Of a stretch of DNA of 64,000 nt, positions 1 to 64,000 are shown piece after piece (within the stretch, counting starts at the first letter, position 1; each line of letters begins with the position of its first letter). The stretch covers positions 64,001 through 128,000 of the forward strand of contig PLCF01000085.1 of the NCBI GenBank assembly GCA_003135555.1, written 5' to 3'. This DNA is from Vulcanimicrobiota bacterium. Lineage in GTDB: Bacteria; Vulcanimicrobiota; Vulcanimicrobiia; Vulcanimicrobiales; Vulcanimicrobiaceae. The notes under the pieces are model-generated. The model was not told the origin of the DNA. It did no database searches and saw only the letters and a list, made by a program, of their open reading frames with translations. The position numbers and the translations under genes are program-made.

Positions 1-717
1 CGGGAACGCGAAGTCGAACTGCGCTACTCCCCACGTTCCGTCGGAGTGTCGGCGAACCGTCGCTACGGCTGGACTAGACGTGGGGTTGAGCTCGACGGCG
101 TGGGCCTTGACGAACGGCGTCGCCCACGGGGCGTTCACCGCCGGTTCCCACGTAATGCGAATGCGCGCGGTGACGTCGTTGCGGTATGCTTTCCCGCCCT
201 TGGACGGGCGCGATGCCCATGCGACGTCGCGGGCGTGCAATCGAGAGAAGCAGAGGTAGGGCCACGCCTCGACGTTGTTGCCAAGGTGGTTGTCTTCGTA
301 GTAGTACCGCTCGCCCTCGCGGGTGAGGTGGTAGCGGAGCTGGCCGGGAAGCTCGTCTCGCGCGAGCAGACCCAGGCGAGTCAACTCGTCGAGGACGGCC
401 CCGATTGCGGCCGCGTGGCGATCGTTGGTCCGGGCAGGCAAAACCGCAACCCAGAGGGCCTGGAGTGCAGCGCCCTTGTCGGTCACATCCGCGTTGTAGC
501 CGGGGAAGTACCCGCGCCAGGGGCGGCTGTCTGGGAACCACCCGAGCGGGACGCACTCATGATACTGCGCGTCGATGGTCGACGCGAACTGCCGCAGCAC
601 CGGCTGCGGCGCCGGCGCGGGCGCGTTGCCTCGCACGGCGATGACGATCACGTCGAGCAGGATGAGCAGGCCGAGCAGCGCGGGCGGGTTCGTGAGCAGG
701 CGCCGCAGCGGCGTCAA
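1..717 (-). CDS. hypothetical protein with N-terminal TM anchor (3'-partial, runs off window start)
   Basis: Open frame from TTG at 717 to base 1 (LTPLRRLLTNPPALLGLLILLDVIVIAVRG...YYEDNHLGNNVEAWPYLCFS...); follows the VOC gene on the same strand; absent from ORF track because it has no stop in the window. Confidence 0.7.
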   Translation of the reverse strand, partial: MTPLRRLLTNPPALLGLLILLDVIVIAVRGNAPAPAPQPVLRQFASTIDAQYHECVPLGWFPDSRPWRGYFPGYNADVTDKGAALQALWVAVLPARTNDRHAAAIGAVLDELTRLGLLARDELPGQLRYHLTREGERYYYEDNHLGNNVEAWPYLCFSRLHARDVAWASRPSKGGKAYRNDVTARIRITWEPAVNAPWATPFVKAHAVELNPTSSPAVATVRRHSDGTWGVAQFDFAFP

Positions 718-725
718 CGCGTCCG

Positions 726-1100
726 TTAGCCCGCTTTCAGTTGATGGAGACCGACCTTGTTACCCTCGGGATCTTCGAAGAACGCCATGCGACAGCTCGG
801 ATAGTCGGCGACTTTCTCGTCGGCCGTTTTCGCATGCGTGCGCACGGCCTCGATCGTCGCGTCGACGTCATCGACCTCGAAAACGATGCCGTGATTCGTG
901 CCGGCCGGCTGGTCGAAGAAGCCTACCGGCAACAAGCTGAACCAGTGATCGTTGCCGATGTCGAATTCGACGAACTCCGGCGCATCCTCGCTCGGATGCA
1001 CGCGCCCGACGCGCAGTCCGAGAACGTCCCGATAGAACCTGAACATCTTCGGCACGTCCGCGGCGGAGTACCACGTATAGGCAACAGATCGTACGGCCAT
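726..1100 (-). CDS. VOC/glyoxalase family protein
   Basis: FYRDVLGL, IVFEVDDVDA, AFFEDPEGNKVGLHQ motifs; GGAGG RBS before ATG at 1100. Confidence 0.9.
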   Translation of the reverse strand: MAVRSVAYTWYSAADVPKMFRFYRDVLGLRVGRVHPSEDAPEFVEFDIGNDHWFSLLPVGFFDQPAGTNHGIVFEVDDVDATIEAVRTHAKTADEKVADYPSCRMAFFEDPEGNKVGLHQLKAG

Positions 1101-1157
1101 GCTAGCCTCCTGATGTGACCCTTCGTACCCAGCCCCGCCGATGTCCACACGATCTCT

Positions 1158-2540
1158 TCATGGTAGTGACGGGTTTCCAATTGTCGGCAGACTGCACAGC
1201 GCGTCGGTGTCCCGGCCATCTCTGCGATGCCTACAATAGTTGCGCAACTGCCCGAGTAAATCGCCCGCAGCGTTATCGTAGGAGCGCGGAACGGTCATCG
1301 TTGTCCCTGTATCACCTAATGTGATTCCGGACGTATTGCCCAAGAAATATGTCAAGACATATCCGGCCGTTGTTGCCCCGATGATCGTAGAAAAGGTAGG
1401 TGACATTGACGTTGAAATCGTGGGCGCCGCTTGCACCCACTTCGTCGATTGGTACGTGAGCCATATGCCAATCGGTAGGAACGAGACCCCCGAGCGGTAC
1501 GACTTGCCTTCGGCGTAACCATGCCATACGAGGTTGTTGGGGTACACTGAAGAGGAGGCGGTCGCGTCGGCATCGTCACGCTGGCACTTCAGCAGCGTAG
1601 CGGAGTACTTCACGTACGACCAGCCGCTAACTATCAATAGGGCGAACTGGCCTCCGTTCGTCGTTGTCGATGCATCGATCAGCAGTGCACCATAGGTGCC
1701 GCCCCCGTCGTCACGCGGTGGATCGGCCAAGCATTGGCTATAATAGTTTGACAGCGACCATTGCGTCGCCGGAATAACGAACGCGGGGTCGTCGTGGCCC
1801 GGCGGACTGAGCCGAATCGCAATGTCATAGAGCAGGAGAGCACTGGGATTGTCGATGCCGCCGGTTCCGATAGAAGATGTTGCGGCACCAGAAGTCGCGG
1901 GAGGCGTATTCCCGGCCCCCGTTTGGTTACCGCCGCCGCCCGAATTGCCTCCACCGGTCTGACCGCTTCCGCCTCCGGACCTACCGCCGCCGGACGCCCC
2001 GGCGGAGCCTTGCGAAGAACTCTGCAAGGCGGGGGTCGTTCCTCCAGCAGCCGGAGAGTTCATGATCACGTACAGCACAGGTCTCGTTGCATGAAAGGCG
2101 ACCGTCGGCGGCGGCAGCACCGCGGCCAATGCCGTTTCGGTCGCCACGCAACGTTCGAGTTGATTGAATAGAACGAAAATGTCGGACGCTGTTGGGTTGC
2201 AATCTGCCTGGCCGATGTTCCCGACTTGTGCTTTGATCAAGGACTTCGCAAAGCGCGGAACGGCATCGATGTCGTCTTTGCAAGCGCTGATTCTCGCTAT
2301 TAGAAACGCGCGCTTCTGCTGATCCGTAATTACTAGCTGAGTCGGCGGCGGCGTTGGCGCCGGTGAAGCAACAGGTGAAGCGACTTGAATGAGTTGAAAC
2401 GCGTTGTCTAAACTGCATATCGCCGCGGGCGGCGTCGTGAGCGCTTTCTGCGTATCCGCGATACAAACCGAAGGAATCATCGCGGACGACACCGTGGCGA
2501 AAACGAGAGCGATCCCAATGAATCGCATAGAGCACCTCAC
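1158..2540 (-). CDS. secreted/membrane hypothetical protein with Gly/Ser-rich linker
   Basis: 460-aa ORF, signal-peptide-like N-terminus, GGGSGQTGGGNSGGGGNQTG repeat, hydrophobic C-terminal segments; more AT-rich than flanks. Confidence 0.7.
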   Translation of the reverse strand: MRCSMRFIGIALVFATVSSAMIPSVCIADTQKALTTPPAAICSLDNAFQLIQVASPVASPAPTPPPTQLVITDQQKRAFLIARISACKDDIDAVPRFAKSLIKAQVGNIGQADCNPTASDIFVLFNQLERCVATETALAAVLPPPTVAFHATRPVLYVIMNSPAAGGTTPALQSSSQGSAGASGGGRSGGGSGQTGGGNSGGGGNQTGAGNTPPATSGAATSSIGTGGIDNPSALLLYDIAIRLSPPGHDDPAFVIPATQWSLSNYYSQCLADPPRDDGGGTYGALLIDASTTTNGGQFALLIVSGWSYVKYSATLLKCQRDDADATASSSVYPNNLVWHGYAEGKSYRSGVSFLPIGIWLTYQSTKWVQAAPTISTSMSPTFSTIIGATTAGYVLTYFLGNTSGITLGDTGTTMTVPRSYDNAAGDLLGQLRNYCRHRRDGRDTDALCSLPTIGNPSLP

Positions 2541-2712
2541 CTCTATCGTGCGTTGGGGAAACGGTCACCGGTGTAGAAACCGCGCATTGGTGAAGCTGAC
2601 GGTTGTTTCCTCCGTTCAGCGGACCGAGGGCCTGAGCGTGATGAGAACGCCGGGGCCTCGATGTTCCGGACTTCTTCGCAGCGACCGGACCAGCCGGCGC
2701 TACCGTATCGGC

Positions 2713-3273
2713 ATGGAGTTATCACACGATGGCCCAACCCCGGTGACGCGCCGAGCCAACCTCGGCAGCCGCTCGCTCCGCGCGGCTCTCGTGCAGAAGC
2801 GGCGCTCCACCGCGGCAGCAACCGATCTCGAAACCGCGATCCCGCATACGACGACCTGGCGGTTCGACTCCGGTGACGCTCACTCGGCGCGTGATTCGCG
2901 CATCGCGCTGACGCACTTCATACGGCGACACGCCGAACCCGGCGCGGACCTGTTCGCGACCGAGTTGATCCTCGGCGAGCTGCTCGCCAATACGGTCGAG
3001 CACGCGCCGGGATTCGTCGAAGTTCTCATCGAGTGGCCCGACGAGCAGCCGACCATCCGCGTCCGCGACGCGGGTCCGGGGTTCAAACTCCCGCGCCCCA
3101 GCCTTCCGGACGACCCGTACGACGAAAGCGGGCGCGGATTGTTCTTGATCCAGTCGCTGGCCCCGGACGTGCGCATCGGCCCCGCGCCGGGTTTCGGAAC
3201 CGAGATCAGCTTGACGCTCCCTGTCTCCCGCACGATGGATTCGCGGGATTTTGCGGCCGTGCGCGCTGCCTAA
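2713..3273 (+). CDS. ATP-binding protein, anti-sigma factor/HATPase_c-like (RsbW-type)
   Basis: ELILGELLANTVEHA, VRDAGPGF, DESGRGLFLIQSLA motifs; start uncertain. Confidence 0.8.
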   Translation: MELSHDGPTPVTRRANLGSRSLRAALVQKRRSTAAATDLETAIPHTTTWRFDSGDAHSARDSRIALTHFIRRHAEPGADLFATELILGELLANTVEHAPGFVEVLIEWPDEQPTIRVRDAGPGFKLPRPSLPDDPYDESGRGLFLIQSLAPDVRIGPAPGFGTEISLTLPVSRTMDSRDFAAVRAA

Positions 3274-3295
3274 AGGCCGAGGTTTGCGCCCGCCT

Positions 3296-4387
3296 CTACT
3301 CGCGGTGTCCCAACGGGGGCGTGCCGTTGACGAAGGCGGGCGGGTTTCGGTCATCGAGCTCTGCATAGATCGAAAAGGCGCCGCTGCCGAGCCCGGTTAC
3401 GTCGCGATCCGTCGCGTACGTTCCCCCCGGTGCGACATCATCGGGACGCACGGTCAGGACCTGCAGTGCGCCGCCGGCGAGGGTGACGACCTGCGGCGTC
3501 GCGTTCACCAGCTTGACGCTTACCGGCGTGCGAATTCCGGCCAGGCCCCCGATCGCGATATGCACGGAGACGCGTTCGCCGCGCATCAAGCTGGTTTTCG
3601 GCGCGGAAAGCTTCAACGAAATGACGCTGCACGGTGCAATGACGGCGAGGCGGTTTTCGGTTAGCCGGTACTCGCTCGGGCCGGAGACATTCGGTGCCGG
3701 TGCGACGGCGAGTTTGCGCGGCGATTCGGCGAGCATCTCCGCGGGCTGTCCACCAATCGTCAACGTCGTGTTTGCGAGATCGCCATCGAAGGGACCGTGG
3801 ATCGCAAGCGGCTGCCCTGCCACGACGACCTCCGGGAAGCGGAAGTCTTGCGGCTGCGGCGACGTTCCGGGCCGAGGCTGTTGCGCGTGTGCGGAGAGCG
3901 TGACGCGGCCAACGGCCTTGCCCCGCGCATCCCGAAGGATGAGCTGCATGGTCGATGCGGTGTCCGGCACGCTGAACGTGAGGACAACCAGCGGCGTGGC
4001 TAACGCGCGATGCATGCCGCCGTTCGCCTTCCTCAGTCCGGCGTCGACCACGTACCCTTGCAGCACGGAAGCATTGGCACTGCGTTCGGCATCGGTGCGA
4101 CCGGCCGGTTCGGCAATGACCGTGCCGCTGATGGTGTCGCCGGCGGCCATGTCGTCCGGAAGGTTGACGCGAATGGTCCCCGCCGGGACGCTGAACGGCG
4201 TCGAAGTCATACCCGGCGCGGCCCCCGCCGGGCGCCCCGCGGGCGGCCCGCTGCTCTGCGCGGCGCCGCTACCGGCGACCGCAACGCTGCCGGCGATGCA
4301 CGAAATCAGAAAAACGGCGAGCCAACGCTGCGACAAGAGCGTGCCTCCCAACGATCGTCCGCGCCCAGTGTACTCCTCGGTCGCCAC
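3296..4387 (-). CDS. secreted hypothetical protein, beta-rich (Ig/IPT-like segments)
   Basis: 363-aa ORF with signal-like hydrophobic stretch; [10 protein letters not shown]...[15 protein letters not shown] resembles an IPT/TIG repeat. Confidence 0.6.
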
Positions 4388-4489
4388 CCGGCAAAGACTA
4401 CAGGCTGGACGACGTGTACTTGGGCGTCTCTACCGCGGGGAATTCACGAGCAGGGCGTGGCGCCGGTAGCAGAAAAGCGACCGACCACG

Positions 4490-5245
4490 ATGGTCACGCA
4501 CGCCCTCTCCCGCCGTCTGGCCGCCGAGTTTTTCGGGACGTTCTGGCTCGTGCTGGGCGGATGCGGAAGCGCCGTCCTCGCGGCGGGCTTCCCGAAGCTG
4601 GGCATCGGCTTCGCGGGCGTCGCGTTGGCGTTCGGACTCACGGTGCTGACCGGCGCGTATGCCTTCGGGCCGATCTCGGGGGCCCATTTCAATCCGGCGG
4701 TTACGGTCGGGCTGTGGATCGCTCGCCGCATCCCTTCGCGCGACGTGCCGCCCTACGTCGTGGTCCAGGTGATCGGCGCGATCGTCGCGGCGGGAGTCCT
4801 GTACGCGATCGCGGCCGGCGCACCGGGCTTCAGCACGGCGGGCGGCTTCGCCGCCAACGGTTACGGCGATCACTCCCCGGGGATGTACTCGCTCGTCGCG
4901 TGCATCGTCTGCGAACTCGTCATGACGTTCATGTTCTTGATGGTCATCCTGGGGGCGACCGATGCGCGCGCGCCCGGCGGTTTCGCGCCGCTCGCGATCG
5001 GGCTCGCGCTCACGCTGATCCACTTGATCAGCATTCCGGTCACCAACACGTCGGTGAACCCCGCGCGCAGCACCGGGCCGGCACTCTTCGTCGGCGGTTG
5101 GGCGATCGAGCAACTGTGGATGTTCTGGCTCGTCCCGCTCGTCGGAGCCGCGCTCGCCGGCGCGATCTATCCGCGCGTGTTCGGCGCGCCGGGAATCGCC
5201 CCCGAAAAGCCGGCGCTCGGCGCCGACGGCAGCCCGGCGGGCTGA
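4490..5245 (+). CDS. aqpZ: aquaporin Z
   Basis: [45 protein letters not shown] (two NPA motifs). Confidence 0.95.
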
Positions 5246-6727
5246 CTACGGGTGGGCCGCGGCGACCGCGTTCGCCGCGTTGAGCCGCCCCGCGCCCTGA
5301 CGCGTGCTCGAGACGCCGGCGATCGGGTCGGCGGTTTGCTGGAGCAGTTGCAACACGCGTGCCGGCGTGAGCGAGCGCGCTCCGCCGTGAAACGCCTCCA
5401 TCAGCGCGACCGTCCCGGCGACTTGCGGCGTGGCTTGCGAGGTGCCGTTGAACAGGACCCGGCAGACGCCGCCGCTGTTGGTGCAACGATCCGCCGGCAA
5501 CGCCGCGGTGGTGGTCGAATAGCCTTCGATCCAGTGCAGGACGTCGTTGTCGGAAGTCGATGACGCGTCGCCGCCCGGCGCGACGAGCGTCGGTCCGGAA
5601 TTGGAGTAGGACGCGACGGTTTCGGCGACGATCGAGGCATAGAGGTTCGCTGCCGCGTTTTGCACCCCCGACGCTCCGACCGCGACGACGCCGGGATAGG
5701 CGGCCGGAAAATCGGGCTGATTCCCGTCGGTTCCGGGAAAGTCGTTTCCGGCGGCCGCGACGACGACGACCCCTTGGGCGATCGCGAACGCGACGGCATC
5801 CGCTTCGGCCGGATCGTTGCCGCTGCTCTGCGGCGCGCCCAGGCTGAGGCTGATCACCGACGCGCCGTTCGCAACCGCGTCGCGGATGGCGAGCGCTTCG
5901 TCACCGGTGTCGGCGGTCTGACAGTCGCTCGTCGCGGTCGCCGGCGGGAACACCCGGTACGATTGCAGGTGGATCGTGTAGCCGACGCCGGCGAAGCCGT
6001 AGCCGTTGTTCGCGGTCGCCGTCGCGAGGCCGGAGACATTGGTGCCGTGACCGTTGGTGTCTTGCACCGATCCGGGCCCCGTCGCGCGCACCGAGTTGAC
6101 GACGCTCTCGCGCACGTCGAACGTGAGGTCGACGTTGGTCTCGTCGGCGCCGGTGTCGATCACTGCCACCGAGATGTCCGCGCGGCCATGCGTGAGCCCC
6201 CACGCCCCCGGATCGACGTTGGTCCGGGAGAGGTACCATTGGTCGACGTTGTCGAGCAGCGGATCGTTGGCCGACGCGTCGCCGAGCGCGACGCGCACGT
6301 GCAGCGGCTGCACGTCGAGAACGCCGGTGCTGCTCCGCAGCAGGCTCGCCGCCGCCGCGGCGTCGCTCCCCGGCGCGAGCGTGAGAATCCGGCGCGTGAG
6401 GCCGCCCTCGGTGCCTGCATCGACGGAGTCGCCGCCGCGCGCGATCGAATCGATGGTACGAGCCGCGTTCGCCGCGCTTGCACTGCGATACGTCACGTAC
6501 AGACGGTTGGGTGAGATCCACGAACTCGGGGTTCCCGATCCGCGGGCGATTCGTCCGACGGCATTCGGCTCGCGCGCCACGCTCGCACACGTCGACGGTG
6601 CCGCGGTCGGAGCGGGAGTAACCGGCGTCGGAGCCGCGCCGCTGCTGCCGCCGCCTCCGCAAGCGGACAGCACGAGCGCAGCGATGGCGATCGGTGTCGC
6701 TCGGGCGAAGGCGTCTACACGGAGCAT
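5246..6727 (-). CDS. S8 (subtilisin-like) serine peptidase, lipoprotein
   Basis: VAVIDTG, NGHGT, AAAGND, NGTSQATPQVAG catalytic motifs; lipobox LSAC. Confidence 0.92.
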   Translation of the reverse strand: MLRVDAFARATPIAIAALVLSACGGGGSSGAAPTPVTPAPTAAPSTCASVAREPNAVGRIARGSGTPSSWISPNRLYVTYRSASAANAARTIDSIARGGDSVDAGTEGGLTRRILTLAPGSDAAAAASLLRSSTGVLDVQPLHVRVALGDASANDPLLDNVDQWYLSRTNVDPGAWGLTHGRADISVAVIDTGADETNVDLTFDVRESVVNSVRATGPGSVQDTNGHGTNVSGLATATANNGYGFAGVGYTIHLQSYRVFPPATATSDCQTADTGDEALAIRDAVANGASVISLSLGAPQSSGNDPAEADAVAFAIAQGVVVVAAAGNDFPGTDGNQPDFPAAYPGVVAVGASGVQNAAANLYASIVAETVASYSNSGPTLVAPGGDASSTSDNDVLHWIEGYSTTTAALPADRCTNSGGVCRVLFNGTSQATPQVAGTVALMEAFHGGARSLTPARVLQLLQQTADPIAGVSSTRQGAGRLNAANAVAAAHP

Positions 6728-6791
6728 GCCGGCCGAGCGTAACGCGTATTTCTGAGGGGAGCGTGAGGTTTGTCGCGTGATCCTAGACACA

Positions 6792-6818
6792 GAAGGGGAC
6801 GCCTGCGGCGTCCCCTTC
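6792..6818 (-). terminator. intrinsic terminator hairpin after the CHRD-like gene
   Basis: Perfect 12-bp stem GAAGGGGACGCC-tgc-GGCGTCCCCTTC just past the stop at 6840. Confidence 0.7.
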
Positions 6819-6839
6819 GCGGATGTTGCTGCCGCTCGG

Positions 6840-7256
6840 TTACTTCTTGCCGAGTTCGCCGCAGGTCACGTAGACCGGGATCTCTTTGGTCGACTTGTGG
6901 ACGTTGACCGCCAAGCCGCCGGCGACGAGCTGCGACATCGGCACGTCGAGCATCGTCGTCGACATCCCGTCGACGACCGTCGTGAGCGGATACTTCGGTT
7001 TGGGATCGAGCGTGGCGCAGCTGCCGGCGTGGACGTGCGCGGGTTGCGGCACGTCGGTCGGCGCGTTCGCGAGCGCGAGGTCGACGCGCGTCTTGTCGCC
7101 GACGGCGGTCAGCGTCACCGTGCCGAGCTCTCCCGAGCCGTTCTGCGCGGCCAGCGCAAAGATGCGGTGGGGGCCGTCGGCGGCGAGCGCGGGCAGCGCT
7201 ACGGCGAGGGCGGCGATTGCGGCGAGGCCGCCCAGAAAACGGGTGGTACGGATCAC
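6840..7256 (-). CDS. secreted CHRD/Cu-Zn SOD-like fold protein
   Basis: Signal peptide; NGSGELGTVTL, QPAHVHAGSC, AVNVHKS, CGEL pattern; GGAGG RBS. Confidence 0.7.
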   Translation of the reverse strand: MIRTTRFLGGLAAIAALAVALPALAADGPHRIFALAAQNGSGELGTVTLTAVGDKTRVDLALANAPTDVPQPAHVHAGSCATLDPKPKYPLTTVVDGMSTTMLDVPMSQLVAGGLAVNVHKSTKEIPVYVTCGELGKK

Positions 7257-7351
7257 GGATACCTCCTAGCTAAGCTCCTTGGCAACTATAGCAAGCTCAT
7301 GATGAGAAAAGCATGAACCGCCTTAAACGCTCTTATCTGTTGCCGTGCCTT

Positions 7352-7384
7352 TGAGACGTTCCTGAGACGGCCTCCCGCTATGGT
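7352..7384 (+). promoter_or_regulatory. SARP/OmpR-type heptamer direct repeat plus -10 box
   Basis: TGAGACG at 7352 and 7363 (11-bp period), TATGGT at 7379-7384, upstream of DUF1059 gene. Confidence 0.55.
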
Positions 7385-7424
7385 CGCGGTGGCGGGTTCC
7401 TTTTCCGACACCGAGGAGGCTCTC

Positions 7425-7616
7425 ATGGCCGTATCCGTCCGTAAGTACGTCGACTGCCGCGAATTTCCCAGCGAGAACAACTGCTCGCTCAAGATCTCCG
7501 GGACCGAGGAAGAAGTGCTGGCCGCGGCGTCCCAGCACGCCGTTGCAAGCCACGGTCACCAGGCCGGCCCCGAGCTCACCGAGATGCTGCGCTCGGGCCT
7601 GCGCGAGGAACGCTGA
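7425..7616 (+). CDS. DUF1059-like small protein
   Basis: DCRE..C...ISGTEEEVLAAASQHAVASHG; GAGGAGG RBS. Confidence 0.8.
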   Translation: MAVSVRKYVDCREFPSENNCSLKISGTEEEVLAAASQHAVASHGHQAGPELTEMLRSGLREER

Positions 7617-8698
7617 TGGCCGCGGCAACGACGGCGCCCGCGCCTCTGGATGAGGCCAAGCTCAACGCGTTCGTCGGCAAGATGGTCGGCGATGTCGGCG
7701 CGACGCTGACCGGCGCCCTCGTCATCATCGGCGACCGTTTGGGCTTGTACCGCGCGCTGGCCGAGCAGGGACCGCTCACGTCCGAGGCGCTCGCGCAGAG
7801 CACCGGAACGCACGAGCGCTACGTGCGCGAGTGGCTGGCGAATCAAGCCGCCAGCGGTTACCTGGAGTACGACCCGGCGACGCGGCAATTCACCCTGCCT
7901 CCCGAGCACCAGCCGGTGCTCGCCGACGAGACGAGCCCGGTCATGTTGTGCGGGCTCTATCAAATCGCGCAGACGCTCTACGCCGACGAGCCCGCGATCA
8001 CCGACGCGTTCAAGAGCGGTCGCGGCTTCGGCTGGCACGAACACGACTCGCGGCTGTTCGCGGCGACCGAGCGGTTTTTCCGGCCGGGATACAACGCGCA
8101 TCTCGTCGCGGATTGGATCCCGGCGCTCGACGGCGTCGAGGCCAAGCTACGCGCCGGCGCCTCAGTCGCCGACGTGGGCTGCGGGCTGGGCACCTCGACG
8201 ATCGTGATGGCCAAGGCCTTCCCGGCGTCGAAATTCGTCGGCTTCGACTATCACGACGGCTCGATCGCGGCGGCGCGCCGCTCCGCCGAGCGCGCCGGCG
8301 TCGGCGACCGCGTGCGCTTCGAGGTCGCGTCGGCGCAAACGTTCCCCGGCAGCGGCTTCGACTTCATCACCTGCTTCGATTGCGTCCACGACATGGGCGA
8401 TCCGGTCGGCGCGGCGGCGCACATGCGCGCGGCGCTCAAGCCGGACGGCACGTTCATGATGGTCGAACCGTTCGCCAACGACAAGCTCGAAGACAACCTC
8501 AACCCGGTCGGACGCGTCTACTATGCCGCCTCGACCATCTTGTGTACCCCCTCGTCGCTCGCGCAAGAAGTCGGGCTCGGCCTGGGCGCGCAGGCCGGCG
8601 AGGAACGCATGCGGGCCGTCTTCACCCAAGCCGGGTTCACGCAGTTCCGGCGCGCGACCGAAACCCCGTTCAATCTGGTCTTCGAGGCGCGCCCCTAA
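7616..8698 (+). CDS. class I SAM-dependent methyltransferase with N-terminal wHTH (Rv2258c-like)
   Basis: IGDRLGLY, ERYVREWL, VADVGCGLG, FDCVHDMGDP, LGAQAGE; coupled to upstream stop (TGATG). Confidence 0.9.
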   Translation: MAAATTAPAPLDEAKLNAFVGKMVGDVGATLTGALVIIGDRLGLYRALAEQGPLTSEALAQSTGTHERYVREWLANQAASGYLEYDPATRQFTLPPEHQPVLADETSPVMLCGLYQIAQTLYADEPAITDAFKSGRGFGWHEHDSRLFAATERFFRPGYNAHLVADWIPALDGVEAKLRAGASVADVGCGLGTSTIVMAKAFPASKFVGFDYHDGSIAAARRSAERAGVGDRVRFEVASAQTFPGSGFDFITCFDCVHDMGDPVGAAAHMRAALKPDGTFMMVEPFANDKLEDNLNPVGRVYYAASTILCTPSSLAQEVGLGLGAQAGEERMRAVFTQAGFTQFRRATETPFNLVFEARP

Positions 8699-8710
8699 CC
8701 TGCCGGTCCG

Positions 8711-11700
8711 TTAGGTCGCTGCCGAGACCGCTTCCGCGACCGCGCGGTTGAACGGCAGCGCCAGATACGCCGCGCGCGTGGCCGCATCGTCGATTGCGGT
8801 CGCGCGTGCGCGCATCACCGAGTTCGCCTGTCGCAACAGCGTGCGCGCCGCGCTGCTGCGGTCGCAGGCGAGCTCGACCTGCGCCGCCGCCCAGAGCCAC
8901 TCGGTCGGCTGCGGCGCCAACTTCGGATTGGTCGCGTAGAGCGTCATGAGCTCGCCCGCGGTGCGCCGCGCGGCGTCTCGATCGCCGGCGCGCACGTAGG
9001 CCTCGGCGAGCGCGCACAGGTTGTCGCCCAACCGCGGCGTCTCACCGGCCGGCCGGCGCAATTCGACCGCGCGGCTGAGGTGCGCGATCGCGTCGGCGTG
9101 CTCGCCCAGCCCGCTCTCCGCGGCGCCGAGCGTCCCCAGGGCGGCCGACTCGAGGTGCTGGGAGTTGATCGCGCGTGCCAGCACCAGCGCTTGGGCCGCG
9201 CAGTCCTTGGCTTGGTCGAGCTCGCCGCGCAGCCGCCGGCAGTAGCTCGAGTCGATGCGCTCGACGCAGGCCACGAACCGCGACCCGATCTCGCCGGCGA
9301 GCTCGCGCGCCCGCGCGTAGAAGTCGATCGCGCGGTCGAGCAGGCCCAGCTCGGTGTGAAACAGGCCGAGGTCGACGAAGATGCTGGCCAATCCGACGCG
9401 GTGTCCGATGCGCTCGTAGATCTCGAGCGCGCGGACGTAGTACGCGTCGGCGTCGGCGACGCGGAACGTGTACACCAGCCCGTTGGCCATCGTGTGCAGC
9501 GCCAGCGCCTCGCCTTCGCGGTCGCCGATCGCGTGGCTGACCTCGTGCGCCTCGGCCGCGAATCGCGACATCGCCGCATAGTCCTGCTGCGCGAGCGCGG
9601 CCCGCGAGAACGCGATGAGCGTCCGCACCAGCGCGCCTTGGTCGCCGTCGGATTGCACCGCGGCGCGCAGCTCGTCCAGCGCGCGGTACGCCTCGTCGAG
9701 CCGGCCTTCGTAGATATAGGTGTCGGCCAAGGCCAGACGCGCGTTGGCGTGCGCGCTGCGGTCGCCGCTGCGCTCGGTGAGCTCGATCAGCTCGCCGAAC
9801 GCCGCGCGCGCCGCGGCGAAGTCGTTGATCGCGCGCCGGTACCGTGCCTCGGCCTCGAGCCAAGCGCCCAGCCGCCGCACGTCGCCCGAGCGGCGCACGC
9901 GCCGTCGCAGCAACGCCAACAAAATGCGCTCGCGCCGCCGGTCGCTGGTGACGTTCGCCAGCGCGATGCGCCGCTCCAGAACGGTGCAAACGGCATCCTC
10001 GTCGTCGATCGCCGCGGCCAGCTGCGCCAGCTCGTCGGCGATGCGCCCCTGCAATTCACGATCGCCGTCGGCCGCGGCGATCCGTTCGCGCAGCAGCAGC
10101 GCCTCGAAGCGCAAACGGCGCGAGGTGCTCAGCGCCAGCACGCGCGCGAGGTGGCGCCCCGCGTCGGCGTTGCCGTAGACCTCGAGCGCGCGCCGTGCCG
10201 CGGCAAGATAGTGCTCCGCGGCGATCTCGGGCTCGCCGCCGCGATCCCAATGCAGCGCCAGCTCGGCCGCGACGTCGTCGCGCCGGTCCGCGTAGAGCGT
10301 CGCCATCACGTGCGCGACGCGGCGGTGCCGGCGCGCGCGCGCGGCGGGTGCGACGTTCTCGTACACCAGCGCCTGGATCAGGTGGTGGCTGAACGCGTAG
10401 TCGAAGCCGCTGCGCGTGCCGCGCTCGGCGACGATGCGGCGATCGATCAGCTCGCCCAGCGCGTCGAGCACGGCAGCTTCGAGCCAACCGGTCGTCTCGC
10501 GCAAGAGCTCGACGTCGAAGCCGCGGCCGATGACCGCCGACACCTCCGCCAACGTCTTCGCCGCGTCGCCCAGCCGGGCCAGACGTGCGGTCAGCACGCT
10601 GCGCAGCGCCGGGGGTACGCCGCCCGCGGGCTCGTCGAGCGACCAGCGGCCGGAGCTGTCGTGCAGCCGTCCGGACTCGCCGAGGTCGCGCAAGATCTCT
10701 TCGAGGAAGAACGGGTTCCCGTCGCTGCGGTCGTGCAGCGTGCGCGCCAGCTCGACCGGATCATCGACCTCGCCGAGCGCGCGAACGAGCGCCTCGACGT
10801 GCTCGCGACCGAGCCGCGCCAGCGCCACGTGCGACGCGGCCCCTTCGCGTTCGAGGTGCCGCCGCAAGGCGCGCAGCTGATGCGCCGGTTCGAGCTCGTC
10901 TTCGCGGTAAGTGGCGACGAGCAGCACGCGGCTGCGCACGCAGCCGCGTGACAGGTGCTCGAGCAAGCTCAGCGTCGCGGCGCCGGCCCAGTGGACGTCC
11001 TCGATGACCAGCACCACCGGCCGGCGCGTCGCGATCGCTTCCCACACCCTGGTGCAGGCCTCGAACAGGCGCAGACGCTCGCGCTCGGGATCGACGGCCG
11101 GCAACGCCGGTACGTCACGCGCGTGCGCGCCGATCGACGGAGCCAACGCCGCGAGCGCGCCCAGCCACAACGGATCGACCGCGACGCCGGCAGTCAACGG
11201 CGCGACGACTCGCAACAATCCCACGAAGGGCTCGTAGGGGATCGTCTCGGGGAAGGTCGTTCCGGCGCCGTACGTCTGCGCGCCGTGCGCCTCGCACTCC
11301 GCCGTGAACTCGCGCACGAGGCGCGTCTTGCCGATCCCGGCCTCGCCACCGACGAGCACCAAACCGCCGTGGCCCGCCGCTGCGGCCTCCCAGCGCTCGC
11401 GCAGGGCGGCCAGCTCTGCGGCGCGTCCGACGAACGGCAACGACGAGATCGTCGCGCCCGGGCTGCGCAGCAACGGCCCTGGCGCCGGCGCGGGCGCCGG
11501 AGCGGCGTCGCGCGCGATCGCTTCGTACACCGCGAGCGTCTCAGCCATCGGGTCGGTTCCCAGCTCGTCGCGCAACGCCTGGGCGAAGCGCTCGTACTCC
11601 GCCAACGCGCCGGCCCGATCGCCGGCTTCGTGGTGCAAGCGGATCAGCGTGCGCAGCACGTCCTCGCGCCACGGATCGTGCGCGAGCAGGCGCACCGCGG

Positions 11701-12214
11701 CGGCGATCGCCGGCGCGTAGTCGCGCGCCGCGCTCAAGCGCGCGATCAGCGTGCCGAGCGTTTGCAGGTACAGCGCGCGCAAACGGGCGCGTTCCGCGTC
11801 GAGCCACTCGTCGTCGACGTCCGCAAGCAGGTCGCCGGCATAGAGTGCGACCGCATCCGCGAGGCGCTGCGGGATCGCCGCGAGGTGCTCGAACTCGGCC
11901 ACGTCGAGCCACAGATCGGCGCGCGGATTCCACTGCAACTGGCCGGCCGATGCCAGCACCCAGGGCTCGACTGCGGCCGGCGGCAACACGGCCTGCAGGT
12001 AGTTGAGGTGACGGCGCAGGTTGGCCCGCGCTTCGTCTTCGCCATCGTCGGGCCACAGGGCGTACGCGACCGCGCGGCGCGGCATCGGCGCCCGCCGGTG
12101 CACGAGCAAGTATGCCAGCAGCGGCACGACCTTGGGCCGACCGGCGACGGAGAGCGGGTCGTCGTCGAGCAACAACCGCGGACGCCCGAACAGGTGAACC
12201 CGCAGCATGAGCAC
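8711..12214 (-). CDS. AfsR/SARP-family regulator (wHTH-BTAD-AAA ATPase-TPR)
   Basis: LLAYLLVH...LWPD..ARANLRRHL; BTAD (DPWRE...LGTDPMAET); FVGRAAEL, GEAGIGKT Walker A, VIEDVHW Walker B; TPR C-terminus. Confidence 0.92.
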   Translation of the reverse strand: MLMLRVHLFGRPRLLLDDDPLSVAGRPKVVPLLAYLLVHRRAPMPRRAVAYALWPDDGEDEARANLRRHLNYLQAVLPPAAVEPWVLASAGQLQWNPRADLWLDVAEFEHLAAIPQRLADAVALYAGDLLADVDDEWLDAERARLRALYLQTLGTLIARLSAARDYAPAIAAAVRLLAHDPWREDVLRTLIRLHHEAGDRAGALAEYERFAQALRDELGTDPMAETLAVYEAIARDAAPAPAPAPGPLLRSPGATISSLPFVGRAAELAALRERWEAAAAGHGGLVLVGGEAGIGKTRLVREFTAECEAHGAQTYGAGTTFPETIPYEPFVGLLRVVAPLTAGVAVDPLWLGALAALAPSIGAHARDVPALPAVDPERERLRLFEACTRVWEAIATRRPVVLVIEDVHWAGAATLSLLEHLSRGCVRSRVLLVATYREDELEPAHQLRALRRHLEREGAASHVALARLGREHVEALVRALGEVDDPVELARTLHDRSDGNPFFLEEILRDLGESGRLHDSSGRWSLDEPAGGVPPALRSVLTARLARLGDAAKTLAEVSAVIGRGFDVELLRETTGWLEAAVLDALGELIDRRIVAERGTRSGFDYAFSHHLIQALVYENVAPAARARRHRRVAHVMATLYADRRDDVAAELALHWDRGGEPEIAAEHYLAAARRALEVYGNADAGRHLARVLALSTSRRLRFEALLLRERIAAADGDRELQGRIADELAQLAAAIDDEDAVCTVLERRIALANVTSDRRRERILLALLRRRVRRSGDVRRLGAWLEAEARYRRAINDFAAARAAFGELIELTERSGDRSAHANARLALADTYIYEGRLDEAYRALDELRAAVQSDGDQGALVRTLIAFSRAALAQQDYAAMSRFAAEAHEVSHAIGDREGEALALHTMANGLVYTFRVADADAYYVRALEIYERIGHRVGLASIFVDLGLFHTELGLLDRAIDFYARARELAGEIGSRFVACVERIDSSYCRRLRGELDQAKDCAAQALVLARAINSQHLESAALGTLGAAESGLGEHADAIAHLSRAVELRRPAGETPRLGDNLCALAEAYVRAGDRDAARRTAGELMTLYATNPKLAPQPTEWLWAAAQVELACDRSSAARTLLRQANSVMRARATAIDDAATRAAYLALPFNRAVAEAVSAAT

Positions 12215-12260
12215 GCATTAGCCGGGCCGCCGCGCTTCCCTGGCGAAGGTTCGAAGCACC

Positions 12261-13181
12261 GTGGAGCAAGCGATCGTCGTCGAGCAGCTCGTAAAGCGCT
12301 ACGGCAAGCTCACCGCGGTCGACGGGATCAGCTTCGCGGTCCCGCGCGGAACGATCTTTGGGTTGCTGGGCCGCAACGGTGCCGGAAAAACGACCACGCT
12401 CGAATGCTGCATCGGCATCGGGCAACCCGCGTCGGGATCGGTGCGCGTGCTGGGCCTCGATCCGACGCGGCCGCGCGACCTGGCGCGGCTGCGCCCGCGC
12501 ATCGGCGTCCAGCTGCAAACCACGTCCTTGCCCGAGAAGGCCAACGTGCGCGAAGTGCTCGAGCTCTACGCCGCCTACTACGGGATTCGCACGCAGCCGC
12601 AAGCGATGGCCGCGCGCGTGGGGCTGGACGGGAAGCTGGACCGCCAGGTCGGCCAGATGTCGGGCGGGGAACAACAGCGCCTGGCGCTGGCGCTGGCCTT
12701 GCAGCACGATCCCGAAGTGCTGTTTCTCGACGAACCCAGCGCCGGGATGGACGCGTTCGGCCGGCGCATCCTCTTCGCCGAGGTCGAGCGGCTCAGAGCC
12801 GCGGGGAAGACGATCGTTCTCACGACGCACTACATCGAGGAAGCCGAGCGGTTGAGCGATCGCATCTGCATGATTCAGCGCGGTCGCATCGTCGCGCAGG
12901 CGACCGCGGCGGAGTTGGTGGCGCAATTCGGCGGCGACGCGACCGTCTCGATCGTCGCCGACGGGTTCGCGCCCGCCGCGCTGGACGGCCTCGGTACCTG
13001 GACGCAAACCGGCGGGCAGTGGAACCTCGCGACGCGCGGCGAGCCCGGGCTCGCGCTGGCGGCGATCGTGACGCAAGCCAACGCGATGGGGGCCAAGATC
13101 GCATCGCTCGACCTGCACCGCCCGACGCTGGAGGACGCGTTCGTCGCCATCACCGGCGAGACGCTCGCGGAGACCGAATGA
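12261..13181 (+). CDS. ABC transporter ATP-binding protein (ABC-2 exporter type)
   Basis: GRNGAGKTT, MSGGEQQR, LFLDEP, TTH. Confidence 0.93.
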   Translation: MEQAIVVEQLVKRYGKLTAVDGISFAVPRGTIFGLLGRNGAGKTTTLECCIGIGQPASGSVRVLGLDPTRPRDLARLRPRIGVQLQTTSLPEKANVREVLELYAAYYGIRTQPQAMAARVGLDGKLDRQVGQMSGGEQQRLALALALQHDPEVLFLDEPSAGMDAFGRRILFAEVERLRAAGKTIVLTTHYIEEAERLSDRICMIQRGRIVAQATAAELVAQFGGDATVSIVADGFAPAALDGLGTWTQTGGQWNLATRGEPGLALAAIVTQANAMGAKIASLDLHRPTLEDAFVAITGETLAETE

Positions 13182-13921
13182 CGCTGCTGCGAATGTTTGC
13201 GGTCCAGACGAAGATGCACTTCGTGTGGTACTTCCGGCGCGACGGCGAGATGATGTTCTGGACGCTCGCGATGCCGGTGTTCTTCTTGGTCTTGTTCTCG
13301 TTCGCGTTCTCCGACGGGCCCAACGCCCGCTCGTCGTCGTTTCTGGTCCCGGGGATCATCGGCGCGCAGGTCCTCAGCTCCGGATTTTGGGGCGTCGGCG
13401 TGATGCTCGCCACGTTCCGCGAGAAGCACCTGTTGCGGCGGGTGTATCTGACGCCGATGCCGCCGTGGGTGTTCTTCGCGTCGCTGGTGACCTACCGGAT
13501 CGCGCTGCTGGCGACGCAGGCGATCATCCTGATCGCCGCCGGCGGCCTCATCTTCCACGTCCGCATCACCGGTAACCCGCTCGAGATCCTCGCCATCCTG
13601 GTGCTCGGCACCGCGACGTTCGTCTCGCTCGGCACGATCATCGGCGCGCTCGCGCGCACGACCGAGAGCGCGAACAATATCGCCTCGGTGTTGACGGTTC
13701 CGCTGGCGTTTCTGTCCGACGCGTACGTTCCGATCGACCGCTTTCCGCACGCCGTTGCGGCGACGCTGCGGCTGCTGCCGTCGACGCAGTTCATCGACAC
13801 GTTTCGCGACGTCGCGATCGGCGGCGCCGCGTTGTCGCACTACGGCGCGTGGCTGGCCGTGCTGGGCCTGTGGACGTTCGCGGGGATGGCGATCAGCGCG
13901 CGCACTTTTCGATGGGTCTAG
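13178..13921 (+). CDS. ABC-2 type transporter permease
   Basis: Six hydrophobic segments, FLVPGIIG, REKHLLRRVYLTP; ATGA overlap with ATPase gene. Confidence 0.9.
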   Translation: MTLLRMFAVQTKMHFVWYFRRDGEMMFWTLAMPVFFLVLFSFAFSDGPNARSSSFLVPGIIGAQVLSSGFWGVGVMLATFREKHLLRRVYLTPMPPWVFFASLVTYRIALLATQAIILIAAGGLIFHVRITGNPLEILAILVLGTATFVSLGTIIGALARTTESANNIASVLTVPLAFLSDAYVPIDRFPHAVAATLRLLPSTQFIDTFRDVAIGGAALSHYGAWLAVLGLWTFAGMAISARTFRWV

Positions 13922-15078
13922 CCGCCGGCGTCGTCGTCGTCGGCGGTGGGGTGATCGGTGCCAGCGTCGCCTATCACTTGGCGGCGCGCGGTGCGGACGA
14001 CGTCCTCGTGCTGGATCGCGCGCGCGGCCCGGGTGCGGGCAGCACGGGACGCGCGACCGGCGGCTTCCGGGTGCAGTTCTCGACCGCCGTCAACGTGCGG
14101 CTCTCGTTGCTCGCGCGCGCGCAGCTCGAGCGCTTCGCCGCGGAGGTCGGCGGCGATTGCGGGTATCGCCCGGCGGGCTATCTCTGGATCGCGGAGACGG
14201 ACGCGCAGCTCGCTTCCCTCCGCGCGGCGCTCGCCGTGCAACGTGGCGCCGGCGTCGAGGACGCGGTCGAAGTCGACGCGCGGACGATCGCGACGCTCAA
14301 TCCCGCGCTGCAAATCGCCGGGATCGCCGGTGGAACCTATTGCCCCAGCGACGGCTTCATCCGGCCCCTGCAGATCCTCGACGGCTATCGGCTCGCGGCG
14401 CAGCGCCGCGGTGTGCGGTTCGACTGGGAAGCCGAGGTCGTGGGATTTCGGCGCGCGTCCGGCGGGGAGATCGTGGCGGTGCAAACGCCGCACGGCGAGA
14501 TCGCGACCGGAGCCGTGGTCAACGCCGCCGGAGCGTGGGCCGGCGGCGTGGCGCAGCTCGCCGGCGTCGACCTTCCGGTCACACCGCTGCGCCGTCAGGT
14601 TGCCGTCACGGTACCGACCGCCGTGCTGCCCGTTGCGATGCCGATGACGCTCTACGCCGGCGACGGCTTTCACCTGCGCGAACGCGATGGGCGCGTGCTG
14701 CTGTTGCTGCCGGCGTCCGGCGCTGCGGATCCGTTCGACGACGCGGTCGACCCGGCGTGGATCGATGCCGTGGTCGCGCTGGCGCGGCGCCGGGTCCCGG
14801 CATTAGCCGCCGTGCCGATCGACCGCGCGGCATGCTGGGCCGGGCTCTACGAGATGTCGCCCGACGGGAACGCGATCCTCGGCGCCCTGCCCGCGGTGCC
14901 GAATCTGTTTCACGCCGCCGGCGCGTCGGGGCACGGTGTGATGCATGCGCCGGCGCTGGGACGACTGCTCGCGGAGATCGTGCTCGACGGCGCGGCGTCG
15001 TCGCTCGCCGACGTCTCGGCGCTGCGCCCCGACCGCTTCGACGCCGCGCGCGCGCCGGCGCAGATCGACCGGCTATGA
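13912..15078 (+). CDS. FAD-binding oxidoreductase (DAO / sarcosine oxidase beta-like)
   Basis: VVVGGGVIGASVAYHLA, GSTGRATGG, VNAAGAWA, WAGLYEMSPDG, GASGHGVM. Confidence 0.88.
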   Translation: MGLAAGVVVVGGGVIGASVAYHLAARGADDVLVLDRARGPGAGSTGRATGGFRVQFSTAVNVRLSLLARAQLERFAAEVGGDCGYRPAGYLWIAETDAQLASLRAALAVQRGAGVEDAVEVDARTIATLNPALQIAGIAGGTYCPSDGFIRPLQILDGYRLAAQRRGVRFDWEAEVVGFRRASGGEIVAVQTPHGEIATGAVVNAAGAWAGGVAQLAGVDLPVTPLRRQVAVTVPTAVLPVAMPMTLYAGDGFHLRERDGRVLLLLPASGAADPFDDAVDPAWIDAVVALARRRVPALAAVPIDRAACWAGLYEMSPDGNAILGALPAVPNLFHAAGASGHGVMHAPALGRLLAEIVLDGAASSLADVSALRPDRFDAARAPAQIDRL

Positions 15079-15082
15079 GCGC

Positions 15083-16759
15083 CTAGCGGACCACCAGACC
15101 GGCGCTGAGCGCGCGGCTGGCGTCGGCGCGAAGATAGGACGCCGCGGTGAGCGCGTAGCGTGCGCCCAGCGGAATGCGCACGCTGCCCTCGATGCTGCCG
15201 CCCCGCAACACCAGATCGAACCGCGTCGGCGCGTCCCAGGTGAGCCAGGCGACGTCGCGGTAGAAGCGGCGGCGAATGGTGATCGTGTCGAGCGGTCCGC
15301 CCGGATAGAGCGGCGCGGTCGCATCGAGCATGTCGCCGTCGCGCACCGTCCACGCGCGCACCGAGAGGCGCGGTGCCAACTCCCAGCCCAGCGATGCGGC
15401 GAAGCCGCGGTTCACCGCCGTCGGCGCCAGGTCGCCCTCGGTGTACGACACCACCGACGCTTGCAAGCGGTGATGATCGGAAAACGCGATTCCGAACTCA
15501 CCCAACGATCCCCGGGCCAGCGCGTAGCCGGGGGTGCCCAAGGTGGACGCACCGGCCCCCGCGTGCAGCGTCACGTTGCTGCCCAGCGGCGCGTCGATGC
15601 CCAGCGAGGGCAGCAGCGAGTACGCCGAGCTGGCCCCGTTGCCGTAGTTGTGCTCGTCGCCGTACGCCAGCGCGAGCGCGGCGCTGACGCGCACGACGTT
15701 GCCGCGCGCGGTGCCCAGGACGAGCGCCGCGTCGTGGTGTTGCGCGTCGGCGCTGCCGAAGTTGAGGCGCTCGCTGCGAAACCGGGCCCGTACCGCGATC
15801 GCATCGGGGCCGCGCCCGGTCGCATCGAAGGACGCATCCGCGACGCTCCCGGAGTCGCGCGACGCACCCAGCGCGTCGGCGTTGTCGGTCGTGAGCGCGA
15901 ATCGCGCCGCGATGTCGATGCGCTGCGTCGCCGTGTTGAAGTTGGCGCCGGCACCGGAGTAGTGCACGCCGGGAGCGTCGCCGACCACGGCTACGACGCC
16001 GGCGGTAACCGGGCCGATGACGTCCGAGGCGTGCGCCGCGACGAGCCGGCGCGGGCCGTCGGAATCCCACGAGGTCGCGGCCAGCACCGCGGTGCGCGTT
16101 CCGATCCGCAGCGCGGCGTCGCCGTTGGTCGCCCGCGCCGTGTCGAGCCGGTCGAACAGCCGCGCATCGATCACGCCGCCGCCGCCGCGATCGCCGTACC
16201 ACGGTGCTTCGAGCGCACCGTGCACGTCGAGCGCTCCGATCGCGTGCGCGGGGAGCAGGCTCGTCGTGTCGCCGCCGTCGCCGCGGCGATAGAACGGAAG
16301 CTCCTCGACCGTGGCGACGCCGTGGCCGCGCGAGAGCCAGCGGTCGCTTACGGCCGTCGGAAAGGCCACCCGGTAGGGCACGACGGAGGCGATCGCGGCG
16401 AACGTTCCGGCCGGGAGCGCGGCGATGTCGGCGGCCGTCGGGACGCGGTCGGCCGCCCGGTGGCGGCGCACGATCCCGGCCACCGGCGAACCGTCGGCCG
16501 GGACCGCGATGCGCAGCGGCTCGGCGTTGTCGGCGGTCACCAAAACGGCCGCCGGCCGGGCGGGGGTAGCGAGGGCGAACGTACCGTCGCGGGCCGTGCG
16601 GTCGCGCGCGAGCACCGTTCCCTGGGCGTCGAGGGCCGCGACCCGCGCCCCCACGACGACCGCGCCGTCCTGGTCGCGCAGCGCTCCGACGAGCAGTTCG
16701 TCGGCCGCCGCCGGCGCCTGCGCTCCGCAGGCGAGCAGCGTGACCAGAACCCCTTTCAT
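15083..16759 (-). CDS. outer-membrane protein: carboxypeptidase-regulatory-like domain, degenerate TonB-receptor plug, beta-barrel
   Basis: GALRDQDGAVVVGARV...TARDGTFAL; IGALDVHGALEAPWYGDRGGGGVIDAR resembles the plug C-terminal motif; alternating beta strands; start uncertain. Confidence 0.6.
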   Translation of the reverse strand: MKGVLVTLLACGAQAPAAADELLVGALRDQDGAVVVGARVAALDAQGTVLARDRTARDGTFALATPARPAAVLVTADNAEPLRIAVPADGSPVAGIVRRHRAADRVPTAADIAALPAGTFAAIASVVPYRVAFPTAVSDRWLSRGHGVATVEELPFYRRGDGGDTTSLLPAHAIGALDVHGALEAPWYGDRGGGGVIDARLFDRLDTARATNGDAALRIGTRTAVLAATSWDSDGPRRLVAAHASDVIGPVTAGVVAVVGDAPGVHYSGAGANFNTATQRIDIAARFALTTDNADALGASRDSGSVADASFDATGRGPDAIAVRARFRSERLNFGSADAQHHDAALVLGTARGNVVRVSAALALAYGDEHNYGNGASSAYSLLPSLGIDAPLGSNVTLHAGAGASTLGTPGYALARGSLGEFGIAFSDHHRLQASVVSYTEGDLAPTAVNRGFAASLGWELAPRLSVRAWTVRDGDMLDATAPLYPGGPLDTITIRRRFYRDVAWLTWDAPTRFDLVLRGGSIEGSVRIPLGARYALTAASYLRADASRALSAGLVVR

Positions 16760-16786
16760 GAACGCTTCACGAGCATGGTGTAGCAT
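16755..16786 (+). promoter_or_regulatory. half copy of the putative response-regulator operator plus -10 box
   Basis: TTCA-N7-TTCA (16755-16769), 11 nt, then TAGCAT; same spacing as at 18496 and 20138. Confidence 0.45.
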
Positions 16787-16793
16787 GGTCGGC

Positions 16794-17027
16794 ATGAGGA
16801 GCTTCGGGCGCTGGGCGATCGCCGGGGTGCTCGCGCTCGGCGCGTGTGCCGGTGCCGCCGCAGGCGCGGAGCTCCTGCTCGACGACCCGGCCTCGCTGGT
16901 CGTCAGCGCGCCTCCTGCGCTGCTCGGGCCCATCAACGAAGGCGGCCGTTCCGGTTGGAACTGCCCGCCCGAACGCGCGGCGCTCGCGCGTACCGCCGCC
17001 GCCGCAGCAGCTCTCCCGCGCGAGTGA
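16794..17027 (+). CDS. small secreted hypothetical protein
   Basis: MRSFGRWAIAGVLALGACAGAAAGA signal-like start; stop 1 nt before the next ATG. Confidence 0.55.
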   Translation: MRSFGRWAIAGVLALGACAGAAAGAELLLDDPASLVVSAPPALLGPINEGGRSGWNCPPERAALARTAAAAAALPRE

Positions 17028-17028
17028 C

Positions 17029-17832
17029 ATGAGGGGCCTGGCCGTCGCGTCGCTGCTCGCGTTCGCCGTGGCGTCCGCGGTAGCATCGGCGCAATCCTAC
17101 CCTGGTCCGGGCGCACCGTCCCGCTCGACCGACGCCCGCACGCTGCTCGAACAGGCGCGCGACCGGGAGGTCCACGAGCGCTTCATGCGCGGGGTAAGCG
17201 CCGAGGAGCGGGGCGACTGGAAGGCCGCGGTCGCGGAGTTCCGGCGTGCCGTCATGCTCGACTTGCCCGAACCGCGCGGCTCGACGGCGCGCTACGACCT
17301 CGCCTTGGCCGAGATGCACGTGGGTCACGCCGACGACGCCGCGACATTGCTCGAGGAGGCGCTCCATCGTGATCCGCGTTTCGCGGCGGCGGCGGCGAAC
17401 CTCGTTGCGGTCCAACTCTTTCGCGGCGACCTGGCGGCTGCGCGCCGCGCCGCCGACCGGTTTTTGGAGATCGCGCCGAGCTCGGTCTTGGCACGTTACG
17501 GGCGCGGCCTGACCGCACTGCGCGCCGGCGACATGGCCACCGCGCGGACCGATTTTCGCGCGCTCATCGACGCCGACCCCGCCTACGCCCCCGCCCATTA
17601 CGATCTCGCGCTGGTAGAGTTGCGCGCCGGACGCGACGAGGCTGCACGCGCCGAGCTCGAGCACGCGCTGGCGCTTTCCCCGGGCTACGCGCGCGCGCGT
17701 TTCGCGCTGGGCACGGTGTTGATGCGCGACGGCCGGCGCGCCGACGCGCGCGTCGCATTCGATCGCTGCGCTCGCGACGCCGCAGATCCGGTGCTGCGCG
17801 CGCTCGCCATCGATCTGCGCGACAAGCTCTAA
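17029..17832 (+). CDS. secreted tetratricopeptide repeat protein
   Basis: Signal peptide; repeated TPR units (ARYDLAL, AAANL, AHYDLAL, ARFALGTVL). Confidence 0.85.
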   Translation: MRGLAVASLLAFAVASAVASAQSYPGPGAPSRSTDARTLLEQARDREVHERFMRGVSAEERGDWKAAVAEFRRAVMLDLPEPRGSTARYDLALAEMHVGHADDAATLLEEALHRDPRFAAAAANLVAVQLFRGDLAAARRAADRFLEIAPSSVLARYGRGLTALRAGDMATARTDFRALIDADPAYAPAHYDLALVELRAGRDEAARAELEHALALSPGYARARFALGTVLMRDGRRADARVAFDRCARDAADPVLRALAIDLRDKL

Positions 17833-17848
17833 CAGCCGCGGGCCGCTG

Positions 17849-18445
17849 TCAGCCGTGGCGGGACGCGGCGCGTAGGTAGCCCAGCAGCTCGCCGTCGGCG
17901 CTCGTCGAGAGCATCACCAGACGCGCCGGCAGACCGTGCGCGTCGAGGACGTACGCGAACGTGCCGTGGAATTGCCCGTCGAGCCGCGCGACGTTGAACG
18001 CATCGAGCAGCGCGCGGACGTCCGCCGGCCGTCCGCTGGCCCAGCGCCACCGCCCCGCATCGGCGTGAAAGCCGCGCGCCAAGCCGGCCATCGCGATCGG
18101 CGGATCGTGCTCGGGGTCCAGCGTCACGGTGAGCAGGCGCGCATCGATACGACCGCGCCCCAGCGCGGCGGAGAGCCGCGCGAAGAGCGCCTCGGCGATC
18201 GGGCAAGCGTCTCCGCAGCGTGCCGCGACGAAGATCACGGCCGTCGGGCGGCGCAAGTCGCGCAGCGTGAAACGCGCTCCGTTCTGATCGATCAACGGGA
18301 TGTCGCGCGCGTCGCGAGGGACGCCGGCGCCGGCGCGCGCCGGGTGGGCCGGAACCGCCGCCTGCGTCCCCGCCGGAGCCCCGAGCGACGCCGCGAACGC
18401 CACGGCGAGGGCGGCGACTGCCCGCCGGATGCGCTGCGGGAACAT
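17849..18445 (-). CDS. SCO family copper chaperone
   Basis: LIDQNG, CGDACP (CxxxC), VTLDPEHD, conserved His in FHGTFAYVLD; GGAGG RBS. Confidence 0.9.
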   Translation of the reverse strand: MFPQRIRRAVAALAVAFAASLGAPAGTQAAVPAHPARAGAGVPRDARDIPLIDQNGARFTLRDLRRPTAVIFVAARCGDACPIAEALFARLSAALGRGRIDARLLTVTLDPEHDPPIAMAGLARGFHADAGRWRWASGRPADVRALLDAFNVARLDGQFHGTFAYVLDAHGLPARLVMLSTSADGELLGYLRAASRHG

Positions 18446-18495
18446 GGCTACCTCCACCGGTGAGTGCGCATCGGGCTTAGGCTAGGCACGCGCGC

Positions 18496-18542
18496 TGAGG
18501 CGCAGATGAAGCGATCGCCGCGGCGCTTTCAGGAAGTCTTCA
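18496..18542 (-). promoter_or_regulatory. 47-bp four-box operator, copy 1 (sco / response-regulator divergent promoter)
   Basis: Minus strand reads TGAAgacttccTGAAagcgccgcggcgatcgcTTCAtctgcgcCTCA, then 11 nt and TAGCCT; 31/47 identical to 20138-20184. Confidence 0.7.
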
Positions 18543-18581
18543 CACAACGGAGCTTGCGCGCAGGGAGCGAAACGACGAAGC

Positions 18582-19250
18582 GTGCGCATCCTCGTGATCG
18601 AAGACCAGCGCGAGATCGCCGACGCCGTGCGCGCGATGCTCGAACGGCGCAAGTACGCCGTCGACGTCGCCGGCGACGGTGAGAGCGGCTTCGACATGTT
18701 ACTGCGCGGCACGTACGATGCGGCGATCATCGACGTGGTCCTACCCGGGCGCGACGGTTTTGCGCTGTGCCGCGATGCACGCGCCGACGGAGTCTCCACG
18801 CCGGTCCTCTTTCTGACGGCTCGCGATGCGGTCGAGGACCGCGTGCGCGGTCTCGACGCGGGCGCCGACGACTACCTGGTCAAGCCCTTCGTCGAAGACG
18901 AGCTCGCGGCGCGGTTGCGCGCGCTGCTGCGCCGCGGCGCGCTGCCGATCCACGCCACCCTCGCCGTCGGCGACCTCGTCGTCGACCGCGGTGCGCGTGC
19001 GGTGCGCGTCGCGGGCCGCGAGGTCCCCCTGGGCGCGACCGAGTTTCGGCTCATCGAGTATCTGGCCGCCAACGCGGGGATCGCCGTCACGCGAGCGCAG
19101 ATTCTCGAGCGCGTCTGGGGCGACGATTTCGACGGGTCGAGCAACGTCGTCGACGTCTACGTCAGCGCGGTCCGCAAGAAGCTCAACGCGGTCGGCGCGC
19201 CGAACCGTATCGCGACGGTGTGGGGAGTGGGGTACTCATTGCACTCATAG
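18582..19250 (+). CDS. OmpR-family response regulator
   Basis: MRILVIED, IIDVVLPGRDG, LTARD, GADDYLVKPF, VDVYV, TVWGVGY. Confidence 0.95.
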   Translation: MRILVIEDQREIADAVRAMLERRKYAVDVAGDGESGFDMLLRGTYDAAIIDVVLPGRDGFALCRDARADGVSTPVLFLTARDAVEDRVRGLDAGADDYLVKPFVEDELAARLRALLRRGALPIHATLAVGDLVVDRGARAVRVAGREVPLGATEFRLIEYLAANAGIAVTRAQILERVWGDDFDGSSNVVDVYVSAVRKKLNAVGAPNRIATVWGVGYSLHS

Positions 19251-20140
19251 TCGCGCGGCTGTGCGCATCCTATTTGGCGATCCTGGTCGTCGTGCTCGTC
19301 GTCGTCGACGTCGCCGCGTACCTCTACTTGGCCGCGCACCAGCGCGATCTGCTCCAGCCGATCCTGAGCACGCCCGAAGGCTCAGCCGTCTATGCCGCGC
19401 AGCTGCGCAAGATCGCCTTGGGGCTCGCGCTCGCCGACCTACCGGTGCTCGTCGTCGCCGGCGCGGCGGCTTACGCGCTGGCGCTGATCTCGGTGCGGCC
19501 GTTGGTCGCCGCCCGGGAACGTGAGGCGCGCTTCGCCGCCGAGGCGGCTCACGAGCTGCGCACGCCGCTGGCGCAGATCGCGAGCATCGCGCAGATCGCC
19601 CACGGCACCAACGCCGACGACGCTCTGGCGCGCATCGCGGCGCTGGCGCTCGATGCCTCGGGCACGATCAGCGATCTGCTCGCGCTCGTCCGTGAGGAGC
19701 GCGTCGCGCCCAAGCTCTCGGAGCCGGTCGATCTCGGTGCGCTGGCGCGCTCGGCGGTCGAAGGGTGGCGCCGCGACGGGCTTCGCTACGACCTCACCGC
19801 CTCCGAGCAGTGCTGGGTCGAAGGCGACGAACGGCGCTTGCGGCGCCTGGCCGAGAACTTGCTCGATAATGCCGGGCGGCACGCGCGCACCCAGGTCCTG
19901 GTGCGCGTCGCGCCCGACGGTGCACGCATCGCGCTCAGCGTCGAAGACGACGGGCCCGGGGTTGCACCCGAGTTGCGCGAGCGCATCTTCGAGCGCTTCG
20001 TGCGAGCCGACGACGACGATCGCGGTAGCGGCCTGGGACTGGCGATCTGCCGCGCGATCGCGCGCGCGCACGGCGGCGATCTCGTGCTCGAAGACCGCAG
20101 CCGCTTCGTGGCCCGCCTCCCGAGATTCGAAGTAACGTGA
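19220..20140 (+). CDS. sensor histidine kinase (2 TM, short periplasmic loop)
   Basis: AAHELRTPL, NLLDNA, VEDDGPG, GSGLGLAI; start codon uncertain. Confidence 0.9.
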   Translation: MGSGVLIALIVARLCASYLAILVVVLVVVDVAAYLYLAAHQRDLLQPILSTPEGSAVYAAQLRKIALGLALADLPVLVVAGAAAYALALISVRPLVAAREREARFAAEAAHELRTPLAQIASIAQIAHGTNADDALARIAALALDASGTISDLLALVREERVAPKLSEPVDLGALARSAVEGWRRDGLRYDLTASEQCWVEGDERRLRRLAENLLDNAGRHARTQVLVRVAPDGARIALSVEDDGPGVAPELRERIFERFVRADDDDRGSGLGLAICRAIARAHGGDLVLEDRSRFVARLPRFEVT

Positions 20141-20201
20141 AAGCTTTCTGAAGGCGTCGCGCGATCGGCTTCATGCGGCTCTCAGGGCCGCAGTCGAGGA
20201 T
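20138..20201 (+). promoter_or_regulatory. 47-bp four-box operator, copy 2, plus -10-like box (cupredoxin-cytochrome operon)
   Basis: TGAAagctttcTGAAggcgtcgcgcgatcggcTTCAtgcggctCTCA (20138-20184), then 11 nt and GAGGAT. Confidence 0.7.
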
Positions 20202-20207
20202 CGATCG

Positions 20208-20660
20208 GTGCGAATCACTTCGCTCCTCCTTGTCTTGGGATTGGCTGGTTGCACTCCCGGTGCGCCGCCCGCCGGAACCGGGACCGCCGCCGCGGCGACG
20301 ACGATGATCGACGTCTCACTCACGTCGTCGACCGCCGTCGCGACGGCGTTCGGGAGCGCGGGCGGCTTTTCGCCTTCCATCACCACCGTCGCGCTCGGCT
20401 CGACCGTGCGCTTCGTGAACGTCGACTCGTTCGCGCACACCGCATCGTCGTTCGGCGGCGCCGCATTTCCGGCGGCGTCGCCGCTGGGCGCCGCGGCGCT
20501 CACCACCTCGGGCGCGACCCTCTCGGGCGGCTGGACCAGCGGCGCGCTGGGCGCCGGCGATGCGTCGCCGGTGCTAGTCGCCGACAAGCTCGGCACCTAT
20601 CTGTACGGTTGTTTCTTCCACTACGGCGCGCCGATGCGGGGCGCCATCGTTGTGCAGTAG
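20208..20660 (+). CDS. cupredoxin (type-1 blue copper) lipoprotein
   Basis: Lipobox LAGC; GFSPSITTV, VRFVN..FAHT, YGCFFHYGAPMRGAIVV (His, then C-x2-H-x4-M ligands). Confidence 0.88.
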   Translation: MRITSLLLVLGLAGCTPGAPPAGTGTAAAATTMIDVSLTSSTAVATAFGSAGGFSPSITTVALGSTVRFVNVDSFAHTASSFGGAAFPAASPLGAAALTTSGATLSGGWTSGALGAGDASPVLVADKLGTYLYGCFFHYGAPMRGAIVVQ

Positions 20661-21786
20661 CCGCGCCGCTCTCGCGGCGCTGAGCCTCGCCGCGGTCGCG
20701 GCATTGGCGCCGCAGCCGGCGCACGCGGTCCCGCTGTTCGCGCAGCGCTACAACCTGCAGTGCGGCGCCTGCCATTCGGTGCTGCCCGAGCTCAACGCGT
20801 TCGGCAACGCCTTTCGCGAGCGCGGCTACCGGCTCGACGGCGCGCCCAAGCACGGTACGACGATCGTGGCGCTGCGCGAGCAAGTCGGCTACGTGAAGGA
20901 CCCCACCGACGGAACGACGCGGCGGGTGACGCCAGCGGGTGCGATCCTCGGCGCGGTCGAGGTCGGGCGCGTCGAAGCCTTCGTGCACGAGAGCCTGGGC
21001 AGCGGCGGCGGCCCGTCCTCGCTGTTCTTGGGCTATCTCGCCTACGGCGATGCGCACTCGGGGGTGCTCTATCGGGCCGGATTGATGGAGCTGCCGCTGA
21101 TCCATTCGCCGGGGCAGCGCAACGACACGCTCACGACCTACGGCTACGAAGGGACGCTCACCGGCCTCAACGACCTGTCGCTGGCGACGCCGCGCTGGGG
21201 CTTCGAAGCGGAGCGCAACGTCGGCGCCGGGCGCATCAGCGCGACGCTGGCGGTGGCCAACGGCGGCGGATCGGCCTACGGCGGGAAGCCCGTCTCGACG
21301 GGCCGCTCGGAGTCGTTCGCCGCGCCGGAGCTCGGCCTGTACGCGCGCTTTCCGGTGCTCGACGACGTGCACGTCGGCGTCGACGCGCTCTCCGGCTCGC
21401 GCTCGATCGGGGTGAGCGCCCGGCCGGCGTTCGACGACCGGTACACTCGCCTGGGCACCAACCTCGAGGCGCGCCGCGGACGGCTCGAGTTTCTGGCCGA
21501 GCAATGGTGGGGCCGCGACTTCAACGCCGACGGCGGCGGCAACCGTCTCGACTCGGACGGCGGTTTCGTGCGCCTGCGCTGGCGGCTCGGCTCGCATGCG
21601 TACCTAGGGGTCCGCGAGGACGGCGCCGCGGCGCCGGCGGCGACTCGGTCGCTGCTCTGGTACGCCGAGGCGCACGTGACGCCGCATGCGCGGGTGCTGA
21701 TCCAGCAGCGCCGGACCATCCCCGGCGGCCCCACCACCCTCGAGGGTGCGCTGACCATCGGCATCCCCTGGCCGCGCGGCCAGTGA
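20650..21786 (+). CDS. Cyc2-like fused monoheme cytochrome c / porin
   Basis: Signal peptide ending AHA; VPLFAQRYNLQ-CGACH-SVLPELNAFGNAFRERGY; remainder is amphipathic beta strands. Confidence 0.75.
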   Translation: MCSSRAALAALSLAAVAALAPQPAHAVPLFAQRYNLQCGACHSVLPELNAFGNAFRERGYRLDGAPKHGTTIVALREQVGYVKDPTDGTTRRVTPAGAILGAVEVGRVEAFVHESLGSGGGPSSLFLGYLAYGDAHSGVLYRAGLMELPLIHSPGQRNDTLTTYGYEGTLTGLNDLSLATPRWGFEAERNVGAGRISATLAVANGGGSAYGGKPVSTGRSESFAAPELGLYARFPVLDDVHVGVDALSGSRSIGVSARPAFDDRYTRLGTNLEARRGRLEFLAEQWWGRDFNADGGGNRLDSDGGFVRLRWRLGSHAYLGVREDGAAAPAATRSLLWYAEAHVTPHARVLIQQRRTIPGGPTTLEGALTIGIPWPRGQ

Positions 21787-21900
21787 AGGCGCGCGCTCTC
21801 TTAGGCCGTTTCCTGGTATAAGGCGAGCAACCGGAACGAAACCGGCTCGGTGCGCGCGGCGTCGAAGACGATGTCACCGCCCGAACCCTTGGAGCGCCTC

Positions 21901-22686
21901 ATGCTCGCGACACCAGCCCTTCGTTACATCACGGTCGAAGCCGTCGACGGCGTTGCGGTCGTCACGCTGAACCGGCCCGAAAAACGCAACGCGCTCTCGC
22001 TCGATGTCATGGGCGAGCTGATGGCCAGCTTCGAAGCGATCGGCGCCGACCGCACGCTCAAGGTCGTGATCCTGCGCGCGCTCGGGCCGGCCTTCAGCGC
22101 CGGGCACGATCTGCGCGAGATGCTCGATCGCAGCGTCGCCGAGTACCGCACGACCTTCGACGCGTGCGTGCGGCTGATGGAGACGATCCAGACGATCCCT
22201 CAGCCGGTGATCGCCGAGGTCGCCGGGGTCGCCACGGCCGCCGGCTGCCAGCTCGTCGCGACCTGCGATCTCGCGGTGGCGTCCGCCGCCGCGACGTTCG
22301 CCACGCCGGGAGTGAAGATCGGACTGTTCTGCACCACGCCGATGGTCGCGTTGACCCGCGCGATCGGCCGCAAGCGCGCGATGGAAATGCTGCTCACCGG
22401 CACGCCGATCGACGCGGCGACGGCGGCCGACTGGGGCCTGGTGAACCGCGTCGTCGCGTCCGAGGATTTGGAGCGGACGGTGCGCGAGCTGGCCACCGGC
22501 ATCGCGTCGGCGGCCGGGTTCGTCATCGGGCTCGGCAAGGCGGCCTTCTACGCGCAGATCGATCTCGATCAGCCCAAGGCATACGCCTATGCCAAGGAAG
22601 TCATGTCGATGAACGCGCTGGCCGAGGATGCGCAGGAAGGGATGGGCGCGTTCGTCTCCAAGCGCGCCCCGGCGTGGAAATCCTGA
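21901..22686 (+). CDS. enoyl-CoA hydratase family protein
   Basis: TLNRPEKRNALS, FSAGHDL, ATAAGCQLVATCDL, PGVKIGLFCTTP. Confidence 0.92.
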   Translation: MLATPALRYITVEAVDGVAVVTLNRPEKRNALSLDVMGELMASFEAIGADRTLKVVILRALGPAFSAGHDLREMLDRSVAEYRTTFDACVRLMETIQTIPQPVIAEVAGVATAAGCQLVATCDLAVASAAATFATPGVKIGLFCTTPMVALTRAIGRKRAMEMLLTGTPIDAATAADWGLVNRVVASEDLERTVRELATGIASAAGFVIGLGKAAFYAQIDLDQPKAYAYAKEVMSMNALAEDAQEGMGAFVSKRAPAWKS

Positions 22687-22782
22687 GAAGCTCGGACCTA
22701 CGCATTCCTACGGAGAGCGGTTAAGCACTCTTAACGGTCGGGTAAGGCGACCGCAAGGAATCGCCGCCGCGGCTTCCAATGA

Positions 22783-22907
22783 TGCGTCGTCAGGTGTGTG
22801 GGCCGCGTCTCCAACGGGGATGCTACGAATCGTCGCCCACACCCGGTAGTAGGGCAACCTGCTACGCGACGGCAGTAAGGCCCGCTTCACGGCGGGTCTT
22901 GCTGTTT
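22783..22907 (+). ncRNA. putative structured cis-regulatory RNA (riboswitch-like) or sRNA, family unassigned
   Basis: Four nested stems including a GCAA-tetraloop hairpin, then a terminator; G-U pairs favour the + strand. Confidence 0.55.
22872..22907 (+). terminator. intrinsic terminator/attenuator upstream of DUF5693 gene
   Basis: GCAGTAAGGCCCGC-ttcacg-GCGGGTCTTGCTGT then TT, 20 nt before GTG start. Confidence 0.7.
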
Positions 22908-22927
22908 GTGCGCGAAAGACGCGGCCC

Positions 22928-24904
22928 GTGACCTACCGCCGCCTCTTGCTGGCCGTCCTTGCGATCGGTCTGATCGCATCGTTGTATGTCGCCGCACGGC
23001 GCGAGCGGCACGAGCACCGGGCCAACCGGGTCGAGATCGTGATGGACGACGCCGACTTCGTGTCGCTCGCGCGTTCGTACGCCTACGATCAGCGGGCGTT
23101 TCTCGTCGCGCTGCGGCAGGCCGGGCTGACCTCGCTCGCGGTCCAAGAAGAATTGGGCGGTCAGGTCGCGGTCTCGCCGAGCGCGGCGCTCTACGCCGGA
23201 ACGGCCTTGCTGGCCCAAGCGCGGCTGACCGGGTTCCGCGATCCGGTCTTCGCGCGGCTCGCCGTGCACGGCATCCGCAGCGACGAAGTGTATCTCGTCG
23301 CCTACGATCGCGAGACCAGCGCACGCTACGGCCGCCAGCTCGCGCTCAAGTTTTCGAAGCGCGCGGTGCGCGTGCTGCGCGCCGGCGTTCCGGCGGTGTA
23401 CGCGATCCGCACGCAACCGGATTACTTCGCGACCGTGGGGCTGGGTTTGCCCGGCGACCGCGTCGCGCTCGCGCACGAGCTCGGCCTCAAGCTCGTCCCG
23501 CGGCTGCAGAACGACGAACGCTTCAAGCCGCCGCAGATCGGCGCGCTGCTCGGCGACGCCGTCGAGCACCACGACGCGCACACGGTCGTGTTCTTCGGTC
23601 TGCGCAACCAGGTCGTCGGCTACCCCAACGCGATCGACGCGACCGCCGCCGTCATGCACGCCGCCAAGCTCACCTTCGGAACCGTCGAGACCTACGACGT
23701 CAAGCAGAACCAAGCCGGCAGCGAGGCGCTGGCCAAGGATCTCCCCGACGCGACGGTGCGCGTCCAGGCGATCGCCAAGACCGAACAGGACAAGCTGCGT
23801 CCCGAAGAGATCGTGCAACGCTACGAGCTGGGCGTGCGCGAGCGCAACGTGCGCGTGGTCTATCTGCGGCCGTTCGCGCACCAGTGGGACGAGCGTTCGA
23901 TCGAAGCGTCCAACGTCGAGATCGTCCGGCAGATCGCCGCGGGCGTGCGCGCGGCGGGGCTGCGCGTCGGCTCTGCCTCGCCGTTCGAGCGCTTCGTCAC
24001 CCGGCCGTGGGAGATCGCGCTCGCGTCGCTCGCCGTCCCGGCGATCCTGCTGTTGCTGTTGGCCGAGTTCGGCATCGGCGACCGGCGTTGGCTGGTCGGG
24101 TTTGTCATCGTCGACGTCGCGCTGGTGTTGGCGGGTTTCGCGTTGCACCACGACATGGCGGTCCGCAAGGTCCTCGCCCTGGCCGGCGGGATCGCCTTTC
24201 CGGTGGCAGCGTTCGCGGCGATCGCCCCGGCGTTCGGCGCCGCGCGAGCGAGCTCGACGGGCGGGGCGTTCCTCGACGGCGTGCGCGTCCTGGTCATCGC
24301 CACGTTGGTCGCCCTGTGCGGTGCGCTCGTCGTGGTCGGGCTGCTGTCGACGCCGCTGACGATGACCGAGATCGACCGCTTCAGTGGCGTCAAACTGGTG
24401 TTGGCCGTGCCGCCGCTGGCGTGTCTGCTGCTGTACTTGTTCACGCCGCGCTGGGGCTCCAAGCTCACGCCCACGACGCTGAGCGAAGCGCCGGTGACGG
24501 TGCTGCAACTCGTCGCCGGGCTCGTGCTGCTGGCCGCGGGGTATCTCGTGCTGGCGCGCAGCGGCAACCAAAGCGATATCGCGCCGTCGACGTTGGAACT
24601 CGCGCTGCGCTCGCATCTGAGCACCATCTTGCAAGTGCGGCCGCGCTTCAAGGAGTTCGTCGTCGGCTTCCCCGCCTTGATGCTGCTGCCCGCGCTGGTC
24701 CCGGCCGATCGCGCGCGCTGGGGCTGGCTGTTCGCGCTGGCGATCGGCGTCGGCCTGGCCGACGTGGTCGACACGTTCTCGCACCTGCACACGCACCTCT
24801 CGGTCTCGGTGCTGCGGCTGATCAACGGCGCCGTGATCGGCGTGATCGTCGGTGCGATCGCGATCGTGGCGTACCGCCGCTTCCGCCGTGCCGAGCCCAC
24901 GTGA
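22928..24904 (+). CDS. DUF5693-like membrane protein
   Basis: N-terminal TM, GVRERNVRVVYLRP, FSGVKL, VRPRFKEFVVGFP, DTFSHLHT; adjacent to csaB as is usual for this family. Confidence 0.8.
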   Translation: MTYRRLLLAVLAIGLIASLYVAARRERHEHRANRVEIVMDDADFVSLARSYAYDQRAFLVALRQAGLTSLAVQEELGGQVAVSPSAALYAGTALLAQARLTGFRDPVFARLAVHGIRSDEVYLVAYDRETSARYGRQLALKFSKRAVRVLRAGVPAVYAIRTQPDYFATVGLGLPGDRVALAHELGLKLVPRLQNDERFKPPQIGALLGDAVEHHDAHTVVFFGLRNQVVGYPNAIDATAAVMHAAKLTFGTVETYDVKQNQAGSEALAKDLPDATVRVQAIAKTEQDKLRPEEIVQRYELGVRERNVRVVYLRPFAHQWDERSIEASNVEIVRQIAAGVRAAGLRVGSASPFERFVTRPWEIALASLAVPAILLLLLAEFGIGDRRWLVGFVIVDVALVLAGFALHHDMAVRKVLALAGGIAFPVAAFAAIAPAFGAARASSTGGAFLDGVRVLVIATLVALCGALVVVGLLSTPLTMTEIDRFSGVKLVLAVPPLACLLLYLFTPRWGSKLTPTTLSEAPVTVLQLVAGLVLLAAGYLVLARSGNQSDIAPSTLELALRSHLSTILQVRPRFKEFVVGFPALMLLPALVPADRARWGWLFALAIGVGLADVVDTFSHLHTHLSVSVLRLINGAVIGVIVGAIAIVAYRRFRRAEPT

Positions 24905-24905
24905 C

Positions 24906-26021
24906 TTGCGGTTCTTGATCAGCGGCTACTACGGCTTCGGAAATCTCGGTGACGAGGCGCTCTTGGAGGTGATCGTCGAGCGGCTGCGAGCTCGCTGGCC
25001 CGCCGCTGCGGTCGACGTGCTCAGCGCCGATCCGGCGGGGACTGCGCGCAGCTACGGGGTGGAAGCGACCCCGCGCATGGATCTCGGGCGCGTTCGCGCC
25101 GCGATTGGCCGCGCCGACGTCGTGCTCTCCGGCGGCGGCGGCCTGCTGCAGAACGTCACCAGTCTGGGGAGCCTGCTCTACTACGGCGGCGTGATCCGCT
25201 CGGCGATCCGCGCGAGAAAACCCACCATGGTCTTCGCGCAATCGATCGGCCCGCTCGACTTTTGGGGCCGCGCCGTGGTGCGCACGTTCTGCAAGGGGCT
25301 CAGCGCGGCGACGGTGCGCGACGAACGGTCGCGCGCGCTGCTCGGCGAGCTGCTTCCCGGGACACCGGTCGAGCGGACCGCCGATCCCGTCTTTCTCATC
25401 GATCCGGCGCCCGAGCCGCTCGATCTGGCCAGCGAAGGCCTGGGCGATTCCGACGCGCCGCTGGTGGTCGTCGCGGTCCGCAAATGGCAGGGCGCCGAAA
25501 CGACCGCGCGTACGCTGGCGGCGGTCGTCGACCATCTGGCCGCCGTGCACGGCGCGCGCGTCGCCTTCCTCCCCTTCGGCGGCCCGCCCGACGCCGAGGT
25601 CGCTACCACGATCATCCGGCGCTGCGCCTCGACGCCGGTGCTGCTGCCGGACTACCCGCTCGCGCAAGCGGCCCAGGTCGTCGCGCGCGCCGCGCTGGTC
25701 GTCGGGATGCGACTGCACGCGCTGGTCCTCGCCGCGCGATTGGGCGTCCCCTTCCTCGCCATTTCGTACGATCCCAAAGTCTCGGCGCTGCTCGAAGACT
25801 TGCGCTACCCCGCCGGTCCGCTGTTCGTTCCGGGCCGGCCGCCTCCGGCCGCCGACGCGTTGCTGGGGCGCGTCGACGATGCTTGGCGGCGCCGCGACGA
25901 GCTGGCCGCGCATTTGCGCAGCGTCCGCCCCGAAATCGAGCGGCTCGCCGAGCGCAACTTCGACGTGCTTGGCGAACTTGTGACACGCACGACACGCGAG
26001 GCGGCGGGAACCGAGGGCTGA
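24906..26021 (+). CDS. csaB: polysaccharide pyruvyl transferase CsaB
   Basis: LISGYYGFGNLGDEALL, SGGGGLLQNVTS, AQSIGPL, VRDERS, GMRLHA, SYDPKV. Confidence 0.9.
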   Translation: MRFLISGYYGFGNLGDEALLEVIVERLRARWPAAAVDVLSADPAGTARSYGVEATPRMDLGRVRAAIGRADVVLSGGGGLLQNVTSLGSLLYYGGVIRSAIRARKPTMVFAQSIGPLDFWGRAVVRTFCKGLSAATVRDERSRALLGELLPGTPVERTADPVFLIDPAPEPLDLASEGLGDSDAPLVVVAVRKWQGAETTARTLAAVVDHLAAVHGARVAFLPFGGPPDAEVATTIIRRCASTPVLLPDYPLAQAAQVVARAALVVGMRLHALVLAARLGVPFLAISYDPKVSALLEDLRYPAGPLFVPGRPPPAADALLGRVDDAWRRRDELAAHLRSVRPEIERLAERNFDVLGELVTRTTREAAGTEG

Positions 26022-26041
26022 CGCGCGAAGCGGCTGCGACT

Positions 26042-26800
26042 GTGGCGCGGCAGACTCTGACCCTGGGTCGTCTGTTCGATGTCCGCGTAGGCGTGCACGT
26101 TTCGTGGCTCGCCGTGTACGCGTTCATGACGTTCGCGCTGGCGCGTGGCCTGGGCATGCTGCCGCAGCCCGCCGCGTACACCTTCGCGGCGATCTGCGCC
26201 CTGGCGCTCTTCGGCAGCGTGGTCGCGCACGAGCTCGCGCACGCACTCGTCGCGCGCCGCTTCGGGGTGCGCACCAATGCGATCACGCTGTTCCTGTTGG
26301 GCGGCGTCGCCACGCTCGAAGAAGAGCCGGCCTCGCCGCGGGCCGACGCGCTCATCGCACTGGCCGGACCGGCGCTCAGCGCGGCGATCGCGATCCTCGC
26401 GCTGGGCCTGCTCTACGCGCTCGACCGGTTCGCTCCCGGCGGCTCGCTGCGCACCGCGCTGGGCACGCTCGACACCTACGTCGTCATCGCCAACGCCGTG
26501 TTGGCGGTGTTCAACCTCGTCCCGGCCTACCCCATGGACGGCGGCCGCGTATTGCGCGCGATCCTGTGGCGCGGCTCGGGCGATCGGGATGCGGCGACCA
26601 CCACCGCCGCGCGCGTGGGCATCGCGTTCGCGCTGCTGATCGTCTCCGCCGGCGTCTTGGTCGCCGCCGCGACGCACAGCCTCGTCTACGGCTGGTACGT
26701 TCTGCTCGGCGTCTTTCTGTTGCGCCATGGTTGGGCGCAGGAGCGAGCCGCGCGCACCTCGGGGCGCCGCAGCGACGCCGACGTCCCCGCCGCGGCGTAG
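26042..26800 (+). CDS. site-2 protease (M50) family protein
   Basis: HELAH, LFLLGGVA, IALAGP, FNLVPAYPMDGGRVL. Confidence 0.92.
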   Translation: MARQTLTLGRLFDVRVGVHVSWLAVYAFMTFALARGLGMLPQPAAYTFAAICALALFGSVVAHELAHALVARRFGVRTNAITLFLLGGVATLEEEPASPRADALIALAGPALSAAIAILALGLLYALDRFAPGGSLRTALGTLDTYVVIANAVLAVFNLVPAYPMDGGRVLRAILWRGSGDRDAATTTAARVGIAFALLIVSAGVLVAAATHSLVYGWYVLLGVFLLRHGWAQERAARTSGRRSDADVPAAA

Positions 26801-26825
26801 GCGGCAGCCCGTGGTCCGCTCGCTC

Positions 26826-27263
26826 GTGAATCGATGCGTCCTCGGCGCCGCGCTCGGCGCCCTCGTCCTCGCCGCGCCGGTGGCGGCGCGCGCGGCGATC
26901 GACCCGTGCTCGCTCATCCCGACGGCGCAGGTTCGAGCGATGACCGGCGGCACGGGCAAGGGGAGTTGGCATCACGCCGTCGGTCACGGCCGCTACGCGC
27001 AGGAGACCTGCCACTACGACGGACCGCTCAAGCGCGCCGTGCTCGTCGCCGTGCATCTCGACGCGCGGCCGTTCGCCACGGTGAAGTCGATGACCAAGCC
27101 GCTCCCCGGCGTCGGCGCCGACGCGATCTACATGGCCGGCCCGACGAGCGTGATCGCGTTCGTGAAGCACGGGCACTACGTCTCGATGAGCTGGAACGCC
27201 GATCCCGGCAAACCGTCGCCGCAGTTTCTCGCGGCCGCGAAGGCGGCAGCCGCGAAACTCTAG
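26826..27263 (+). CDS. secreted hypothetical protein (DUF3558-like)
   Basis: Signal peptide; DPCSLI...CHY...LPGVGADA pattern. Confidence 0.65.
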   Translation: MNRCVLGAALGALVLAAPVAARAAIDPCSLIPTAQVRAMTGGTGKGSWHHAVGHGRYAQETCHYDGPLKRAVLVAVHLDARPFATVKSMTKPLPGVGADAIYMAGPTSVIAFVKHGHYVSMSWNADPGKPSPQFLAAAKAAAAKL

Positions 27264-27746
27264 TCCCGCGGGGTTGTGACCTCGGCGCCGACGATAGCCG
27301 AATATGGGAATAGGCGACAATCGCTTAGTGCGGCTTTGCCCGGATCGAGACACTGCTGATTGTCGTGGACCTGACCGTTGCAGGTGGCACGAAGTCCGGA
27401 GGCTGCACGCATGCGAAGACCCAGGCTCTAGGCCGTGCCAAAGCCGATTTAGGAAAGGGTCGCATCTCCCATCACGATGGCGCGATGTTGACCGGGATCG
27501 TTATCGTCGCTGAGGTGCCGTCGCTGCGACTTGCGACCAGTGAAGTCTGCAAGGTCGCTTGGCCGACCGGGACGGTCCAATCCCTTCGGGGGACCTATCT
27601 AGCCACTGAGTCGAAACCACTTCAAGCGGACAATTTGGTGAACAAGTCTCGCGCTAAGTATATGAAAAAACTCTGGCACTTGTGGCCGGATCATCGGATT
27701 TAGTGACAGCACCCGCTTGTCGGCCCCGTTGAGCAGGAGGTGCCTA

Positions 27747-28202
27747 ATGTCTGACGAGAGCTATCCCTTCATCGAGCGAGTGCTCGAGCACTGGAGGGCT
27801 CGTAGGGTGCCCTACCTTCCCGGAGTCGCCAAAGAGCAATTGCAGACGTTTGAGCGAGAGAAGAATCTGCGCTTGCCGGTTGAACTACGTGCTTTCTATT
27901 TGGCAACAAACGGTGTTCGAGTGCCGGGAACCATGGAGGTCGACGACAAGAACTACGACTTCTGGCCACTCGAAAAGCTCCAAGTCGTCGAGGGAGAGCC
28001 ATCAAAGCTCTACTTCGCGGACTTTCAACAGTCAACTTGGACATTTGCGATCGAACTCGAGGGCAATGAGACCGCTAATCCAGGTGCGGTGTACGTCGCT
28101 GACGCTAGGTTCATACCTATTGCGGATTCGTTCGCTGAGTTCATGAATCTATACATTGCGGACGACCCGTTGATCTATCCAATTACCTGGAAGGCGCAGT
28201 AA
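27747..28202 (+). CDS. SMI1/KNR4 (SUKH) family immunity-type protein
   Basis: EQLQTFEREKNLRLPVELRAFYLATNG...IADSFAEFM; AGGAGG RBS. Confidence 0.85.
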   Translation: MSDESYPFIERVLEHWRARRVPYLPGVAKEQLQTFEREKNLRLPVELRAFYLATNGVRVPGTMEVDDKNYDFWPLEKLQVVEGEPSKLYFADFQQSTWTFAIELEGNETANPGAVYVADARFIPIADSFAEFMNLYIADDPLIYPITWKAQ

Positions 28203-28331
28203 CGGTGCACCTTCGGGCCGGGGGAGTTTCGCCACAAATCAGCCCTCTCTAGCGAGATCACTTGGCTGAACCAAAGCGTCGTCGCGGCCACGTTACACTT
28301 AACTGCGATCAGGTCATTAAAATGGCGTTGG

Positions 28332-28357
28332 AAGAGGCCGGCCTGGGCCGGCTTCTT
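28332..28357. terminator. terminator-like hairpin
   Basis: AAGAGGCCGGC-ctgg-GCCGGCTTCTT. Confidence 0.5.
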
Positions 28358-28451
28358 GGAGTCCCCGCGATAGACGCCCATAACCACATGGATCAACCGG
28401 CCGCTGGGAAGGACGCGCAACCAAAGTAGATATGGCCGCATCGAGCACCCT

Positions 28452-28844
28452 ATGCACCGCCTAGGCTTGGCCCTCCTCGCAGACGTAAGTCTCGCTGCCG
28501 TGCTCTCCGCAGCGCAATTCATGATCTTATTTCAGATACAATTGGCATTCACAGCGGATCATGCCCTGCTCTATTTCGGCTCGCCGTTGGGTTTACTGCT
28601 GGGCCCTGCTTTGTACGTATTATGCCGACGAGGCAAGAAATCAAAACACCGTTTGATCCTTGACGTCGTCGTGGCTGCGGCGGTTCTGCTGCTATTAAGC
28701 GCAATGATTTTGAGCATCGGCCAAGGGATACCGAGTTTTTTCGAGGTGCTCACCTGGCTCGTCCTTCTCAGCCCGGCAGTGCTCGAGGCCGTGGGGCTAA
28801 TTGTTTTGGAATGGCTGATTCGGAAGGGGCGTTCGGGTACCTGA
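28452..28844 (+). CDS. small multi-TM hypothetical protein
   Basis: 130-aa ORF with four hydrophobic segments, AT-richer codon usage. Confidence 0.55.
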   Translation: MHRLGLALLADVSLAAVLSAAQFMILFQIQLAFTADHALLYFGSPLGLLLGPALYVLCRRGKKSKHRLILDVVVAAAVLLLLSAMILSIGQGIPSFFEVLTWLVLLSPAVLEAVGLIVLEWLIRKGRSGT

Positions 28845-29079
28845 AAGAGCGCGAGCGCCGTCGGCAGCTACGAACCGCTCGACGTGCTTGCGCATCGCTG
28901 AACCTTGGCACGATACGCGGAGAGGTCGCTCGCGTCAGCCTGTGGAGCGGAAGGCTCTGGCGATCGTCGCAGACGGCCGTGAAACCAGCCGCATAGAAGC
29001 AGGAACGGTGGCCAGGACGAGATGCCCATGCAATCAGAACAGGAGCATGTGACGGTCGCGCCCGAACGTGGGCCGTTCC

Positions 29080-31884
29080 ATGTCCGTGCCGCCCGAACGC
29101 GATTATCGCTGGTCCTTGAACCTGCCCAAGACCGAGTTTCCGATGCGGGCCGAGCTCCCCAAGCGGGAGCCGGCTCGCGTGCAGTGGTGGGCCGAACGCC
29201 ACACCTACCTGCGCCGGCTCGAGCAGAACCGGCGCCGCGGCGGTGCGCCCTTCGTGCTGCATGACGGCCCGCCCTATGCCAACGGCGAGCTGCACATGGG
29301 ACATTTTCTCAACCGCGTGCTCAAGGACGCGCTCGTCAAGATCCATCTGCTCGACGGCGAGTACGCCGACTTCGTCCCGGGCTGGGACATGCACGGGCTG
29401 CCGATCGAGCGCGAGACGCTGGCGCACCTCAAGCTCGACTTCCGCCAAGCCGATCCGCTGACGCTGCGCCGCGCGTGCCGTGAGCGCGCGTTGTACTGGC
29501 TGAACCTCCAGCGCGAGCAGATGTTCCGCATGGGCGTCGGCTTCGGGCGCTACGACGATCCGTACATGACGATCGCACCGCAGTTCGAAGCCGCGATCGT
29601 CGAGACGCTGGCCGATCTCGCCGAGAAGGACTACCTCTACAAAGGGCTGCGCTCGACGCTGTGGTGCGTCTACGACGAGACCGCGCTGGCCGAGGCGGAG
29701 ATCGAGTACAAGAACCACACCTCACCCTCGATCTACGTCCGCTTTCGCGCCGGCGACGCGCATCGGCACGCCTTGCTGAGCGCGTTCGGGCTCGACGACG
29801 ACGGGACGCCGCTCTCGATCGCGATCTGGACCACCACGCCGTGGACGCTGCCCGCCAACGTCGCGATCGCGCTGCTGCCCGGCGCAACGTACGGCCTCTA
29901 TCGCGTCGGCGACGAAGACGTGATCGTCGCCGAGAAGCTGGCCTCCGACGTGCTCGCGCGTTTCGGCGCAGGCCCCGGCGTGCTGCGCGCCGAGACCGAC
30001 GCGGCGGCGCTCGAGCGGCTCGCCGTGCGTCACCCGTTCCTGGACCGCGATGCGCTCGTCGTGCTCGCCGAGTACGTCGAGCTCGAGACCGGGACCGGCG
30101 CCGTGCACACCGCGCCCGGCCACGGTGCCGACGACTTCGAGACCGGCGTGCGCTACGAGTTGCCGATCATCAATCCCGTCGATGCCGGCGGGCGGTTCAC
30201 CGCCGAGGCGGGGCCCTACGCCGGACTGCACATCTTCGAGGCCAACGCGCGCATCGTCGACGACCTGCGCGCTTCCGGAGCGCTTATCGCCGGCGAGTCC
30301 TACGAGCATAGCTATCCGCACTGCTGGCGCTGCAAGAACCCGGTCATTTTCCGCGCCACCTCGCAGTGGTTCATCGGGATGGACCGCCGGGAGCTGCGCG
30401 AGCGCGCCGAGCAGGCCGTTCACACGGTCCGCTGGTCGCCCGCGTGGGGCGAGACGCGGATGTCGCAGATGGTCGGCAACCATCCGGAGTGGTGCGTCTC
30501 GCGCCAGCGGGTGTGGGGAACACCGATCCCGTCGGTCGTTTGCACGGCGTGCAACGAGTCGCTGCTCGATCCGCAGCTCGCGCGCAGCTTCGCGACGGCG
30601 ATGCGCGCCCGCTCGTTCGACGAAGGCAACGCGTCGGATCTTTGGTGGACGCAGCCTTGGGAACGCTTCGCACCCCCCGGCCTGGCCTGTCCCGGTTGCG
30701 GCGCTACGGCGTTCGCCAAAGAGTTCAACATCGTCGACATCTGGTTCGAGTCGGGCGTGACGTGGCGCGCCGTGCTCGTCGAGCGCGGCATGAAATTCCC
30801 CGCCGACGCCTACCTCGAGGGCGCCGACCAATACCGGGGCTGGTTTCGCTCGAACCTTATCACCGCGGTCGCGACCCGCGATACCGCGCCCTACGAGAAG
30901 GTCATCTCGTACGGGTGGGTCGTCGACGAGCACGGCCGCGCGATGCACAAGTCGACCGGCAACTACCTCGCCGCCGACGAAGCGATGACCAAGTACGGCG
31001 CCGACTTGCTGCGGCTGTGGACCGCCTCGACCGACGTCTCGGTCGGCGACGTGCGCTTGGGTGCGACGTTGCTCGACAACGTCGCCAACGTCTACCGCAA
31101 CCTGCGCAACCGGCTGCGCTTTCTGCTGGGCCTCGTCGCGGACCTCACGCCCGCGACGCGCGTCGCCCGCGCGAAGATGGAGCCGCTGGACCGGCTCGCG
31201 CTCGCCGCGTTCGACGCGTTCGCCGCCGAGGTCATGGCCCACTATCGGGGCTTCCGCCTGCACGACGCCTACCTGGCGATCCAGCGCTTCGACAAAGAGG
31301 ATCTCTCCGCGTTCTATGGCGACGCGCTCAAGGACCGGCTCTACTCGTCGAGCCGCGACGCGGCGCGCCGGCGCAGCGGGCAGTCGGCGCTCTTCGAGAT
31401 CTTCCGCACGACCTGCGCGCTGCTGGCGCCGATCCTGTCGTTCACCGCGGAGGAGGCGTGGCAGCACCTTTCCGAGGACCTGCGCGGCGCCGACGAATCG
31501 GTGTTCGACCTCTCCTTCCCGCACGTCGACGCGGTCGACGCGGAGTCGCTCGCGGTGTGGAGTGCGCTCAAAGAGCTGCGGGCGCAGGTCGCGGCGAGCG
31601 AAGGCGTGCGCGACTTCGCGCTCGACGCGCACATCGAGGTCGCGCCGCCGTTGTACGACCGGTTCGTCGGACTGGGCGACAACCTGCGCGAGGCGCTGGT
31701 GGTCTCCGCGGTCCGCGGCCTGGGCGCCTCGGCCGACGGTGCGTCACGCGTCGCGCTCTTCCCCGCGGCGGGCGAGAAGTGTCAGCGCTGCTGGAAGTAT
31801 CTCCCGCTGGGGCTCGATCGCGAGCACCCCGCGCTGTGCGCGCCCTGCGCCGCCATCGTGCGCGAGCTGCGCCCGAACGGATAG
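29080..31884 (+). CDS. ileS: isoleucine--tRNA ligase (type 1)
   Basis: LNLPKTEFPMRA, LHDGPPYANGELHMGH, PGWDMHGLPIE, WTTTPWTLPAN, WCVSRQRVWGTPIP, AMHKSTGN, C-terminal KCQRCW...CAPC zinc finger. Confidence 0.97.
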   Translation: MSVPPERDYRWSLNLPKTEFPMRAELPKREPARVQWWAERHTYLRRLEQNRRRGGAPFVLHDGPPYANGELHMGHFLNRVLKDALVKIHLLDGEYADFVPGWDMHGLPIERETLAHLKLDFRQADPLTLRRACRERALYWLNLQREQMFRMGVGFGRYDDPYMTIAPQFEAAIVETLADLAEKDYLYKGLRSTLWCVYDETALAEAEIEYKNHTSPSIYVRFRAGDAHRHALLSAFGLDDDGTPLSIAIWTTTPWTLPANVAIALLPGATYGLYRVGDEDVIVAEKLASDVLARFGAGPGVLRAETDAAALERLAVRHPFLDRDALVVLAEYVELETGTGAVHTAPGHGADDFETGVRYELPIINPVDAGGRFTAEAGPYAGLHIFEANARIVDDLRASGALIAGESYEHSYPHCWRCKNPVIFRATSQWFIGMDRRELRERAEQAVHTVRWSPAWGETRMSQMVGNHPEWCVSRQRVWGTPIPSVVCTACNESLLDPQLARSFATAMRARSFDEGNASDLWWTQPWERFAPPGLACPGCGATAFAKEFNIVDIWFESGVTWRAVLVERGMKFPADAYLEGADQYRGWFRSNLITAVATRDTAPYEKVISYGWVVDEHGRAMHKSTGNYLAADEAMTKYGADLLRLWTASTDVSVGDVRLGATLLDNVANVYRNLRNRLRFLLGLVADLTPATRVARAKMEPLDRLALAAFDAFAAEVMAHYRGFRLHDAYLAIQRFDKEDLSAFYGDALKDRLYSSSRDAARRRSGQSALFEIFRTTCALLAPILSFTAEEAWQHLSEDLRGADESVFDLSFPHVDAVDAESLAVWSALKELRAQVAASEGVRDFALDAHIEVAPPLYDRFVGLGDNLREALVVSAVRGLGASADGASRVALFPAAGEKCQRCWKYLPLGLDREHPALCAPCAAIVRELRPNG

Positions 31885-31944
31885 TTCCCGGCGCGTCCGC
31901 CCCTGTGACACGCACGTGGCACACCGAACCCGTACGCTCGTGGG

Positions 31945-32175
31945 GTGGCATATCCGTTACCGGCCGGCATCTCGGGGCTGGTGGACCCCGATGACGAGCC
32001 CTACATCGCGATCCTCGAGGAATGCGCCGCGATGCGCCGGCGGCTCGGTTTTCCCAGCTACAGCCGGGCCGACATCGAGCGGCTCTTCGCGGTGAAGGAC
32101 ACGCCGGCACCGGACGATCCGCTCCCGCCCAAGGTGCGGCGACTCGCCCCGCGGCGGCGCCGTCCCAGCGACTGA
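31945..32175 (+). CDS. small hypothetical protein
   Basis: 76-aa ORF with typical GC3 codon usage from 31981; start may be 31981. Confidence 0.5.
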   Translation: MAYPLPAGISGLVDPDDEPYIAILEECAAMRRRLGFPSYSRADIERLFAVKDTPAPDDPLPPKVRRLAPRRRRPSD

Positions 32176-32295
32176 GTGCGTTCCTTTCGGCCATGGTTCG
32201 CGCATAGCGCGGTGCCGCGAGGTAGGCGCTAGGCTTCACGCGTACGCATTATCATGGCTCTACGCGGAGCGGGTTGTCGCGCAGGAGGGTCAAAC

Positions 32296-32892
32296 GTGCC
32301 GTCGGCATCCGCGCCGACCACCGCAGTGGCATTTTTCGATGCGCTGGCATCGTTAGAACGGTACCGCGAGCGCTTCGCAGCGGCCATCGAGGACGCGCTG
32401 CGCCTGGCGCGGACCGGCGAGGTCTCGGACTGCCGCAATGCCTTGATCGTTCTCGCCGACGCGTGCGGCAGGTCCGACGCCGAACGCGCGCTGTGCCGGG
32501 CGCTGCTTGCGCTGACCTCGCTCGCGCTCGGCGACGACCACGCGGCGCGACGGTACGGCCGCCAGGCGACCGCGGCCTGCGCTCGGCGCCGCAGACGGAT
32601 GCCGGAGTACGAGCTGCGCCACCTACGCTTGGCGCGCGCGCTGTTGGCGATGCTGGCGCGCGAACGTCGCGCGCTGCGGTCGCCGGGCGGACCGCTCACG
32701 GCGACCGAGATCGAGATCTTGAAGCTCGTCTCCGACGGGCGCAACGCGCCTGAGATCGCGACGATCACCGGACGCAGTCCACACACCGTCAGAACGCACA
32801 TCCGCAACGCCGGCGGCAAGCTCGAAGCCCGCGGCCGGGCCGGCATGGTGACGCGCGCACGGCAGTTGGGGTTGTTGCCGGTCAGAGCTTGA
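32296..32892 (+). CDS. LuxR-type HTH transcriptional regulator
   Basis: C-terminal LTATEIEILKLVSDGRNAPEIATITGRSPHTVRTHIRNAGGKL; AGGAGG RBS. Confidence 0.85.
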   Translation: MPSASAPTTAVAFFDALASLERYRERFAAAIEDALRLARTGEVSDCRNALIVLADACGRSDAERALCRALLALTSLALGDDHAARRYGRQATAACARRRRRMPEYELRHLRLARALLAMLARERRALRSPGGPLTATEIEILKLVSDGRNAPEIATITGRSPHTVRTHIRNAGGKLEARGRAGMVTRARQLGLLPVRA

Positions 32893-33709
32893 GGCGGTAG
32901 CCGATCACCGGCGCGAACCCGACGTTGCGATCGGCGAGCTGACCCGGGAAGTCGTCGTAGTGCGCGACGTAGTTCAAGTAGCGCAAACCGTAGAGCAGCT
33001 CACCGCGCTTGGACAGGCGATGGCCGACGCGTATCGAGAGATCGACTTGCGACGCGTTTTCCGGGTCGGAATACGTGTTCTCGACCTGGGTGCAACCCGG
33101 GCCGGGCGGCGGGCCCGCGCCTGGCGAGCAGCGGAAATTGAAGGTCGGGATGCGCGTGAACTGCGTGCCGCGCATGCGCGGGTCCGCCGCCGCCCACATC
33201 TCGATCCGGTCCCGTCCCGACGCCAGCACGCGGCCGGCTTCGAGACGCATCCCGGTGACGCGCGAGTACTGCGCCTCGGAGCCGTTGATGGGAACGACGT
33301 CGGGACCGCGCGTGTAGAAAAACGAGCCGTTGACGGACCGATAGATCGTGATCTGGTTGTAGACCGTTTGCCCGATCCCGGCGAACCAGCCGCCGCCGAA
33401 CGTCTGCCGATAGGTGGCGTTGAGGATGCCCAGGCGCGTCGAAATTGCGCCGGTTCCGGCGGTGTTGTAGCCGAAGGTTACCGGCGGCAGGCCTTCGATC
33501 CGAATGCTGCTGCGTTTCATGGCGACCGTGAGCTCGGCCAGCGGTACGGGCGCGAAGACGAGCTTGTCGACGTGTGCGCCGTTGACTTCGTGATGGCCGG
33601 TGAGTGGGTTCACGGTGAGCGCGAAGGTCGTCTGCACCGGATCGGCGCACGCGCTCGCACTCGTCCACGCAAACAGCAGCGCCGTCGCGCAGACCGACCC
33701 AAGCCTCAC
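32882..33709 (-). CDS. outer-membrane beta-barrel-like hypothetical protein
   Basis: Signal peptide, amphipathic strands, C-terminal VIGYRLKL; GTGA overlap with tgt. Confidence 0.65.
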   Translation of the reverse strand: MRLGSVCATALLFAWTSASACADPVQTTFALTVNPLTGHHEVNGAHVDKLVFAPVPLAELTVAMKRSSIRIEGLPPVTFGYNTAGTGAISTRLGILNATYRQTFGGGWFAGIGQTVYNQITIYRSVNGSFFYTRGPDVVPINGSEAQYSRVTGMRLEAGRVLASGRDRIEMWAAADPRMRGTQFTRIPTFNFRCSPGAGPPPGPGCTQVENTYSDPENASQVDLSIRVGHRLSKRGELLYGLRYLNYVAHYDDFPGQLADRNVGFAPVIGYRLKL

Positions 33710-34860
33710 GCGTCGTCCTTTGGGATCGCGCCCGCGCGCGCCTCCACGTGCGCGGCGTCACCGCCCGCTTCGAGCGCGTCGCGAAACGCGGACCAGCGAT
33801 CGCTCGCGATCGCCTCGCGTGCGGCTGCGACGAGCCCGGTCAACGCCGCGACGTTGTGATACGAGAGCAAGCGTTGCGCGAGCAGCTCGCCGGCACGAAA
33901 CAGATGCGCCACGTAGGCCTTGGTGTGGGTGCTGCAAACGCGGCACGAACAATCGGGATCCAGCGGCCCGAAGTCGCGCACGTTGGCGGCGTTGCGGACG
34001 TTGTATTCGGCGCCGGCGCGCGTCAGCACACGTCCGTGGCGCCCGCTGCGCGTCGGGTAGACGCAGTCGAACAGATCGATCCCGCGGTCGATCCCCGCCA
34101 CGAGATCGCGCACGGTCCCCACGCCCATGAGATAGCGCGGCTTGTGCGGCGGCAACAGCTCGGCGGTAAAGCGGGCGACGCGGTCCATCTCGGCGCGTGA
34201 CTCACCGACCGACAGGCCGCCGATGGCGTAGCCCGGCAGGTCCAGCGCGCACAGCTCCGCGGCGCTGCGGGCGCGCAGATCCTCGTCCAGCCCGCCTTGC
34301 ACGATGCCGAAGAGCAGCGTGCGGTCCGCGTGGCGGCGCGCGCCGGCGCAGCGCTGCGCCCAGGCGCTGGTGCGCGCCACGGCGCGCTCGAGGTCGGCGG
34401 CGGCCGACGGCAGCTTCACGCACTCGTCGAACGCCATCGCGATGTCGACGCCCAGTTCTTCCTGAAACGCGACGACCGACTCGGGCGTGAAGCGATGTGC
34501 GCTGCCGTCGAGGTGCGAGCGAAACGTGACGCCGTCGTCGTCGACCTCGCGCCGCGACTCCAAGCTGAACACTTGATAGCCGCCCGAATCGGTCAAGAGC
34601 GGCCCGTCCCAGGCCATGAAGCGGTGGATCCCGCCGGCTGCGTCGAGCGTCTCGCGGCCCGGCCGCAGCCACAAGTGGTAGGCGTTGGCGAGCACGATGC
34701 GGGCGCCCAGCTCGCGCAGGTCGCGCGGTTCGAGCAGCTTGACGTCGCCCAGCGTTCCGACGGGCATGAAGCACGGCGTCGCAACGTCACCGTGCGCGGT
34801 GGTCAGCGTCCCCTGTCGCGCCGCGCCCGATGTCGCATGCAGGGAGAACTGCCCGATCAC
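33706..34860 (-). CDS. tgt: tRNA-guanine(34) transglycosylase
   Basis: TPCFMPVGT, LANAYHLWLRPG, LTDSGGYQVFSL, FGIVQGG, AIGGLSVGE, PRYLMGVG, FDCVYPTR, CSCRVC. Confidence 0.96.
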   Translation of the reverse strand: MIGQFSLHATSGAARQGTLTTAHGDVATPCFMPVGTLGDVKLLEPRDLRELGARIVLANAYHLWLRPGRETLDAAGGIHRFMAWDGPLLTDSGGYQVFSLESRREVDDDGVTFRSHLDGSAHRFTPESVVAFQEELGVDIAMAFDECVKLPSAAADLERAVARTSAWAQRCAGARRHADRTLLFGIVQGGLDEDLRARSAAELCALDLPGYAIGGLSVGESRAEMDRVARFTAELLPPHKPRYLMGVGTVRDLVAGIDRGIDLFDCVYPTRSGRHGRVLTRAGAEYNVRNAANVRDFGPLDPDCSCRVCSTHTKAYVAHLFRAGELLAQRLLSYHNVAALTGLVAAAREAIASDRWSAFRDALEAGGDAAHVEARAGAIPKDDA

Positions 34861-35753
34861 GATGGGGGGCGCAGCATCGCCAGCGTGGCGACGTATTCCG
34901 GCGGGGGCTCGCTCTCGAAGTTCATCATCTGTTTGGTGCGCGGGTGCTTGAAGCGCAGCCGCCACGCGTGCAGCGCCTGACCGGGCAGCGGAAGCCGCGA
35001 ATCGCTGCGCCCGTAGATCGGATCGTTGAGGACCGCATGTCCGAGTGCCGCCATGTGGACGCGGATCTGGTGCGTGCGTCCGGTTTCGAGCCAGAACGTC
35101 AGCTCGCTCGTCCCGATCAGCCGCTCGCGCAACGCATAGTGCGTCACCGACGGCTTGCCCTCGGTGCGGATGGCGTACTTCATCCGGTTGCGCGGATCGC
35201 GCCCGATCGCGCCCCGAATCGTCCCCTCCGGATCGTCCGGAACGCCGATCACGATGCCGCGGTACTCCCGCTCGATGTACCGCGCTTGCATCGCGCGGCC
35301 CAACGTCGCGAGCGCGGCGTCGGTCTTTGCCACCAGCAGCAGCCCCGACGTGTCGCGGTCCAACCGGTGCACCAGGCCGGCGCGGATCCGTTCGCCCGGG
35401 AGCGTCTGCACGTGGGCGAGCAGCGCGTTGACCAGCGTGCCGTCGGTGGCACCGTGAGCGGGATGCGTCACCATCCCGGCGGCCTTGTCGACCACCAGCA
35501 GGTCGTCGTCTTCGTACACGATGTCGAGCGGCAGCTGCTCGGGCTCGGCCGACAGCGTGCGCGGCGCGTCGATCGCATACGCGATCGTGTCGCCCGGGTC
35601 GAGCAGGGTGCTGGGCTTGCCGGCGGCACCGTTGACGGTTGCCGCGCCGGCGCGCAGCGCGGCGGCGACGTGCGAGCGCGAGAAGCCCGTCAGCCGCGTG
35701 ACGAGAACGTCGAGCCGGACGCCGGCATCGGCGTCGTCGACGAGGTGCGTCAG
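34857..35753 (-). CDS. RluA/RluD family pseudouridine synthase with S4 domain
   Basis: RLDVLV, IVYEDDDLLVVDKAAGMVTHP, VHRLDRDTSG, LETGRTHQIRVH, QALHA; start codon non-canonical or uncertain. Confidence 0.93.
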   Translation of the reverse strand: MTHLVDDADAGVRLDVLVTRLTGFSRSHVAAALRAGAATVNGAAGKPSTLLDPGDTIAYAIDAPRTLSAEPEQLPLDIVYEDDDLLVVDKAAGMVTHPAHGATDGTLVNALLAHVQTLPGERIRAGLVHRLDRDTSGLLLVAKTDAALATLGRAMQARYIEREYRGIVIGVPDDPEGTIRGAIGRDPRNRMKYAIRTEGKPSVTHYALRERLIGTSELTFWLETGRTHQIRVHMAALGHAVLNDPIYGRSDSRLPLPGQALHAWRLRFKHPRTKQMMNFESEPPPEYVATLAMLRPPS

Positions 35754-36202
35754 GCGTGTTTCTCGCGGCGCAGCGAGGCCAATACCAGCAGCACGACGCC
35801 GACGGTGATGCAGGAGTCCGCGACGTTGAAGATGTTCGGCCAGATGTTGTGGAAATCGATGAAGTCGACAACCCAGCGGTGCTGCAGGCGGTCGACGATG
35901 TTGCCGATCGCGCCCCCGACGATCATCCCGAACGCGATGCGCACGACGTTGGAATGCTTGACCGCGTCGCGAAACGCGAAGCCGAAGACGCCCAGCACGA
36001 TCAACGCCAGCACGATCAGCAGCACGGGCGAGTTCCCGAACAGCCCGAACGCGCCGTACGGGTTTTGCGTGTAGCTGAACCACAGCAGCCCCGGCACGAT
36101 CACTCGGCCCGGCGCGCCGGGGACGAGATGCGCCATCACGAACGCCTTGGAAAAATGGTCGAGGGCGAAGACGCCGGCCGCGACGAGCCACAACAGGATC
36201 AC
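35750..36202 (-). CDS. lspA: signal peptidase II
   Basis: NPYGAFG, GGAIGNIVDRL, VVDFID, FNVADSCIT. Confidence 0.94.
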   Translation of the reverse strand: MILLWLVAAGVFALDHFSKAFVMAHLVPGAPGRVIVPGLLWFSYTQNPYGAFGLFGNSPVLLIVLALIVLGVFGFAFRDAVKHSNVVRIAFGMIVGGAIGNIVDRLQHRWVVDFIDFHNIWPNIFNVADSCITVGVVLLVLASLRREKHA

Positions 36203-36234
36203 CGCCGCGGGCTTCGACGCGCCCGGCGTTGTTC

Positions 36235-36960
36235 CTAAAGGCCCGGGACCGGCACGTGCCCGTAGAACCAGCCCGCCACCCGCCCGAAGGTTCCGGTGAC
36301 GAGCACCAGGCCGGTCAGCACTAGGAAGACTCCGGCCCCGATCTCGATCGCGCCCAGGTAGCGTTTGATCCGGTTGAGCGCTCCCAACGCCTGCGTGATC
36401 GCGGCGGCGGTGATCAAGAACGGCACCGCCAAACCCATCGAGTAGACGAACAGGAAGAACGCCGCCGGCCCGTATTGCTGCTGTGACGCTTTGAGGATGA
36501 TGAGCGAGAGGATCGGGCCGATGCAAGGCGACCAGCCTGCCGCGAAGCCGATTCCCACCAGGAACGAGGCGAGCACGGAGCGGTTGGCGCTGCGGAACTG
36601 CAGCCGCTTGTCCATCATGAGCGCCGGAATCTTGAACACCCCGATCATGTTGAGCCCGAGCACGATCACCAGCGCGCCGCCGATCCGCGCGATCCAGTCC
36701 TTGTAGTCGACGAACACCGAGCCCAGCGCGCTCGCCGACAGCCCGATCGCCATGAACACCACGGTGAAGCCGGCCACGAACGCCAGCGCGTGCAGCATCA
36801 CGCGGGCCCGGCTCGCTGCGTCGGACTGAGCTTTGAGCTCCTCGAGGCTCGACCCGGTGAGGAAAGAGAGATAGGCCGGGATCAGCGGCAGCACGCAGGG
36901 CGAGACGAACGAGACGAGCCCGGCGAGGAAAGCGGTCAGGACGTTGACGTTGGCGGCCAC
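36235..36960 (-). CDS. ccdA: cytochrome c biogenesis protein CcdA
   Basis: FLAGLVSFVSPCVLPLIPAYLS, FAAGWSPCIGPIL, YSMGLAVPF. Confidence 0.93.
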   Translation of the reverse strand: MAANVNVLTAFLAGLVSFVSPCVLPLIPAYLSFLTGSSLEELKAQSDAASRARVMLHALAFVAGFTVVFMAIGLSASALGSVFVDYKDWIARIGGALVIVLGLNMIGVFKIPALMMDKRLQFRSANRSVLASFLVGIGFAAGWSPCIGPILSLIILKASQQQYGPAAFFLFVYSMGLAVPFLITAAAITQALGALNRIKRYLGAIEIGAGVFLVLTGLVLVTGTFGRVAGWFYGHVPVPGL

Positions 36961-37022
36961 GAGCCCCTATACACCGCCCAAGGGGGAGGCGGTTCCGGCC
37001 CGGCGACCGTAACCAGCCCGCG

Positions 37023-37873
37023 GTGAGCCACTGGTTCGATTATCCGCACATCGACCCGATCGCGTTTCGAGTCGGGGTCGAGTTCCACATCGGGTCGTTC
37101 ACCTACCACCCGATCCCGGTCCATTGGTACGGGCTCTCGTACCTGTTCGGGTTCATCTGCGTCTACCTGTGGATGAACCGTCCCGAAGGGCGCCGCCGGC
37201 TCGGGCTGACCTCCGACGAGATCCAGGATTTCCTGGTCTACGCGCTCGTCGGCGTGCTGGTCGGGGGCCGGACCGGCTTCGTGATCGCCGACCTCATCAC
37301 CAGGCACAATCTGGGCGACTACCTCGCCAACCCGGTGAACTTCATCGCGATCTGGCAGGGCGGGATGGCCTTTCACGGCGCGCTCGTCGGCGTGATCCTG
37401 GCGATCCTGATCTACCTGCGCAAACACCCCGGGCTCGCGTTCGGCATCCTGGGCGACGAAATCGTGCCGCTGTTGTCGATCGGCATCTTCACGACGCGGC
37501 TGGTCAACTTCATCAACGACGAGCTGCCTGGGAAGCTGTGCCTGCCCGACCATCCCGTACTGCATCCTGTTTCCGGCGTATTCGCAACGGCTACCGGTAC
37601 CCATCGCAGATCTTCGAAGCGATCCTCGACATCCTGACGCTGCCGATCATCCTGCTGGTGTATCGCGCGCGCCCGCCGGCCGGCGTGGTGACCTGGACGT
37701 GGTTCACCATCTACGGCATCACCCGAGCGATCGCGGAGATCTGGCGCGAGCCGGGCTTCACCGTGATCGGACTCGACGGCGGGCAGTTCGTCGCGGTCGT
37801 GCAGATCCTCATCGGCGTCAGCGCTCCTCGTCTACACGCTATTCGGCGCGGGACCCGCGCGCAGGCGCGGTGA
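37023..37873 (+). pseudogene. lgt: prolipoprotein diacylglyceryl transferase, frameshifted (probably sequencing error)
   Basis: HWYGLSY, IWQGGMAFHGAL, RLVNFINDEL in one frame; RYPSQIFEA...EIWREP in a frame shifted by +2 after ~37555-37585. Confidence 0.85.
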
Positions 37874-37885
37874 AGCGATTCGCCC

Positions 37886-38569
37886 ATGTCCCTCGCCAGC
37901 GGAACGGTCGCCGAGCGCGTGGCGACAATGCGCGCTCGCGTTGGCGAGTTCGCCGTCGCGGCGGGGCGTGCGCGCGGGTCGGTCGCGATCCTCGCCGTCA
38001 CCAAGTCCCAGCCGGCCGAGGCGGTGCGTGCCGCGCTCGACGCCGGGCTGTCCGACGTGGGCGAGAACTACCTGCAGGAAGCGCGCGCGAAGTATGCGGA
38101 CCTGCCCCCCTGCACGAAGCACTTCGTCGGCCACGTGCAGACCAACAAGGCCAAGGCGATCGTCAAGGTGTTCGACGTCGTGCAAAGCGTCGACCGGCTC
38201 GATGCGGGCCTGGCGCTGGCGACAGGCCGCGCGCGACGCGGGGCGCCGTTTGCGCGTTCTCGTGCAAGTGAACGTTTCGCCCGGCGAACGCTTCGGAACC
38301 CGCCCCGGCCGACGCGCCGCGAGCTCGCCGCGCGGTTGCGCGCCGAAGGCTTGGCCGTCGACGGCGTGATGGCGATCGGGCCGCTCGAAGGCGACGTCGA
38401 TGCCGCGTTCGCGACCGCCCGCACCGCGTTCGAGGCGGTCGGCGGCACGACGCTGTCGCTGGGGATGTCCGACGACTGGGAGCGCGCCGTGCGTCACGGA
38501 TCGACCATGGTCCGCCTCGGGACCGCGATCTTCGGCCCCCGTCCCGCCCGAGAGAGGAGCCCGGCATGA
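37886..38569 (+). CDS. yggS: YggS/PLPBP family PLP-binding protein, with an internal out-of-frame segment
   Basis: LAVTKSQ, GENYLQEA, HFVGHVQTNK, QSVDR, LSLGMSDDW, GSTMVRLGTAIFG; VLVQVNVS lies in the +1 frame at 38222-38320. Confidence 0.88.
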   Translation: MSLASGTVAERVATMRARVGEFAVAAGRARGSVAILAVTKSQPAEAVRAALDAGLSDVGENYLQEARAKYADLPPCTKHFVGHVQTNKAKAIVKVFDVVQSVDRLDAGLALATGRARRGAPFARSRASERFARRTLRNPPRPTRRELAARLRAEGLAVDGVMAIGPLEGDVDAAFATARTAFEAVGGTTLSLGMSDDWERAVRHGSTMVRLGTAIFGPRPARERSPA

Positions 38570-38985
38570 GCGCTTTCGCCAAAGTCCTGTCCTGGTTCGC
38601 CGTTCACGACGACGAAGAGGACGATCAGCTCTACGCCGACGAGGTCGCGGCGAAGCGCAACGTCGTGCCGCTCAGCGACGCGTCGCGGCGCCCGGGGGCT
38701 TCGGTCGCGGTATTCGCGCCGCGCTCGTTCGGCGACGTGACCGAGATCGCCGACGCGCTGCGCGCGCGCCAAGTGGTGATCGTCAACGTGCAAGGCGCCG
38801 ATCGCAACCTGCTCCAGCGCGTGGTCGACTTCACCTCCGGCGTCGCGTACACGATCGACGGCCGCATCCAAAAGCTCGCCGAGGCCATCTACCTCGTGGT
38901 TCCGGCCGGCGTCCAAGTCAACTCCGCCGGCGTTCGCGAGCAACTCGACAACGACGGCATCCTGGGAATCAAGGATCTCCGCTGA
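38566..38985 (+). CDS. sepF: cell division protein SepF
   Basis: PRSFGDVTEIADAL, VIVNV, RVVDFTSGVAYTIDGRIQK, YLVVP; follows yggS. Confidence 0.93.
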   Translation: MSAFAKVLSWFAVHDDEEDDQLYADEVAAKRNVVPLSDASRRPGASVAVFAPRSFGDVTEIADALRARQVVIVNVQGADRNLLQRVVDFTSGVAYTIDGRIQKLAEAIYLVVPAGVQVNSAGVREQLDNDGILGIKDLR

Positions 38986-39551
38986 TGGCGAAAATAACGA
39001 TCGTCGACATCCAGCACAAAGAGTTCAAGAAGTCGCTGCAAGGCTACGATCGCAACGAGGTCAACGAGTTCCTCGACGAGATCATCGAGGCGCTCGAAGA
39101 CGAGAACCAGGTGCGCACGGCGCTGCAAGGTGAGATCGCCGACTTGCGCGAGCGGCTCTCACACTTCAAGGCGATGGAAGAGTCGCTGCAGTCGACGCTG
39201 CTGCTGGCGCAGCGCACCGCCGACGAAGTCAAAGCCGCGGCGCACAAGGAAGCCGACCTCATCAAGCAGGAGGCGCGCATCGTCGCGGAGCGCGAGATCT
39301 CGTCACTGTCCGACCGCATCGACGAGACGCGCCGCGACGCGCAACGCCATCAGGACACGGCCGAAAAGGCGAAGAGCGAGCTGCGCTCGCTGCTCATGTC
39401 GCACCTGTCGCTGCTCGAGCGCAATCCCAACGCGCCGGCGGTGGAACCCGCGCCAAGCGCTTCGACCGACGCGGCCAACACCGAAACCGATGCCATCGAA
39501 CAGCTCCCGCTCAACAACGGCGCGGGCACGACCCACAAGATCGTTCAGTAA
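38985..39551 (+). CDS. divIVA: DivIVA domain protein
   Basis: ITIVDIQHKEFKKSLQGYDRNEVNEFLDEI followed by coiled coil. Confidence 0.92.
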   Translation: MAKITIVDIQHKEFKKSLQGYDRNEVNEFLDEIIEALEDENQVRTALQGEIADLRERLSHFKAMEESLQSTLLLAQRTADEVKAAAHKEADLIKQEARIVAEREISSLSDRIDETRRDAQRHQDTAEKAKSELRSLLMSHLSLLERNPNAPAVEPAPSASTDAANTETDAIEQLPLNNGAGTTHKIVQ

Positions 39552-39566
39552 GCAGCGCGCGCCGCG

Positions 39567-40193
39567 CTAGGCGCGGGCGAGTTGCGCCTTCATCTCCTTG
39601 GACCCGAGCGGCTCGTTGTAGATCGGTGAACCGGGCTGCTGCTTGCGCCCGCCCTCAACGAGTCCGCCGTTGTCGACGGCGTCGAAGCCGATCTCGTCGA
39701 TCAAGTCCATCACCACGCGCTTGGCCGCGGGGTCGTCCGACGCGACGGGGATCGCGAGCCGGCCGCTGGTACCGCCGGGTTTCCCTTCGGTCGCCAGCCG
39801 CTTGTAGTAGATCGTGTTGAACGCCTTGACGACGCGCGCCCCGGGGACCAGCGCGCGCGTGAACTCGGTCGAGGTCTTCGAGCCGAGGTCTTCGATCTCG
39901 AAGTCCTCGGTGTACGCGTTCATCGCGTCGATCACGATCTTGTCGTCCCAACCCTCGATCTCGCCCAGCGCCTCTTCGCGCTTGGTCCACGGAACGGCGA
40001 TGAGCACGACGTCGCTCGAATCGACAGCATCCTGTGCGTTGGCCGCCTCGGCGTTGGGGCCGATCTCCGCGACGAGCGACTTCAGGGACGCCGGACCGCG
40101 GGAGTTGGCGATCCGTACGTGATGGCCCGCGGCGGCGAATACGCGCGCAGCATTCGCTCCGATGTTGCCGGAGCCCAAGATCCCGATCTGCAT
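39567..40193 (-). CDS. NADPH-dependent F420 reductase family oxidoreductase
   Basis: IGILGSGNIG, ANSRGP, VIDAMN, VVKAFNTI, IGFDAVD, QQPGSP. Confidence 0.88.
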   Translation of the reverse strand: MQIGILGSGNIGANAARVFAAAGHHVRIANSRGPASLKSLVAEIGPNAEAANAQDAVDSSDVVLIAVPWTKREEALGEIEGWDDKIVIDAMNAYTEDFEIEDLGSKTSTEFTRALVPGARVVKAFNTIYYKRLATEGKPGGTSGRLAIPVASDDPAAKRVVMDLIDEIGFDAVDNGGLVEGGRKQQPGSPIYNEPLGSKEMKAQLARA

Positions 40194-40393
40194 CCCATCC
40201 TCATCCGGCGGGGGAGACCGCTCCCGCCGCCGCTCCCCGGGTTTACGCCACCGAGGAGGCAGCGTCCCGGCACCGGCGCCCGGGCCAGGCGCCACAGCCA
40301 AGCGGTATGGGTTATGCGGAATTGAATAAGCTAGTTTACAATTATGGGAATCGGTGCTACCCTTTTGGTCCACCCCGCCAAGGAGCCTACGCA

Positions 40394-40777
40394 ATGACTG
40401 TCGCTTCCGCACGCGCTCCGGCGCGGGAGGTTCTCCGTGTCAACGTCATCGTCTGGCGGGCAAAGGCTAGACTCTCCCAAGAACAGCTCGCGGATCGCGC
40501 CGGGATCTCCCGGCCAACCCTCTCCCGCGTTGAACGTGCGGCGGGCGATGTTGGGCTCGATGTTATCGAACGAATCGCCAGCGCGCTCGGTGTCGCCGTC
40601 GCGGAGCTCCTCGTTCCGCCGAGCGAAGCTCGCGTGGACGACCGCGAGCTGGCGCGGCGCGCGGCCGCAGCGGAAGACGAGTTTGTCGATGCCGACGCGC
40701 TTCTCGAAGCCATCGACGAAGCCGCCGGACCTATCGAACGCTACAGCCGCGCCGGACGACCGTCTTTGGCGCGTTAG
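40394..40777 (+). CDS. XRE-family HTH protein, probable antitoxin
   Basis: LSQEQLADRAGISRPTLSRVER...RIASALGV; acidic C-terminal tail; AGGAG RBS. Confidence 0.85.
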   Translation: MTVASARAPAREVLRVNVIVWRAKARLSQEQLADRAGISRPTLSRVERAAGDVGLDVIERIASALGVAVAELLVPPSEARVDDRELARRAAAAEDEFVDADALLEAIDEAAGPIERYSRAGRPSLAR

Positions 40778-41057
40778 GCTGCATCGCGAAGTCCAGAAAG
40801 TCGTGGCCCTGCACGGACAAGACTCTGAGATTTTTCGGCCGACCATCGGGCAGCTCATCGACGCGCTGAAGTCGAACCCAAAACAGTTCCCGAAGAAGAA
40901 CGGCCCGCTCAAAGACGCCCGCGCTGCAGATCTTAGGTTCGCGAACGGTATCGTATGGCGCGCCGTCTTCACGGTATACGAAGCCGACCGAACCGTGAAA
41001 CTGTTGTCGCTGGCTCGGCACGACGACGCATACAATGAAGCGATGCGTCGCATTTGA
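40689..41057 (+). CDS. RelE/ParE-like toxin
   Basis: WRVRLHREVQK...LKSNP...WRAVFTVYEADRTVKLLSLARHDDAY; basic; overlaps antitoxin; start uncertain. Confidence 0.7.
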   Translation: MPTRFSKPSTKPPDLSNATAAPDDRLWRVRLHREVQKVVALHGQDSEIFRPTIGQLIDALKSNPKQFPKKNGPLKDARAADLRFANGIVWRAVFTVYEADRTVKLLSLARHDDAYNEAMRRI

Positions 41058-41094
41058 TTGCTAGCGGGCTGCGAGTCTCTTAGCCTCAGCGCGT

Positions 41095-41266
41095 CGCGCA
41101 GCGCGCCTTCGAGACGCCGCAGCGGACCTTGCTCGCGATCGACGCAACGCGCGAAGAGTCGGCCAACGACGTGGCGCGCGTCCAATGAACGGCGCCATGT
41201 TCGCGGCGGCCAGCGGGATGGCGGCGCCAGCAGACGCAGCTCGAGATCGTCGCCGACAACCTCGCC
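41095..41266 (+). repeat. diverged direct repeat of 43703-43873 (pseudogene fragment of the flagellar rod gene junction)
   Basis: 172 vs 171 bp; 7 substitutions and 1 indel by manual alignment. Confidence 0.9.
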
Positions 41267-41315
41267 GCAGGCATTCGGCGTTCACGCGGCGGGGCACCGT
41301 CGGCCGCGGGGCGGA

Positions 41316-42062
41316 TCAAGTCGGCGCGTTGATCGGCTCGGGGGCACTCGCCCTGGTCCGGTTCGGGACCGAAGCGCGCATCACGAAGGGCTTGGCCGGC
41401 TCATTGGTGACGTCGGCGACGTCGACGAAACCCACCCCGCGTGTGAGGTTCTTGGCGCACTCCGGCGTCGGGACCCAGGCCACGGTCGGATCCCACAGGC
41501 GCGCCCCCTCAGGCCCGCTTTCAATGCCGGAAGGGTGGAACAACGCCAGCGAGAGGTCGCGGTACTTCGGATCGTCGGTCACCAGCGTTTGCAATAGCAT
41601 GTCGCCGCTGCACACGTCGAAGATCTTTTCGAGCGCGTACCAGGGATGTCTGAGATGGTACAGCACCCCGAAGAACATGACGAGGTCGAACGTTCCGAAC
41701 GTCCGCGGCGAGAGGTCGTACACACTGCAGAGATAGGGGTCGACCTTCGATCCGATCGCATCGCGCACGATTCCGAAGCGCTGGATCGCGGGCGCGAACG
41801 AGTCGATGGCAACGACTTCGGCGGCACCCCGGCGCTCCGCTTCGAACGAGAAGAAACCCTCGGCGCAGCCGACGTCGAGCACGCGCATGCCGTCCAGGCG
41901 TTCGGGAAGCCCGTAGTACGGCAGCTTCTCCACGACCGGGTCGGACCAACCCGGCGTTATCAGATCGTCGTAGATCTGAATGCGGTGGAACCAGTGCGGG
42001 TGTTGCGCGACGCGCGCCTCCACCCATGCTCGAAGAGGCTGAGCGGGATTCGCGCTAGTCAT
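41316..42062 (-). CDS. SAM-dependent methyltransferase (DUF1698/CmoB-like)
   Basis: WFHRI, RVLDVGCAEGFFSFEAERRGA, FDLVMFFGVLYHLRHP; alternative GTG start at 42086. Confidence 0.85.
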   Translation of the reverse strand: MTSANPAQPLRAWVEARVAQHPHWFHRIQIYDDLITPGWSDPVVEKLPYYGLPERLDGMRVLDVGCAEGFFSFEAERRGAAEVVAIDSFAPAIQRFGIVRDAIGSKVDPYLCSVYDLSPRTFGTFDLVMFFGVLYHLRHPWYALEKIFDVCSGDMLLQTLVTDDPKYRDLSLALFHPSGIESGPEGARLWDPTVAWVPTPECAKNLTRGVGFVDVADVTNEPAKPFVMRASVPNRTRASAPEPINAPT

Positions 42063-42119
42063 GCGAGTGAGCGATTCGTTCGGCACGGCACACTTCCTCG
42101 GCGCGTTAAGCTGCCCGGT

Positions 42120-43109
42120 TCACTTCGCTTCCGTCAAAGTGACTCGATCGAGCCGATACGCTCCTGATTGGGTGACAACTGTCCAGGTGCCGACATATCG
42201 GCTGGTGACCGTCCCGCTGCCGGTGTGGTCCGTCGATACGATCTCGACGCCGATCGCCATTGGTTGACCCGTGACCATCGTCTTTGTGGAGATGCTGACG
42301 ACCGTCGAGTGCGACCGTTCCCACGCCGCATAGGGGTGCGCCGCCCGGTAGCCATTGGAGAGAAGCGCGTACGCCTCGTGCAAGCGATGGTGGTTCCAGA
42401 GCTCGTAAAACGTCCGTACGACCGCCGCGGCTCCAGGCGAAACACGCGCTGCATGCACCGAGCAGTTGTAGATCGGGAACTTGCACACATCGGAAGCAGG
42501 CACTCCCTGCAATCGCAGGTCGTCGCCGCTCATCGCGCCGCCCCCGCCGGCAACGTGCTTCCACGCCTTACCTTCATGGCGATAGAGCGAGTCGCCGCCG
42601 CCGGCCCCGTAATGTTCCGTAACGGCGTAATCACCGATCACCACAGCGTAGGGCACGAACGGTGCGTCTTCTTGCGCACGGACGGCAGCGACGTCAGCGA
42701 CCGGGCCGATGTCCCGGTCGTCACGCGCACATTCGGGACTGACGCTTTTGATGACCGGCATCCCGCGGAGCAACCGGGCGCGGACCGTCGGCGGAAGCTG
42801 GTCGACGACCTTCGCTGCGCAAGGACTTTGGAACGTGTCAACGGCCTGCCACCCGAACGAATATCTCTTCAAGAGAATGACGGCGTCGCTGTTGGTCTGA
42901 CCCTCCATACTTCCGCCCCGGATCTCGGCGATCGCGTAGGAGCCGACAACGTTGGTGCGAACCGCGCGTGGTGTCGATGTGCCGGCATAAAACACGTTCG
43001 CCGCCGCCGCTTGAGCAGACGCGTACCGACGGGCTTCGGACGCGCCGGATAAGCCACACAGACGAGCCGCCATCACGAGGGCGGCCAACACGATAAAGAC
43101 CGGTTTCAT
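42120..43109 (-). CDS. secreted hypothetical protein
   Basis: 329-aa ORF with signal peptide; C-terminal VVRTFYELWN...AYALLS NTF2-like segment. Confidence 0.7.
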   Translation of the reverse strand: MKPVFIVLAALVMAARLCGLSGASEARRYASAQAAAANVFYAGTSTPRAVRTNVVGSYAIAEIRGGSMEGQTNSDAVILLKRYSFGWQAVDTFQSPCAAKVVDQLPPTVRARLLRGMPVIKSVSPECARDDRDIGPVADVAAVRAQEDAPFVPYAVVIGDYAVTEHYGAGGGDSLYRHEGKAWKHVAGGGGAMSGDDLRLQGVPASDVCKFPIYNCSVHAARVSPGAAAVVRTFYELWNHHRLHEAYALLSNGYRAAHPYAAWERSHSTVVSISTKTMVTGQPMAIGVEIVSTDHTGSGTVTSRYVGTWTVVTQSGAYRLDRVTLTEAK

Positions 43110-43208
43110 CCTGGACTAGCATAGCGCTAAGAGCCGTCGGCGCAAAGCTGCATCGTCTGCCATACGGCGTTCACAGGCCGGCAACCACACGCTGCCTAGC
43201 ATCGGGGC

Positions 43209-43796
43209 ATGGACGGACTGGAATGGACGGCCAGCGCGATGCGTGCGGCTCGGGCGCAGCTCGACCTCGCCACGCACAACCTGGCCAACGCCTCGACCGA
43301 CGGTTACCGTAAGGCTGTCGCCCACGTCGCGCTGACCGCGCGCGGCCTCGCGGTCGCGTCGCAGGTCACCGACGAACAGGGCGCGGTCCGCACCACCGGG
43401 CGGCGCTTCGATCTCACGCTGCTCGGCGCGGGTGCGTTCCGGGTCGGCCAGGGCTCGACGCGCGAGGGCGCGTTCACCCGCAGTCGCGACGGCTTGCTGA
43501 CCGACGACCGCGGGCGCGCTTTGCACGGCGCGTGCGGCGCGTTGCGCGTCTCCGCGGAAGCGACGATCGCCGCCGACGGCAGCGTGCTCGACCACGGCCG
43601 CGTCGTCGACCGCATCCCGCTCCCGGCGGGAACGCACGTGCTCCCCGGCGCGCTCGAGTCGAGCACTGTCAACCCGATCGATGAGACGCTGGCGATTCTG
43701 GGCGCGCAGCGCGCCTTCGAGACGGCGCAGCGGACCTTGCTCGCGATCGATGCGACCCGCGAAAAGTCGGCCAACGACGTGGCGCGCGTCCAATGA
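43209..43796 (+). CDS. flagellar basal-body rod protein (FlgF-like, short)
   Basis: THNLANASTDGY, TGRRFDLTL, TREGAF, GALESSTVN, QRAFE. Confidence 0.85.
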   Translation: MDGLEWTASAMRAARAQLDLATHNLANASTDGYRKAVAHVALTARGLAVASQVTDEQGAVRTTGRRFDLTLLGAGAFRVGQGSTREGAFTRSRDGLLTDDRGRALHGACGALRVSAEATIAADGSVLDHGRVVDRIPLPAGTHVLPGALESSTVNPIDETLAILGAQRAFETAQRTLLAIDATREKSANDVARVQ

Positions 43797-43873
43797 ACCG
43801 CGCCATGTTCGCGGCGGCGAGCGGGATGGCGGCGCAGCAGACGCAGCTCGAGATCGTCGCCGACAACCTCGCC
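43703..43873 (+). repeat. intact copy of the 41095-41266 repeat
   Basis: Spans the ATGA overlap of the two rod genes. Confidence 0.9.
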
Positions 43874-44518
43874 AATGCCGACGTCGCCGGTTTCAAGGGT
43901 GCCAGCGCGACCTTCGCCGACGTGCGCGCCGGCGCGCTGGGGTTGGGGACGACCAGCGTCGGCAAGCACGCCGTGTTCGCGCAAGGAAAGCTCGTGCGCA
44001 GCGGCGGCCCGTTCGATCTGGCGATCGACGGACCGGGCTTCTTCGCTGTGGAGCGCCACGGCGCGCGCGGTTACACCCGCAACGGCGAGTTCGCTCGCGA
44101 CGCCGACGGAACGCTGCGCAATAGTGCCGGCTGGGCGCTCTCGGGCGTGCGCATCCCCGCCGGCGCGCTGGCTGCGCGGGTCGAGCGCGACGGGCGCGTC
44201 GTGATCGACACCGCGGCTGCGAAGGGACGCACCGTTGCGCATTTGCGCCTAGCGGCCTTTGCTTCGCCTGAGGCATTGCGCCCGCTCGGTGCGACGCTGT
44301 TCGCGGCGACCGAGGGATCGGGACGCGCGCGCCTGTTCGCGCCCGGCGCGCACGATGGTCCGTCGATCGCGTTCGGGATGCTCGAACGCTCCAACGTCTC
44401 GATCATCGAGGCGATGATGCAGATCCTCGGCGCGCAGCGCGCGTACGAGGCGAACGCCAAAGGGGTGCAAGCCGCCGATGAGATGCTGCGGATCGCCAAC
44501 AACCTCCACCGCGGCTGA
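43793..44518 (+). CDS. flgG: flagellar basal-body rod protein FlgG-like
   Basis: AASGMAAQQTQLEIVADNLANAD.AGFK, DLAIDGPGFF, YTRNGEF, LERSNVS, QRAYEANAK. Confidence 0.88.
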   Translation: MNRAMFAAASGMAAQQTQLEIVADNLANADVAGFKGASATFADVRAGALGLGTTSVGKHAVFAQGKLVRSGGPFDLAIDGPGFFAVERHGARGYTRNGEFARDADGTLRNSAGWALSGVRIPAGALAARVERDGRVVIDTAAAKGRTVAHLRLAAFASPEALRPLGATLFAATEGSGRARLFAPGAHDGPSIAFGMLERSNVSIIEAMMQILGAQRAYEANAKGVQAADEMLRIANNLHRG

Positions 44519-44663
44519 GCCCGCGGCCATCCGCGCGCAGGATGTGGTCAACGCGGTCCTGTTCCGCGAGATTCTCAAGCCGCTGGCGCAGGGGCTCGGC
44601 CCGCTTGCGGAGGTCGCGCTGGGGGCGGTCGCGGACGAGCTGTTCGTGCGCCCGCGCCGATGA
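44478..44663 (+). CDS. small protein, possibly a minimal FlgJ-like rod-binding domain
   Basis: QDVVNAVLFREILKPL; lies between flgG and the sigma factor with ATGA overlap. Confidence 0.45.
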   Translation: MRCCGSPTTSTAAEPAAIRAQDVVNAVLFREILKPLAQGLGPLAEVALGAVADELFVRPRR

Positions 44664-45352
44664 GCGTCGACACACGTGAGGCGCGCATTCGGGAGCTGCT
44701 GCCGCTGGTGCGGCAGGTGGCGCGGCGCGTCCGCCGGATGGTTCCCGGCGCCGAGGTCGACGAGCTCGTCGGCGACGGTAACGTCGGACTGATCCGCGCC
44801 GTCGACAGCTTCGATCCGGCTCGCGGCGTTCCGCTCGAGCAGTACGCGCGCCGCGTGATCCTGGGTGCCATGCTCAACGGCGTGCGCCGGATGGATCCGG
44901 TCGCGGAGCGAATGCGCCGCACGATCCGCATCGCCGAGCGAGCGCGCTACGCGCTCGCGCATCGGCTGGGGACGCTTCCGACGTACAACGCGATGGAAGC
45001 GCAGGTGCCGGCGCTCGCGCGGGCGCGCACCGAGGCGCATCGCCGCGTCCCGCTCTCGCTCGACGCGCCGTTGCCGATCGGCGAGCGGCTCGCGCCCGAT
45101 GCGAGCGGTGACCCGCAAGCGGTCGTCGCCGCAGCGGTCGAGCGCGAACGGTTGCGCGGCGCGATCGCGGCGCTGCCGCAGCGCCAGCGCCACATCGTGC
45201 TCGCGCACTATTTCTGCGAGCGGCCGCTGCGCGAGCTGGTGGCGCCGCTCCACGTCTCGCCGCAGCGCGTCTCGCAGTTGCACCTGCTCGCGGTCGCGCG
45301 GCTGCGCGCTGCACTGACGGATGTCACGCTGCGCGCGAGCTCGGGCCCGTGA
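44660..45352 (+). CDS. sigma-70 family sigma factor, FliA/WhiG-like
   Basis: LPLVRQVARR, GLIRAVDSFDPARG, GAMLNGVRRMD, LSLDAP, VSPQRVSQLH. Confidence 0.85.
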   Translation: MSVDTREARIRELLPLVRQVARRVRRMVPGAEVDELVGDGNVGLIRAVDSFDPARGVPLEQYARRVILGAMLNGVRRMDPVAERMRRTIRIAERARYALAHRLGTLPTYNAMEAQVPALARARTEAHRRVPLSLDAPLPIGERLAPDASGDPQAVVAAAVERERLRGAIAALPQRQRHIVLAHYFCERPLRELVAPLHVSPQRVSQLHLLAVARLRAALTDVTLRASSGP

Positions 45353-45648
45353 AGGACGCCGCCGCCCCCGGTCCCCCGCGCGAGCCGTTGCTCGCGGCGG
45401 CAACCCCGGCCGTCCTCACCGCCCCGTTGGGGCCGTATGCGGACGTCGAGCCGGCGTCGTTGCCGCGCGACCACCCCGCCTGGCCACGCGACGTGCTCGC
45501 GGTCTCGGCGCGCGTGCGCGCCGTCATTGCGCAGCTGCGTCCGGTCGTCGTGCGCGTGCTGTCGTTTTGGGACCACGCCGTCCGCGGCGTCACCGTCGGC
45601 GCCCGGCGCCTCGAGATCGACCCGAGCGGCTGCTATCGCCTGCGTTAA
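45349..45648 (+). CDS. hypothetical protein
   Basis: 99-aa ORF with GTGA overlap to the sigma factor gene. Confidence 0.55.
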   Translation: MKDAAAPGPPREPLLAAATPAVLTAPLGPYADVEPASLPRDHPAWPRDVLAVSARVRAVIAQLRPVVVRVLSFWDHAVRGVTVGARRLEIDPSGCYRLR

Positions 45649-45702
45649 AGTCCGCTTCCCAAGCGAGGGCTGATATGGGCTAATCCCGACTGTTTTGAGG
45701 CA

Positions 45703-45720
45703 GTGGCTCATTTGCGCCAC
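45703..45720. promoter_or_regulatory. imperfect 18-bp palindrome, candidate operator
   Basis: GTGGCTCA-TT-TGCGCCAC, 21 nt upstream of the peptide ATG. Confidence 0.4.
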
Positions 45721-45741
45721 AAATCCGTTGGGAGATTCACC

Positions 45742-45879
45742 ATGACCACCATCCTGCTGGCTGCCGCCATCGTGGCGGGCCTGCTCTTGGGCGCCCCCGC
45801 GACCGGCGCCAACTCGGCGGCGACGAACACCCCAGCCTCGAGCAGCGATGCTCTTTCCGGAAACGGGCCTCCGGGATAG
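45742..45879 (+). CDS. 45-aa secreted pro-peptide, candidate signalling peptide precursor
   Basis: GGAG RBS; MTTILLAAAIVAGLLLGAPATGA-NSAATNTPASSSDALSGNGPPG*; followed by terminator. Confidence 0.75.
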   Translation: MTTILLAAAIVAGLLLGAPATGANSAATNTPASSSDALSGNGPPG

Positions 45880-45892
45880 CCTGTTCTAGGCA

Positions 45893-45926
45893 GGAGGAGG
45901 CGCCCGTGGTGGCGCCTCCTCTCTTT
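45893..45926 (+). terminator. intrinsic terminator between peptide and regulator genes
   Basis: GGAGGAGGCGCC-cgtggt-GGCGCCTCCTCT then CTTT. Confidence 0.7.
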
Positions 45927-45933
45927 GGTCACC

Positions 45934-47490
45934 ATGCCCCGAGCTATTCGAGCCGAGCCGAAGCTGGAGCACGCCGTCACGGCGTTCGAGCAAGGCCGTT
46001 ATGAAGAGGCCCGAGAGGTCGCGTCCCGATTAGCGGCGCGTCCAGGCGCGGTCGCGCTCGATGCGACGTTGCTAGCGGCGCGCGTCGACCTACGGCTGGG
46101 TGACGTCGCGGCGGTGATCGAGCGGCTCGAACCGCTGGCTCGCCGCTTGCCGCCCGACGTGACGGCGCAGACGTTGCTCGGTATCGCATTGTTCCGGCAG
46201 GGTGAGGAGTCGAGGGGTGCGCTTATGATCGAAAACGCGCATGCGGGCGCGCGCGATGCCGTGGGGCGATCCGAGGCCGCTTACTACCGCGCCTGGGCCG
46301 CCTACGCGCAGCGCCGGCTCGACGACGCCGAACGCTGGATCGCCGAATCGCTCGACGACGCGCAGGGCGTCGTGTACGCACGCGGGCTCGCGCTGAGCGC
46401 GTGGGTGGTCGAGGCGCGTGGTGACTATCCCGGCGCGGCCCGCGCATTTCGGCTCGCGCTGGCCGCACTGCGCAGCGGCACCGAACGCGACGACGAGCTC
46501 GTCGCGCGCATCCTGCACATGCTTGCGGTGTTCGCAGCCGAGCTTCCCGACGCGTCGCTCGCGGCGTACTTTCGGACCCAGCAGCACGGGTTCGCGTGGC
46601 CGCCCAGCCGGGTCGACGACGCCTTTAACGCGCAGCTGCACTCGGGTTTGGCCTTCGTCAACGACGGCGACGCCGACGCCGCATTCGATGCGTTCGACGC
46701 GGCCGAAGGCGTCGCGGCGGAGCGCTCCGTGCTCGCCGCGCAGGCGCGGCTGGAGACGGCCGAGCTGTTTCGCGTGCTGGGCGAAGCGACCGCAGCGCGC
46801 CGCGCGATGCGTGCGGCGTCGCAGATGTTGCGCGCCGTCGCCTGGAACGAGGCCGGCATCGCGGAACACATGGGGCTGCTCGAGGCGACCTGCGTCGCGG
46901 CGCGCTTGGATCCGATGACGGCGTCGGAGTGGCTCGTTCGCTACGCGGCGCTCCCCAAGAACGATGTGAGTTGGCATGCGCTCACGGGCGACATGCGGGT
47001 CGCGGCGACCGAGCTGCACGCGCGGGGGATCGTCGAAGCCGCTTTGGGCCGCAAGAACGGCGTGGCGCGGCTGCATGAAGCATTCGCGCTGTGGCAGCGG
47101 CTCGGATACCGCCGGCGCGCCGCCTATGCCGCCGCCGATCTGGCCGCCGCCGGAGACACCGCGAGCGGGGATCGGATTGCCTCGCTGCTGGAAAAAGCGC
47201 CGCATCATCCGCTGCTCGCGCAGCGCCACGGCGGGGCCTCCGGCCTGCCGCACTCCGCGTCGGCCGCGCCGCGCGCGAACGCCTCGGCGGCGGAACGAAA
47301 GGTTCTCGAGGCGCTATGCGCGGGCTGGTCGGTTCGTCAGATGGCGCAGGAATGGGACCGCAGCGAGTTCACGATCCGTAACCACCTCAAACGCTTGTTC
47401 GCGAAGTACGGTGTGCGCAGCTCCGCGGCGCTGGTGGCCAAGGCGATGAGCGGCGGCGCCGCGGCACCGCCGCTGGAGCGCGTGCCCTAG
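45934..47490 (+). CDS. TPR-like repeat regulator with C-terminal LuxR HTH
   Basis: Helical TPR-like repeats (AFEQGRYEEA, LLGIALFRQG, ARGDYPGAARAF); SAAERKVLEALCAGWSVRQMAQEWDRSEFTIRNHLKRLFAKYGVRS; no Walker A or receiver domain. Confidence 0.88.
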   Translation: MPRAIRAEPKLEHAVTAFEQGRYEEAREVASRLAARPGAVALDATLLAARVDLRLGDVAAVIERLEPLARRLPPDVTAQTLLGIALFRQGEESRGALMIENAHAGARDAVGRSEAAYYRAWAAYAQRRLDDAERWIAESLDDAQGVVYARGLALSAWVVEARGDYPGAARAFRLALAALRSGTERDDELVARILHMLAVFAAELPDASLAAYFRTQQHGFAWPPSRVDDAFNAQLHSGLAFVNDGDADAAFDAFDAAEGVAAERSVLAAQARLETAELFRVLGEATAARRAMRAASQMLRAVAWNEAGIAEHMGLLEATCVAARLDPMTASEWLVRYAALPKNDVSWHALTGDMRVAATELHARGIVEAALGRKNGVARLHEAFALWQRLGYRRRAAYAAADLAAAGDTASGDRIASLLEKAPHHPLLAQRHGGASGLPHSASAAPRANASAAERKVLEALCAGWSVRQMAQEWDRSEFTIRNHLKRLFAKYGVRSSAALVAKAMSGGAAAPPLERVP

Positions 47491-47501
47491 CCCTGTCGAG
47501 G

Positions 47502-48317
47502 TCAGGGGAGGTTCGCGACGATCCCTTCGATCATGCGAGCTACGTTCTCCGCGCTGCGCGCGGACGCTTCGAGAACCTCCTCGTGCGAGGTCGCCGCCCC
47601 GCTGCCGTGGACGTTGGTGATGAGCGAGAAGCCGACGACGTCGCGCCCCAACGCACGGGCGGCGATCGTTTCGAGGACCGTCGACATACCGACCGCGTCG
47701 GCGCCGATCGTGCGCAGGTAGCGCGCCTCGGCCGGAGTCTCGTAGGCCGGCCCGACGAGTCCGGCATACACCCCCTCGCGCAACGTGATCGCGTACTCCG
47801 CCGCCATGTGGCGGGCCAGCTCGCGCAGGCGCGGCGCGTACGCGTCGACCATGTCGACGAAGCGTGCGTTCGCGCCCGTCAGTAGCTCCGGGCCGATCAG
47901 CGGGCTGGTACCGGTGAGGTTGAGCTGATCGGCGAGCAGCATCAAGTCGCCCGTCTGGTAGTCGGGATTGACGCCGCCCGCGGCGTTGGTCAGGACGAAC
48001 GTGTGCGCGCCTGCGTGCGCCGCCGCCACCACGGGATAGACGACGTCGTCGGTGTCGCGCCCCTCGTAGAGGTGAAAGCGGCCGCTGAACGCGACGATGC
48101 GGCGCCCGTGCAAGACGCCGATGTGCGCTTCACCGGCGTGGCCCGCGACGCGCGCCTCCGGCATCCCGGCGATCTTCTTGTACGGGACCGTGATGCCGCC
48201 GAGCCGCTCGCTCAACACCGCACCCAGCCCCGAACCCAGGACGATCGCGCAATCCAGCTCGCCGCCCGCTTTGTCGCGCAGGTACTCGGCCGCGATTTCG
48301 AGTCGCTTGCGTTTCAT
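47502..48317 (-). CDS. punA: purine-nucleoside phosphorylase
   Basis: IVLGSGLG, VAGHAG, GRFHLYEG, TNAAGG, GPAYETPAE, GADAVGMSTV. Confidence 0.93.
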   Translation of the reverse strand: MKRKRLEIAAEYLRDKAGGELDCAIVLGSGLGAVLSERLGGITVPYKKIAGMPEARVAGHAGEAHIGVLHGRRIVAFSGRFHLYEGRDTDDVVYPVVAAAHAGAHTFVLTNAAGGVNPDYQTGDLMLLADQLNLTGTSPLIGPELLTGANARFVDMVDAYAPRLRELARHMAAEYAITLREGVYAGLVGPAYETPAEARYLRTIGADAVGMSTVLETIAARALGRDVVGFSLITNVHGSGAATSHEEVLEASARSAENVARMIEGIVANLP

Positions 48318-49876
48318 GGCCGCGCGTCCTGTGCGTGTGGCGGCATGCCGGGCACGAGCAAGTTGGTCCCGGTCATCTCGTGCGGCACCGCCAGGCCGAG
48401 CAGTGGTAACAGCGTGGGGGCGAGGTCGCCCAGCTTCCCTGCGGCGCCCAACGTGCCCAATGGTTGCGCGCAGATCAACACCAGCGGCACGGGATTGGTC
48501 GTGTGCGCGGTGAGCGGTTTGCTGTCGGCATCGAGCTTTTCCTCAGCGTTGCCGTGGTCCGACGTGAGCACCAGGATCCCGCCCGCCTTGATCACGGCCT
48601 GCTCCAGGCGGCCCAATGCGACGTCGAGCGTCTCGAGCGCGGAGATCGTGGCGTCCCAGACGCCGGTGTGCCCGACCATGTCGGCGTTGGCGTAGTTCAT
48701 GACGATCACGTCGTGGCGGTGGTGCGCGACGTCTTCGACCGCCGCCGTGGTGATGTCGGATGCCGACATCTCCGGCGCGAGGTCGTACGTCGCGACGCTG
48801 CGGTTCGAAGGGATCAAGATGCGGTCTTCGCCCGGGAACACGTCCTCGCGGCCGCCGTTGAAAAAATAGGTCACGTGCGCGTACTTCTCGGTTTCCGCGA
48901 GCCGCAGCTGCGTCAGCCCCGCGTCGGAGACGATCTCGCCGAAGACGTGGTACTGCGGCCGCGGTCCGAACAGCACCGGGTTGGGAAAGTTCTCCTCGTA
49001 ACGCGTCATGGTTGCGAACACGAGGTCGGCGTAGCGGCGCGCCGGGAAGTGGTCGAAGGCCGGATCGCTGAACGCCAGGGTGAGCTGGCGTGCGCGGTCC
49101 GGGCGGTAGTTGAAGAAGATGCACGCGTCGCCGTCCCGCACCGAGCGCGCGTCGCCGACGATCGTGGGCACCACGAACTCGTCGGTCTCGCCGCGTGCGT
49201 ACGCCGCCGCCAGCGCCTCGCGCCACGTTGCAAAGCGATGCGGCGATTCGTCACCGGCGAGCGCATCGTAGGCCTTGCGCGTGCGCTCCCAGCGCTTGTC
49301 GCGATCCATCGCGTAGTAGCGCCCGCTCAGCGTCGCGATCGCGTCGCCGCGGCCGTGCTGGGTCAACCGGCGCTCGAGCCGCTCGAGGTATGCTTGCGCG
49401 GAGCTGGGCGGGGTGTCGCGGCCGTCCAGGAACGCATCGATCGCCAGCCTGACGCCGGCACCGCACGCCGCGTCGACGAGCGCTTCGACGTGATCGAGCG
49501 AGCTGTGGACCTTCCCGTCCGAGACCAGACCCATCAGGTGCAGCGTCCCGCCCGTCTTGCCGACGTGCTCCAGACACGCGTGCAGCGTCGGGTTCGCCGC
49601 GAACCTGCCGCCGGCGATCTCCTCGTCGATCACCACGACGCCTTGCGGAACGACCCGTCCGCTACCGATGTTGATGTGGCCGACCTCGCTGTTGCCCATC
49701 ACCCCCGCGGGGAGTCCGACCGCCTCGCCGCTGGCCTCGAGCAGCGTGTTCGGATAGCTGGCCAAGATGCGGTTCCAGTTCGGCAGGTCGGCGGCGAGGA
49801 TCGCGTTGCCGTGCACGGTGGTCGTTGTTCCCCAGCCGTCGAGGATCGCCAAGACGAACGGCGGGCGCCCTTTCAC
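48314..49876 (-). CDS. gpmI: 2,3-bisphosphoglycerate-independent phosphoglycerate mutase
   Basis: [49 protein letters not shown]. Confidence 0.97.
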
Positions 49877-50643
49877 GCTGCAACGCCTTTGCGCGCGCCG
49901 TCGAGCAGCGCCGCGAACGACGCCGGCTCGAGGCTGGCACCCCCGACGAGCCCGCCGTCGATGTTGGGTTGCGCAACGAACGCCGCCACGTTCTCGGGCC
50001 TGACGCTCCCGCCGTACAGCACGCGCACCTGCGCAAGCCCGGGGACGGCGGTGCGGATCTCGCCCATGATCTCGTCGGCCTCCTCGGGGGTATCGGCGAT
50101 CCCGGTCCCGATCGCCCAGATCGGCTCGTAGGCCACGACGCAGCGCGCGACGTCGTCGCGCGGCATGCCCTCGAAGGCGGCGCGCACTTGCGCGACGACT
50201 TTATCGCGCGCACCTCCGGCCGCGTGTTCCTGCGCGGTCTCGCCGACGGCGACGATCGGCGTGATGCCGTATGCGAGTGCCGCGCGCGCCTTCTCGTTGA
50301 CGCGATAGTCGAGCTCACCGAAGAGATGCCGCCGCTCGGAGTGCCCGATGACGACCCACGTCACGCCGCACTCGACGAGCATCGGCGGCGCGATCTCGCC
50401 GGTGAACGCGCCTTCCTCGGCCCAGCCCACGTTTTGCGCTCCGAGACCGATCCCCGACCCCGCGAGCAGCTCGCCCGCCGCACACAGCGCGGTGAAGGGC
50501 GGACAGATCACCGCATCCACCTCGCCCAGCGGGAGGTCGAGCGCGCGCAGCTGCTCGATAAAGGCGCGCGTCTGCGCGATCGTCTTGTGCATCTTCCAGT
50601 TGCCCGCGATAAGCGGTTTGCGTGGGGCTTGCAACGAGGTCAC
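49873..50643 (-). CDS. tpiA: triose-phosphate isomerase
   Basis: [42 protein letters not shown]. Confidence 0.97.
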
Positions 50644-51821
50644 CGTTCCAGTGCCGCGATACCGGGGAGGGTCTTGCCTTCGAGGAACTCCAGCGTGGCG
50701 CCGCCGCCGGTCGAGACGTGCGTCATCGCATCGGCGAAACCCAACAGGTGCGCTGCGGCGGCGGCATCGCCGCCCCCGACCACGCTGAACGCACCGCGGC
50801 GGGTCGCCTCGGCGATCGCCGCTCCCACCACGCGCGTCCCCTCGCGGTAGGGCGCCTTCTCGTAGACGCCCATCGGGCCGTTGAAGACGATCGTCTTGGC
50901 GCCGCGCAGTACCTCCGCATACGCCCGGGCGGTCTGCGGGCCGATGTCGAGGATCATCGCCGCGCCGACGGCGTCCAGCGCGACCGTGCGCGCCGTGTCG
51001 TCGGCGTCGAAGGCATCGGCGACGACCGCATCGGTGGGAAGGTGGAGCGCGACGCCCTGGGCGACCGACATCGCGATGATCCGTTGCGCCGGGGTGAGGT
51101 CGGGATCGCGCAGCGACGCGCCGACCTCGATGCCTTGCGCGGCGAGAAATGTATTGGCCATCCCGCCGCCGATCACGAACGCATCGACTTTCGCTACGAG
51201 GTGCTCGAACACGCCGACCTTGTCGACGACTTTGGCACCGCCGATCGCGCATACGAACGGACGCGCCGGCGCGTCGACGAGGCGCGCGAGTGCCGCCAGC
51301 TCGGCTTCCATCAAGAACCCCGCGTATGCCGGGAGCATGGCGGCCACGCCGGCCGTCGACGCGTGCGCGCGGTGGGCCGTGCCGAACGCGTCGTTGACGT
51401 AGAGGTCTCCCGAGCGCGCCAGTTCGCGGGAGAAGCCGGGATCGTTGGCCTCTTCCTCGGCATGGAAGCGCACGTTCTCGAACACGGCAAAACCGCCGTC
51501 GGGGAGGCTGCGCGACGCGGCGACCGCTGCGTCGCCCACGCAATCCTCGACGAAACGGACCGGCGTTGCGAGCAGCTCGGCGAGCCGCGCGGCGATCGGG
51601 CGCAGCGAGTACGCCGGATCGGGCCCGCCGTCGGGGCGGCCCAAGTGGGACAGGATCACCGTCTTTGCGCCCTGCTCGTGCAGCCACCGTAGCGTCGGCA
51701 ACGCGGCGGTGATGCGGGTCTCGTCGGCGATCGCGCCGGCCTTCATCGGCACGTTGAGGTCCTCGCGCAAGAGCACGCGCCGGCCGCGCACCTCGGCCTC
51801 CCGCAGCGTCTTAAAGCGCAT
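50640..51821 (-). CDS. pgk: phosphoglycerate kinase
   Basis: [42 protein letters not shown]. Confidence 0.97.
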
Positions 51822-52591
51822 CAGGCCGAGCCTTCGACGGGGGCGCCGCGATCCCACGGCGCCGCGAGCACCGCGTACGGCGTGCGGGTCGGCGGACCGC
51901 CGGCGAACAGCAGCACCGGCGGTCGCGCGGGCTCGCGCGGCACCGCGAGCAGCGCGCTGCAGACAGTCCCGAAATCGCCGGCGGGCGCGATGGTCATGGC
52001 GCGGTGCGGGTCGGCGTCGTCGTCGTTCCGCAGAATCTCGGTCCAGCTCGCCCACGCGCCCGCCGCCGGATCGGGCGGCGTCGCGGCGCAAAACGCGGCG
52101 AAGTGGGCGGCGTACCGGGGGGCGGTCGGGACGTCGCAACCCTCGGGCGTGATGATGTGGTGGCCCGGTGCGAGCGCATCGACCCGGATGCGGCGCTCGT
52201 CGCTGCTCAACGCGAACGCTTCGCCGCGATCGGCGACGAGCAGCGTGAAGCCGCGATAGCGTTCGGGCGGGAGCGTACCGAGCGCCGCGGCCGCGCTGCG
52301 CGCGTCGCGCGCGCCCAACGCGCGCACGACCAACTCGCCCCGCGTCGCCTTGCCGTGGAGCGGCCCCAGCCGGTAGGGTCCGTTCACGATCGTCGCCACG
52401 ACGCCGTCATCGTTTACCCCGAACCAACTCCCGCCGCCGAGCGCGTCGCGACCCGCAACGATCCCCGGAGCTTCGTCCCAATACCGGCCCGGCGGGTCGA
52501 AGACACGGTCGAGCCGCTCGTCGCGGTTCGCGCCGAGGATCAGCGGCCACGCGCCGTCCGCCGGACGCAGTAGCAACAGCACCGTGCACAT
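51821..52591 (-). CDS. NRDE/TANGO2 family protein
   Basis: N-terminal MC, ANRDE, GRDALGGGSWFGVN, TRGELV, FGTV. Confidence 0.9.
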   Translation of the reverse strand: MCTVLLLLRPADGAWPLILGANRDERLDRVFDPPGRYWDEAPGIVAGRDALGGGSWFGVNDDGVVATIVNGPYRLGPLHGKATRGELVVRALGARDARSAAAALGTLPPERYRGFTLLVADRGEAFALSSDERRIRVDALAPGHHIITPEGCDVPTAPRYAAHFAAFCAATPPDPAAGAWASWTEILRNDDDADPHRAMTIAPAGDFGTVCSALLAVPREPARPPVLLFAGGPPTRTPYAVLAAPWDRGAPVEGSA

Positions 52592-52620
52592 CGCTCAGCC
52601 GCCGAAACGGTTCGCGGAGC

Positions 52621-54648
52621 TCATCGGAAGTGTCGGGCGATGTAGTCGATCCAGGTGGTGTAGACGTCCGCGGTGCGCACGGGGTCGCGCGGAAAGTGGC
52701 CGTCGATCGGCCAGGCGATGAAGCTCACGTCCTTGCCGTTGTCGCGCAGCGCGCGGAAGTACATCGATGAGGTCGCGAAGGGATCGCGATTGTCGCCCAC
52801 GTCGGAGAGGATGAGCAGCGGCGTGGTTACGTCCTTGACGTAGCTCAGCGCCGAGGCGCGATCGTACTCGGCCTTGTTGTTGCCGACGAACGGCGAGCCG
52901 TGAAAGAGCGCCTTGTCCGCATCCAGGTCGTCGGCGGTCCCGTAGTCCGTCGTCCAGTCGTTGACCGATGCGCCCGATACCGCGGCGCGCCACAGGTGAT
53001 ACTTGGAGATCATCCAGGCCGTCATGATCCCGCCGTAGCTCCAGCCGGATACGGCGATGCGGTGCTCGTCGACGATGCCGCGCGCGCGCACGGCGTCGAC
53101 CGCCGCCATGATGTCCTTGCCGGGGCCGGCCTCGGGGTCGTAGCGCACGCCGCGCTGATAGGCCAGGCCAAGGTTGTCGCTGCCGCGGTAATTCGGTTCG
53201 AGCACGAGCCAGCCGCGGGCCGCCATCAGTTGGCCGAGCCGGTCGAACGAGCGCGTGGAGGCCGAGGTCGGCCCGCCGTGGATCAGCAGGACCAGCGGGT
53301 ACTTCGTGCCCGGCGTGAAGCCCGGCGGCGTGAGCAGCACGGCGTCGCCCAGCGGCCCCAGCGAGGTCACAAAGGTGAAGCGCTCCGATGCCGCGAGGTC
53401 GAGCCCCGCGATCGCGGTGTTGTAGTCCGTCACCTTCACCGGCGCGGCGCCCGCCGCGCGGTAGTAGAGCTCGGCCGGTTGTTTGGTGCTCGTCGCGACG
53501 AACACCATCGAGCCGTCGCGCGCGATGGCACCGTCGAGCGGCGAGGCGATGTTCAACTCGCCGACGTCGAGGCGGACCGGCGGCCCCGAGAGCGGAGCGC
53601 GGACGATCGCGGTCGCCGTCGCGTCGTGGCAGGTGAAGACGATCCCGCTCGAATCCGGCAGCCAGGCCAGGTCGTGGACCGCGCGGTCGTAGGCGCGCGA
53701 CAGGTCGTCGCCGGCGCCGCCCTCGCGCGTGGTGACGTAGGCTGCGGTCAGCGTGATCTGGTTGTCGTCGGTCGAGTGCAGGTACGCGACGTGCTTGCCG
53801 TCCGGTGCGACGTGCGGATCCGACTCGTAGCCCGTATGGGGCGTCAAACGACTGAGCTTGCCGCTCGCCACGTCGACCAGCTCGACGTGCGCGCGGTCAG
53901 CGTCGTTGAGCACGGCATTGGGCGCGAGCAGGAACGCGAGCGACGTTCCGTCGGCCGACCACGACAGCGACGACTGCGCCTCACCGGTGGCGACGCTGGC
54001 GCCGCCGAACGTGAGCTGCTTCGCCGCAGCGTCGCCGCTCGTCGCAATCACGAACAGATGGACCGGGCGCGGCGGCTTGCGCGTCGTGATCGGCGTGTTC
54101 CCGACTGCAAACGCGTCGTGAAACCGTGCGGCGCCCTTGTTCTTGGGCAGCGCGTCGCTCGCGGCGTAGGCGATCGCGGCGCCGTCGGGACGCCATGCGA
54201 ATTGGTCGACGCCTTCGGGGGCTTTGGTCAACGGTCGCGGGTCGCCGCCGTCCATCGGCATGACGAACACCTGCGCTTTGGCTTGGTCGCCGGCGCCCGT
54301 AGCCTGTGCTGAGTCTGTCGAAGCATCGGCGATGAAGGCGAGCTTCGTGCCGTCGGGCGACCAGCGCGGCTCGCCCAGGCCCTTGCGATGATAGGTGAGC
54401 GTGCGGCGCGCGTGCGTCGCGAGGTCGACGACGTCGAGATCGCGGTCGTAGCGGTCGTCGTTCCAATCGATGCGGCTCACGACCACCACGGCGCGCTTGC
54501 CGTCGGGCGAGATCGCCGGCGACGAGACGGCGACGATCCGGCGCAGGTCGTCGAGCTGCAGCGGGCGCGCGGCTGCGGGCGCGCCGGCGCACATCGTCGC
54601 CGCGACGGCGGCGGCGCCGGCGGCGAGGAGCGAGCGGGGGAGCTTCAC
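52621..54648 (-). CDS. secreted S9 family peptidase (beta-propeller plus alpha/beta hydrolase)
   Basis: SPDG repeats, IHGGP, NYRGS, GWSYGG nucleophile; signal peptide. Confidence 0.92.
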   Translation of the reverse strand: MKLPRSLLAAGAAAVAATMCAGAPAAARPLQLDDLRRIVAVSSPAISPDGKRAVVVVSRIDWNDDRYDRDLDVVDLATHARRTLTYHRKGLGEPRWSPDGTKLAFIADASTDSAQATGAGDQAKAQVFVMPMDGGDPRPLTKAPEGVDQFAWRPDGAAIAYAASDALPKNKGAARFHDAFAVGNTPITTRKPPRPVHLFVIATSGDAAAKQLTFGGASVATGEAQSSLSWSADGTSLAFLLAPNAVLNDADRAHVELVDVASGKLSRLTPHTGYESDPHVAPDGKHVAYLHSTDDNQITLTAAYVTTREGGAGDDLSRAYDRAVHDLAWLPDSSGIVFTCHDATATAIVRAPLSGPPVRLDVGELNIASPLDGAIARDGSMVFVATSTKQPAELYYRAAGAAPVKVTDYNTAIAGLDLAASERFTFVTSLGPLGDAVLLTPPGFTPGTKYPLVLLIHGGPTSASTRSFDRLGQLMAARGWLVLEPNYRGSDNLGLAYQRGVRYDPEAGPGKDIMAAVDAVRARGIVDEHRIAVSGWSYGGIMTAWMISKYHLWRAAVSGASVNDWTTDYGTADDLDADKALFHGSPFVGNNKAEYDRASALSYVKDVTTPLLILSDVGDNRDPFATSSMYFRALRDNGKDVSFIAWPIDGHFPRDPVRTADVYTTWIDYIARHFR

Positions 54649-55661
54649 GCGACCGAAGACGGAATCTTGGAGGCGATCATCCGCGCCAGATCGGCGAGGC
54701 GGCACGAATAGCCCCACTCGTTGTCGTACCAAGCGGCGATCTGGATCAGGTCGCCGTTGGCGTTGGTGAGCTTGCCGTCGATGATCGAGCTGTGCGGGTT
54801 CTGCTTGAAGTCGCTCGAGACGAGCTCTTCGTCGGTGTACTCGACGTAGTCTTTGAGTCCGTTCTCCGCCGCACCGCGCAGGATCGCGTTGAGCTCGTCA
54901 CGCGTCGTGGGCTTCGCCGTCTGGACGACGAGGTACACCATCGACACCGTCGGCGTGGGGACGCGCAACGCGAACCCGTCGAAGGTGCCCTTGACCTCGG
55001 GGATCGTGAGGAAAAGCGCTTTCGCCGCGCCGGTCGAGGTCGGGATGATGTTGGTCGCCGCGTTGCGCGCACGGCGCCGATCCTTGTGCGGCGCGTCGAG
55101 GATGTTCTGGTCGTTCGTGTACGAGTGGATCGTGCACATGAAGCCCTTGACCCAGCCCAGCGTATCGACGATCGGCTTGACCGCCGTCGCCAGGCAATTG
55201 GTGGTGCACGACGCGTTGGAGATGATGTCGTGCTTGGCCGGATCGTAGGCTGCGTCGTTCACGCCGAGCACCAGGGTGACGTCCTCGCCCGTGGCCGGCG
55301 CCGAGATGATGACTTTCTTCGCGCCGCCGCCGTCGATGTGCGCGCGCGCCTTGGCGGCGTCGGTGAAGATTCCGGTCGACTCGACGACGACTTCGACGCC
55401 GAGGTCTTTCCACGGCAGCTTGCCCGGATCGCGCTCGGCCAGCACCTTGATCGTCCGGCCGTCGATGACGATCGCATCGAGGCCGGCGGTGACGTCGCCC
55501 GCGTAGCTCCCGTAGTTCGAATCGTACTTGAAGAGGTGCGCGCACTCGGCGGCGCTGGTTAGGTCGTTTACCGCGGCGATCTCGACCTCGGGATAGCGCT
55601 CCAAGAGCGCCTTGGTGAAATTGCGGCCGATCCGGCCGAACCCGTTGATACCGATGCGCAT
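54645..55661 (-). CDS. gap: type I glyceraldehyde-3-phosphate dehydrogenase
   Basis: GINGFGRIGR, SNASCTTNCL, STGAAKA, WYDNEWGYS. Confidence 0.97.
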   Translation of the reverse strand: MRIGINGFGRIGRNFTKALLERYPEVEIAAVNDLTSAAECAHLFKYDSNYGSYAGDVTAGLDAIVIDGRTIKVLAERDPGKLPWKDLGVEVVVESTGIFTDAAKARAHIDGGGAKKVIISAPATGEDVTLVLGVNDAAYDPAKHDIISNASCTTNCLATAVKPIVDTLGWVKGFMCTIHSYTNDQNILDAPHKDRRRARNAATNIIPTSTGAAKALFLTIPEVKGTFDGFALRVPTPTVSMVYLVVQTAKPTTRDELNAILRGAAENGLKDYVEYTDEELVSSDFKQNPHSSIIDGKLTNANGDLIQIAAWYDNEWGYSCRLADLARMIASKIPSSVA

Positions 55662-55673
55662 AGACCATCCGGT

Positions 55674-56573
55674 TTAGACGAGGGAAACTTCCGGCTCCTC
55701 TCGCTCGCCGCGCAAGCGCTTGACGAGGCGCATGAGCGCGGCGAGCCGGCCGTTGAGGGTAGCTTTGCTTACCGGGGGATTGCACCTACGCCCCAGCTCA
55801 GCGAGCGTCTCGTCGGCGTGCGACAAGCGCAGCTGCGCCGCCTCGCGCAATACCGGCGAGAGGTTGCGCAGACCGTAGGCGTCGGCCAGGAATTGGATCG
55901 CCTCGCGCTGCGCCGCCGCCGCCGCCGCCGCGCGCACGACGTTGGCCGCCTCGGTGTTGACCAGGCGGTGGATGCGGTTCTTGGTCTCCTTGACGGCGCG
56001 GATGTCTTCGAGGTGAAAGACCGCGCCCGAGGCCCCGATCGCGCCCAGAACGGTCACGATCGCGTCGAGACCCTTGAGGTAGAGGACGCGGCGCCCCTTG
56101 CGCATCATCCGGCGCGCCTCGATCCCTTCGGCGGCGAGGAGCGCGGCGATGCGGTCGGCGCGGCCAGCATCGGTCGTGACGAACTCGAGGTGGTACCCGT
56201 GCTGCGGCGCGGCGACCGAGCCCGTGCACAGGAACGCGGCCCGCAGTTCGGCGCGCCGCTCGTCTCGCCGCCGCGGCCGCGCCCGCGGCGCCGCCGGTAC
56301 CGGCCCCAGATCGATCTCGAAGGTGGTGGCCTTGTAGAGGCGCGCATCGTGTCCACGCCGGACCGGCGCGGCACTGCGCGCATCCTCGAAGAGCGTGCGG
56401 GCCAGACGCGCGACCGGCGGCCGGCGCGTTCGGAAGACCAGCTCGCCGCCGACGTCGATGCCGCCGTAATAGGCCAAGCCGTGGCGCAACGCATCGCGCA
56501 GCCGCTCGTCGCGCGGCACGTCACGCGCCAGCGCATCCTTGGCGTCCGAAGAGAGTCTCGAGCGTTGCGGCAT
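55674..56573 (-). CDS. whiA: DNA-binding protein WhiA
   Basis: LRAAFLCTGSV..P..GYHLEF, LYLKG, RLVNTEAAN, SKATLNGR. Confidence 0.9.
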   Translation of the reverse strand: MPQRSRLSSDAKDALARDVPRDERLRDALRHGLAYYGGIDVGGELVFRTRRPPVARLARTLFEDARSAAPVRRGHDARLYKATTFEIDLGPVPAAPRARPRRRDERRAELRAAFLCTGSVAAPQHGYHLEFVTTDAGRADRIAALLAAEGIEARRMMRKGRRVLYLKGLDAIVTVLGAIGASGAVFHLEDIRAVKETKNRIHRLVNTEAANVVRAAAAAAAQREAIQFLADAYGLRNLSPVLREAAQLRLSHADETLAELGRRCNPPVSKATLNGRLAALMRLVKRLRGEREEPEVSLV

Positions 56574-56852
56574 TTAGCGCAGCCAGGCGACGGGATCGTC
56601 CTTGCGCTCGTCGACGATCTCGTACAGGTCGGCGGGTTTGAGCGACGGCAGCACGCGCTCGGGCACCAGCAGCACGCGCACGGTCAGAAACTTCGTGCGG
56701 TAGTGGATCAGCAGCACGTTGCCCGCCTTGACCTCATAGCCCGGCTTGAGCGAACGCCCATCCTTGGTGATCCGCCCCGCCTCGATGCCGTCCTTGGCCT
56801 CCGCGCGGCGCTTCGCCAGGCGCGAGACCTTCATGAACTTATCCAAGCGCAA
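56574..56852 (-). CDS. S4 domain RNA-binding protein (RqcP/YabO/Hsp15-like)
   Basis: RLDKFMKVSRLAKRRAEAK...KPGYEVKAG; TTG start. Confidence 0.88.
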   Translation of the reverse strand: MRLDKFMKVSRLAKRRAEAKDGIEAGRITKDGRSLKPGYEVKAGNVLLIHYRTKFLTVRVLLVPERVLPSLKPADLYEIVDERKDDPVAWLR

Positions 56853-56996
56853 CGGAAGCCGCTTCCGTGCATCGCGGCGCGCTTCATGCCGTCTCGATTG
56901 CGAAATCTTAACGATCGTCCAAGGGAGCAGAACGAGCGCTGCCGAACCGAAAAGCCCCGCATCGAGGGTATGCGGCGCGCACGGGGGTTTTCGCTG

Positions 56997-58061
56997 ATGC
57001 TTGGCAATGGCGAAGCGCTGACTTCGGACCGCGTGACGGCGGCGGGCCGGCCGGCGGGGCACTGGAAAGAGCGGCTGATCCATCGGTTCGGGGGCGCTGA
57101 AGCGCTGACGCCGTTCATCTTCGTGGTGGCCGGGTTCGTTGCGCTCACGATGCTCTTCGTACGGCTGCCCGCCACAGCCCGGCATTCCAAAGAATTCGAC
57201 ACGGCCATCGTCATCGCGACGGCGGTGCTGCTGGCCGGCCTCATCCAGGTGCTCACCGCGCTCGTGCGCTGGTGGAGCGTCAGCGGCGAGCGCAAGAAAT
57301 TCAACCTCTTCTTCGGTGGTGCGCCGATGCTGGGTGTCGTTCCGGACCTCTCGGCACCGGAGATCACGACGAATTGGAGCCCGCCCGGCAGCAACGGCGC
57401 GCATCCGAAAGGGACCACCGTCGTCCCGTTTCAGGATTTGCGTGCCGCGATCTGGATTGCAGAGCTCTTCGAAGAGTTCGACACGACCTTCACGATCATG
57501 CCCGATACATCTTTCGTGAACGGAACGCCGCCGCAGCGCGGATTTGTTGCGATCGGTCTCGGCTTCAATCGGCTAACGTACATGATGGCTGCCATGAGCC
57601 AGCTGTTCGAGATCCTCTATGCCGACACGGATGAGTGCAAGGACGACTTCAAGCTCGATGGTGTCAAGCACGAAGAACCGTCTGCTACGCGTGACTTCGC
57701 GCTGATCGTGCGCGTGCCCGTGACGATGAATCAGAAGGTGGCGCCCTCGTTCGTGTGTGCGGGCCGCACGGCGGAGGGGACCGCCGCCGCAGGCTACTTC
57801 TTGAAGAATTCCTGGCGTCTGCTCTGTGCGATATACGAAAAAGAGCGGCTGCGCTTCGCGGAAGACGCGCTTGCCGTCGAGCTCGTATATACGCCGGGCG
57901 TGTTCATTCAGTCCGAAATTCGGAAGCACGTGTTCGGCCCCGTGAATCGCGTTGCCCCAGCCTCCCAGCGGGCGGCGGTCGAGCCGGCTCCATGCGCGGA
58001 AGTCAGAGCGGCCGAAGACCCTGAAGCGATGGTGGTTCCGAGCACGAACGGAGCGGGCTGA
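56997..58061 (+). CDS. 2-TM membrane protein with unknown soluble domain
   Basis: Two TM helices then DFALIVRV...FVCAGRTAEGTAAAGYFLKNSW; start uncertain. Confidence 0.65.
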   Translation: MLGNGEALTSDRVTAAGRPAGHWKERLIHRFGGAEALTPFIFVVAGFVALTMLFVRLPATARHSKEFDTAIVIATAVLLAGLIQVLTALVRWWSVSGERKKFNLFFGGAPMLGVVPDLSAPEITTNWSPPGSNGAHPKGTTVVPFQDLRAAIWIAELFEEFDTTFTIMPDTSFVNGTPPQRGFVAIGLGFNRLTYMMAAMSQLFEILYADTDECKDDFKLDGVKHEEPSATRDFALIVRVPVTMNQKVAPSFVCAGRTAEGTAAAGYFLKNSWRLLCAIYEKERLRFAEDALAVELVYTPGVFIQSEIRKHVFGPVNRVAPASQRAAVEPAPCAEVRAAEDPEAMVVPSTNGAG

Positions 58062-58091
58062 GGCACACCCGATCGCGGCGAATGGCGCGTG

Positions 58092-59111
58092 ATGCCGTTC
58101 AGCACGACGATCGCCGGGAGTCTTCCGAAGCCCGCCTGGCTGGCCGAACCCGAACGCATCTTTCCGACCTGGCGGCTCGAAGGCCCCGACCTCGCCGACG
58201 CGCAGCGTGACGCAACGCGGATCGCCGTTTCGGAGCAGCTCCGCGCGGGGATCGAGACGGTAACCGACGGCGAGCAGTCACGGCGGCATTTCGTGCACGG
58301 GTTCGCCGAGCGCCTCGGCGGCGTCGACGCGCTCAAGCGCCAGAACCGCGGCATCCGCGACGACCGCTACGACGCCGTGTGCCCGACGGTCACCGGCGAG
58401 ATTCGCCGCACGGCGCCGATCCACGTCGAGGAGATGCGCTTCGCGCGCACGCTGACCGACGGTCCGCTCAAGATCACCATCCCCGGCCCGATGACGTTGG
58501 TGGATACGGTCGTCGACGAAGCGTACTCAAGCCGCGCCGAGCTCGGATTTGCGTTCGCGCGCGCGATCCGCGATGAGATCGCCGACCTCATCGCCGTCGG
58601 GATCGACGTCGTGCAGCTCGACGAGCCGGCCTTCAACGTGTACTTCGACGAGGTCGCGGCGTGGGGGATCGACGCGCTCGACACCGCGCTGAGCGGAGCC
58701 TCGTGCGCAACCGCGGTGCACGTCTGCTACGGGTACGGCATCCCGGCCAACGTGCAATGGAAGGCCAACCTCGGGGAGCGCTGGGACCAGTACGCGCACG
58801 TCCTGCCGCTGCTCGCCAAAAGCCAAGCCGAGCAGATCTCGATCGAGCTGGCCGGTTCGCACGTACCGGCCGAGGTGCTCGCGCTCGCCGGCGACAAGAT
58901 CGTCGCGGTCGGCGTCATCGACGTCGCGAGCGAGCGCGTCGAAACGCCCGACGACGTGCGCGCGACGATCGAGCTGGCGCGGCGGTACCTTCCCGACGAG
59001 CGCATCGTCTGCTCGACCAACTGCGGCATGGCCCCGATGAACCGCGACGTCGCCTACGCAAAGCTGCGCGCGCTCGCCGAAGGCGCCCTGCTCGCGAGCG
59101 TCGGCCTCTAG
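58092..59111 (+). CDS. core (single-barrel) cobalamin-independent methionine synthase, MesD-like
   Basis: TTIAGSLPKPAWLA, TDGEQSR.HFV, PGPMT, QLDEPAFNVY, HVCYGYGI, STNCGM. Confidence 0.88.
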   Translation: MPFSTTIAGSLPKPAWLAEPERIFPTWRLEGPDLADAQRDATRIAVSEQLRAGIETVTDGEQSRRHFVHGFAERLGGVDALKRQNRGIRDDRYDAVCPTVTGEIRRTAPIHVEEMRFARTLTDGPLKITIPGPMTLVDTVVDEAYSSRAELGFAFARAIRDEIADLIAVGIDVVQLDEPAFNVYFDEVAAWGIDALDTALSGASCATAVHVCYGYGIPANVQWKANLGERWDQYAHVLPLLAKSQAEQISIELAGSHVPAEVLALAGDKIVAVGVIDVASERVETPDDVRATIELARRYLPDERIVCSTNCGMAPMNRDVAYAKLRALAEGALLASVGL

Positions 59112-59115
59112 CGGA

Positions 59116-59574
59116 TCATCGCGCCGGACGCTGCACTGCTTTCGGCACGACGCAAGTCCCTCGCGCGCGCACGACGAGAACCGGCTCGTCCAGCACGTCC
59201 GCCGCCGAGGGCGACTCGTCAGGGCGCGCGGCGATGACTTTGTGCGCTTCGAACTCCAGCGTGCGCGAGGTCGTACCGACCTTCGTGATGCGGCCGCGGG
59301 CTTCGATGTAGTCGCCCGCGTACACGGGTGCCTTGAACTCGACCAAATCGTACGCGACGAACAAGCCTTCGTCGCCGTCGTGACGGATCAGCAACTCGGT
59401 CGCGACGTCGCCGAACAGGCCCAGGATGCGCGCGCCGTCGACGAGGTTGCCGCCGTAGTGCGCATCGTGTGCGCTCATCCGCACGCGGATGATAACCTTG
59501 TCACCCTGACGCGTGTCACGCTCCGCGTGAGCCCCGTCGAAGGGGCCTACGCCGCCGTCTTCGCTTGTTGCCAT
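59116..59574 (-). CDS. kal: 3-aminobutyryl-CoA ammonia-lyase (hotdog fold)
   Basis: [57 protein letters not shown]...SAADVL.EP...GTCVVPK. Confidence 0.88.
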
Positions 59575-60743
59575 AGATCCTCGAGCTCGTCGAGCGTCAT
59601 CTCGTTGAGTTGGCGCCCGCTCGCGGTCGCGTAGGTTTCCATGTAGCGGAAGCGGCGCTCGAACTTCGCGTTCGCGTCGCGCATCGCGCCTTCGGCATCG
59701 ACCCCCAGCCGCCGCGCCAGGTTCACCACGGTGAACATCACGTCGCCGAGCTCCTCGCGCACGTGCGGGTCCTCGGGCTTGAGATCGCCGGCTTTGAGCC
59801 GCGCCTCGGCCAGCTCGCGCAGCTCCTCGGACAGCTTCTCGGTGATGTCGCGCGGGTCGGTCCAGTCGAACCCGACGCGCGCGGCTTTCTCCTGCATCTT
59901 TTGTCCGCGCTGCAGCGCCGCCATGTGCTGCGGGATTCCGTCGAGCTTCGACGTGCGCGACTGTCCGGCGGCTTCCTGGGACTTGAGCTGTTCCCAGTTC
60001 GCCCACACGGCCGCGACGTCGGCGACGGCGACGTCGCCGAAGACGTGCGGGTGACGGCGGATCATCTTGTTCGACAGCCCGTCGATCACGTCGGCGACGG
60101 AGAACTTCCCGCGCTCGGTCGCAAGTTGGGAGTGGAACACGATCTGGAACAGCAGATCGCCCAGCTCTTCGCACAGGTCGCCGTCGCCGCCGTGCTCGAT
60201 CGCGTCGACGACTTCGTAGGTCTCCTCGATGAGGTAGCGCACCAGCGATGCGTGGGTCTGCTCGCGGTCCCACGGGCACGAGCGGCGCAGTCGCGCCATG
60301 ATCTCGACGAGGTCGTCCCAATTGTGGTGCGTCGAACCCGGCGGGAGCGGGACGAGCGGCATCGTGATCGACGCCGAGAGCGTAGCGCGCGGCATCCCCG
60401 GGATGATCTCGGCGCCCACGCCGCGCCGGTCGAGCGCGCGCAACAGCATCGGCAGCCCCAGAAAATCAGAGAGCGGGTTCCCCAACACGCCCAAGCCGAG
60501 GTCGCGCTCGTCGACGCGCTCGACGAAACCGTCGATCACCTCGCTCGAGCCGCGCGAGAACAGTCCCTGGTCGGTGATCATCGTCCGTTCGATCACCACG
60601 CCGTCGCTTTCGAGGAAACGTACCAGCTCGGGCGGGGCGAGCACGGTCGCCGCACGGCCGACGGCGCGCAGCGACTCGCGGCTGCCCAACGTAAGAAGCC
60701 CCGGATCGCCCGGTCCGAGGCCCACGATGCGGATCACGCCCAC
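59547..60743 (-). CDS. mazG: nucleoside triphosphate pyrophosphohydrolase (YabN-like: methylase-like domain plus MazG)
   Basis: [52 protein letters not shown]. Confidence 0.93.
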
Positions 60744-60800
60744 AACTTCGCGAGGCGGGGTCGATCCGACTCCCGCCTCGCGTGCTGTTGGGGCTGGGCG

Positions 60801-61799
60801 CTACTTCTTGGTAGCGGCCGGGGCGGGCGCGGCGCTGGCCGGAGCCGGCGCGGCGGTCGCGGCCGGGGTGGCCGGCGGTGTGGGCGCGCTCTCGGGGAAC
60901 GCGGCCTTGTAGCGGTCGTCGTAGACCTCGATCTTCGCGCCCGACCGCAGTTGCTGCAGGAACAGCGGCACTTGCTGCGCCTGCTGCTGCTGGGTAAGCT
61001 GCTGCTTGATCTGATCGTGCACGGCCGCGAGCGACGCCTTGGTAGCGGGCTTCTTTTCCTCGACCTGGATCACGTGATAGCCGAACGGCGATTTCACCGG
61101 CCCGATGATCTGGTTGACTCCGGCGGCGAAGGCGGCTTTCTCGAACGGCGCGACCATCTGGCCGCGACCGAAGAAGCCGAGCTCGCCGCCCTTGTCCTTG
61201 CTCCCCGGGTCGGTCGAATACTCTTTGGCCAAGGCATCCCAGTTGCCGCCGGCCTTGACTTTGGCGAGCACTTCCTTGGCCTTGCCTTCATCGACGGTCA
61301 GGATGTGGCGGGCGCGGATCTGCTCGGGCTTGTCGAACTGCGCGCGGTTCTTGTCGAAGAACGCCTTGATGTCGCTCTCGCTGATGTGGATCTGCGGGGC
61401 AATCGCCTTTTCGAGGATCAGCTGCTGCTTGAGGATCAGCTGAACGTCTTGTTCGGTGAGGCTCTGCTGCTTGAGGATCTGCTCGAACTGACCGGCCGGA
61501 AACTTGGCCTTGGTCTCGGTTTCTTTCTTGTCGATCTCGGCCTGGCTGACGTCGACTTTCTTGTCGCGCGCGTACTGATCGATGAGCGCTTGCTGAACCA
61601 TTTGGGTGAGGACTTGCTTTGCCGCGGGGCTGGACTCCAGCTTGTGGTCGAAGTCGGCGTGCGTTATCGCTTGCCCGTTGACGCTGGCGACGTTTCCGCC
61701 GGCGGAGCCGCCGCCGGTGGAGCTATTGTTGCACGCGGCGAGCGAGACGCAGAGCGCGATCGCGCTGAGGGCGGCAGCGCCGCGGTGAATACGGGACAT
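60801..61799 (-). CDS. prsA: PrsA-like parvulin peptidyl-prolyl isomerase lipoprotein
   Basis: Lipobox LAAC; ARHIL, LAKEYSTDPGS..KGGELG.F, MVAPFEKAAF, SPFGYHVI. Confidence 0.9.
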   Translation of the reverse strand: MSRIHRGAAALSAIALCVSLAACNNSSTGGGSAGGNVASVNGQAITHADFDHKLESSPAAKQVLTQMVQQALIDQYARDKKVDVSQAEIDKKETETKAKFPAGQFEQILKQQSLTEQDVQLILKQQLILEKAIAPQIHISESDIKAFFDKNRAQFDKPEQIRARHILTVDEGKAKEVLAKVKAGGNWDALAKEYSTDPGSKDKGGELGFFGRGQMVAPFEKAAFAAGVNQIIGPVKSPFGYHVIQVEEKKPATKASLAAVHDQIKQQLTQQQQAQQVPLFLQQLRSGAKIEVYDDRYKAAFPESAPTPPATPAATAAPAPASAAPAPAATKK

Positions 61800-61918
61800 C
61801 GGATCTCCGTCAGTAAGGACGACGTGGAAAAGGCGGCTGCCGTGTGAGTCCGCAGCGACCTGCCCCGGATTCGGGGCGCGCGGCGTCCCTCCTCCGGCGC
61901 TTTGCGGACTTCGCCGTT

Positions 61919-62461
61919 CTAGTCCGCCGGGAGCTCGCCGCGCGCCGGAGTCCGCTTTTCCAGCTGCTCGGCGACTTCGTGCGGGTCGGCCGGAAGGGTC
62001 AGCTCCTCGGCTTCGGGGTCCTGGCGATTGCGCACCGACGGCATGTCGTAGCGCAGCTCTTCGAGCAGCTGGATGAGCTTGGCGGCCTTGCGCTCGCCGA
62101 GCATGCTGATCTGCAAGTGCAGCCGGGAGCGCTGCTCCTGGATCTCGCTCATGCGGTTCTCGGTCGTCAGGATGAGGATGGTCATGAGAAGCGCCGCCAG
62201 CGCCACCACGCCGTCGAGCCAGAAATACGGCGGCGGGTCGATCTCGTGGTGCCCGGTTAGCCGCAGCGCGACGTTGAGCGCGATCCAGGCCGCCGCCGAC
62301 GCGATGATGATGTAGACCGTGCGCGGCCGGCCGATCGCCAGCGTGAAGCGTTCGATCGCTCGCTGGTGCAGCGACGCCGCCGCGAGCGCCTTGCGTTCGA
62401 GTTCGGCGATCGACTCGATCGCGTCGTCGACCTGACCGGGGAGACCGCCGTCGGGGTGCAC
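61919..62461 (-). CDS. DUF1003 domain membrane protein
   Basis: WIALN, IDPPPYFWL, ILILTTENR, ERKAAKLIQLLEELR; start uncertain. Confidence 0.8.
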   Translation of the reverse strand: MHPDGGLPGQVDDAIESIAELERKALAAASLHQRAIERFTLAIGRPRTVYIIIASAAAWIALNVALRLTGHHEIDPPPYFWLDGVVALAALLMTILILTTENRMSEIQEQRSRLHLQISMLGERKAAKLIQLLEELRYDMPSVRNRQDPEAEELTLPADPHEVAEQLEKRTPARGELPAD

Positions 62462-62538
62462 CAACGGTGAGTACCCGCTTGCCGGCCGGCGCACGCCTTT
62501 TGAAGGCTGCCGCAGGCCGTTCGGCGGATCGGCGTTCG

Positions 62539-64000
62539 ATGAGCGAGCCGGTCTTGCTGGTCCTGGGGCTCGCGGCGGCGGTCGCGTTCGCGATCGTCTC
62601 CAAGCGGCTCGGGGTTCCGTACCCGATCGTGTTCGTGCTCGCGGGCGCCGCGCTGGCGTTCGTGCCGGGGCTGCCGCCGGTGCGCATCGCGCCCGACTGG
62701 ATCTTCCTGTCGATCCTGCCGCCGCTGCTCTTTAGCGGCGGCTGGACGACCGACCTGACGCTCTTTCGCGCCAACCTGCGGCCGATTCTGTTGCTGGCGG
62801 TCGGACTGGTGGTCGCCAGCACTGCGGCGGTCGCGCTGCTCGCGCACGCCGTCGTCCCCGGGCTGGGCTGGGCCGCCGCTTTCGTGTTGGGCGCGATCGT
62901 CTCGCCGACCGATGCGATCGCCGCGATCGCCACCTTCGAACGCTTCGCGGTCCCGCGCCGCATCGTCGCGATCCTCGAAGGCGAGGGCCTCGTCAACGAC
63001 GCGGCGGCGCTGGTGATCTACGCCTACGCGGTCGGCGCCGTCGTCGCCGGCGGGTTCTCGCTGCTCGACGCTGCCGGTTCGTTCGTCGTCGTCGCGCTGG
63101 GCGGCATCCTGGTGGGGATCGCGATCGAGTGGTGCGTCGAGCGGCTCGCGCGCGTGCTCGACCGGCTCGAGTTGAGCGATTCGCTCATCGACAACTTGAT
63201 CATCATCGCCACCCCCTATGCCGCGTATCTGAGCGCCCAAGCGCTGCACGTCTCGCCCGTGCTGGCCGCGGTCGTCGCCGGGATCCAATTGGGGCGGCGC
63301 TCGGCCGTCATCTACTCGCCCGAGACGCGGCTCGTCGGCGAGAACGTCTGGCGGTTGTGGATCTACGTCATCAACGCGTTCGTCTTCATGGCGATCGGCC
63401 TGCAGCTGCGCGGTTTCGTGCACGGCGGCGCGCACGCGGCGGCGGCCCTGCTGCCGGCCGCGCTGGCGATCAGCGTGGTGCTCATCGTCGTGCGGCTGCT
63501 GTGGATCTTCCCGATGGCCTGGCTGCCGCGCGCGCTGATACGCCGGCTGCGCCGCGACGATCCGATGCCGCCGCTCGCCGACGTCGCGCTGATCGGCTGG
63601 ACCGGGATGCGCGGCATCGTCTCGCTCGCGGCGGCGCTCGCGATTCCGTTGTACGCGATGAACGGCGCGCCGTTCCCGGCGCGCGACGCCATCGTCTTCA
63701 TCACCTTCGTGGTGATCTTCGTGACCTTGGTCGGACAAGGGCTCACGCTCGCCCCGCTGGTGAAGTGGTTGCGGCTCGGACGCGAAGGCGACGGCGAACA
63801 ACGCGAGATCGAGGTCCGCGTCGCGGCGCTCGAAGCCGGCGTCGCCAAACTCGACGAGTTGCGCGCTGCGGCCCACAGCGACGCCGAGCACGAAGTGATC
63901 GAACGGCTGCGCGACGAGTACGTGCACCGGATCGATCACCTGCGGTCGCATCGGCCTCAGGCGCAGCCGCATGAAACCGCGGCGAGCCGCTTCGACCACG
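62539..64000 (+). CDS. Na+/H+ antiporter, CPA1 family (3'-partial)
   Basis: VPYPIVFV, LPPLLF, LGAIVSPTDAIA, ILEGEGLVNDA, WTGMRGIVSLAAALAIP. Confidence 0.93.
   Translation, partial: MSEPVLLVLGLAAAVAFAIVSKRLGVPYPIVFVLAGAALAFVPGLPPVRIAPDWIFLSILPPLLFSGGWTTDLTLFRANLRPILLLAVGLVVASTAAVALLAHAVVPGLGWAAAFVLGAIVSPTDAIAAIATFERFAVPRRIVAILEGEGLVNDAAALVIYAYAVGAVVAGGFSLLDAAGSFVVVALGGILVGIAIEWCVERLARVLDRLELSDSLIDNLIIIATPYAAYLSAQALHVSPVLAAVVAGIQLGRRSAVIYSPETRLVGENVWRLWIYVINAFVFMAIGLQLRGFVHGGAHAAAALLPAALAISVVLIVVRLLWIFPMAWLPRALIRRLRRDDPMPPLADVALIGWTGMRGIVSLAAALAIPLYAMNGAPFPARDAIVFITFVVIFVTLVGQGLTLAPLVKWLRLGREGDGEQREIEVRVAALEAGVAKLDELRAAAHSDAEHEVIERLRDEYVHRIDHLRSHRPQAQPHETAASRFDH

Follow-up and report, generated by a model that had tools for sequence, protein, structure and literature searches.

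What might a haem-bearing outer-membrane pore and a blue-copper protein, encoded by overlapping genes, do together in Eremiobacterota? We addressed this question for a gene set within a 64-kb stretch of DNA (hereafter "the window"). A preliminary description had proposed there a Cyc2-like cytochrome-porin, a blue-copper lipoprotein and an SCO protein under a dedicated two-component system, i.e., a compact electron-transfer or metal redox module in an unexpected lineage. The features of the module are collected in Table 1.

Table 1 Genes and repeat boxes of the cytochrome-porin module, in window positions
Feature	Positions	Strand	Length (aa)	Characteristics
Outer-membrane protein (OMP) candidate	15083..16750	-	555	signal peptide, CarboxypepD_reg-like N-domain
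Box 1, TTCATGAACGCTTCA	16755..16769	+		divergent OMP/TPR intergenic region; 5 nt before OMP start codon
Secreted TPR-repeat protein	17029..17832	+	267	ATG at 17029; TPR_16 E 1e-25 and other TPR families
SCO1/SenC-type copper chaperone / thiol-disulfide protein	17849..18457	-	202	PF02630 E 9.1e-13
Box 2, TTCAGGAAGTCTTCA	18528..18542	+		40 nt before response regulator start codon
OmpR/PhoB-family response regulator	18582..19250	+	222	PF00072 1.4e-26, PF00486 3.7e-26
Histidine kinase	19247..20140	+	297	HisKA, HATPase_c
Box 3, TTCAGAAAGCTTTCA	20138..20152	-		over kinase stop codon, 56 nt before cupredoxin start
Lipoprotein type-1 (blue) cupredoxin	20208..20660	+	150	Cys15 lipobox (LAGC), ligands H77, C135, H138, M143
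Cyc2-family fused monohaem cytochrome-porin	20650..21786	+	378	signal peptide, AVPLFAQRY-x3-CGACH-x3-PEL, 16-strand barrel

All features first ascribed to the porin gene, i.e., a signal peptide, one CxxCH and a beta-barrel-like remainder, were recovered. The translation begins MCSSRAALAALSLAAVAALAPQPAHA followed by VPLFAQRYNLQCGACHSVLPELNAFGNAFRERGY and holds exactly one CxxCH (C38, C41, H42), whose three residues are invariant in 44/44 aligned relatives, and one CxxCH together with P[LIV]FAQRY occurs in the porins of 24/24 loci (window counted). The P-x-FAR signature given in the preliminary description was inexact, the actual motif being P-L-F-A-Q-R-Y. An AlphaFold2 model from a 44-row alignment confidently shows 16 strands spread over residues 71–374 (mean pLDDT 84.0, pTM 0.79). 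Its 278 Foldseek matches at E ≤ 0.001 include general porins of 16 strands (E ~1e-10). Given the invariant CxxCH, the P[LIV]FAQRY of every locus and the invariant copper ligands of the partner cupredoxin (see below), these features are not due to chance.

Next, we placed the porin relative to Cyc2. Profile-profile comparison assigned it to the Cyc2 superfamily over its full length (99.7% probability, E 3.4e-26, 307 columns), and the barrels alone, with the cytochrome part removed, still aligned collinearly (246 columns, 78.5%, E 1.7e-5). The N-terminal cytochrome segment was matched by 72/72 recovered full-length proteins with the published Cyc2 motif, including proteins from Mariprofundus (42% over 57 aa, E 2e-13) and Acidithiobacillus (29% over 65 aa, E 3e-5) metagenome-assembled genomes (MAGs). 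Together with the conserved haem motif, the barrel model and the porin matches, this profile homology bears out a Cyc2-type fused cytochrome-porin. Further likenesses to A. ferrooxidans Cyc2, Mariprofundus Cyc2PV-1 and Leptospirillum Cyt572, as portrayed in the available part of Keffer et al. 2021 (PMC8406198), are the signal peptide, the single CxxCH, the 16-strand porin, A-x-P-x-F-A before and P-x-L after the haem motif, and a length of at least 365 aa. However, because it reads FAQRY where the published motif has FAR[Q/K][T/Y], as do 138/138 close relatives fetched, the porin fails the strict PXFAR[Q/K][T/Y] filter given there as the basis of the published Cyc2 tree. It is also shorter than the Mariprofundus and Acidithiobacillus MAG proteins (378 vs 473–474 aa) and ends in PWPxxx rather than in a final aromatic residue. 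In a quick tree, built from references other than the Leptospirillum type (Cluster 3), it grouped with other short forms in a set of their own (28 rows, SH-aLRT 94), apart from the clade that includes Acidithiobacillus (100*) and from the set that includes Mariprofundus. On sequence evidence, the porin is a distant cousin of iron-oxidising Cyc2, of which members from three clusters oxidise Fe(II) according to the available text of PMC8406198. The claim of an unexpected lineage has to be dropped, as Cyc2-like genes in Eremiobacterota MAGs are already in print (PMC8357290, available portion); our literature search found no published account of the module, of its regulon or of the porin subfamily.

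The cupredoxin carries the full type-1 site first ascribed to it: its His, Cys, His and Met align in register with plastocyanin, the Pfam Copper-bind match (PF00127, E 9.4e-5) is over cut-off, and its gene overlaps that of the porin by 11 nt. All four copper ligands are invariant in 30/30 aligned cupredoxins, counted after removal of one row (L011) with a C-terminus devoid of the Cys/His ligands, and Cys15 is kept in at least 90%. A flexible linker runs to about residue 30. The AF2 model (pLDDT 89.4) retrieved plastocyanin (8.8e-7), pseudoazurin, amicyanin, AcoP and auracyanin as top Foldseek matches, so that the protein, as modelled and aligned, has the fold and ligands of an electron-shuttle cupredoxin. 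A precedent for such a partner exists in A. ferrooxidans, where the cupredoxin rusticyanin takes electrons from Cyc2 in the periplasm, with an aa3-type oxidase next in line (PMC13741234, available part). The rus operon (cyc2-cyc1-cup-coxBACD-rus) likewise links a Cyc2-type outer-membrane protein genetically to a type-1 cupredoxin, and the AcoP match is a further likeness. In contrast, the module lacks cytochrome c4 and oxidase genes and includes SCO and a two-component system, its cupredoxin is plastocyanin-like and lipid-anchored, not a rusticyanin, and its hosts are Eremiobacterota of soil and peat, whereas A. ferrooxidans is an acidophilic autotroph.

Synteny across 41 relatives' loci identified cupredoxin and porin as a conserved unit, adjacent and on the same strand at 23/23 loci with short flanks and 18/18 with 7-kb flanks. 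By comparison, neighbours of motif-bearing Cyc2 loci were mostly cytochromes c, not cupredoxins, some with a sigma-54 regulator; PF00127 was found near motif-bearing Cyc2 at 3 loci (150 neighbour ORFs scanned of 164 called), always as a CarboxypepD_reg fusion. In the family to which the window belongs, the OMP, TPR, SCO, cupredoxin, porin, regulator and kinase genes make up the set. SCO, divergent from the regulator–kinase pair as first noted, is present with that pair at 11/11 further loci and in the window, and the TPR gene at 12/12 loci and at the one locus of a second family. An OMP homologue adjoins the TPR gene at 9/12 oriented loci (window counted). The unit is therefore less compact than proposed, since these two upstream genes belong to the conserved, repeat-marked set. 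The OMP candidate, a probable regulon member, matches PF13620 below cut-off (E 4.7e-6) and resembles TonB-dependent receptors by language-model features only (0.92 to CarboxypepD_reg+Plug clusters), a lead at this stage. In a sister family, 6/6 loci hold the cupredoxin–porin pair and nothing else of the module, marking the pair as its core.

The nearest outside clade, with a FAHRY motif, speaks to the direction of flow. Among 52 metagenome loci with room downstream of the porin, 19 carry a three-domain multicopper oxidase gene directly after it, 8 of these with an SCO homologue too. Multicopper oxidases act as sinks that deliver electrons to O2, and this arrangement points to haem-to-copper electron flow. 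Alternatively, the cupredoxin might pass respiratory or photosynthetic electrons outward through the haem, with Fe(III), Cu(II), Mn(IV) or humics as outside acceptor, serving either respiration or reductive metal uptake; another option is photoferrotrophy, with the pair feeding a photosynthetic reaction centre. In principle, a pore with a single haem could work both ways, the TonB-receptor-like uptake protein is marked by the same repeat as the pair, and some relatives are phototrophs. Yet the multicopper-oxidase coupling argues for the inward direction, and all characterised Cyc2 members are Fe(II) oxidases in the available portions of PMC8406198 and PMC13647500. Moreover, Photo_RC genes occur in only 12/201 genomes, only 2 of them with an orthologue-grade porin, and none was found in the window's own genome (84% complete). 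We thus regard outward or phototrophic flow as very unlikely. The module does not track phototrophy, which also separates its cupredoxin from the Chloroflexus/Roseiflexus auracyanins: these, too, are small type-1 cupredoxins with an N-terminal membrane anchor (structural E 3e-5 to 4.5e-5), but plastocyanins and pseudoazurins match it better.

Regulation of the module appears to be its own. The direct repeat TTCA-N7-TTCA has 3 matches in the window, all in the module (0.39 expected), and 30 across the genome vs 15 for a reversed control pattern; in 13 oriented loci (205 kb), 19/22 matches fall within the 17.7 kb of intergenic DNA of the module (0/1 for a same-composition control). Box 1 has a counterpart at the same place in 9 oriented loci, Box 2 and the following CACACAACGG are conserved in three genomes of the same genus, and Box 3 is followed by an inverted TGAAG-N14-CTTCA. 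With the regulator and kinase in all units of the family, this shared repeat fits the dedicated two-component system first proposed, and it may be the site of the module's regulator. The boxes lie only 5–56 nt before start codons, closer than a classical activator site, which may mean repression or another factor. In the kinase, two membrane helices flank a ~28-residue loop, and no periplasmic sensor domain or HAMP was matched. Among 13 loop sequences, the P of LxP is kept in 12/13 and TPE in 8/13, with no conserved His, Cys or Met and no recognisable metal-binding loop.

Such a kinase would need an accessory sensor, and the haem-porin could accordingly sample outside redox conditions or reduced metals, the cupredoxin reporting to the kinase and the regulator setting the regulon. 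The two-component system is tied to the pair across the family and marked by its own boxes, a paralogous cupredoxin–porin pair on another contig (C16) also adjoins an OmpR-type regulator, and an iron-sensing role of Cyc2 has been floated (PMC11429942, available part). Against this, the sister-family pairs have no two-component system within 7 kb (6/6 loci), and the FAHRY clade's partner is an enzyme rather than a signalling part, leaving a sensory function very unlikely in our view.

A copper-homeostasis system of the Pco/Cop kind deserves more weight, although we still consider it rather unlikely. Here, the pore would admit or release copper under a copper-responsive two-component system, cupredoxin and SCO would bind Cu(I) in the periplasm, oxidise it there or provide copper to cuproenzymes, and the haem would serve only Cu(I) oxidation, or Cu(II) reduction before uptake. 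SCO is part of the module at 12/12 loci of the family, its N-terminal anchor accompanied by CGDAC-P and a distal His (CxxxC and His conserved in 12/12 aligned orthologues), and the TonB-receptor-like OMP has the same box. The best NCBIfam rows for regulator and kinase, all sub-threshold, are RppA/RppB and the heavy-metal CztR/CopR and CztS/CopS; for the regulator, RppA scored 205.8 bits (cut-off 250) and TIGR01387 189.2 (cut-off 279). These scores are, however, barely above those for PhoB (178.9 for the regulator), RstB and MtrB. Pco/Cop copper resistance comprises the multicopper oxidase PcoA, the outer-membrane barrel PcoB, PcoC and PcoRS; the module would share with this architecture an outer-membrane barrel, periplasmic copper protein(s) and an adjacent OmpR-type two-component system, and the multicopper oxidase and SCO of the FAHRY clade recall it further. 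By contrast, the module's barrel bears a haem motif, and haem fused to a pore is not known from copper-resistance systems. CusS/CopS kinases have a large periplasmic metal-sensing domain that is missing here, the type-1 electron-transfer site of the cupredoxin is intact and its fold plastocyanin-like, no Met/His-rich Cu(I)-trafficking motif was found in any module protein, and no copper efflux gene in the window. A further point in favour comes from the environment, where Baltobacteraceae are dominant in some Cu/Ni tailings samples (PMC13594681, available part).

The reading we prefer, at about even chances, is a conduit oxidising metal ions (Fe2+, possibly Cu+) and passing electrons via the tethered cupredoxin to the aerobic chain. 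The porin would be exported, given one c-type haem and inserted in the outer membrane, with its haem segment at or in the barrel; the genome encodes Omp85/BamA, a cytochrome c assembly protein and COX2, and the window an Lgt gene. A reduced metal ion at the pore, most likely Fe2+ by Cyc2 homology, would give one electron to the haem, and thence to the type-1 copper of the cupredoxin, held by its lipid anchor and a ~15-residue linker. The cupredoxin may in turn deliver it to an aerobic terminal oxidase, for which a caa3 operon (contig C8; subunit II with its own cytochrome c domain) is a candidate. As this operon has its own SCO-CusF fusion, the module's SCO is a second copy, which might supply or prepare copper for the cupredoxin. 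The regulator and the sensor-domain-less kinase would switch the OMP, TPR, SCO, regulator–kinase, cupredoxin and porin genes on or off via TTCA-N7-TTCA. Cyc2 homology, the porin fold, the invariant CxxCH, the constant cupredoxin partner, the FAHRY-clade oxidase, host machinery and box clustering speak for this conduit. Against it stand the failed strict motif, the separate clade, the cytochrome c neighbours typical of motif-bearing Cyc2, the box spacing and the kinase's lack of a metal-binding loop, while SCO and the Cop/Cus-like regulator pair suit copper handling equally. The porin gene is also close to universal in the family, with 79/113 genomes giving matches at E ≤ 1e-50, yet in the available text describing a cultured relative "iron" appears once, in the reference list, with no mention of iron oxidation (PMC9758169). 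The initial caution, that iron oxidation is unproven and copper handling possible, still holds.

Taken together, Eremiobacterota soil bacteria have a conserved, self-regulated gene set for a one-haem outer-membrane pore and a tethered blue-copper carrier, a pairing through which the module probably draws electrons from extracellular metal ions.

Seven genes, read within positions 15083-21786, make up the module, in a window whose GC content is about 0.62-0.74. The preliminary description had drawn attention here to a Cyc2-like porin, a cupredoxin, an SCO chaperone and a two-component system, and all of these elements were found at their positions, with the peptide it printed exact. The remainder of the 64-kb window holds housekeeping genes. 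Directly downstream of the module lie envelope-polymer genes, i.e., one for a DUF5693 membrane protein (658 aa, E 5e-130) followed by one for a polysaccharide pyruvyl transferase (PF04230; 22928-26021), and 8711-12214 on the minus strand encodes a 1167-aa regulator with BTAD, AAA_16 and TPR domains, akin to the large ATP-binding LuxR/SARP-like regulators and with no evident link to the module.

Genes of the module and direct repeats in its intergenic regions (window positions)
Feature	Position	Strand
OMP candidate with CarboxypepD_reg-like N-domain	15083-16750	-
TTCA-N7-TTCA repeat before the OMP gene	16755	
Secreted TPR protein	17029-17832	+
SCO1/SenC	17849-18457	-
TTCA-N7-TTCA repeat before the regulator gene	18528	
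OmpR-family regulator	18582-19250	+
Histidine kinase, start overlapping the regulator's stop	19247-20140	+
TTCA-N7-TTCA repeat between kinase and cupredoxin genes	20138	
Lipoprotein cupredoxin	20208-20660	+
378-aa porin, 11-nt overlap with the cupredoxin gene	20650-21786	+

The porin matched no Pfam or NCBIfam family at E ≤ 0.01 (up to E ≤ 1, the sole match was a zinc-ribbon row due to chance), and sequence and profile searches of the PDB gave no relative, only streptavidin noise (E 0.03-0.9). Its relatives were found in larger collections: 424 at E ≤ 0.001 among 8000 candidates scored from a 90%-clustered collection, the best 120 of which share 63-93% identity, the closest being labelled by source as Candidatus Elarobacter, Eremiobacteraeota and Vulcanimicrobium alpinum. 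The last is the phylum's only cultured member, and its protein WPS_30180 is an orthologue with 70% identity. A search of 1.84 billion representatives returned 1641 matches at E ≤ 0.001, 80 at ≤ 1e-10 and 17 at ≤ 1e-30, the weaker ones mostly covering porin residues 8-65 only. Across 44 aligned relatives, F30, C38, C41, H42, G52, G144 and G249 are invariant, and A26, P28, P46, L48, N49 and F55 nearly so.

We next consider the porin against the published definition of Cyc2 (Keffer et al. 2021, PMC8406198), under which a 16-strand porin of 365 aa or more carries an N-terminal signal peptide and a single CXXCH, preceded by AXPXFAR[Q/K][T/Y] and followed by PXL. A signal peptide is present, read by eye as a hydrophobic N-terminus ending AHA/VP, and the AlphaFold2 model places a helix at residues 3-19 followed by a low-confidence linker. 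The single CxxCH (C38-G-A-C41-H42) is kept in 44/44 aligned relatives and at 24/24 loci, and the PXL motif follows in H42-S-V-L-P46-E-L48, with P46 and L48 kept in at least 90% of the 44 rows. At 378 aa, the protein is also longer than the 365-aa minimum of the FeGenie rule. AlphaFold2, run on the 44-relative alignment, returned 16 strands (pLDDT 84.0, pTM 0.79), and Foldseek matched this model to 16-strand general porins at E of about 1e-10 (Campylobacter MOMP, Omp36, Omp32, OmpF and others). The protein is therefore predicted to be a 16-stranded outer-membrane barrel fused to a cytochrome segment; the barrel that the preliminary description had proposed is borne out by this model, and the CxxCH on which it had relied is invariant in orthologues. 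The upstream motif is the exception: the porin reads A-V-P-L-F-A-Q-R-Y, keeping A-x-P-x-F-A and the final Tyr, with Gln in place of Arg, then Arg, and QRY recurs in 138/138 close relatives fetched. By sequence and predicted fold, then, the porin appears to depart from Cyc2 in one defining feature and to share the others. The window's own genome encodes Omp85/BamA, a cytochrome c assembly protein and COX2, and the cultured relative is described as having a typical outer membrane (PMC9758169). Members of the porin clade have G(F/V/I)PWPxx(L/K/R/Q) at the C-terminus (21766-21786 in the window, and loci L004-L026), where most relatives with the canonical motif have a terminal aromatic residue; the PWP-type ending may reflect a different barrel-assembly signal in the phylum Eremiobacterota.

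Sequences without PXFAR[Q/K][T/Y] were taken out of the tree of Keffer et al. (PMC8406198). For named Cyc2 references, the published motif was turned into a degenerate DNA pattern, and a scan of species-representative genomes with it matched at least 119 stretches; proteins were taken from 80 loci among the matches listed. Of these, three were cut by contig ends and five fell short of 365 aa; the other 72, all complete, were kept. These references, which include metagenome-assembled genomes (MAGs) labelled Mariprofundus, Zetaproteobacteria and Acidithiobacillus, match the porin in 72 of 72 cases, almost exclusively over the cytochrome segment. In hhalign, the porin profile aligned with that of the 72 motif-bearing proteins over 307 columns (99.7%, E 3.4e-26), and with the cytochrome part removed the two barrel profiles still aligned over 246 columns (E 1.7e-5). 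A quick IQ-TREE tree was built from 70 rows, i.e., the query, 8 clade members, the paralogue from the same genome, 20 representatives and 40 of the 72 references, the other 32 being omitted at random. The Eremiobacterota clade forms one branch (support 100), nested in a 28-row short-form set (support 94) of metagenome proteins and the paralogue; this set is separate from a FARQT clade with Acidithiobacillus and Ralstonia (support 100) and also from a FARKY assemblage with Mariprofundus. The tree is unrooted and long-branched, with no Leptospirillum-type (Cluster 3) reference; it sets the porin clade apart from two groups that are validated and does not assign it to a cluster.

The cupredoxin scores 23.2 bits against PF00127 (cut-off 21.2), and the ligands of its type-1 site, H...C-x2-H-x4-M, align with those of plastocyanin. 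H77, C135, H138 and M143 are kept in 30/30 aligned cupredoxins and the lipobox Cys in at least 90%, in an alignment made without one genome's broken-looking copy. That copy (L011 and L032, genome G199) has a frameshift-like C-terminus without the Cys/His ligand stretch, next to an intact porin gene. Its model has a pLDDT of 89.4 (above 96 over residues 31-150 and low in the linker, 16-30) and matches the folds of plastocyanin, pseudoazurin, amicyanin, AcoP and auracyanin, all electron carriers. A complex prediction for porin residues 27-378, haem and cupredoxin residues 16-150 gave scores of 0.06 and 0.00, where the mark is 0.32, and speaks neither for nor against a complex. The SCO protein matches PF02630 (E 9.1e-13) with its C-G-D-A-C-P and the His of FHGTFAYVLD, the CxxxC and distal His being kept in 12/12 aligned orthologues. 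A second SCO in the same genome, fused to a CusF-like domain, stands beside a caa3-type oxidase operon (contig C8, L027:4914-12805) encoding COX2 fused to a cytochrome c domain, COX1 and COX3. The module's SCO is therefore an extra copy, presumably a dedicated one. A 798-aa CarboxypepD_reg protein is also encoded beside this operon.

We propose that the module is an inward electron conduit, a reading with about an even chance of being right: electrons would pass from a reduced metal ion to the haem in the pore, then to the tethered cupredoxin and on to an aerobic oxidase, while SCO would serve maturation of the copper partner and the two-component system would control the whole module. Because of the homology with Cyc2, Fe2+ would by analogy be the default substrate; Fe(II) oxidation is reported for Cyc2 proteins of three clusters (PMC8406198) and also for newer ones (PMC13647500, PMC13692758). 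Cu+ would be chemically possible as a substrate of the porin.

Porin matches at E ≤ 1e-10 occur in 114 of 201 sampled genomes of the phylum. In the window's own family (f1), 96/113 genomes have a match at this threshold and 79/113 at E ≤ 1e-50; the respective figures are 3/3 and 2/3 for a second family (f2), and 14/15 and 11/15 for a third (f3, counting one genome, G128, flagged as unpublished), with 0/69 at both thresholds in the other 18 families. This distribution bears on a reading in which electrons flow outward or the module serves photoferrotrophy. Reaction-centre genes are present in 12 of the 201 genomes, and an orthologue-grade porin in 2 of these 12; on this distribution we rejected a link to photoferrotrophy or reaction centres, and outward flow, likewise weakened, has only a slim chance of being correct.

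The preliminary description had called for a check of synteny across relatives, and the adjacency of cupredoxin and porin held throughout: the cupredoxin gene is directly upstream of the porin gene on the same strand at 23/23 loci with 1.5-kb flanks, and the pair is present at 18/18 loci fetched with about 7 kb per side. In the window's family (11 loci plus the window), the gene order is OMP<, TPR>, SCO>, cupredoxin>, porin>, regulator>, kinase>; within the genus of the window, these genes stand in a different arrangement, TPR>, SCO<, regulator>, kinase>, cupredoxin>, porin>. SCO, TPR, regulator and kinase genes were found at 12/12 loci of this family (SCO about 3.8 kb off in one) and an OMP match at 9/12. 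The single f2 locus has regulator, kinase, TPR, cupredoxin and porin genes with no SCO match, and at the six f3 loci only the pair is present. This makes the pair the core, around which the window's family built a regulated module. A second lipoprotein cupredoxin gene, absent from the window, stands just before SCO at L010, L012, L013, L018, L024 and L030 (4744-5530; C-x2-H-x5-M in L030). At L036:6809-7759 (genome G036), the SCO frame continues into a cupredoxin frame with no stop, which may be a natural fusion or an assembly error.

The histidine kinase has two membrane helices flanking a loop of about 28 residues, in which the P of LxP is kept in 12/13 sequences and TPE in 8/13, with no conserved His, Cys or Met. 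The top NCBIfam scores of regulator and kinase are to RppA/RppB and heavy-metal models, far under the cut-offs and hardly above PhoB, RstB and MtrB: the regulator scores 189.2 against TIGR01387 (cut-off 279.2), and the kinase 102.5 against TIGR01386 (cut-off 292.55), matched in its cytoplasmic part only. On these sub-threshold scores, and for lack of a periplasmic metal-binding sensor domain, the pair was not classed as a copper sensor or as a heavy-metal system of CopRS, CusRS or CzcRS type. That the module is a Pco/Cop-like copper-homeostasis system we hold to be unlikely; its SCO, and the heavy-metal models heading those scores, stand beside a 64-kb window with no copper efflux genes and module proteins of which none has Met/His-rich motifs.

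A kinase with only a short conserved loop also allows readings centred on signalling. A trans-envelope redox sensor feeding a sensor-less kinase seems very improbable. Improbable too is an envelope-spanning relay, in which the Cyc2-like protein would act as an antenna for gene regulation, instead of or besides being an energy-yielding oxidase: the outer-membrane haem-porin would read reduced metals or the redox state outside the cell and set the oxidation state of the lipid-tethered blue-copper protein, which would be the kinase's missing sensor input.

Comparing the intergenic regions of module loci revealed a direct repeat, TTCA-N7-TTCA. The window has three copies, all in the module (0.39 expected; three reached in 1/100 shuffles), and the whole genome 30, against 15 for a reversed control pattern. 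Across 13 oriented loci (205 kb), 19 of 22 matches fall in the module's 17.7 kb of intergenic DNA, with one or more copies in the module at 11 of the 13 loci; a same-composition control gave one match, which lies outside module intergenic DNA. Both the non-independence of the relatives and the lower GC content of intergenic DNA inflate these figures somewhat. OmpR/PhoB-family sites have the same geometry, with a period of 11 bp, and we infer that the repeat is a candidate operator, the site of the module's own regulator. The copies lie 5-56 nt ahead of start codons, a distance more in keeping with repression or short leaders than with activation of the classical kind. The other 27 matches in the genome gave no coherent gene set for a wider regulon, with crude gene calls that make "intergenic" unreliable; neighbours scanned there included a P-type ATPase, AhpC, a CMD-family protein and a TIR protein. 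Between 16600 and 22000, a search for sigma-70 promoters and terminators yielded no signal stronger than in shuffled sequence. The spacer between kinase and cupredoxin genes also holds an inverted repeat, TGAAG-N14-CTTCA (20138-20185), which a congener keeps with changes on both arms (TGAAC...GTTCA, 8-bp stem); it may form a hairpin or serve as a palindromic site.

The nearest porin relatives outside the phylum's clade carry FAHRY, and 80 metagenome loci of this group were fetched. Of the 49 loci that extend 600 nt or more upstream of the porin gene, only one has an Eremiobacterota-type cupredoxin there. Of the 52 that extend 600 nt or more downstream, 19 have a gene for a three-domain multicopper oxidase directly 3' on the same strand, its start often overlapping the porin stop (Pfam confirmed the oxidase in 4/4 scanned), and 8 of these 19 also have an SCO homologue. 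With such a partner, the electron route can only run from haem to copper to O2. In the window's own genome, contig C16 (L028:1390-4778, minus strand) bears a second, paralogous pair with an OmpR-type response regulator, consisting of a cupredoxin with a CuA-like C-x3-C-x3-H-x2-M motif (PF13473, E 1.5e-9) and a 407-aa Cyc2-like protein (PTFGEAY...CSQCH); a 140-aa protein without family belongs to the same set. Copper partners of the short-form clade thus comprise type-1 cupredoxin, CuA-like cupredoxin and multicopper oxidase, often with SCO, so that this sector of Cyc2 appears repeatedly wired to copper centres. Canonical-motif Cyc2 genes stand mostly next to genes for cytochromes c, either monohaem or multihaem, and for sigma-54 regulators, with Copper-bind domains at only three loci (150 of 164 called neighbour ORFs scanned). 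At L073, L084 and L114 (Solibacteraceae, Binatia and Syntrophobacteraceae MAGs), fusions of a Copper-bind cupredoxin with CarboxypepD_reg, the N-domain type of the module's OMP, adjoin canonical-motif Cyc2.

In metagenomes, Cyc2 is the marker by which iron oxidisers are mainly called. What its distant branches do is the acknowledged weak point of such calls (PMC8406198). Cyc2-like genes of Eremiobacterota have been published, for example in one UBP12 MAG (PMC8357290), and Baltobacteraceae are predicted iron oxidisers in Cu/Ni tailings (PMC13594681); in the available portion of the latter's supplement text there are no rows for Baltobacteraceae, Eremiobacterota or Cyc2_repCluster, and the cultured relative's description does not mention iron oxidation (PMC9758169). 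In open-access full text, we found no description of the module, the FAQRY subfamily, the repeat or the sister clade coupled to multicopper oxidase. The present analysis defines one distant Cyc2 branch, near-universal in a dominant family of Eremiobacterota from peat, tundra and mine waste, which would escape a strict Cyc2 motif filter. Taken together, the neighbourhoods suggest that a whole sector of the Cyc2 superfamily may be copper-wired, which bears on how Cyc2 matches in soil metagenomes are interpreted. The wiring of the module, with its cupredoxin, own SCO, own two-component system and candidate operator, leads to concrete predictions; its value lies in how sharply these can be tested and in an existing cultured carrier, since the orthologue in Vulcanimicrobium alpinum opens to genetics and biochemistry the question of whether the module is an iron oxidase, a copper system or a sensor.

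Follow-up and report, generated by a model that had tools for sequence, protein, structure and literature searches.

At the locus described here a small open reading frame (sORF) is followed, 54 nt past its stop codon, by the ATG (45934) of a regulator gene on the same (plus) strand. Positions refer to the window, the whole stretch of 64,000 nucleotides that was analysed, which belongs to a metagenome-assembled genome of the Eremiobacterota (Vulcanimicrobiota), a little-known and mostly uncultured phylum from soil and peat. The likely non-Firmicute host of the original prediction is thus confirmed. The genome has one Omp85 gene, on the basis of which the phylum is probably diderm, and contains at least 11 full-length SBP_bac_5 genes of the importer type.

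Genes, palindrome and hairpin at the locus

The sORF (45742..45879, plus strand) has 45 codons and a stop, its translation has 45 residues and its GC3 is 0.82. The Shine-Dalgarno site GGGAG (45730..45734) lies 7 nt ahead of the ATG, and similar purine runs occupy the equivalent position in related sORFs. Residues 1–23 (45742..45810) form a hydrophobic, signal-peptide-like segment that ends in small residues; its n-region is devoid of lysine and arginine. Such n-regions, which are unusual for Sec signals, were seen in 39/39 peptides of a first set that includes one from the unpublished genome G032. Residues 40–45 (45859..45876) are a glycine/proline tail, defined by its conservation in orthologues and its contacts in a modelled complex. 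Reading frame, ribosome-binding site, hydrophobic N-terminus and tail had all been predicted and all were found in place; the hydrophobic N-terminus suggests that the product is exported. No protein family was found for this sORF in Pfam or NCBIfam, nor for three related sORFs in NCBIfam. On exact look-up in the protein collection the 45-residue product and one relative were absent, and a third was present without a name. In Rfam, the region 45000–46500 gave only a sub-threshold match to SECIS_2 on the opposite strand, no RNA run containing the stretch came up, and next to none of its words occurred in metatranscriptomes (three runs of one study).

The regulator (45934..47490, plus strand) has 518 residues and consists, according to Pfam, a PDB profile search and an AF2 model (pLDDT 90), of a TPR-like superhelix and a C-terminal LuxR/GerE-type helix-turn-helix (HTH). 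The sensor domain, residues 11–433 (45964..47232), comprises about eleven helical hairpins as judged from the AF2 model and VIA-align; it is joined by a disordered linker (residues 433–447) to the HTH at residues 451–506 (47284..47451), which was delimited by Pfam, PDB profile matches and the model. Pfam detects GerE (PF00196) at residues 451–502 (3.7e-7) and weak TPR_19/TPR_16 matches at the N-terminus, and also lists HTH_38. The PDB profile matches of the HTH are DevR, GerE, NarL and FixJ (1.8e-9 to 3e-8), and the NCBIfam MalT model matched the HTH alone (E 0.025). No signal peptide, no receiver domain and, in Pfam and NCBIfam, no ATPase were found; by its sequence, the protein is cytoplasmic in type. 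Pfam and the AF2 model agree with the architecture anticipated for this protein, TPR-like helices and a C-terminal LuxR HTH with neither ATPase nor receiver domain.

The palindrome announced upstream of the sORF was verified at 45703..45720 (no strand assigned). It has 18 nt in an 8-2-8 arrangement with one mismatch and sits 39 nt ahead of the ATG of the sORF. Nowhere else in the genome are at least 15 of 16 consensus positions matched (0.58 expected). In orthologues a similar palindrome is present at −39 to −45, and 30/38 sORFs have one at −62 to −30 of the ATG, compared with 334/1200 random anchors. Its arms vary by clade, in step with the recognition helix. From these patterns the palindrome is the probable operator of a LuxR-type HTH dimer. 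The alternative is a hairpin in the 5′-UTR, and compensatory changes in the arms fit an RNA stem equally well. The centre of the palindrome is only ~30 nt from the ATG, a distance less suited to a class II activator site than to an operator or a 5′-UTR hairpin. In a search of the loci for a second copy of the box, only two weak look-alikes with four mismatches were seen (2/30; L018 and L056), neither ahead of the regulator. The genome-wide consensus search gave one further site matching 14/16 positions (11.75 expected); this site falls within a 552-aa frame and was not kept as a regulon candidate. Neither the loci nor the genome thus yielded a second box that would point to a regulon.

Between the two genes lies a hairpin with a 12-bp stem and a 6-nt loop (45893..45922, plus strand). 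The 61-nt stretch folds with −31.5 kcal/mol (z −3.63; 0/200 shuffles equal), and both the sequence and the position of the stem are kept in 6/6 orthologous loci. The stem had been taken for a terminator belonging to the sORF. It is real and conserved, but it lacks the U-tract of a canonical terminator, and a consensus scan of 45300–46100 found neither terminator-like nor sigma-70-like sites; possibly, the hairpin is a partial terminator or attenuator. In the window's clade it ends 3–12 nt ahead of the regulator start, for which no separate Shine-Dalgarno site is obvious; a run of this type sits in the 5′ arm of the hairpin.

Recurrence and co-inheritance of sORF and regulator

The flanks of homologous regulators were scanned, as suggested along with the original prediction, for signal-like sORFs with the Gly/Pro motif, here defined by a hydrophobic N-terminus and 1–7 copies of a Gly-Gly-Pro unit within 500 bp of the regulator. 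They were present at 59/97 loci from 17 genus codes where ~2.2 were expected, so that the refuting outcome named beforehand, homologous regulators without such neighbours, did not occur, although these counts overstate the number of independent observations, since related sequences are not independent. The expectation derives from the 82 frames that pass a lax filter in the 3.57-Mb window genome, which corresponds to 2.2 in the 94.9 kb scanned, and the enrichment at the regulator flanks is ~27-fold. The outer flanks hold 8 qualifying frames in 177 kb, 4 of them being extra family members. At 38/97 loci these criteria gave no sORF. Among them are loci truncated by a contig end and loci whose variant motifs came to light under laxer settings; others may truly be without one.

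Spurious frames are common in GC-rich genomes, as the 82 frames illustrate, and the sORF might be a chance ORF without function beside an ordinary LuxR-family regulator. We give this explanation practically no credence. It is contradicted by the enrichment and also by a strict control across the genome. The last four residues of the tail are invariant in 6/6 orthologues, with synonymous differences in the codons, and the same four residues plus stop end 8 reading frames in a six-frame translation of the whole 3.57-Mb genome. A strongly hydrophobic segment is present in only 2 of these 8, and both adjoin the only 2 full-length regulator copies of the genome. By this control (2/2) the sORF is more than a chance frame. 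A peptide look-alike elsewhere in the genome (C8:95055) proved to be a chance frame with no fitting ORF. The conservation of Shine-Dalgarno site, palindrome and hairpin likewise speaks against chance, and so do the codons of the repeats. The precursors contain 1–7 near-identical units with variable spacers between them, and the units within one precursor differ by 281 synonymous versus 42 non-synonymous pairwise codon differences (L088, 60 vs 0; L103, 40 vs 0; L104, 39 vs 0). This synonymous excess indicates that the sORFs are translated and under selection.

These units also alter the view of the signal. A glycine/proline tail was indeed found, but the motif is not only C-terminal; it is a heptamer or octamer centred on Gly-Gly-Pro that is often repeated, and in most paralogues it lies internally and is followed by further residues. 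In the genera g13 and g17 the repeats are preceded by lipobox signal peptides whose n-region is charged, and the products are lipoproteins of 60–150 residues.

The original prediction had placed the peptide gene first. This holds for 40 of 60 sORFs, which are upstream on the same strand, but the other 20 are downstream and convergent; neither of the two remaining orientations occurs. The orientation bears on a further explanation, namely that the sORF is an arrest leader acting in cis like SecM, VemP or MifM. The ribosome would stall on Pro-Pro-Gly before the stop unless the translocon were pulling on the signal sequence, and would thereby remodel the hairpin 13 nt downstream and set the translation of the regulator. 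Pro-Pro-Gly is a stall-prone motif. The window's clade resembles these leaders in having an upstream small ORF with a signal-like N-terminus, a proline-rich end (Pro-Pro-Gly and stop) and a hairpin before the next gene. The cis position is found in the window and for the 40 upstream sORFs, but a convergent sORF, as in a third of the family, allows no cis action on the regulator, and in most paralogues the repeated motif is not at the end. Moreover, stalling at the stop would put the ribosome over the Shine-Dalgarno-like run in the 5′ arm of the hairpin and would not free it. Arrest as the general function is therefore very improbable in our view; it could be an added layer in the window's clade alone.

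Peptide tails track the regulator clades, and the co-variation of motif and receptor that had been proposed as a check was thus observed. In a regulator tree of 31 sequences the arrangement of the tails needs 1 change, compared with a mean of 10.5 after shuffling (0/500 as low; SH-aLRT of the branch, 75). Along this tree peptide tails, palindrome arms and the HTH recognition helix change together, as would be expected of co-inherited parts. Up to 23 regulator matches occur in one genome of the window's family, and each copy of the module combines the constant Gly-Gly-Pro core with variable residues of its own; palindrome arms and recognition helix are likewise particular to each copy. This pattern fits many orthogonal channels; cross-talk is a question, given the core that all paralogues have in common.

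The sensor domain as a candidate peptide receptor

With VIA-align the best structural match of the regulator is domain III of MalT (1hz4_A), to which the sensor looks most similar in the model: residues 67–428 align with Z 20.7 (rmsd 6.1, 341 aligned). APC6, another APC/C TPR subunit (8a3t_J) and LGN are tied with it within 1 Z unit. Receptors of the RRNPP type follow, with scores that indicate the fold class only, as helical repeats have a high background: Rap phi105 with peptide (8rte_B; Z 19.0, rmsd 5.0, 308 aligned), RapI (4i1a_B; Z 18.0), AimR (5zvv_A; Z 17.5) and NprR (4gpk_A; Z 15.4). A Foldseek search of the PDB yielded only TPR matches of a generic kind; Rap phi3T stood at ranks 15, 17 and 47.

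A model of the receptor together with the tail, another check proposed beforehand, placed the tail in a conserved groove of the TPR domain with a score of 0.61 (runs 0.64, 0.37 and 0.61), whereas the best of three controls reached 0.01. As a rough calibration, in which own alignments were used, the mark of 0.61 is reached by 116/157 solved complexes and by 2/215 mismatched pairs. At least 24% of contacts are common to the runs, and a pLDDT of 39–40 for the peptide means that its own fold is uncertain. Peptide residues 40–45 contact groove residues that include L53, R88, R150 and D186, each at least 90% conserved; the predicted lining consists of L53, R54, R88, Y118, W121, Y124, R150, L154, W157, D186, R192 and H195. 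Conservation at the interface exceeds that of randomly drawn position sets, of which 76/10000 were as high. The last six residues of the peptide are thus predicted to bind the conserved TPR groove, and the tail, as the part modelled in contact with the receptor, is the likely core of the mature signal.

Alternatively, the sORF could encode a target and not a ligand, namely a peptide or small lipoprotein that is exported to serve at the surface, in the matrix, as an antimicrobial or otherwise, and whose gene is the main target of a regulator that senses some other protein or a small molecule with its TPR domain. A conserved palindrome before the sORF shows at most a target, the binding of peptide and TPR domain is a prediction of the model, and the lipoproteins of g13 and g17 could remain in the envelope. 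We nevertheless consider a pure target unlikely. The model puts the conserved tail where conservation of the groove is highest, controls scoring far lower, and short, strongly selected units between freely varying spacers are typical of released peptides and not of structural proteins. Co-duplication, one to one and in dozens of paralogues, is what is expected of ligand-receptor pairs. In addition, genes for export, immunity or modification did not recur near the pair among 98 flanking frames of 50 loci, and these longest flanking frames, which were chosen by length and may include wrong frames, share no common family, and thus no conserved third gene, beyond local synteny. The only synteny seen is ADH with Metallophos_2 in one clade. 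A FliA-like sigma operon near the window's pair had been suspected to be a coincidence, and in keeping with this a flagellar or FliA context is absent from 7 related loci (tblastn).

It is also conceivable that the hydrophobic N-terminus is a membrane anchor and that the tail or the repeats, on the cytoplasmic side, hold the regulator as an anti-regulator until a signal triggers its release. With n-regions that lack lysine and arginine, the positive-inside rule does not fix the topology; a tethered tail would suit the complex model just as well, and several repeats could bind several molecules of the regulator. On the other hand, the hydrophobic stretches are short (~13–17 residues) and followed by glycine, proline, serine and small residues, as in cleaved signals; the lipoprotein signals in g13 and g17 place the repeats outside the cytoplasm; and the tails have acidic and few basic residues. 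A tether of this kind appears improbable to us.

A model of peptide signalling and its relatives

With moderate confidence we favour a signalling pair that is RRNPP-like without being a member of that group: an exported, processed and re-imported peptide would control a TPR-LuxR receptor in the cytoplasm, and this receptor would bind the palindrome before the peptide gene. The quorum-sensing pair originally proposed, analogous to RRNPP but with TPR first and LuxR last, is supported by recurrence, co-variation and the complex model; secretion, processing, import, binding and output are inferred. According to this model the sORF is translated into a pro-peptide of 45 residues whose hydrophobic N-terminus would take it across the inner membrane via Sec, where signal peptidase would cleave it. 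Extracytoplasmic proteases may then free a short peptide ending in the Gly/Pro tail. The peptide would build up outside and be returned by an oligopeptide ABC importer, for which the genome has many binding proteins. In the cytoplasm it is predicted to dock in the concave groove of the TPR domain, which would alter how the LuxR-type HTH dimer occupies the palindrome that precedes the peptide gene by 39 nt. The result would be an autoregulatory loop of either sign, possibly with control of further targets. In the family to which the window genome belongs the module has been duplicated and has diversified.

The likeness to RRNPP(A) systems (Rap-Phr, NprR-NprX, PlcR-PapR, PrgX, Rgg-SHP, AimR-AimP) is considerable. 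A cytoplasmic TPR-type receptor adjoins the gene of a pro-peptide, presumably exported here as well; a palindromic site lies before the peptide gene; many diversified paralogues occur per genome; and the fold compares with Rap, AimR and NprR at Z 15.4–19.0. The active part is at or near the C-terminus, and some precursors have tandem copies, as described for pheromones in RRNPPA pro-peptides in a passage of PMC11343458. Passages of PMC10075063 and PMC9765709 describe RRNPP systems as Firmicutes systems, and peptide signalling via cytoplasmic TPR receptors is treated there as belonging to Firmicutes and their mobile elements. Their hosts are Bacillota and phages, whereas the window's host is probably from a diderm phylum. 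In contrast to an N-terminal XRE-type HTH or the N-terminal helical effector domain of the Rap type, the only HTH of the window's regulator is the C-terminal GerE. No sequence homology to any RRNPP family or chain was detected in Pfam, NCBIfam or the PDB profile search, which gave only GerE and generic TPR, and the peptides differ in their constant Gly-Gly-Pro core and in that some precursors are lipoproteins.

The arrangement of a TPR-like superhelical sensor and a LuxR/GerE HTH recurs in the C-terminal half of MalT and other LAL (STAND) regulators. The window's regulator differs from these in having no N-terminal P-loop NTPase (NOD) and no arm domain, its repeats beginning at residue 11; the ligand of MalT is a sugar and not a gene-encoded peptide. 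With LuxR-type AHL receptors and LuxR solos it shares the C-terminal GerE HTH and a palindromic box of the lux-box or tra-box kind. Those palindromes have 18–22 nt. Unlike AHL receptors it has no autoinducer-binding domain (PF03472, no Pfam match); its sensor is a 420-residue TPR superhelix and its partner gene encodes a peptide, not a synthase.

No earlier description of such a pair was found in the literature, and the recurrence points to a form of peptide signalling between cells that has not been described before. We lean, if only slightly, towards an unrecognised class of peptide pheromones in one family of Eremiobacterota, convergent with RRNPP and built on a MalT-like TPR with a C-terminal LuxR HTH, in which the more than 20 regulator copies that one genome can have would serve as orthogonal channels, with up to seven Gly-Gly-Pro signal copies and operators specific to each receptor. 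If this is true, peptide quorum sensing with cytoplasmic receptors extends beyond monoderm Firmicutes and phages, and the logic of TPR-receptor peptide signalling arose more than once, in structures that are analogous and not homologous. It would also offer a large natural set of peptide/receptor/operator triplets for the study of specificity evolution and for orthogonal genetic switches, and a first entry point to the social behaviour of Eremiobacterota.

The regulator family counts 668 cluster representatives at E ≤ 1e-30 in the library searched. Clusters with the TPR-GerE arrangement also occur in Actinomycetota and Acidobacteriota. A metagenome scan with the regulator returned one weak, HTH-only locus, and a search of genome contigs with the single regulator protein returned no loci. 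The same kind of search with a 17-row alignment of orthologues found 5 loci, four in Eremiobacteraeota/Vulcanimicrobiota MAGs and one, an HTH-only match, in a Sorangium MAG.

A putative pro-peptide gene and the neighbouring regulator

The sequence features behind the original prediction, a small putatively secreted pro-peptide encoded beside a TPR-like/LuxR regulator at 45703-47490, were borne out on reading the sequence. The small open reading frame (sORF; 45742-45879, + strand) has 45 codons and a GGGAG site 7 nt upstream. The N-terminal third of its product is hydrophobic, the middle is rich in Ser, Thr and Ala, and a tail of glycine and proline runs up to the stop. An 18-nt palindrome (45703-45720) precedes it, and a 12-bp stem (45893-45922), previously taken for a terminator, separates it from the regulator. 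The stem itself is well supported (the 61-nt stretch that contains it folds with −31.5 kcal/mol, z −3.63, equalled by 0 of 200 shuffles); the terminator call did not hold, since the stem has no U-tract and a consensus scan of 45300-46100 called neither a terminator nor a sigma-70 promoter. A hairpin of near-identical stem lies between the two genes in all six loci of the window's clade and ends 3-12 nt before the regulator start.

The regulator (45934-47490, + strand) has 518 residues, in which Pfam found GerE (451-502; 3.7e-7), weak TPR models at the N-terminus and no further family. In an AlphaFold model built from a 52-sequence alignment (pLDDT 90, pTM 0.80), residues 11-433 form about 11 helical hairpins and residues 452-506 a four-helix HTH, with a disordered linker (433-447) between them, matching the TPR-like helices and C-terminal LuxR HTH that had been read from the sequence. 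Upstream, at 43209-45648 (+), Pfam identified two flagellar rod genes of FlgF/FlgG type and, at 44660-45352, a FliA-like sigma factor; a 99-aa frame without a Pfam family (45349-45648, +) comes after them. This flagellar neighbourhood was not found in seven related loci, in line with the guess that the adjacency to a FliA-like sigma operon may be coincidental. Downstream, the opposite strand encodes a nucleoside phosphorylase and a phosphoglycerate mutase (Pfam) as well as a long frame of 604 aa (49873-51687, −), whose triosephosphate isomerase domain is confined to residues 358-596 (2.8e-80). The N-terminal 350 residues of this frame had no Pfam match at the threshold applied; a fusion with phosphoglycerate kinase or an over-long start may be the explanation.

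Recurrence and inheritance of the pair

The window's contig (C58) belongs to an assembly of 3.57 Mb in 98 contigs (84% complete, 67.9% G+C). The named relatives of the regulator are from metagenome-assembled genomes of Candidatus Eremiobacteraeota (Vulcanimicrobiota), the kind of non-Firmicute host that had been expected. With the alignment as query, 178 of the 301 genomes sampled from the phylum had the regulator family, in a tally that includes seven unpublished genomes: 173 of 206 in the window's family, 1 of 3 and 3 of 22 in two others and none of those sampled from the 18 remaining families. The family is large and lineage-specific, with up to 23 matches in one genome and 21 in another, and 668 clusters of a representative library matched at E ≤ 1e-30. 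At locus L032 (G025:C89:26660-29723) two family regulators stand head to tail, 116 bp apart. Clusters of TPR plus GerE proteins of about 540 aa and similar features are, in a protein atlas, commonest in Actinomycetota and Acidobacteriota.

A six-frame scan of the window's genome gave eight frames that end in the four-residue tail of the sORF plus stop. Two of these have a strongly hydrophobic segment, and both lie beside the only two full-length regulator copies of the genome, that of the window and its paralogue on contig C90 (33% identity). The wider tally comprised 97 regulator loci from 17 genus codes, with one locus of the unpublished genome G032 left out, and a filter for sORFs of 22-160 codons, within 500 bp, whose hydrophobic N-terminus is followed by one or more Gly-Gly-Pro-type motifs. 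A qualifying sORF was present at 59 of the 97 loci. The identical filter passed 82 frames in the 3.57-Mb genome of the window, a density that predicts about 2.2 for the 94.9 kb of searched flanks; the outer flanks of the same loci contained 8 such frames in 177 kb, 4 of which are further family members. Homologous regulators thus indeed carry adjacent signal-like Gly/Pro sORFs, so that the observation is confirmed and the idea of peptide signalling supported by the flank survey that had been proposed as a check. No sORF passed the filter at 38 loci. Laxer inspection recovered variants at about nine of them (L046, L051, L058, L090, L095, L098, L103, L104 and, more doubtfully, L114) and contig ends cut at least two of the 38; the remainder may truly be devoid of an sORF. 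At L065 (G018:C2:607853-612361; oriented 91-1256) three tandem family pro-peptide genes lie upstream of a single regulator, and L055 has a second pro-peptide gene further out.

As for orientation, 40 of 60 sORFs are upstream on the regulator strand and 20 downstream and convergent, with none in any other arrangement. A cis-acting arrest leader would leave this convergent third unexplained and is highly improbable.

A tree was built for 31 regulators for which a peptide had been detected. It gives full support to the window's clade, and the clades are mirrored by the peptide tails; the peptide motif co-varies with the receptor clade, a pattern that the proposed check had asked for. A single switch between the two gene arrangements suffices (shuffled mean 10.5; 0 of 500 shuffles as low), but the branch concerned has an SH-aLRT of 75. 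Since relatives are not independent, the tree demonstrates joint inheritance of the pair rather than the number of its origins. At 50 loci the longest neighbouring frames (98, picked by length, which may miss genes) had no further family in common except local synteny in one clade, and no export, modification or immunity gene travelled with the pair. A phage-integrase-family gene adjoins one pair (L049, oriented 3831-4562), which raises the possibility that some copies are carried by mobile DNA.

A repeated unit under selection and its probable export

The precursors contain 1-7 copies of a 7- or 8-residue unit, in which a constant Gly-Gly-Pro core comes after two or three variable positions, in many cases an acidic residue and then an aliphatic one; the spacers vary freely. 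Seven identical units occur in one precursor, and six in another. Units are alike inside a single precursor, and between paralogues the variable residues differ. For a codon comparison eight precursors were chosen, of which seven gave at least four units; pairwise differences between their units were synonymous in 281 cases versus 42 non-synonymous, and four precursors had no residue-changing difference at all. In the window's clade (sORF GC3 0.72-0.86) 6 of 6 orthologues end in the same four residues, yet none of the four codons is constant among them. The mostly synonymous changes and the invariant tail argue that the ORFs are translated and that the repeated unit is under selection. In the downstream sORFs of L018, L023 and L024 two conserved cysteines stand a few residues before the core, which hints at a disulfide or other modification. 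The 25-36-codon sORFs of L089, L091 and L093 (genera g56 and g36), where a hydrophobic stretch is directly followed by the Gly-Gly-Pro end, bring to mind the Rgg systems with their short hydrophobic peptides.

At about 13-17 residues the hydrophobic stretch of the precursors is short, and Gly/Pro/Ser and small residues at its end make it resemble cleaved signal peptides. That the product is instead a membrane-tethered partner of the regulator appears improbable. Unusually, Lys and Arg are absent from the n-region throughout the first set of peptides (39 of 39, one from G032); longer starts that add basic residues were rejected as translated Shine-Dalgarno sites. In two other genera of the family (g13, g17) the repeats follow signal peptides of the classical lipoprotein type, which have a lipobox cysteine and a charged n-region, so that the repeats are outside the cytoplasm there; the window's peptide is presumably exported, too. 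These precursors (L098, L100, L103, L104 and L105 in g13; L112 and L113 in g17) have 60-150 aa, with five or six repeats in L098, L103, L104 and L105 and one extra residue before the core proline in L103-L105. Re-import could rely on family-5 solute-binding proteins, of the oligopeptide-permease kind, for which the window's genome has no fewer than 11 full-length genes; its single Omp85 homologue points to an outer membrane. One of the solute-binding protein genes (G000:C90:3148-4221) precedes the C90 paralogue of the regulator by 3.4 kb.

Putative receptor and operator, and known systems

We consider it fairly probable that the pro-peptide is exported and processed outside, and that the processed peptide would be re-imported to control the cytoplasmic TPR-LuxR receptor, which would act on the palindrome in front of the peptide gene; all steps beyond translation and selection of the peptide are inferred or predicted. 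Complex prediction for residues 1-440 of the regulator (its TPR part, with alignment) and the C-terminal 30 residues of the pro-peptide (six-orthologue alignment) scored 0.61 (runs 0.64, 0.37 and 0.61), compared with 0.01 for the best of three controls; of 157 solved complexes 116 came up to the score mark, as did 2 of 215 mismatched pairs, figures that are approximate since author-supplied alignments were used. Contact agreement between runs was at least 24% and partner pLDDT at least 39. The confident contacts place the last six peptide residues in the concave TPR groove, at predicted regulator positions 53-54, 84, 88, 118, 121, 124, 150, 153-154, 157, 186, 188-189, 192, 195-196, 228-229 and 232. 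Across 52 paralogues these are more conserved than random sets (76 of 10000 as high), and four of the 25 positions conserved to at least 90% are among them (L53, R88, R150, D186). The model supports, rather than demonstrates, binding of the peptide to the groove; from contacts and conservation, the constant core is predicted to meet a constant part of the groove, so that specificity would be set by the residues that vary in the two partners.

The main rival, in which the peptide gene is merely a target of the regulator, seems unlikely. Most loci of the window's clade have a palindrome about 40 nt before the sORF start, and family-wide one begins 62-30 nt before the ATG in 30 of 38 sORFs (334 of 1200 random anchors by the identical lax rule). 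A length of 18-22 nt is fitting for palindromes bound by dimeric LuxR/NarL-type domains. The arms vary between regulator clades yet stay symmetric, and the predicted recognition helix varies in step; as a 5′ untranslated stem would give the same compensatory pattern, the palindrome is a likely rather than a demonstrated operator. The window's box is the only site of the genome with at least 15 of 16 consensus positions (0.58 expected), and no regulon emerged from this genome search.

Searches of the open literature on Eremiobacterota/Vulcanimicrobiota signalling, RRNPP systems outside Firmicutes and LuxR-TPR peptide pheromones did not turn up this pairing. By analogy, RRNPP(A) systems would be functionally closest: common to both are a cytoplasmic TPR receptor, an adjacent pro-peptide gene with an active C-terminal part, a palindrome before that gene and, in some precursors, tandem pheromone copies (for RRNPP(A), PMC11343458). 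Two features set the window's pair apart from them: the HTH is a C-terminal GerE domain and not of the N-terminal XRE type, and Pfam, NCBIfam and PDB profile searches revealed no sequence homology to RRNPP families. The best structural alignment of the sensor was to MalT domain III (Z 20.7, rmsd 6.1, 341 aligned), with three eukaryotic TPR proteins within one Z unit, followed by Rap with peptide (19.0), RapI (18.0), AimR (17.5 and 17.3) and NprR (15.4), but helical repeats score high by default and these values therefore rank fold class only. Compared with MalT/LAL regulators, the window's protein corresponds to their C-terminal half without the ATPase; with AHL-type LuxR receptors it has the HTH as sole likeness.
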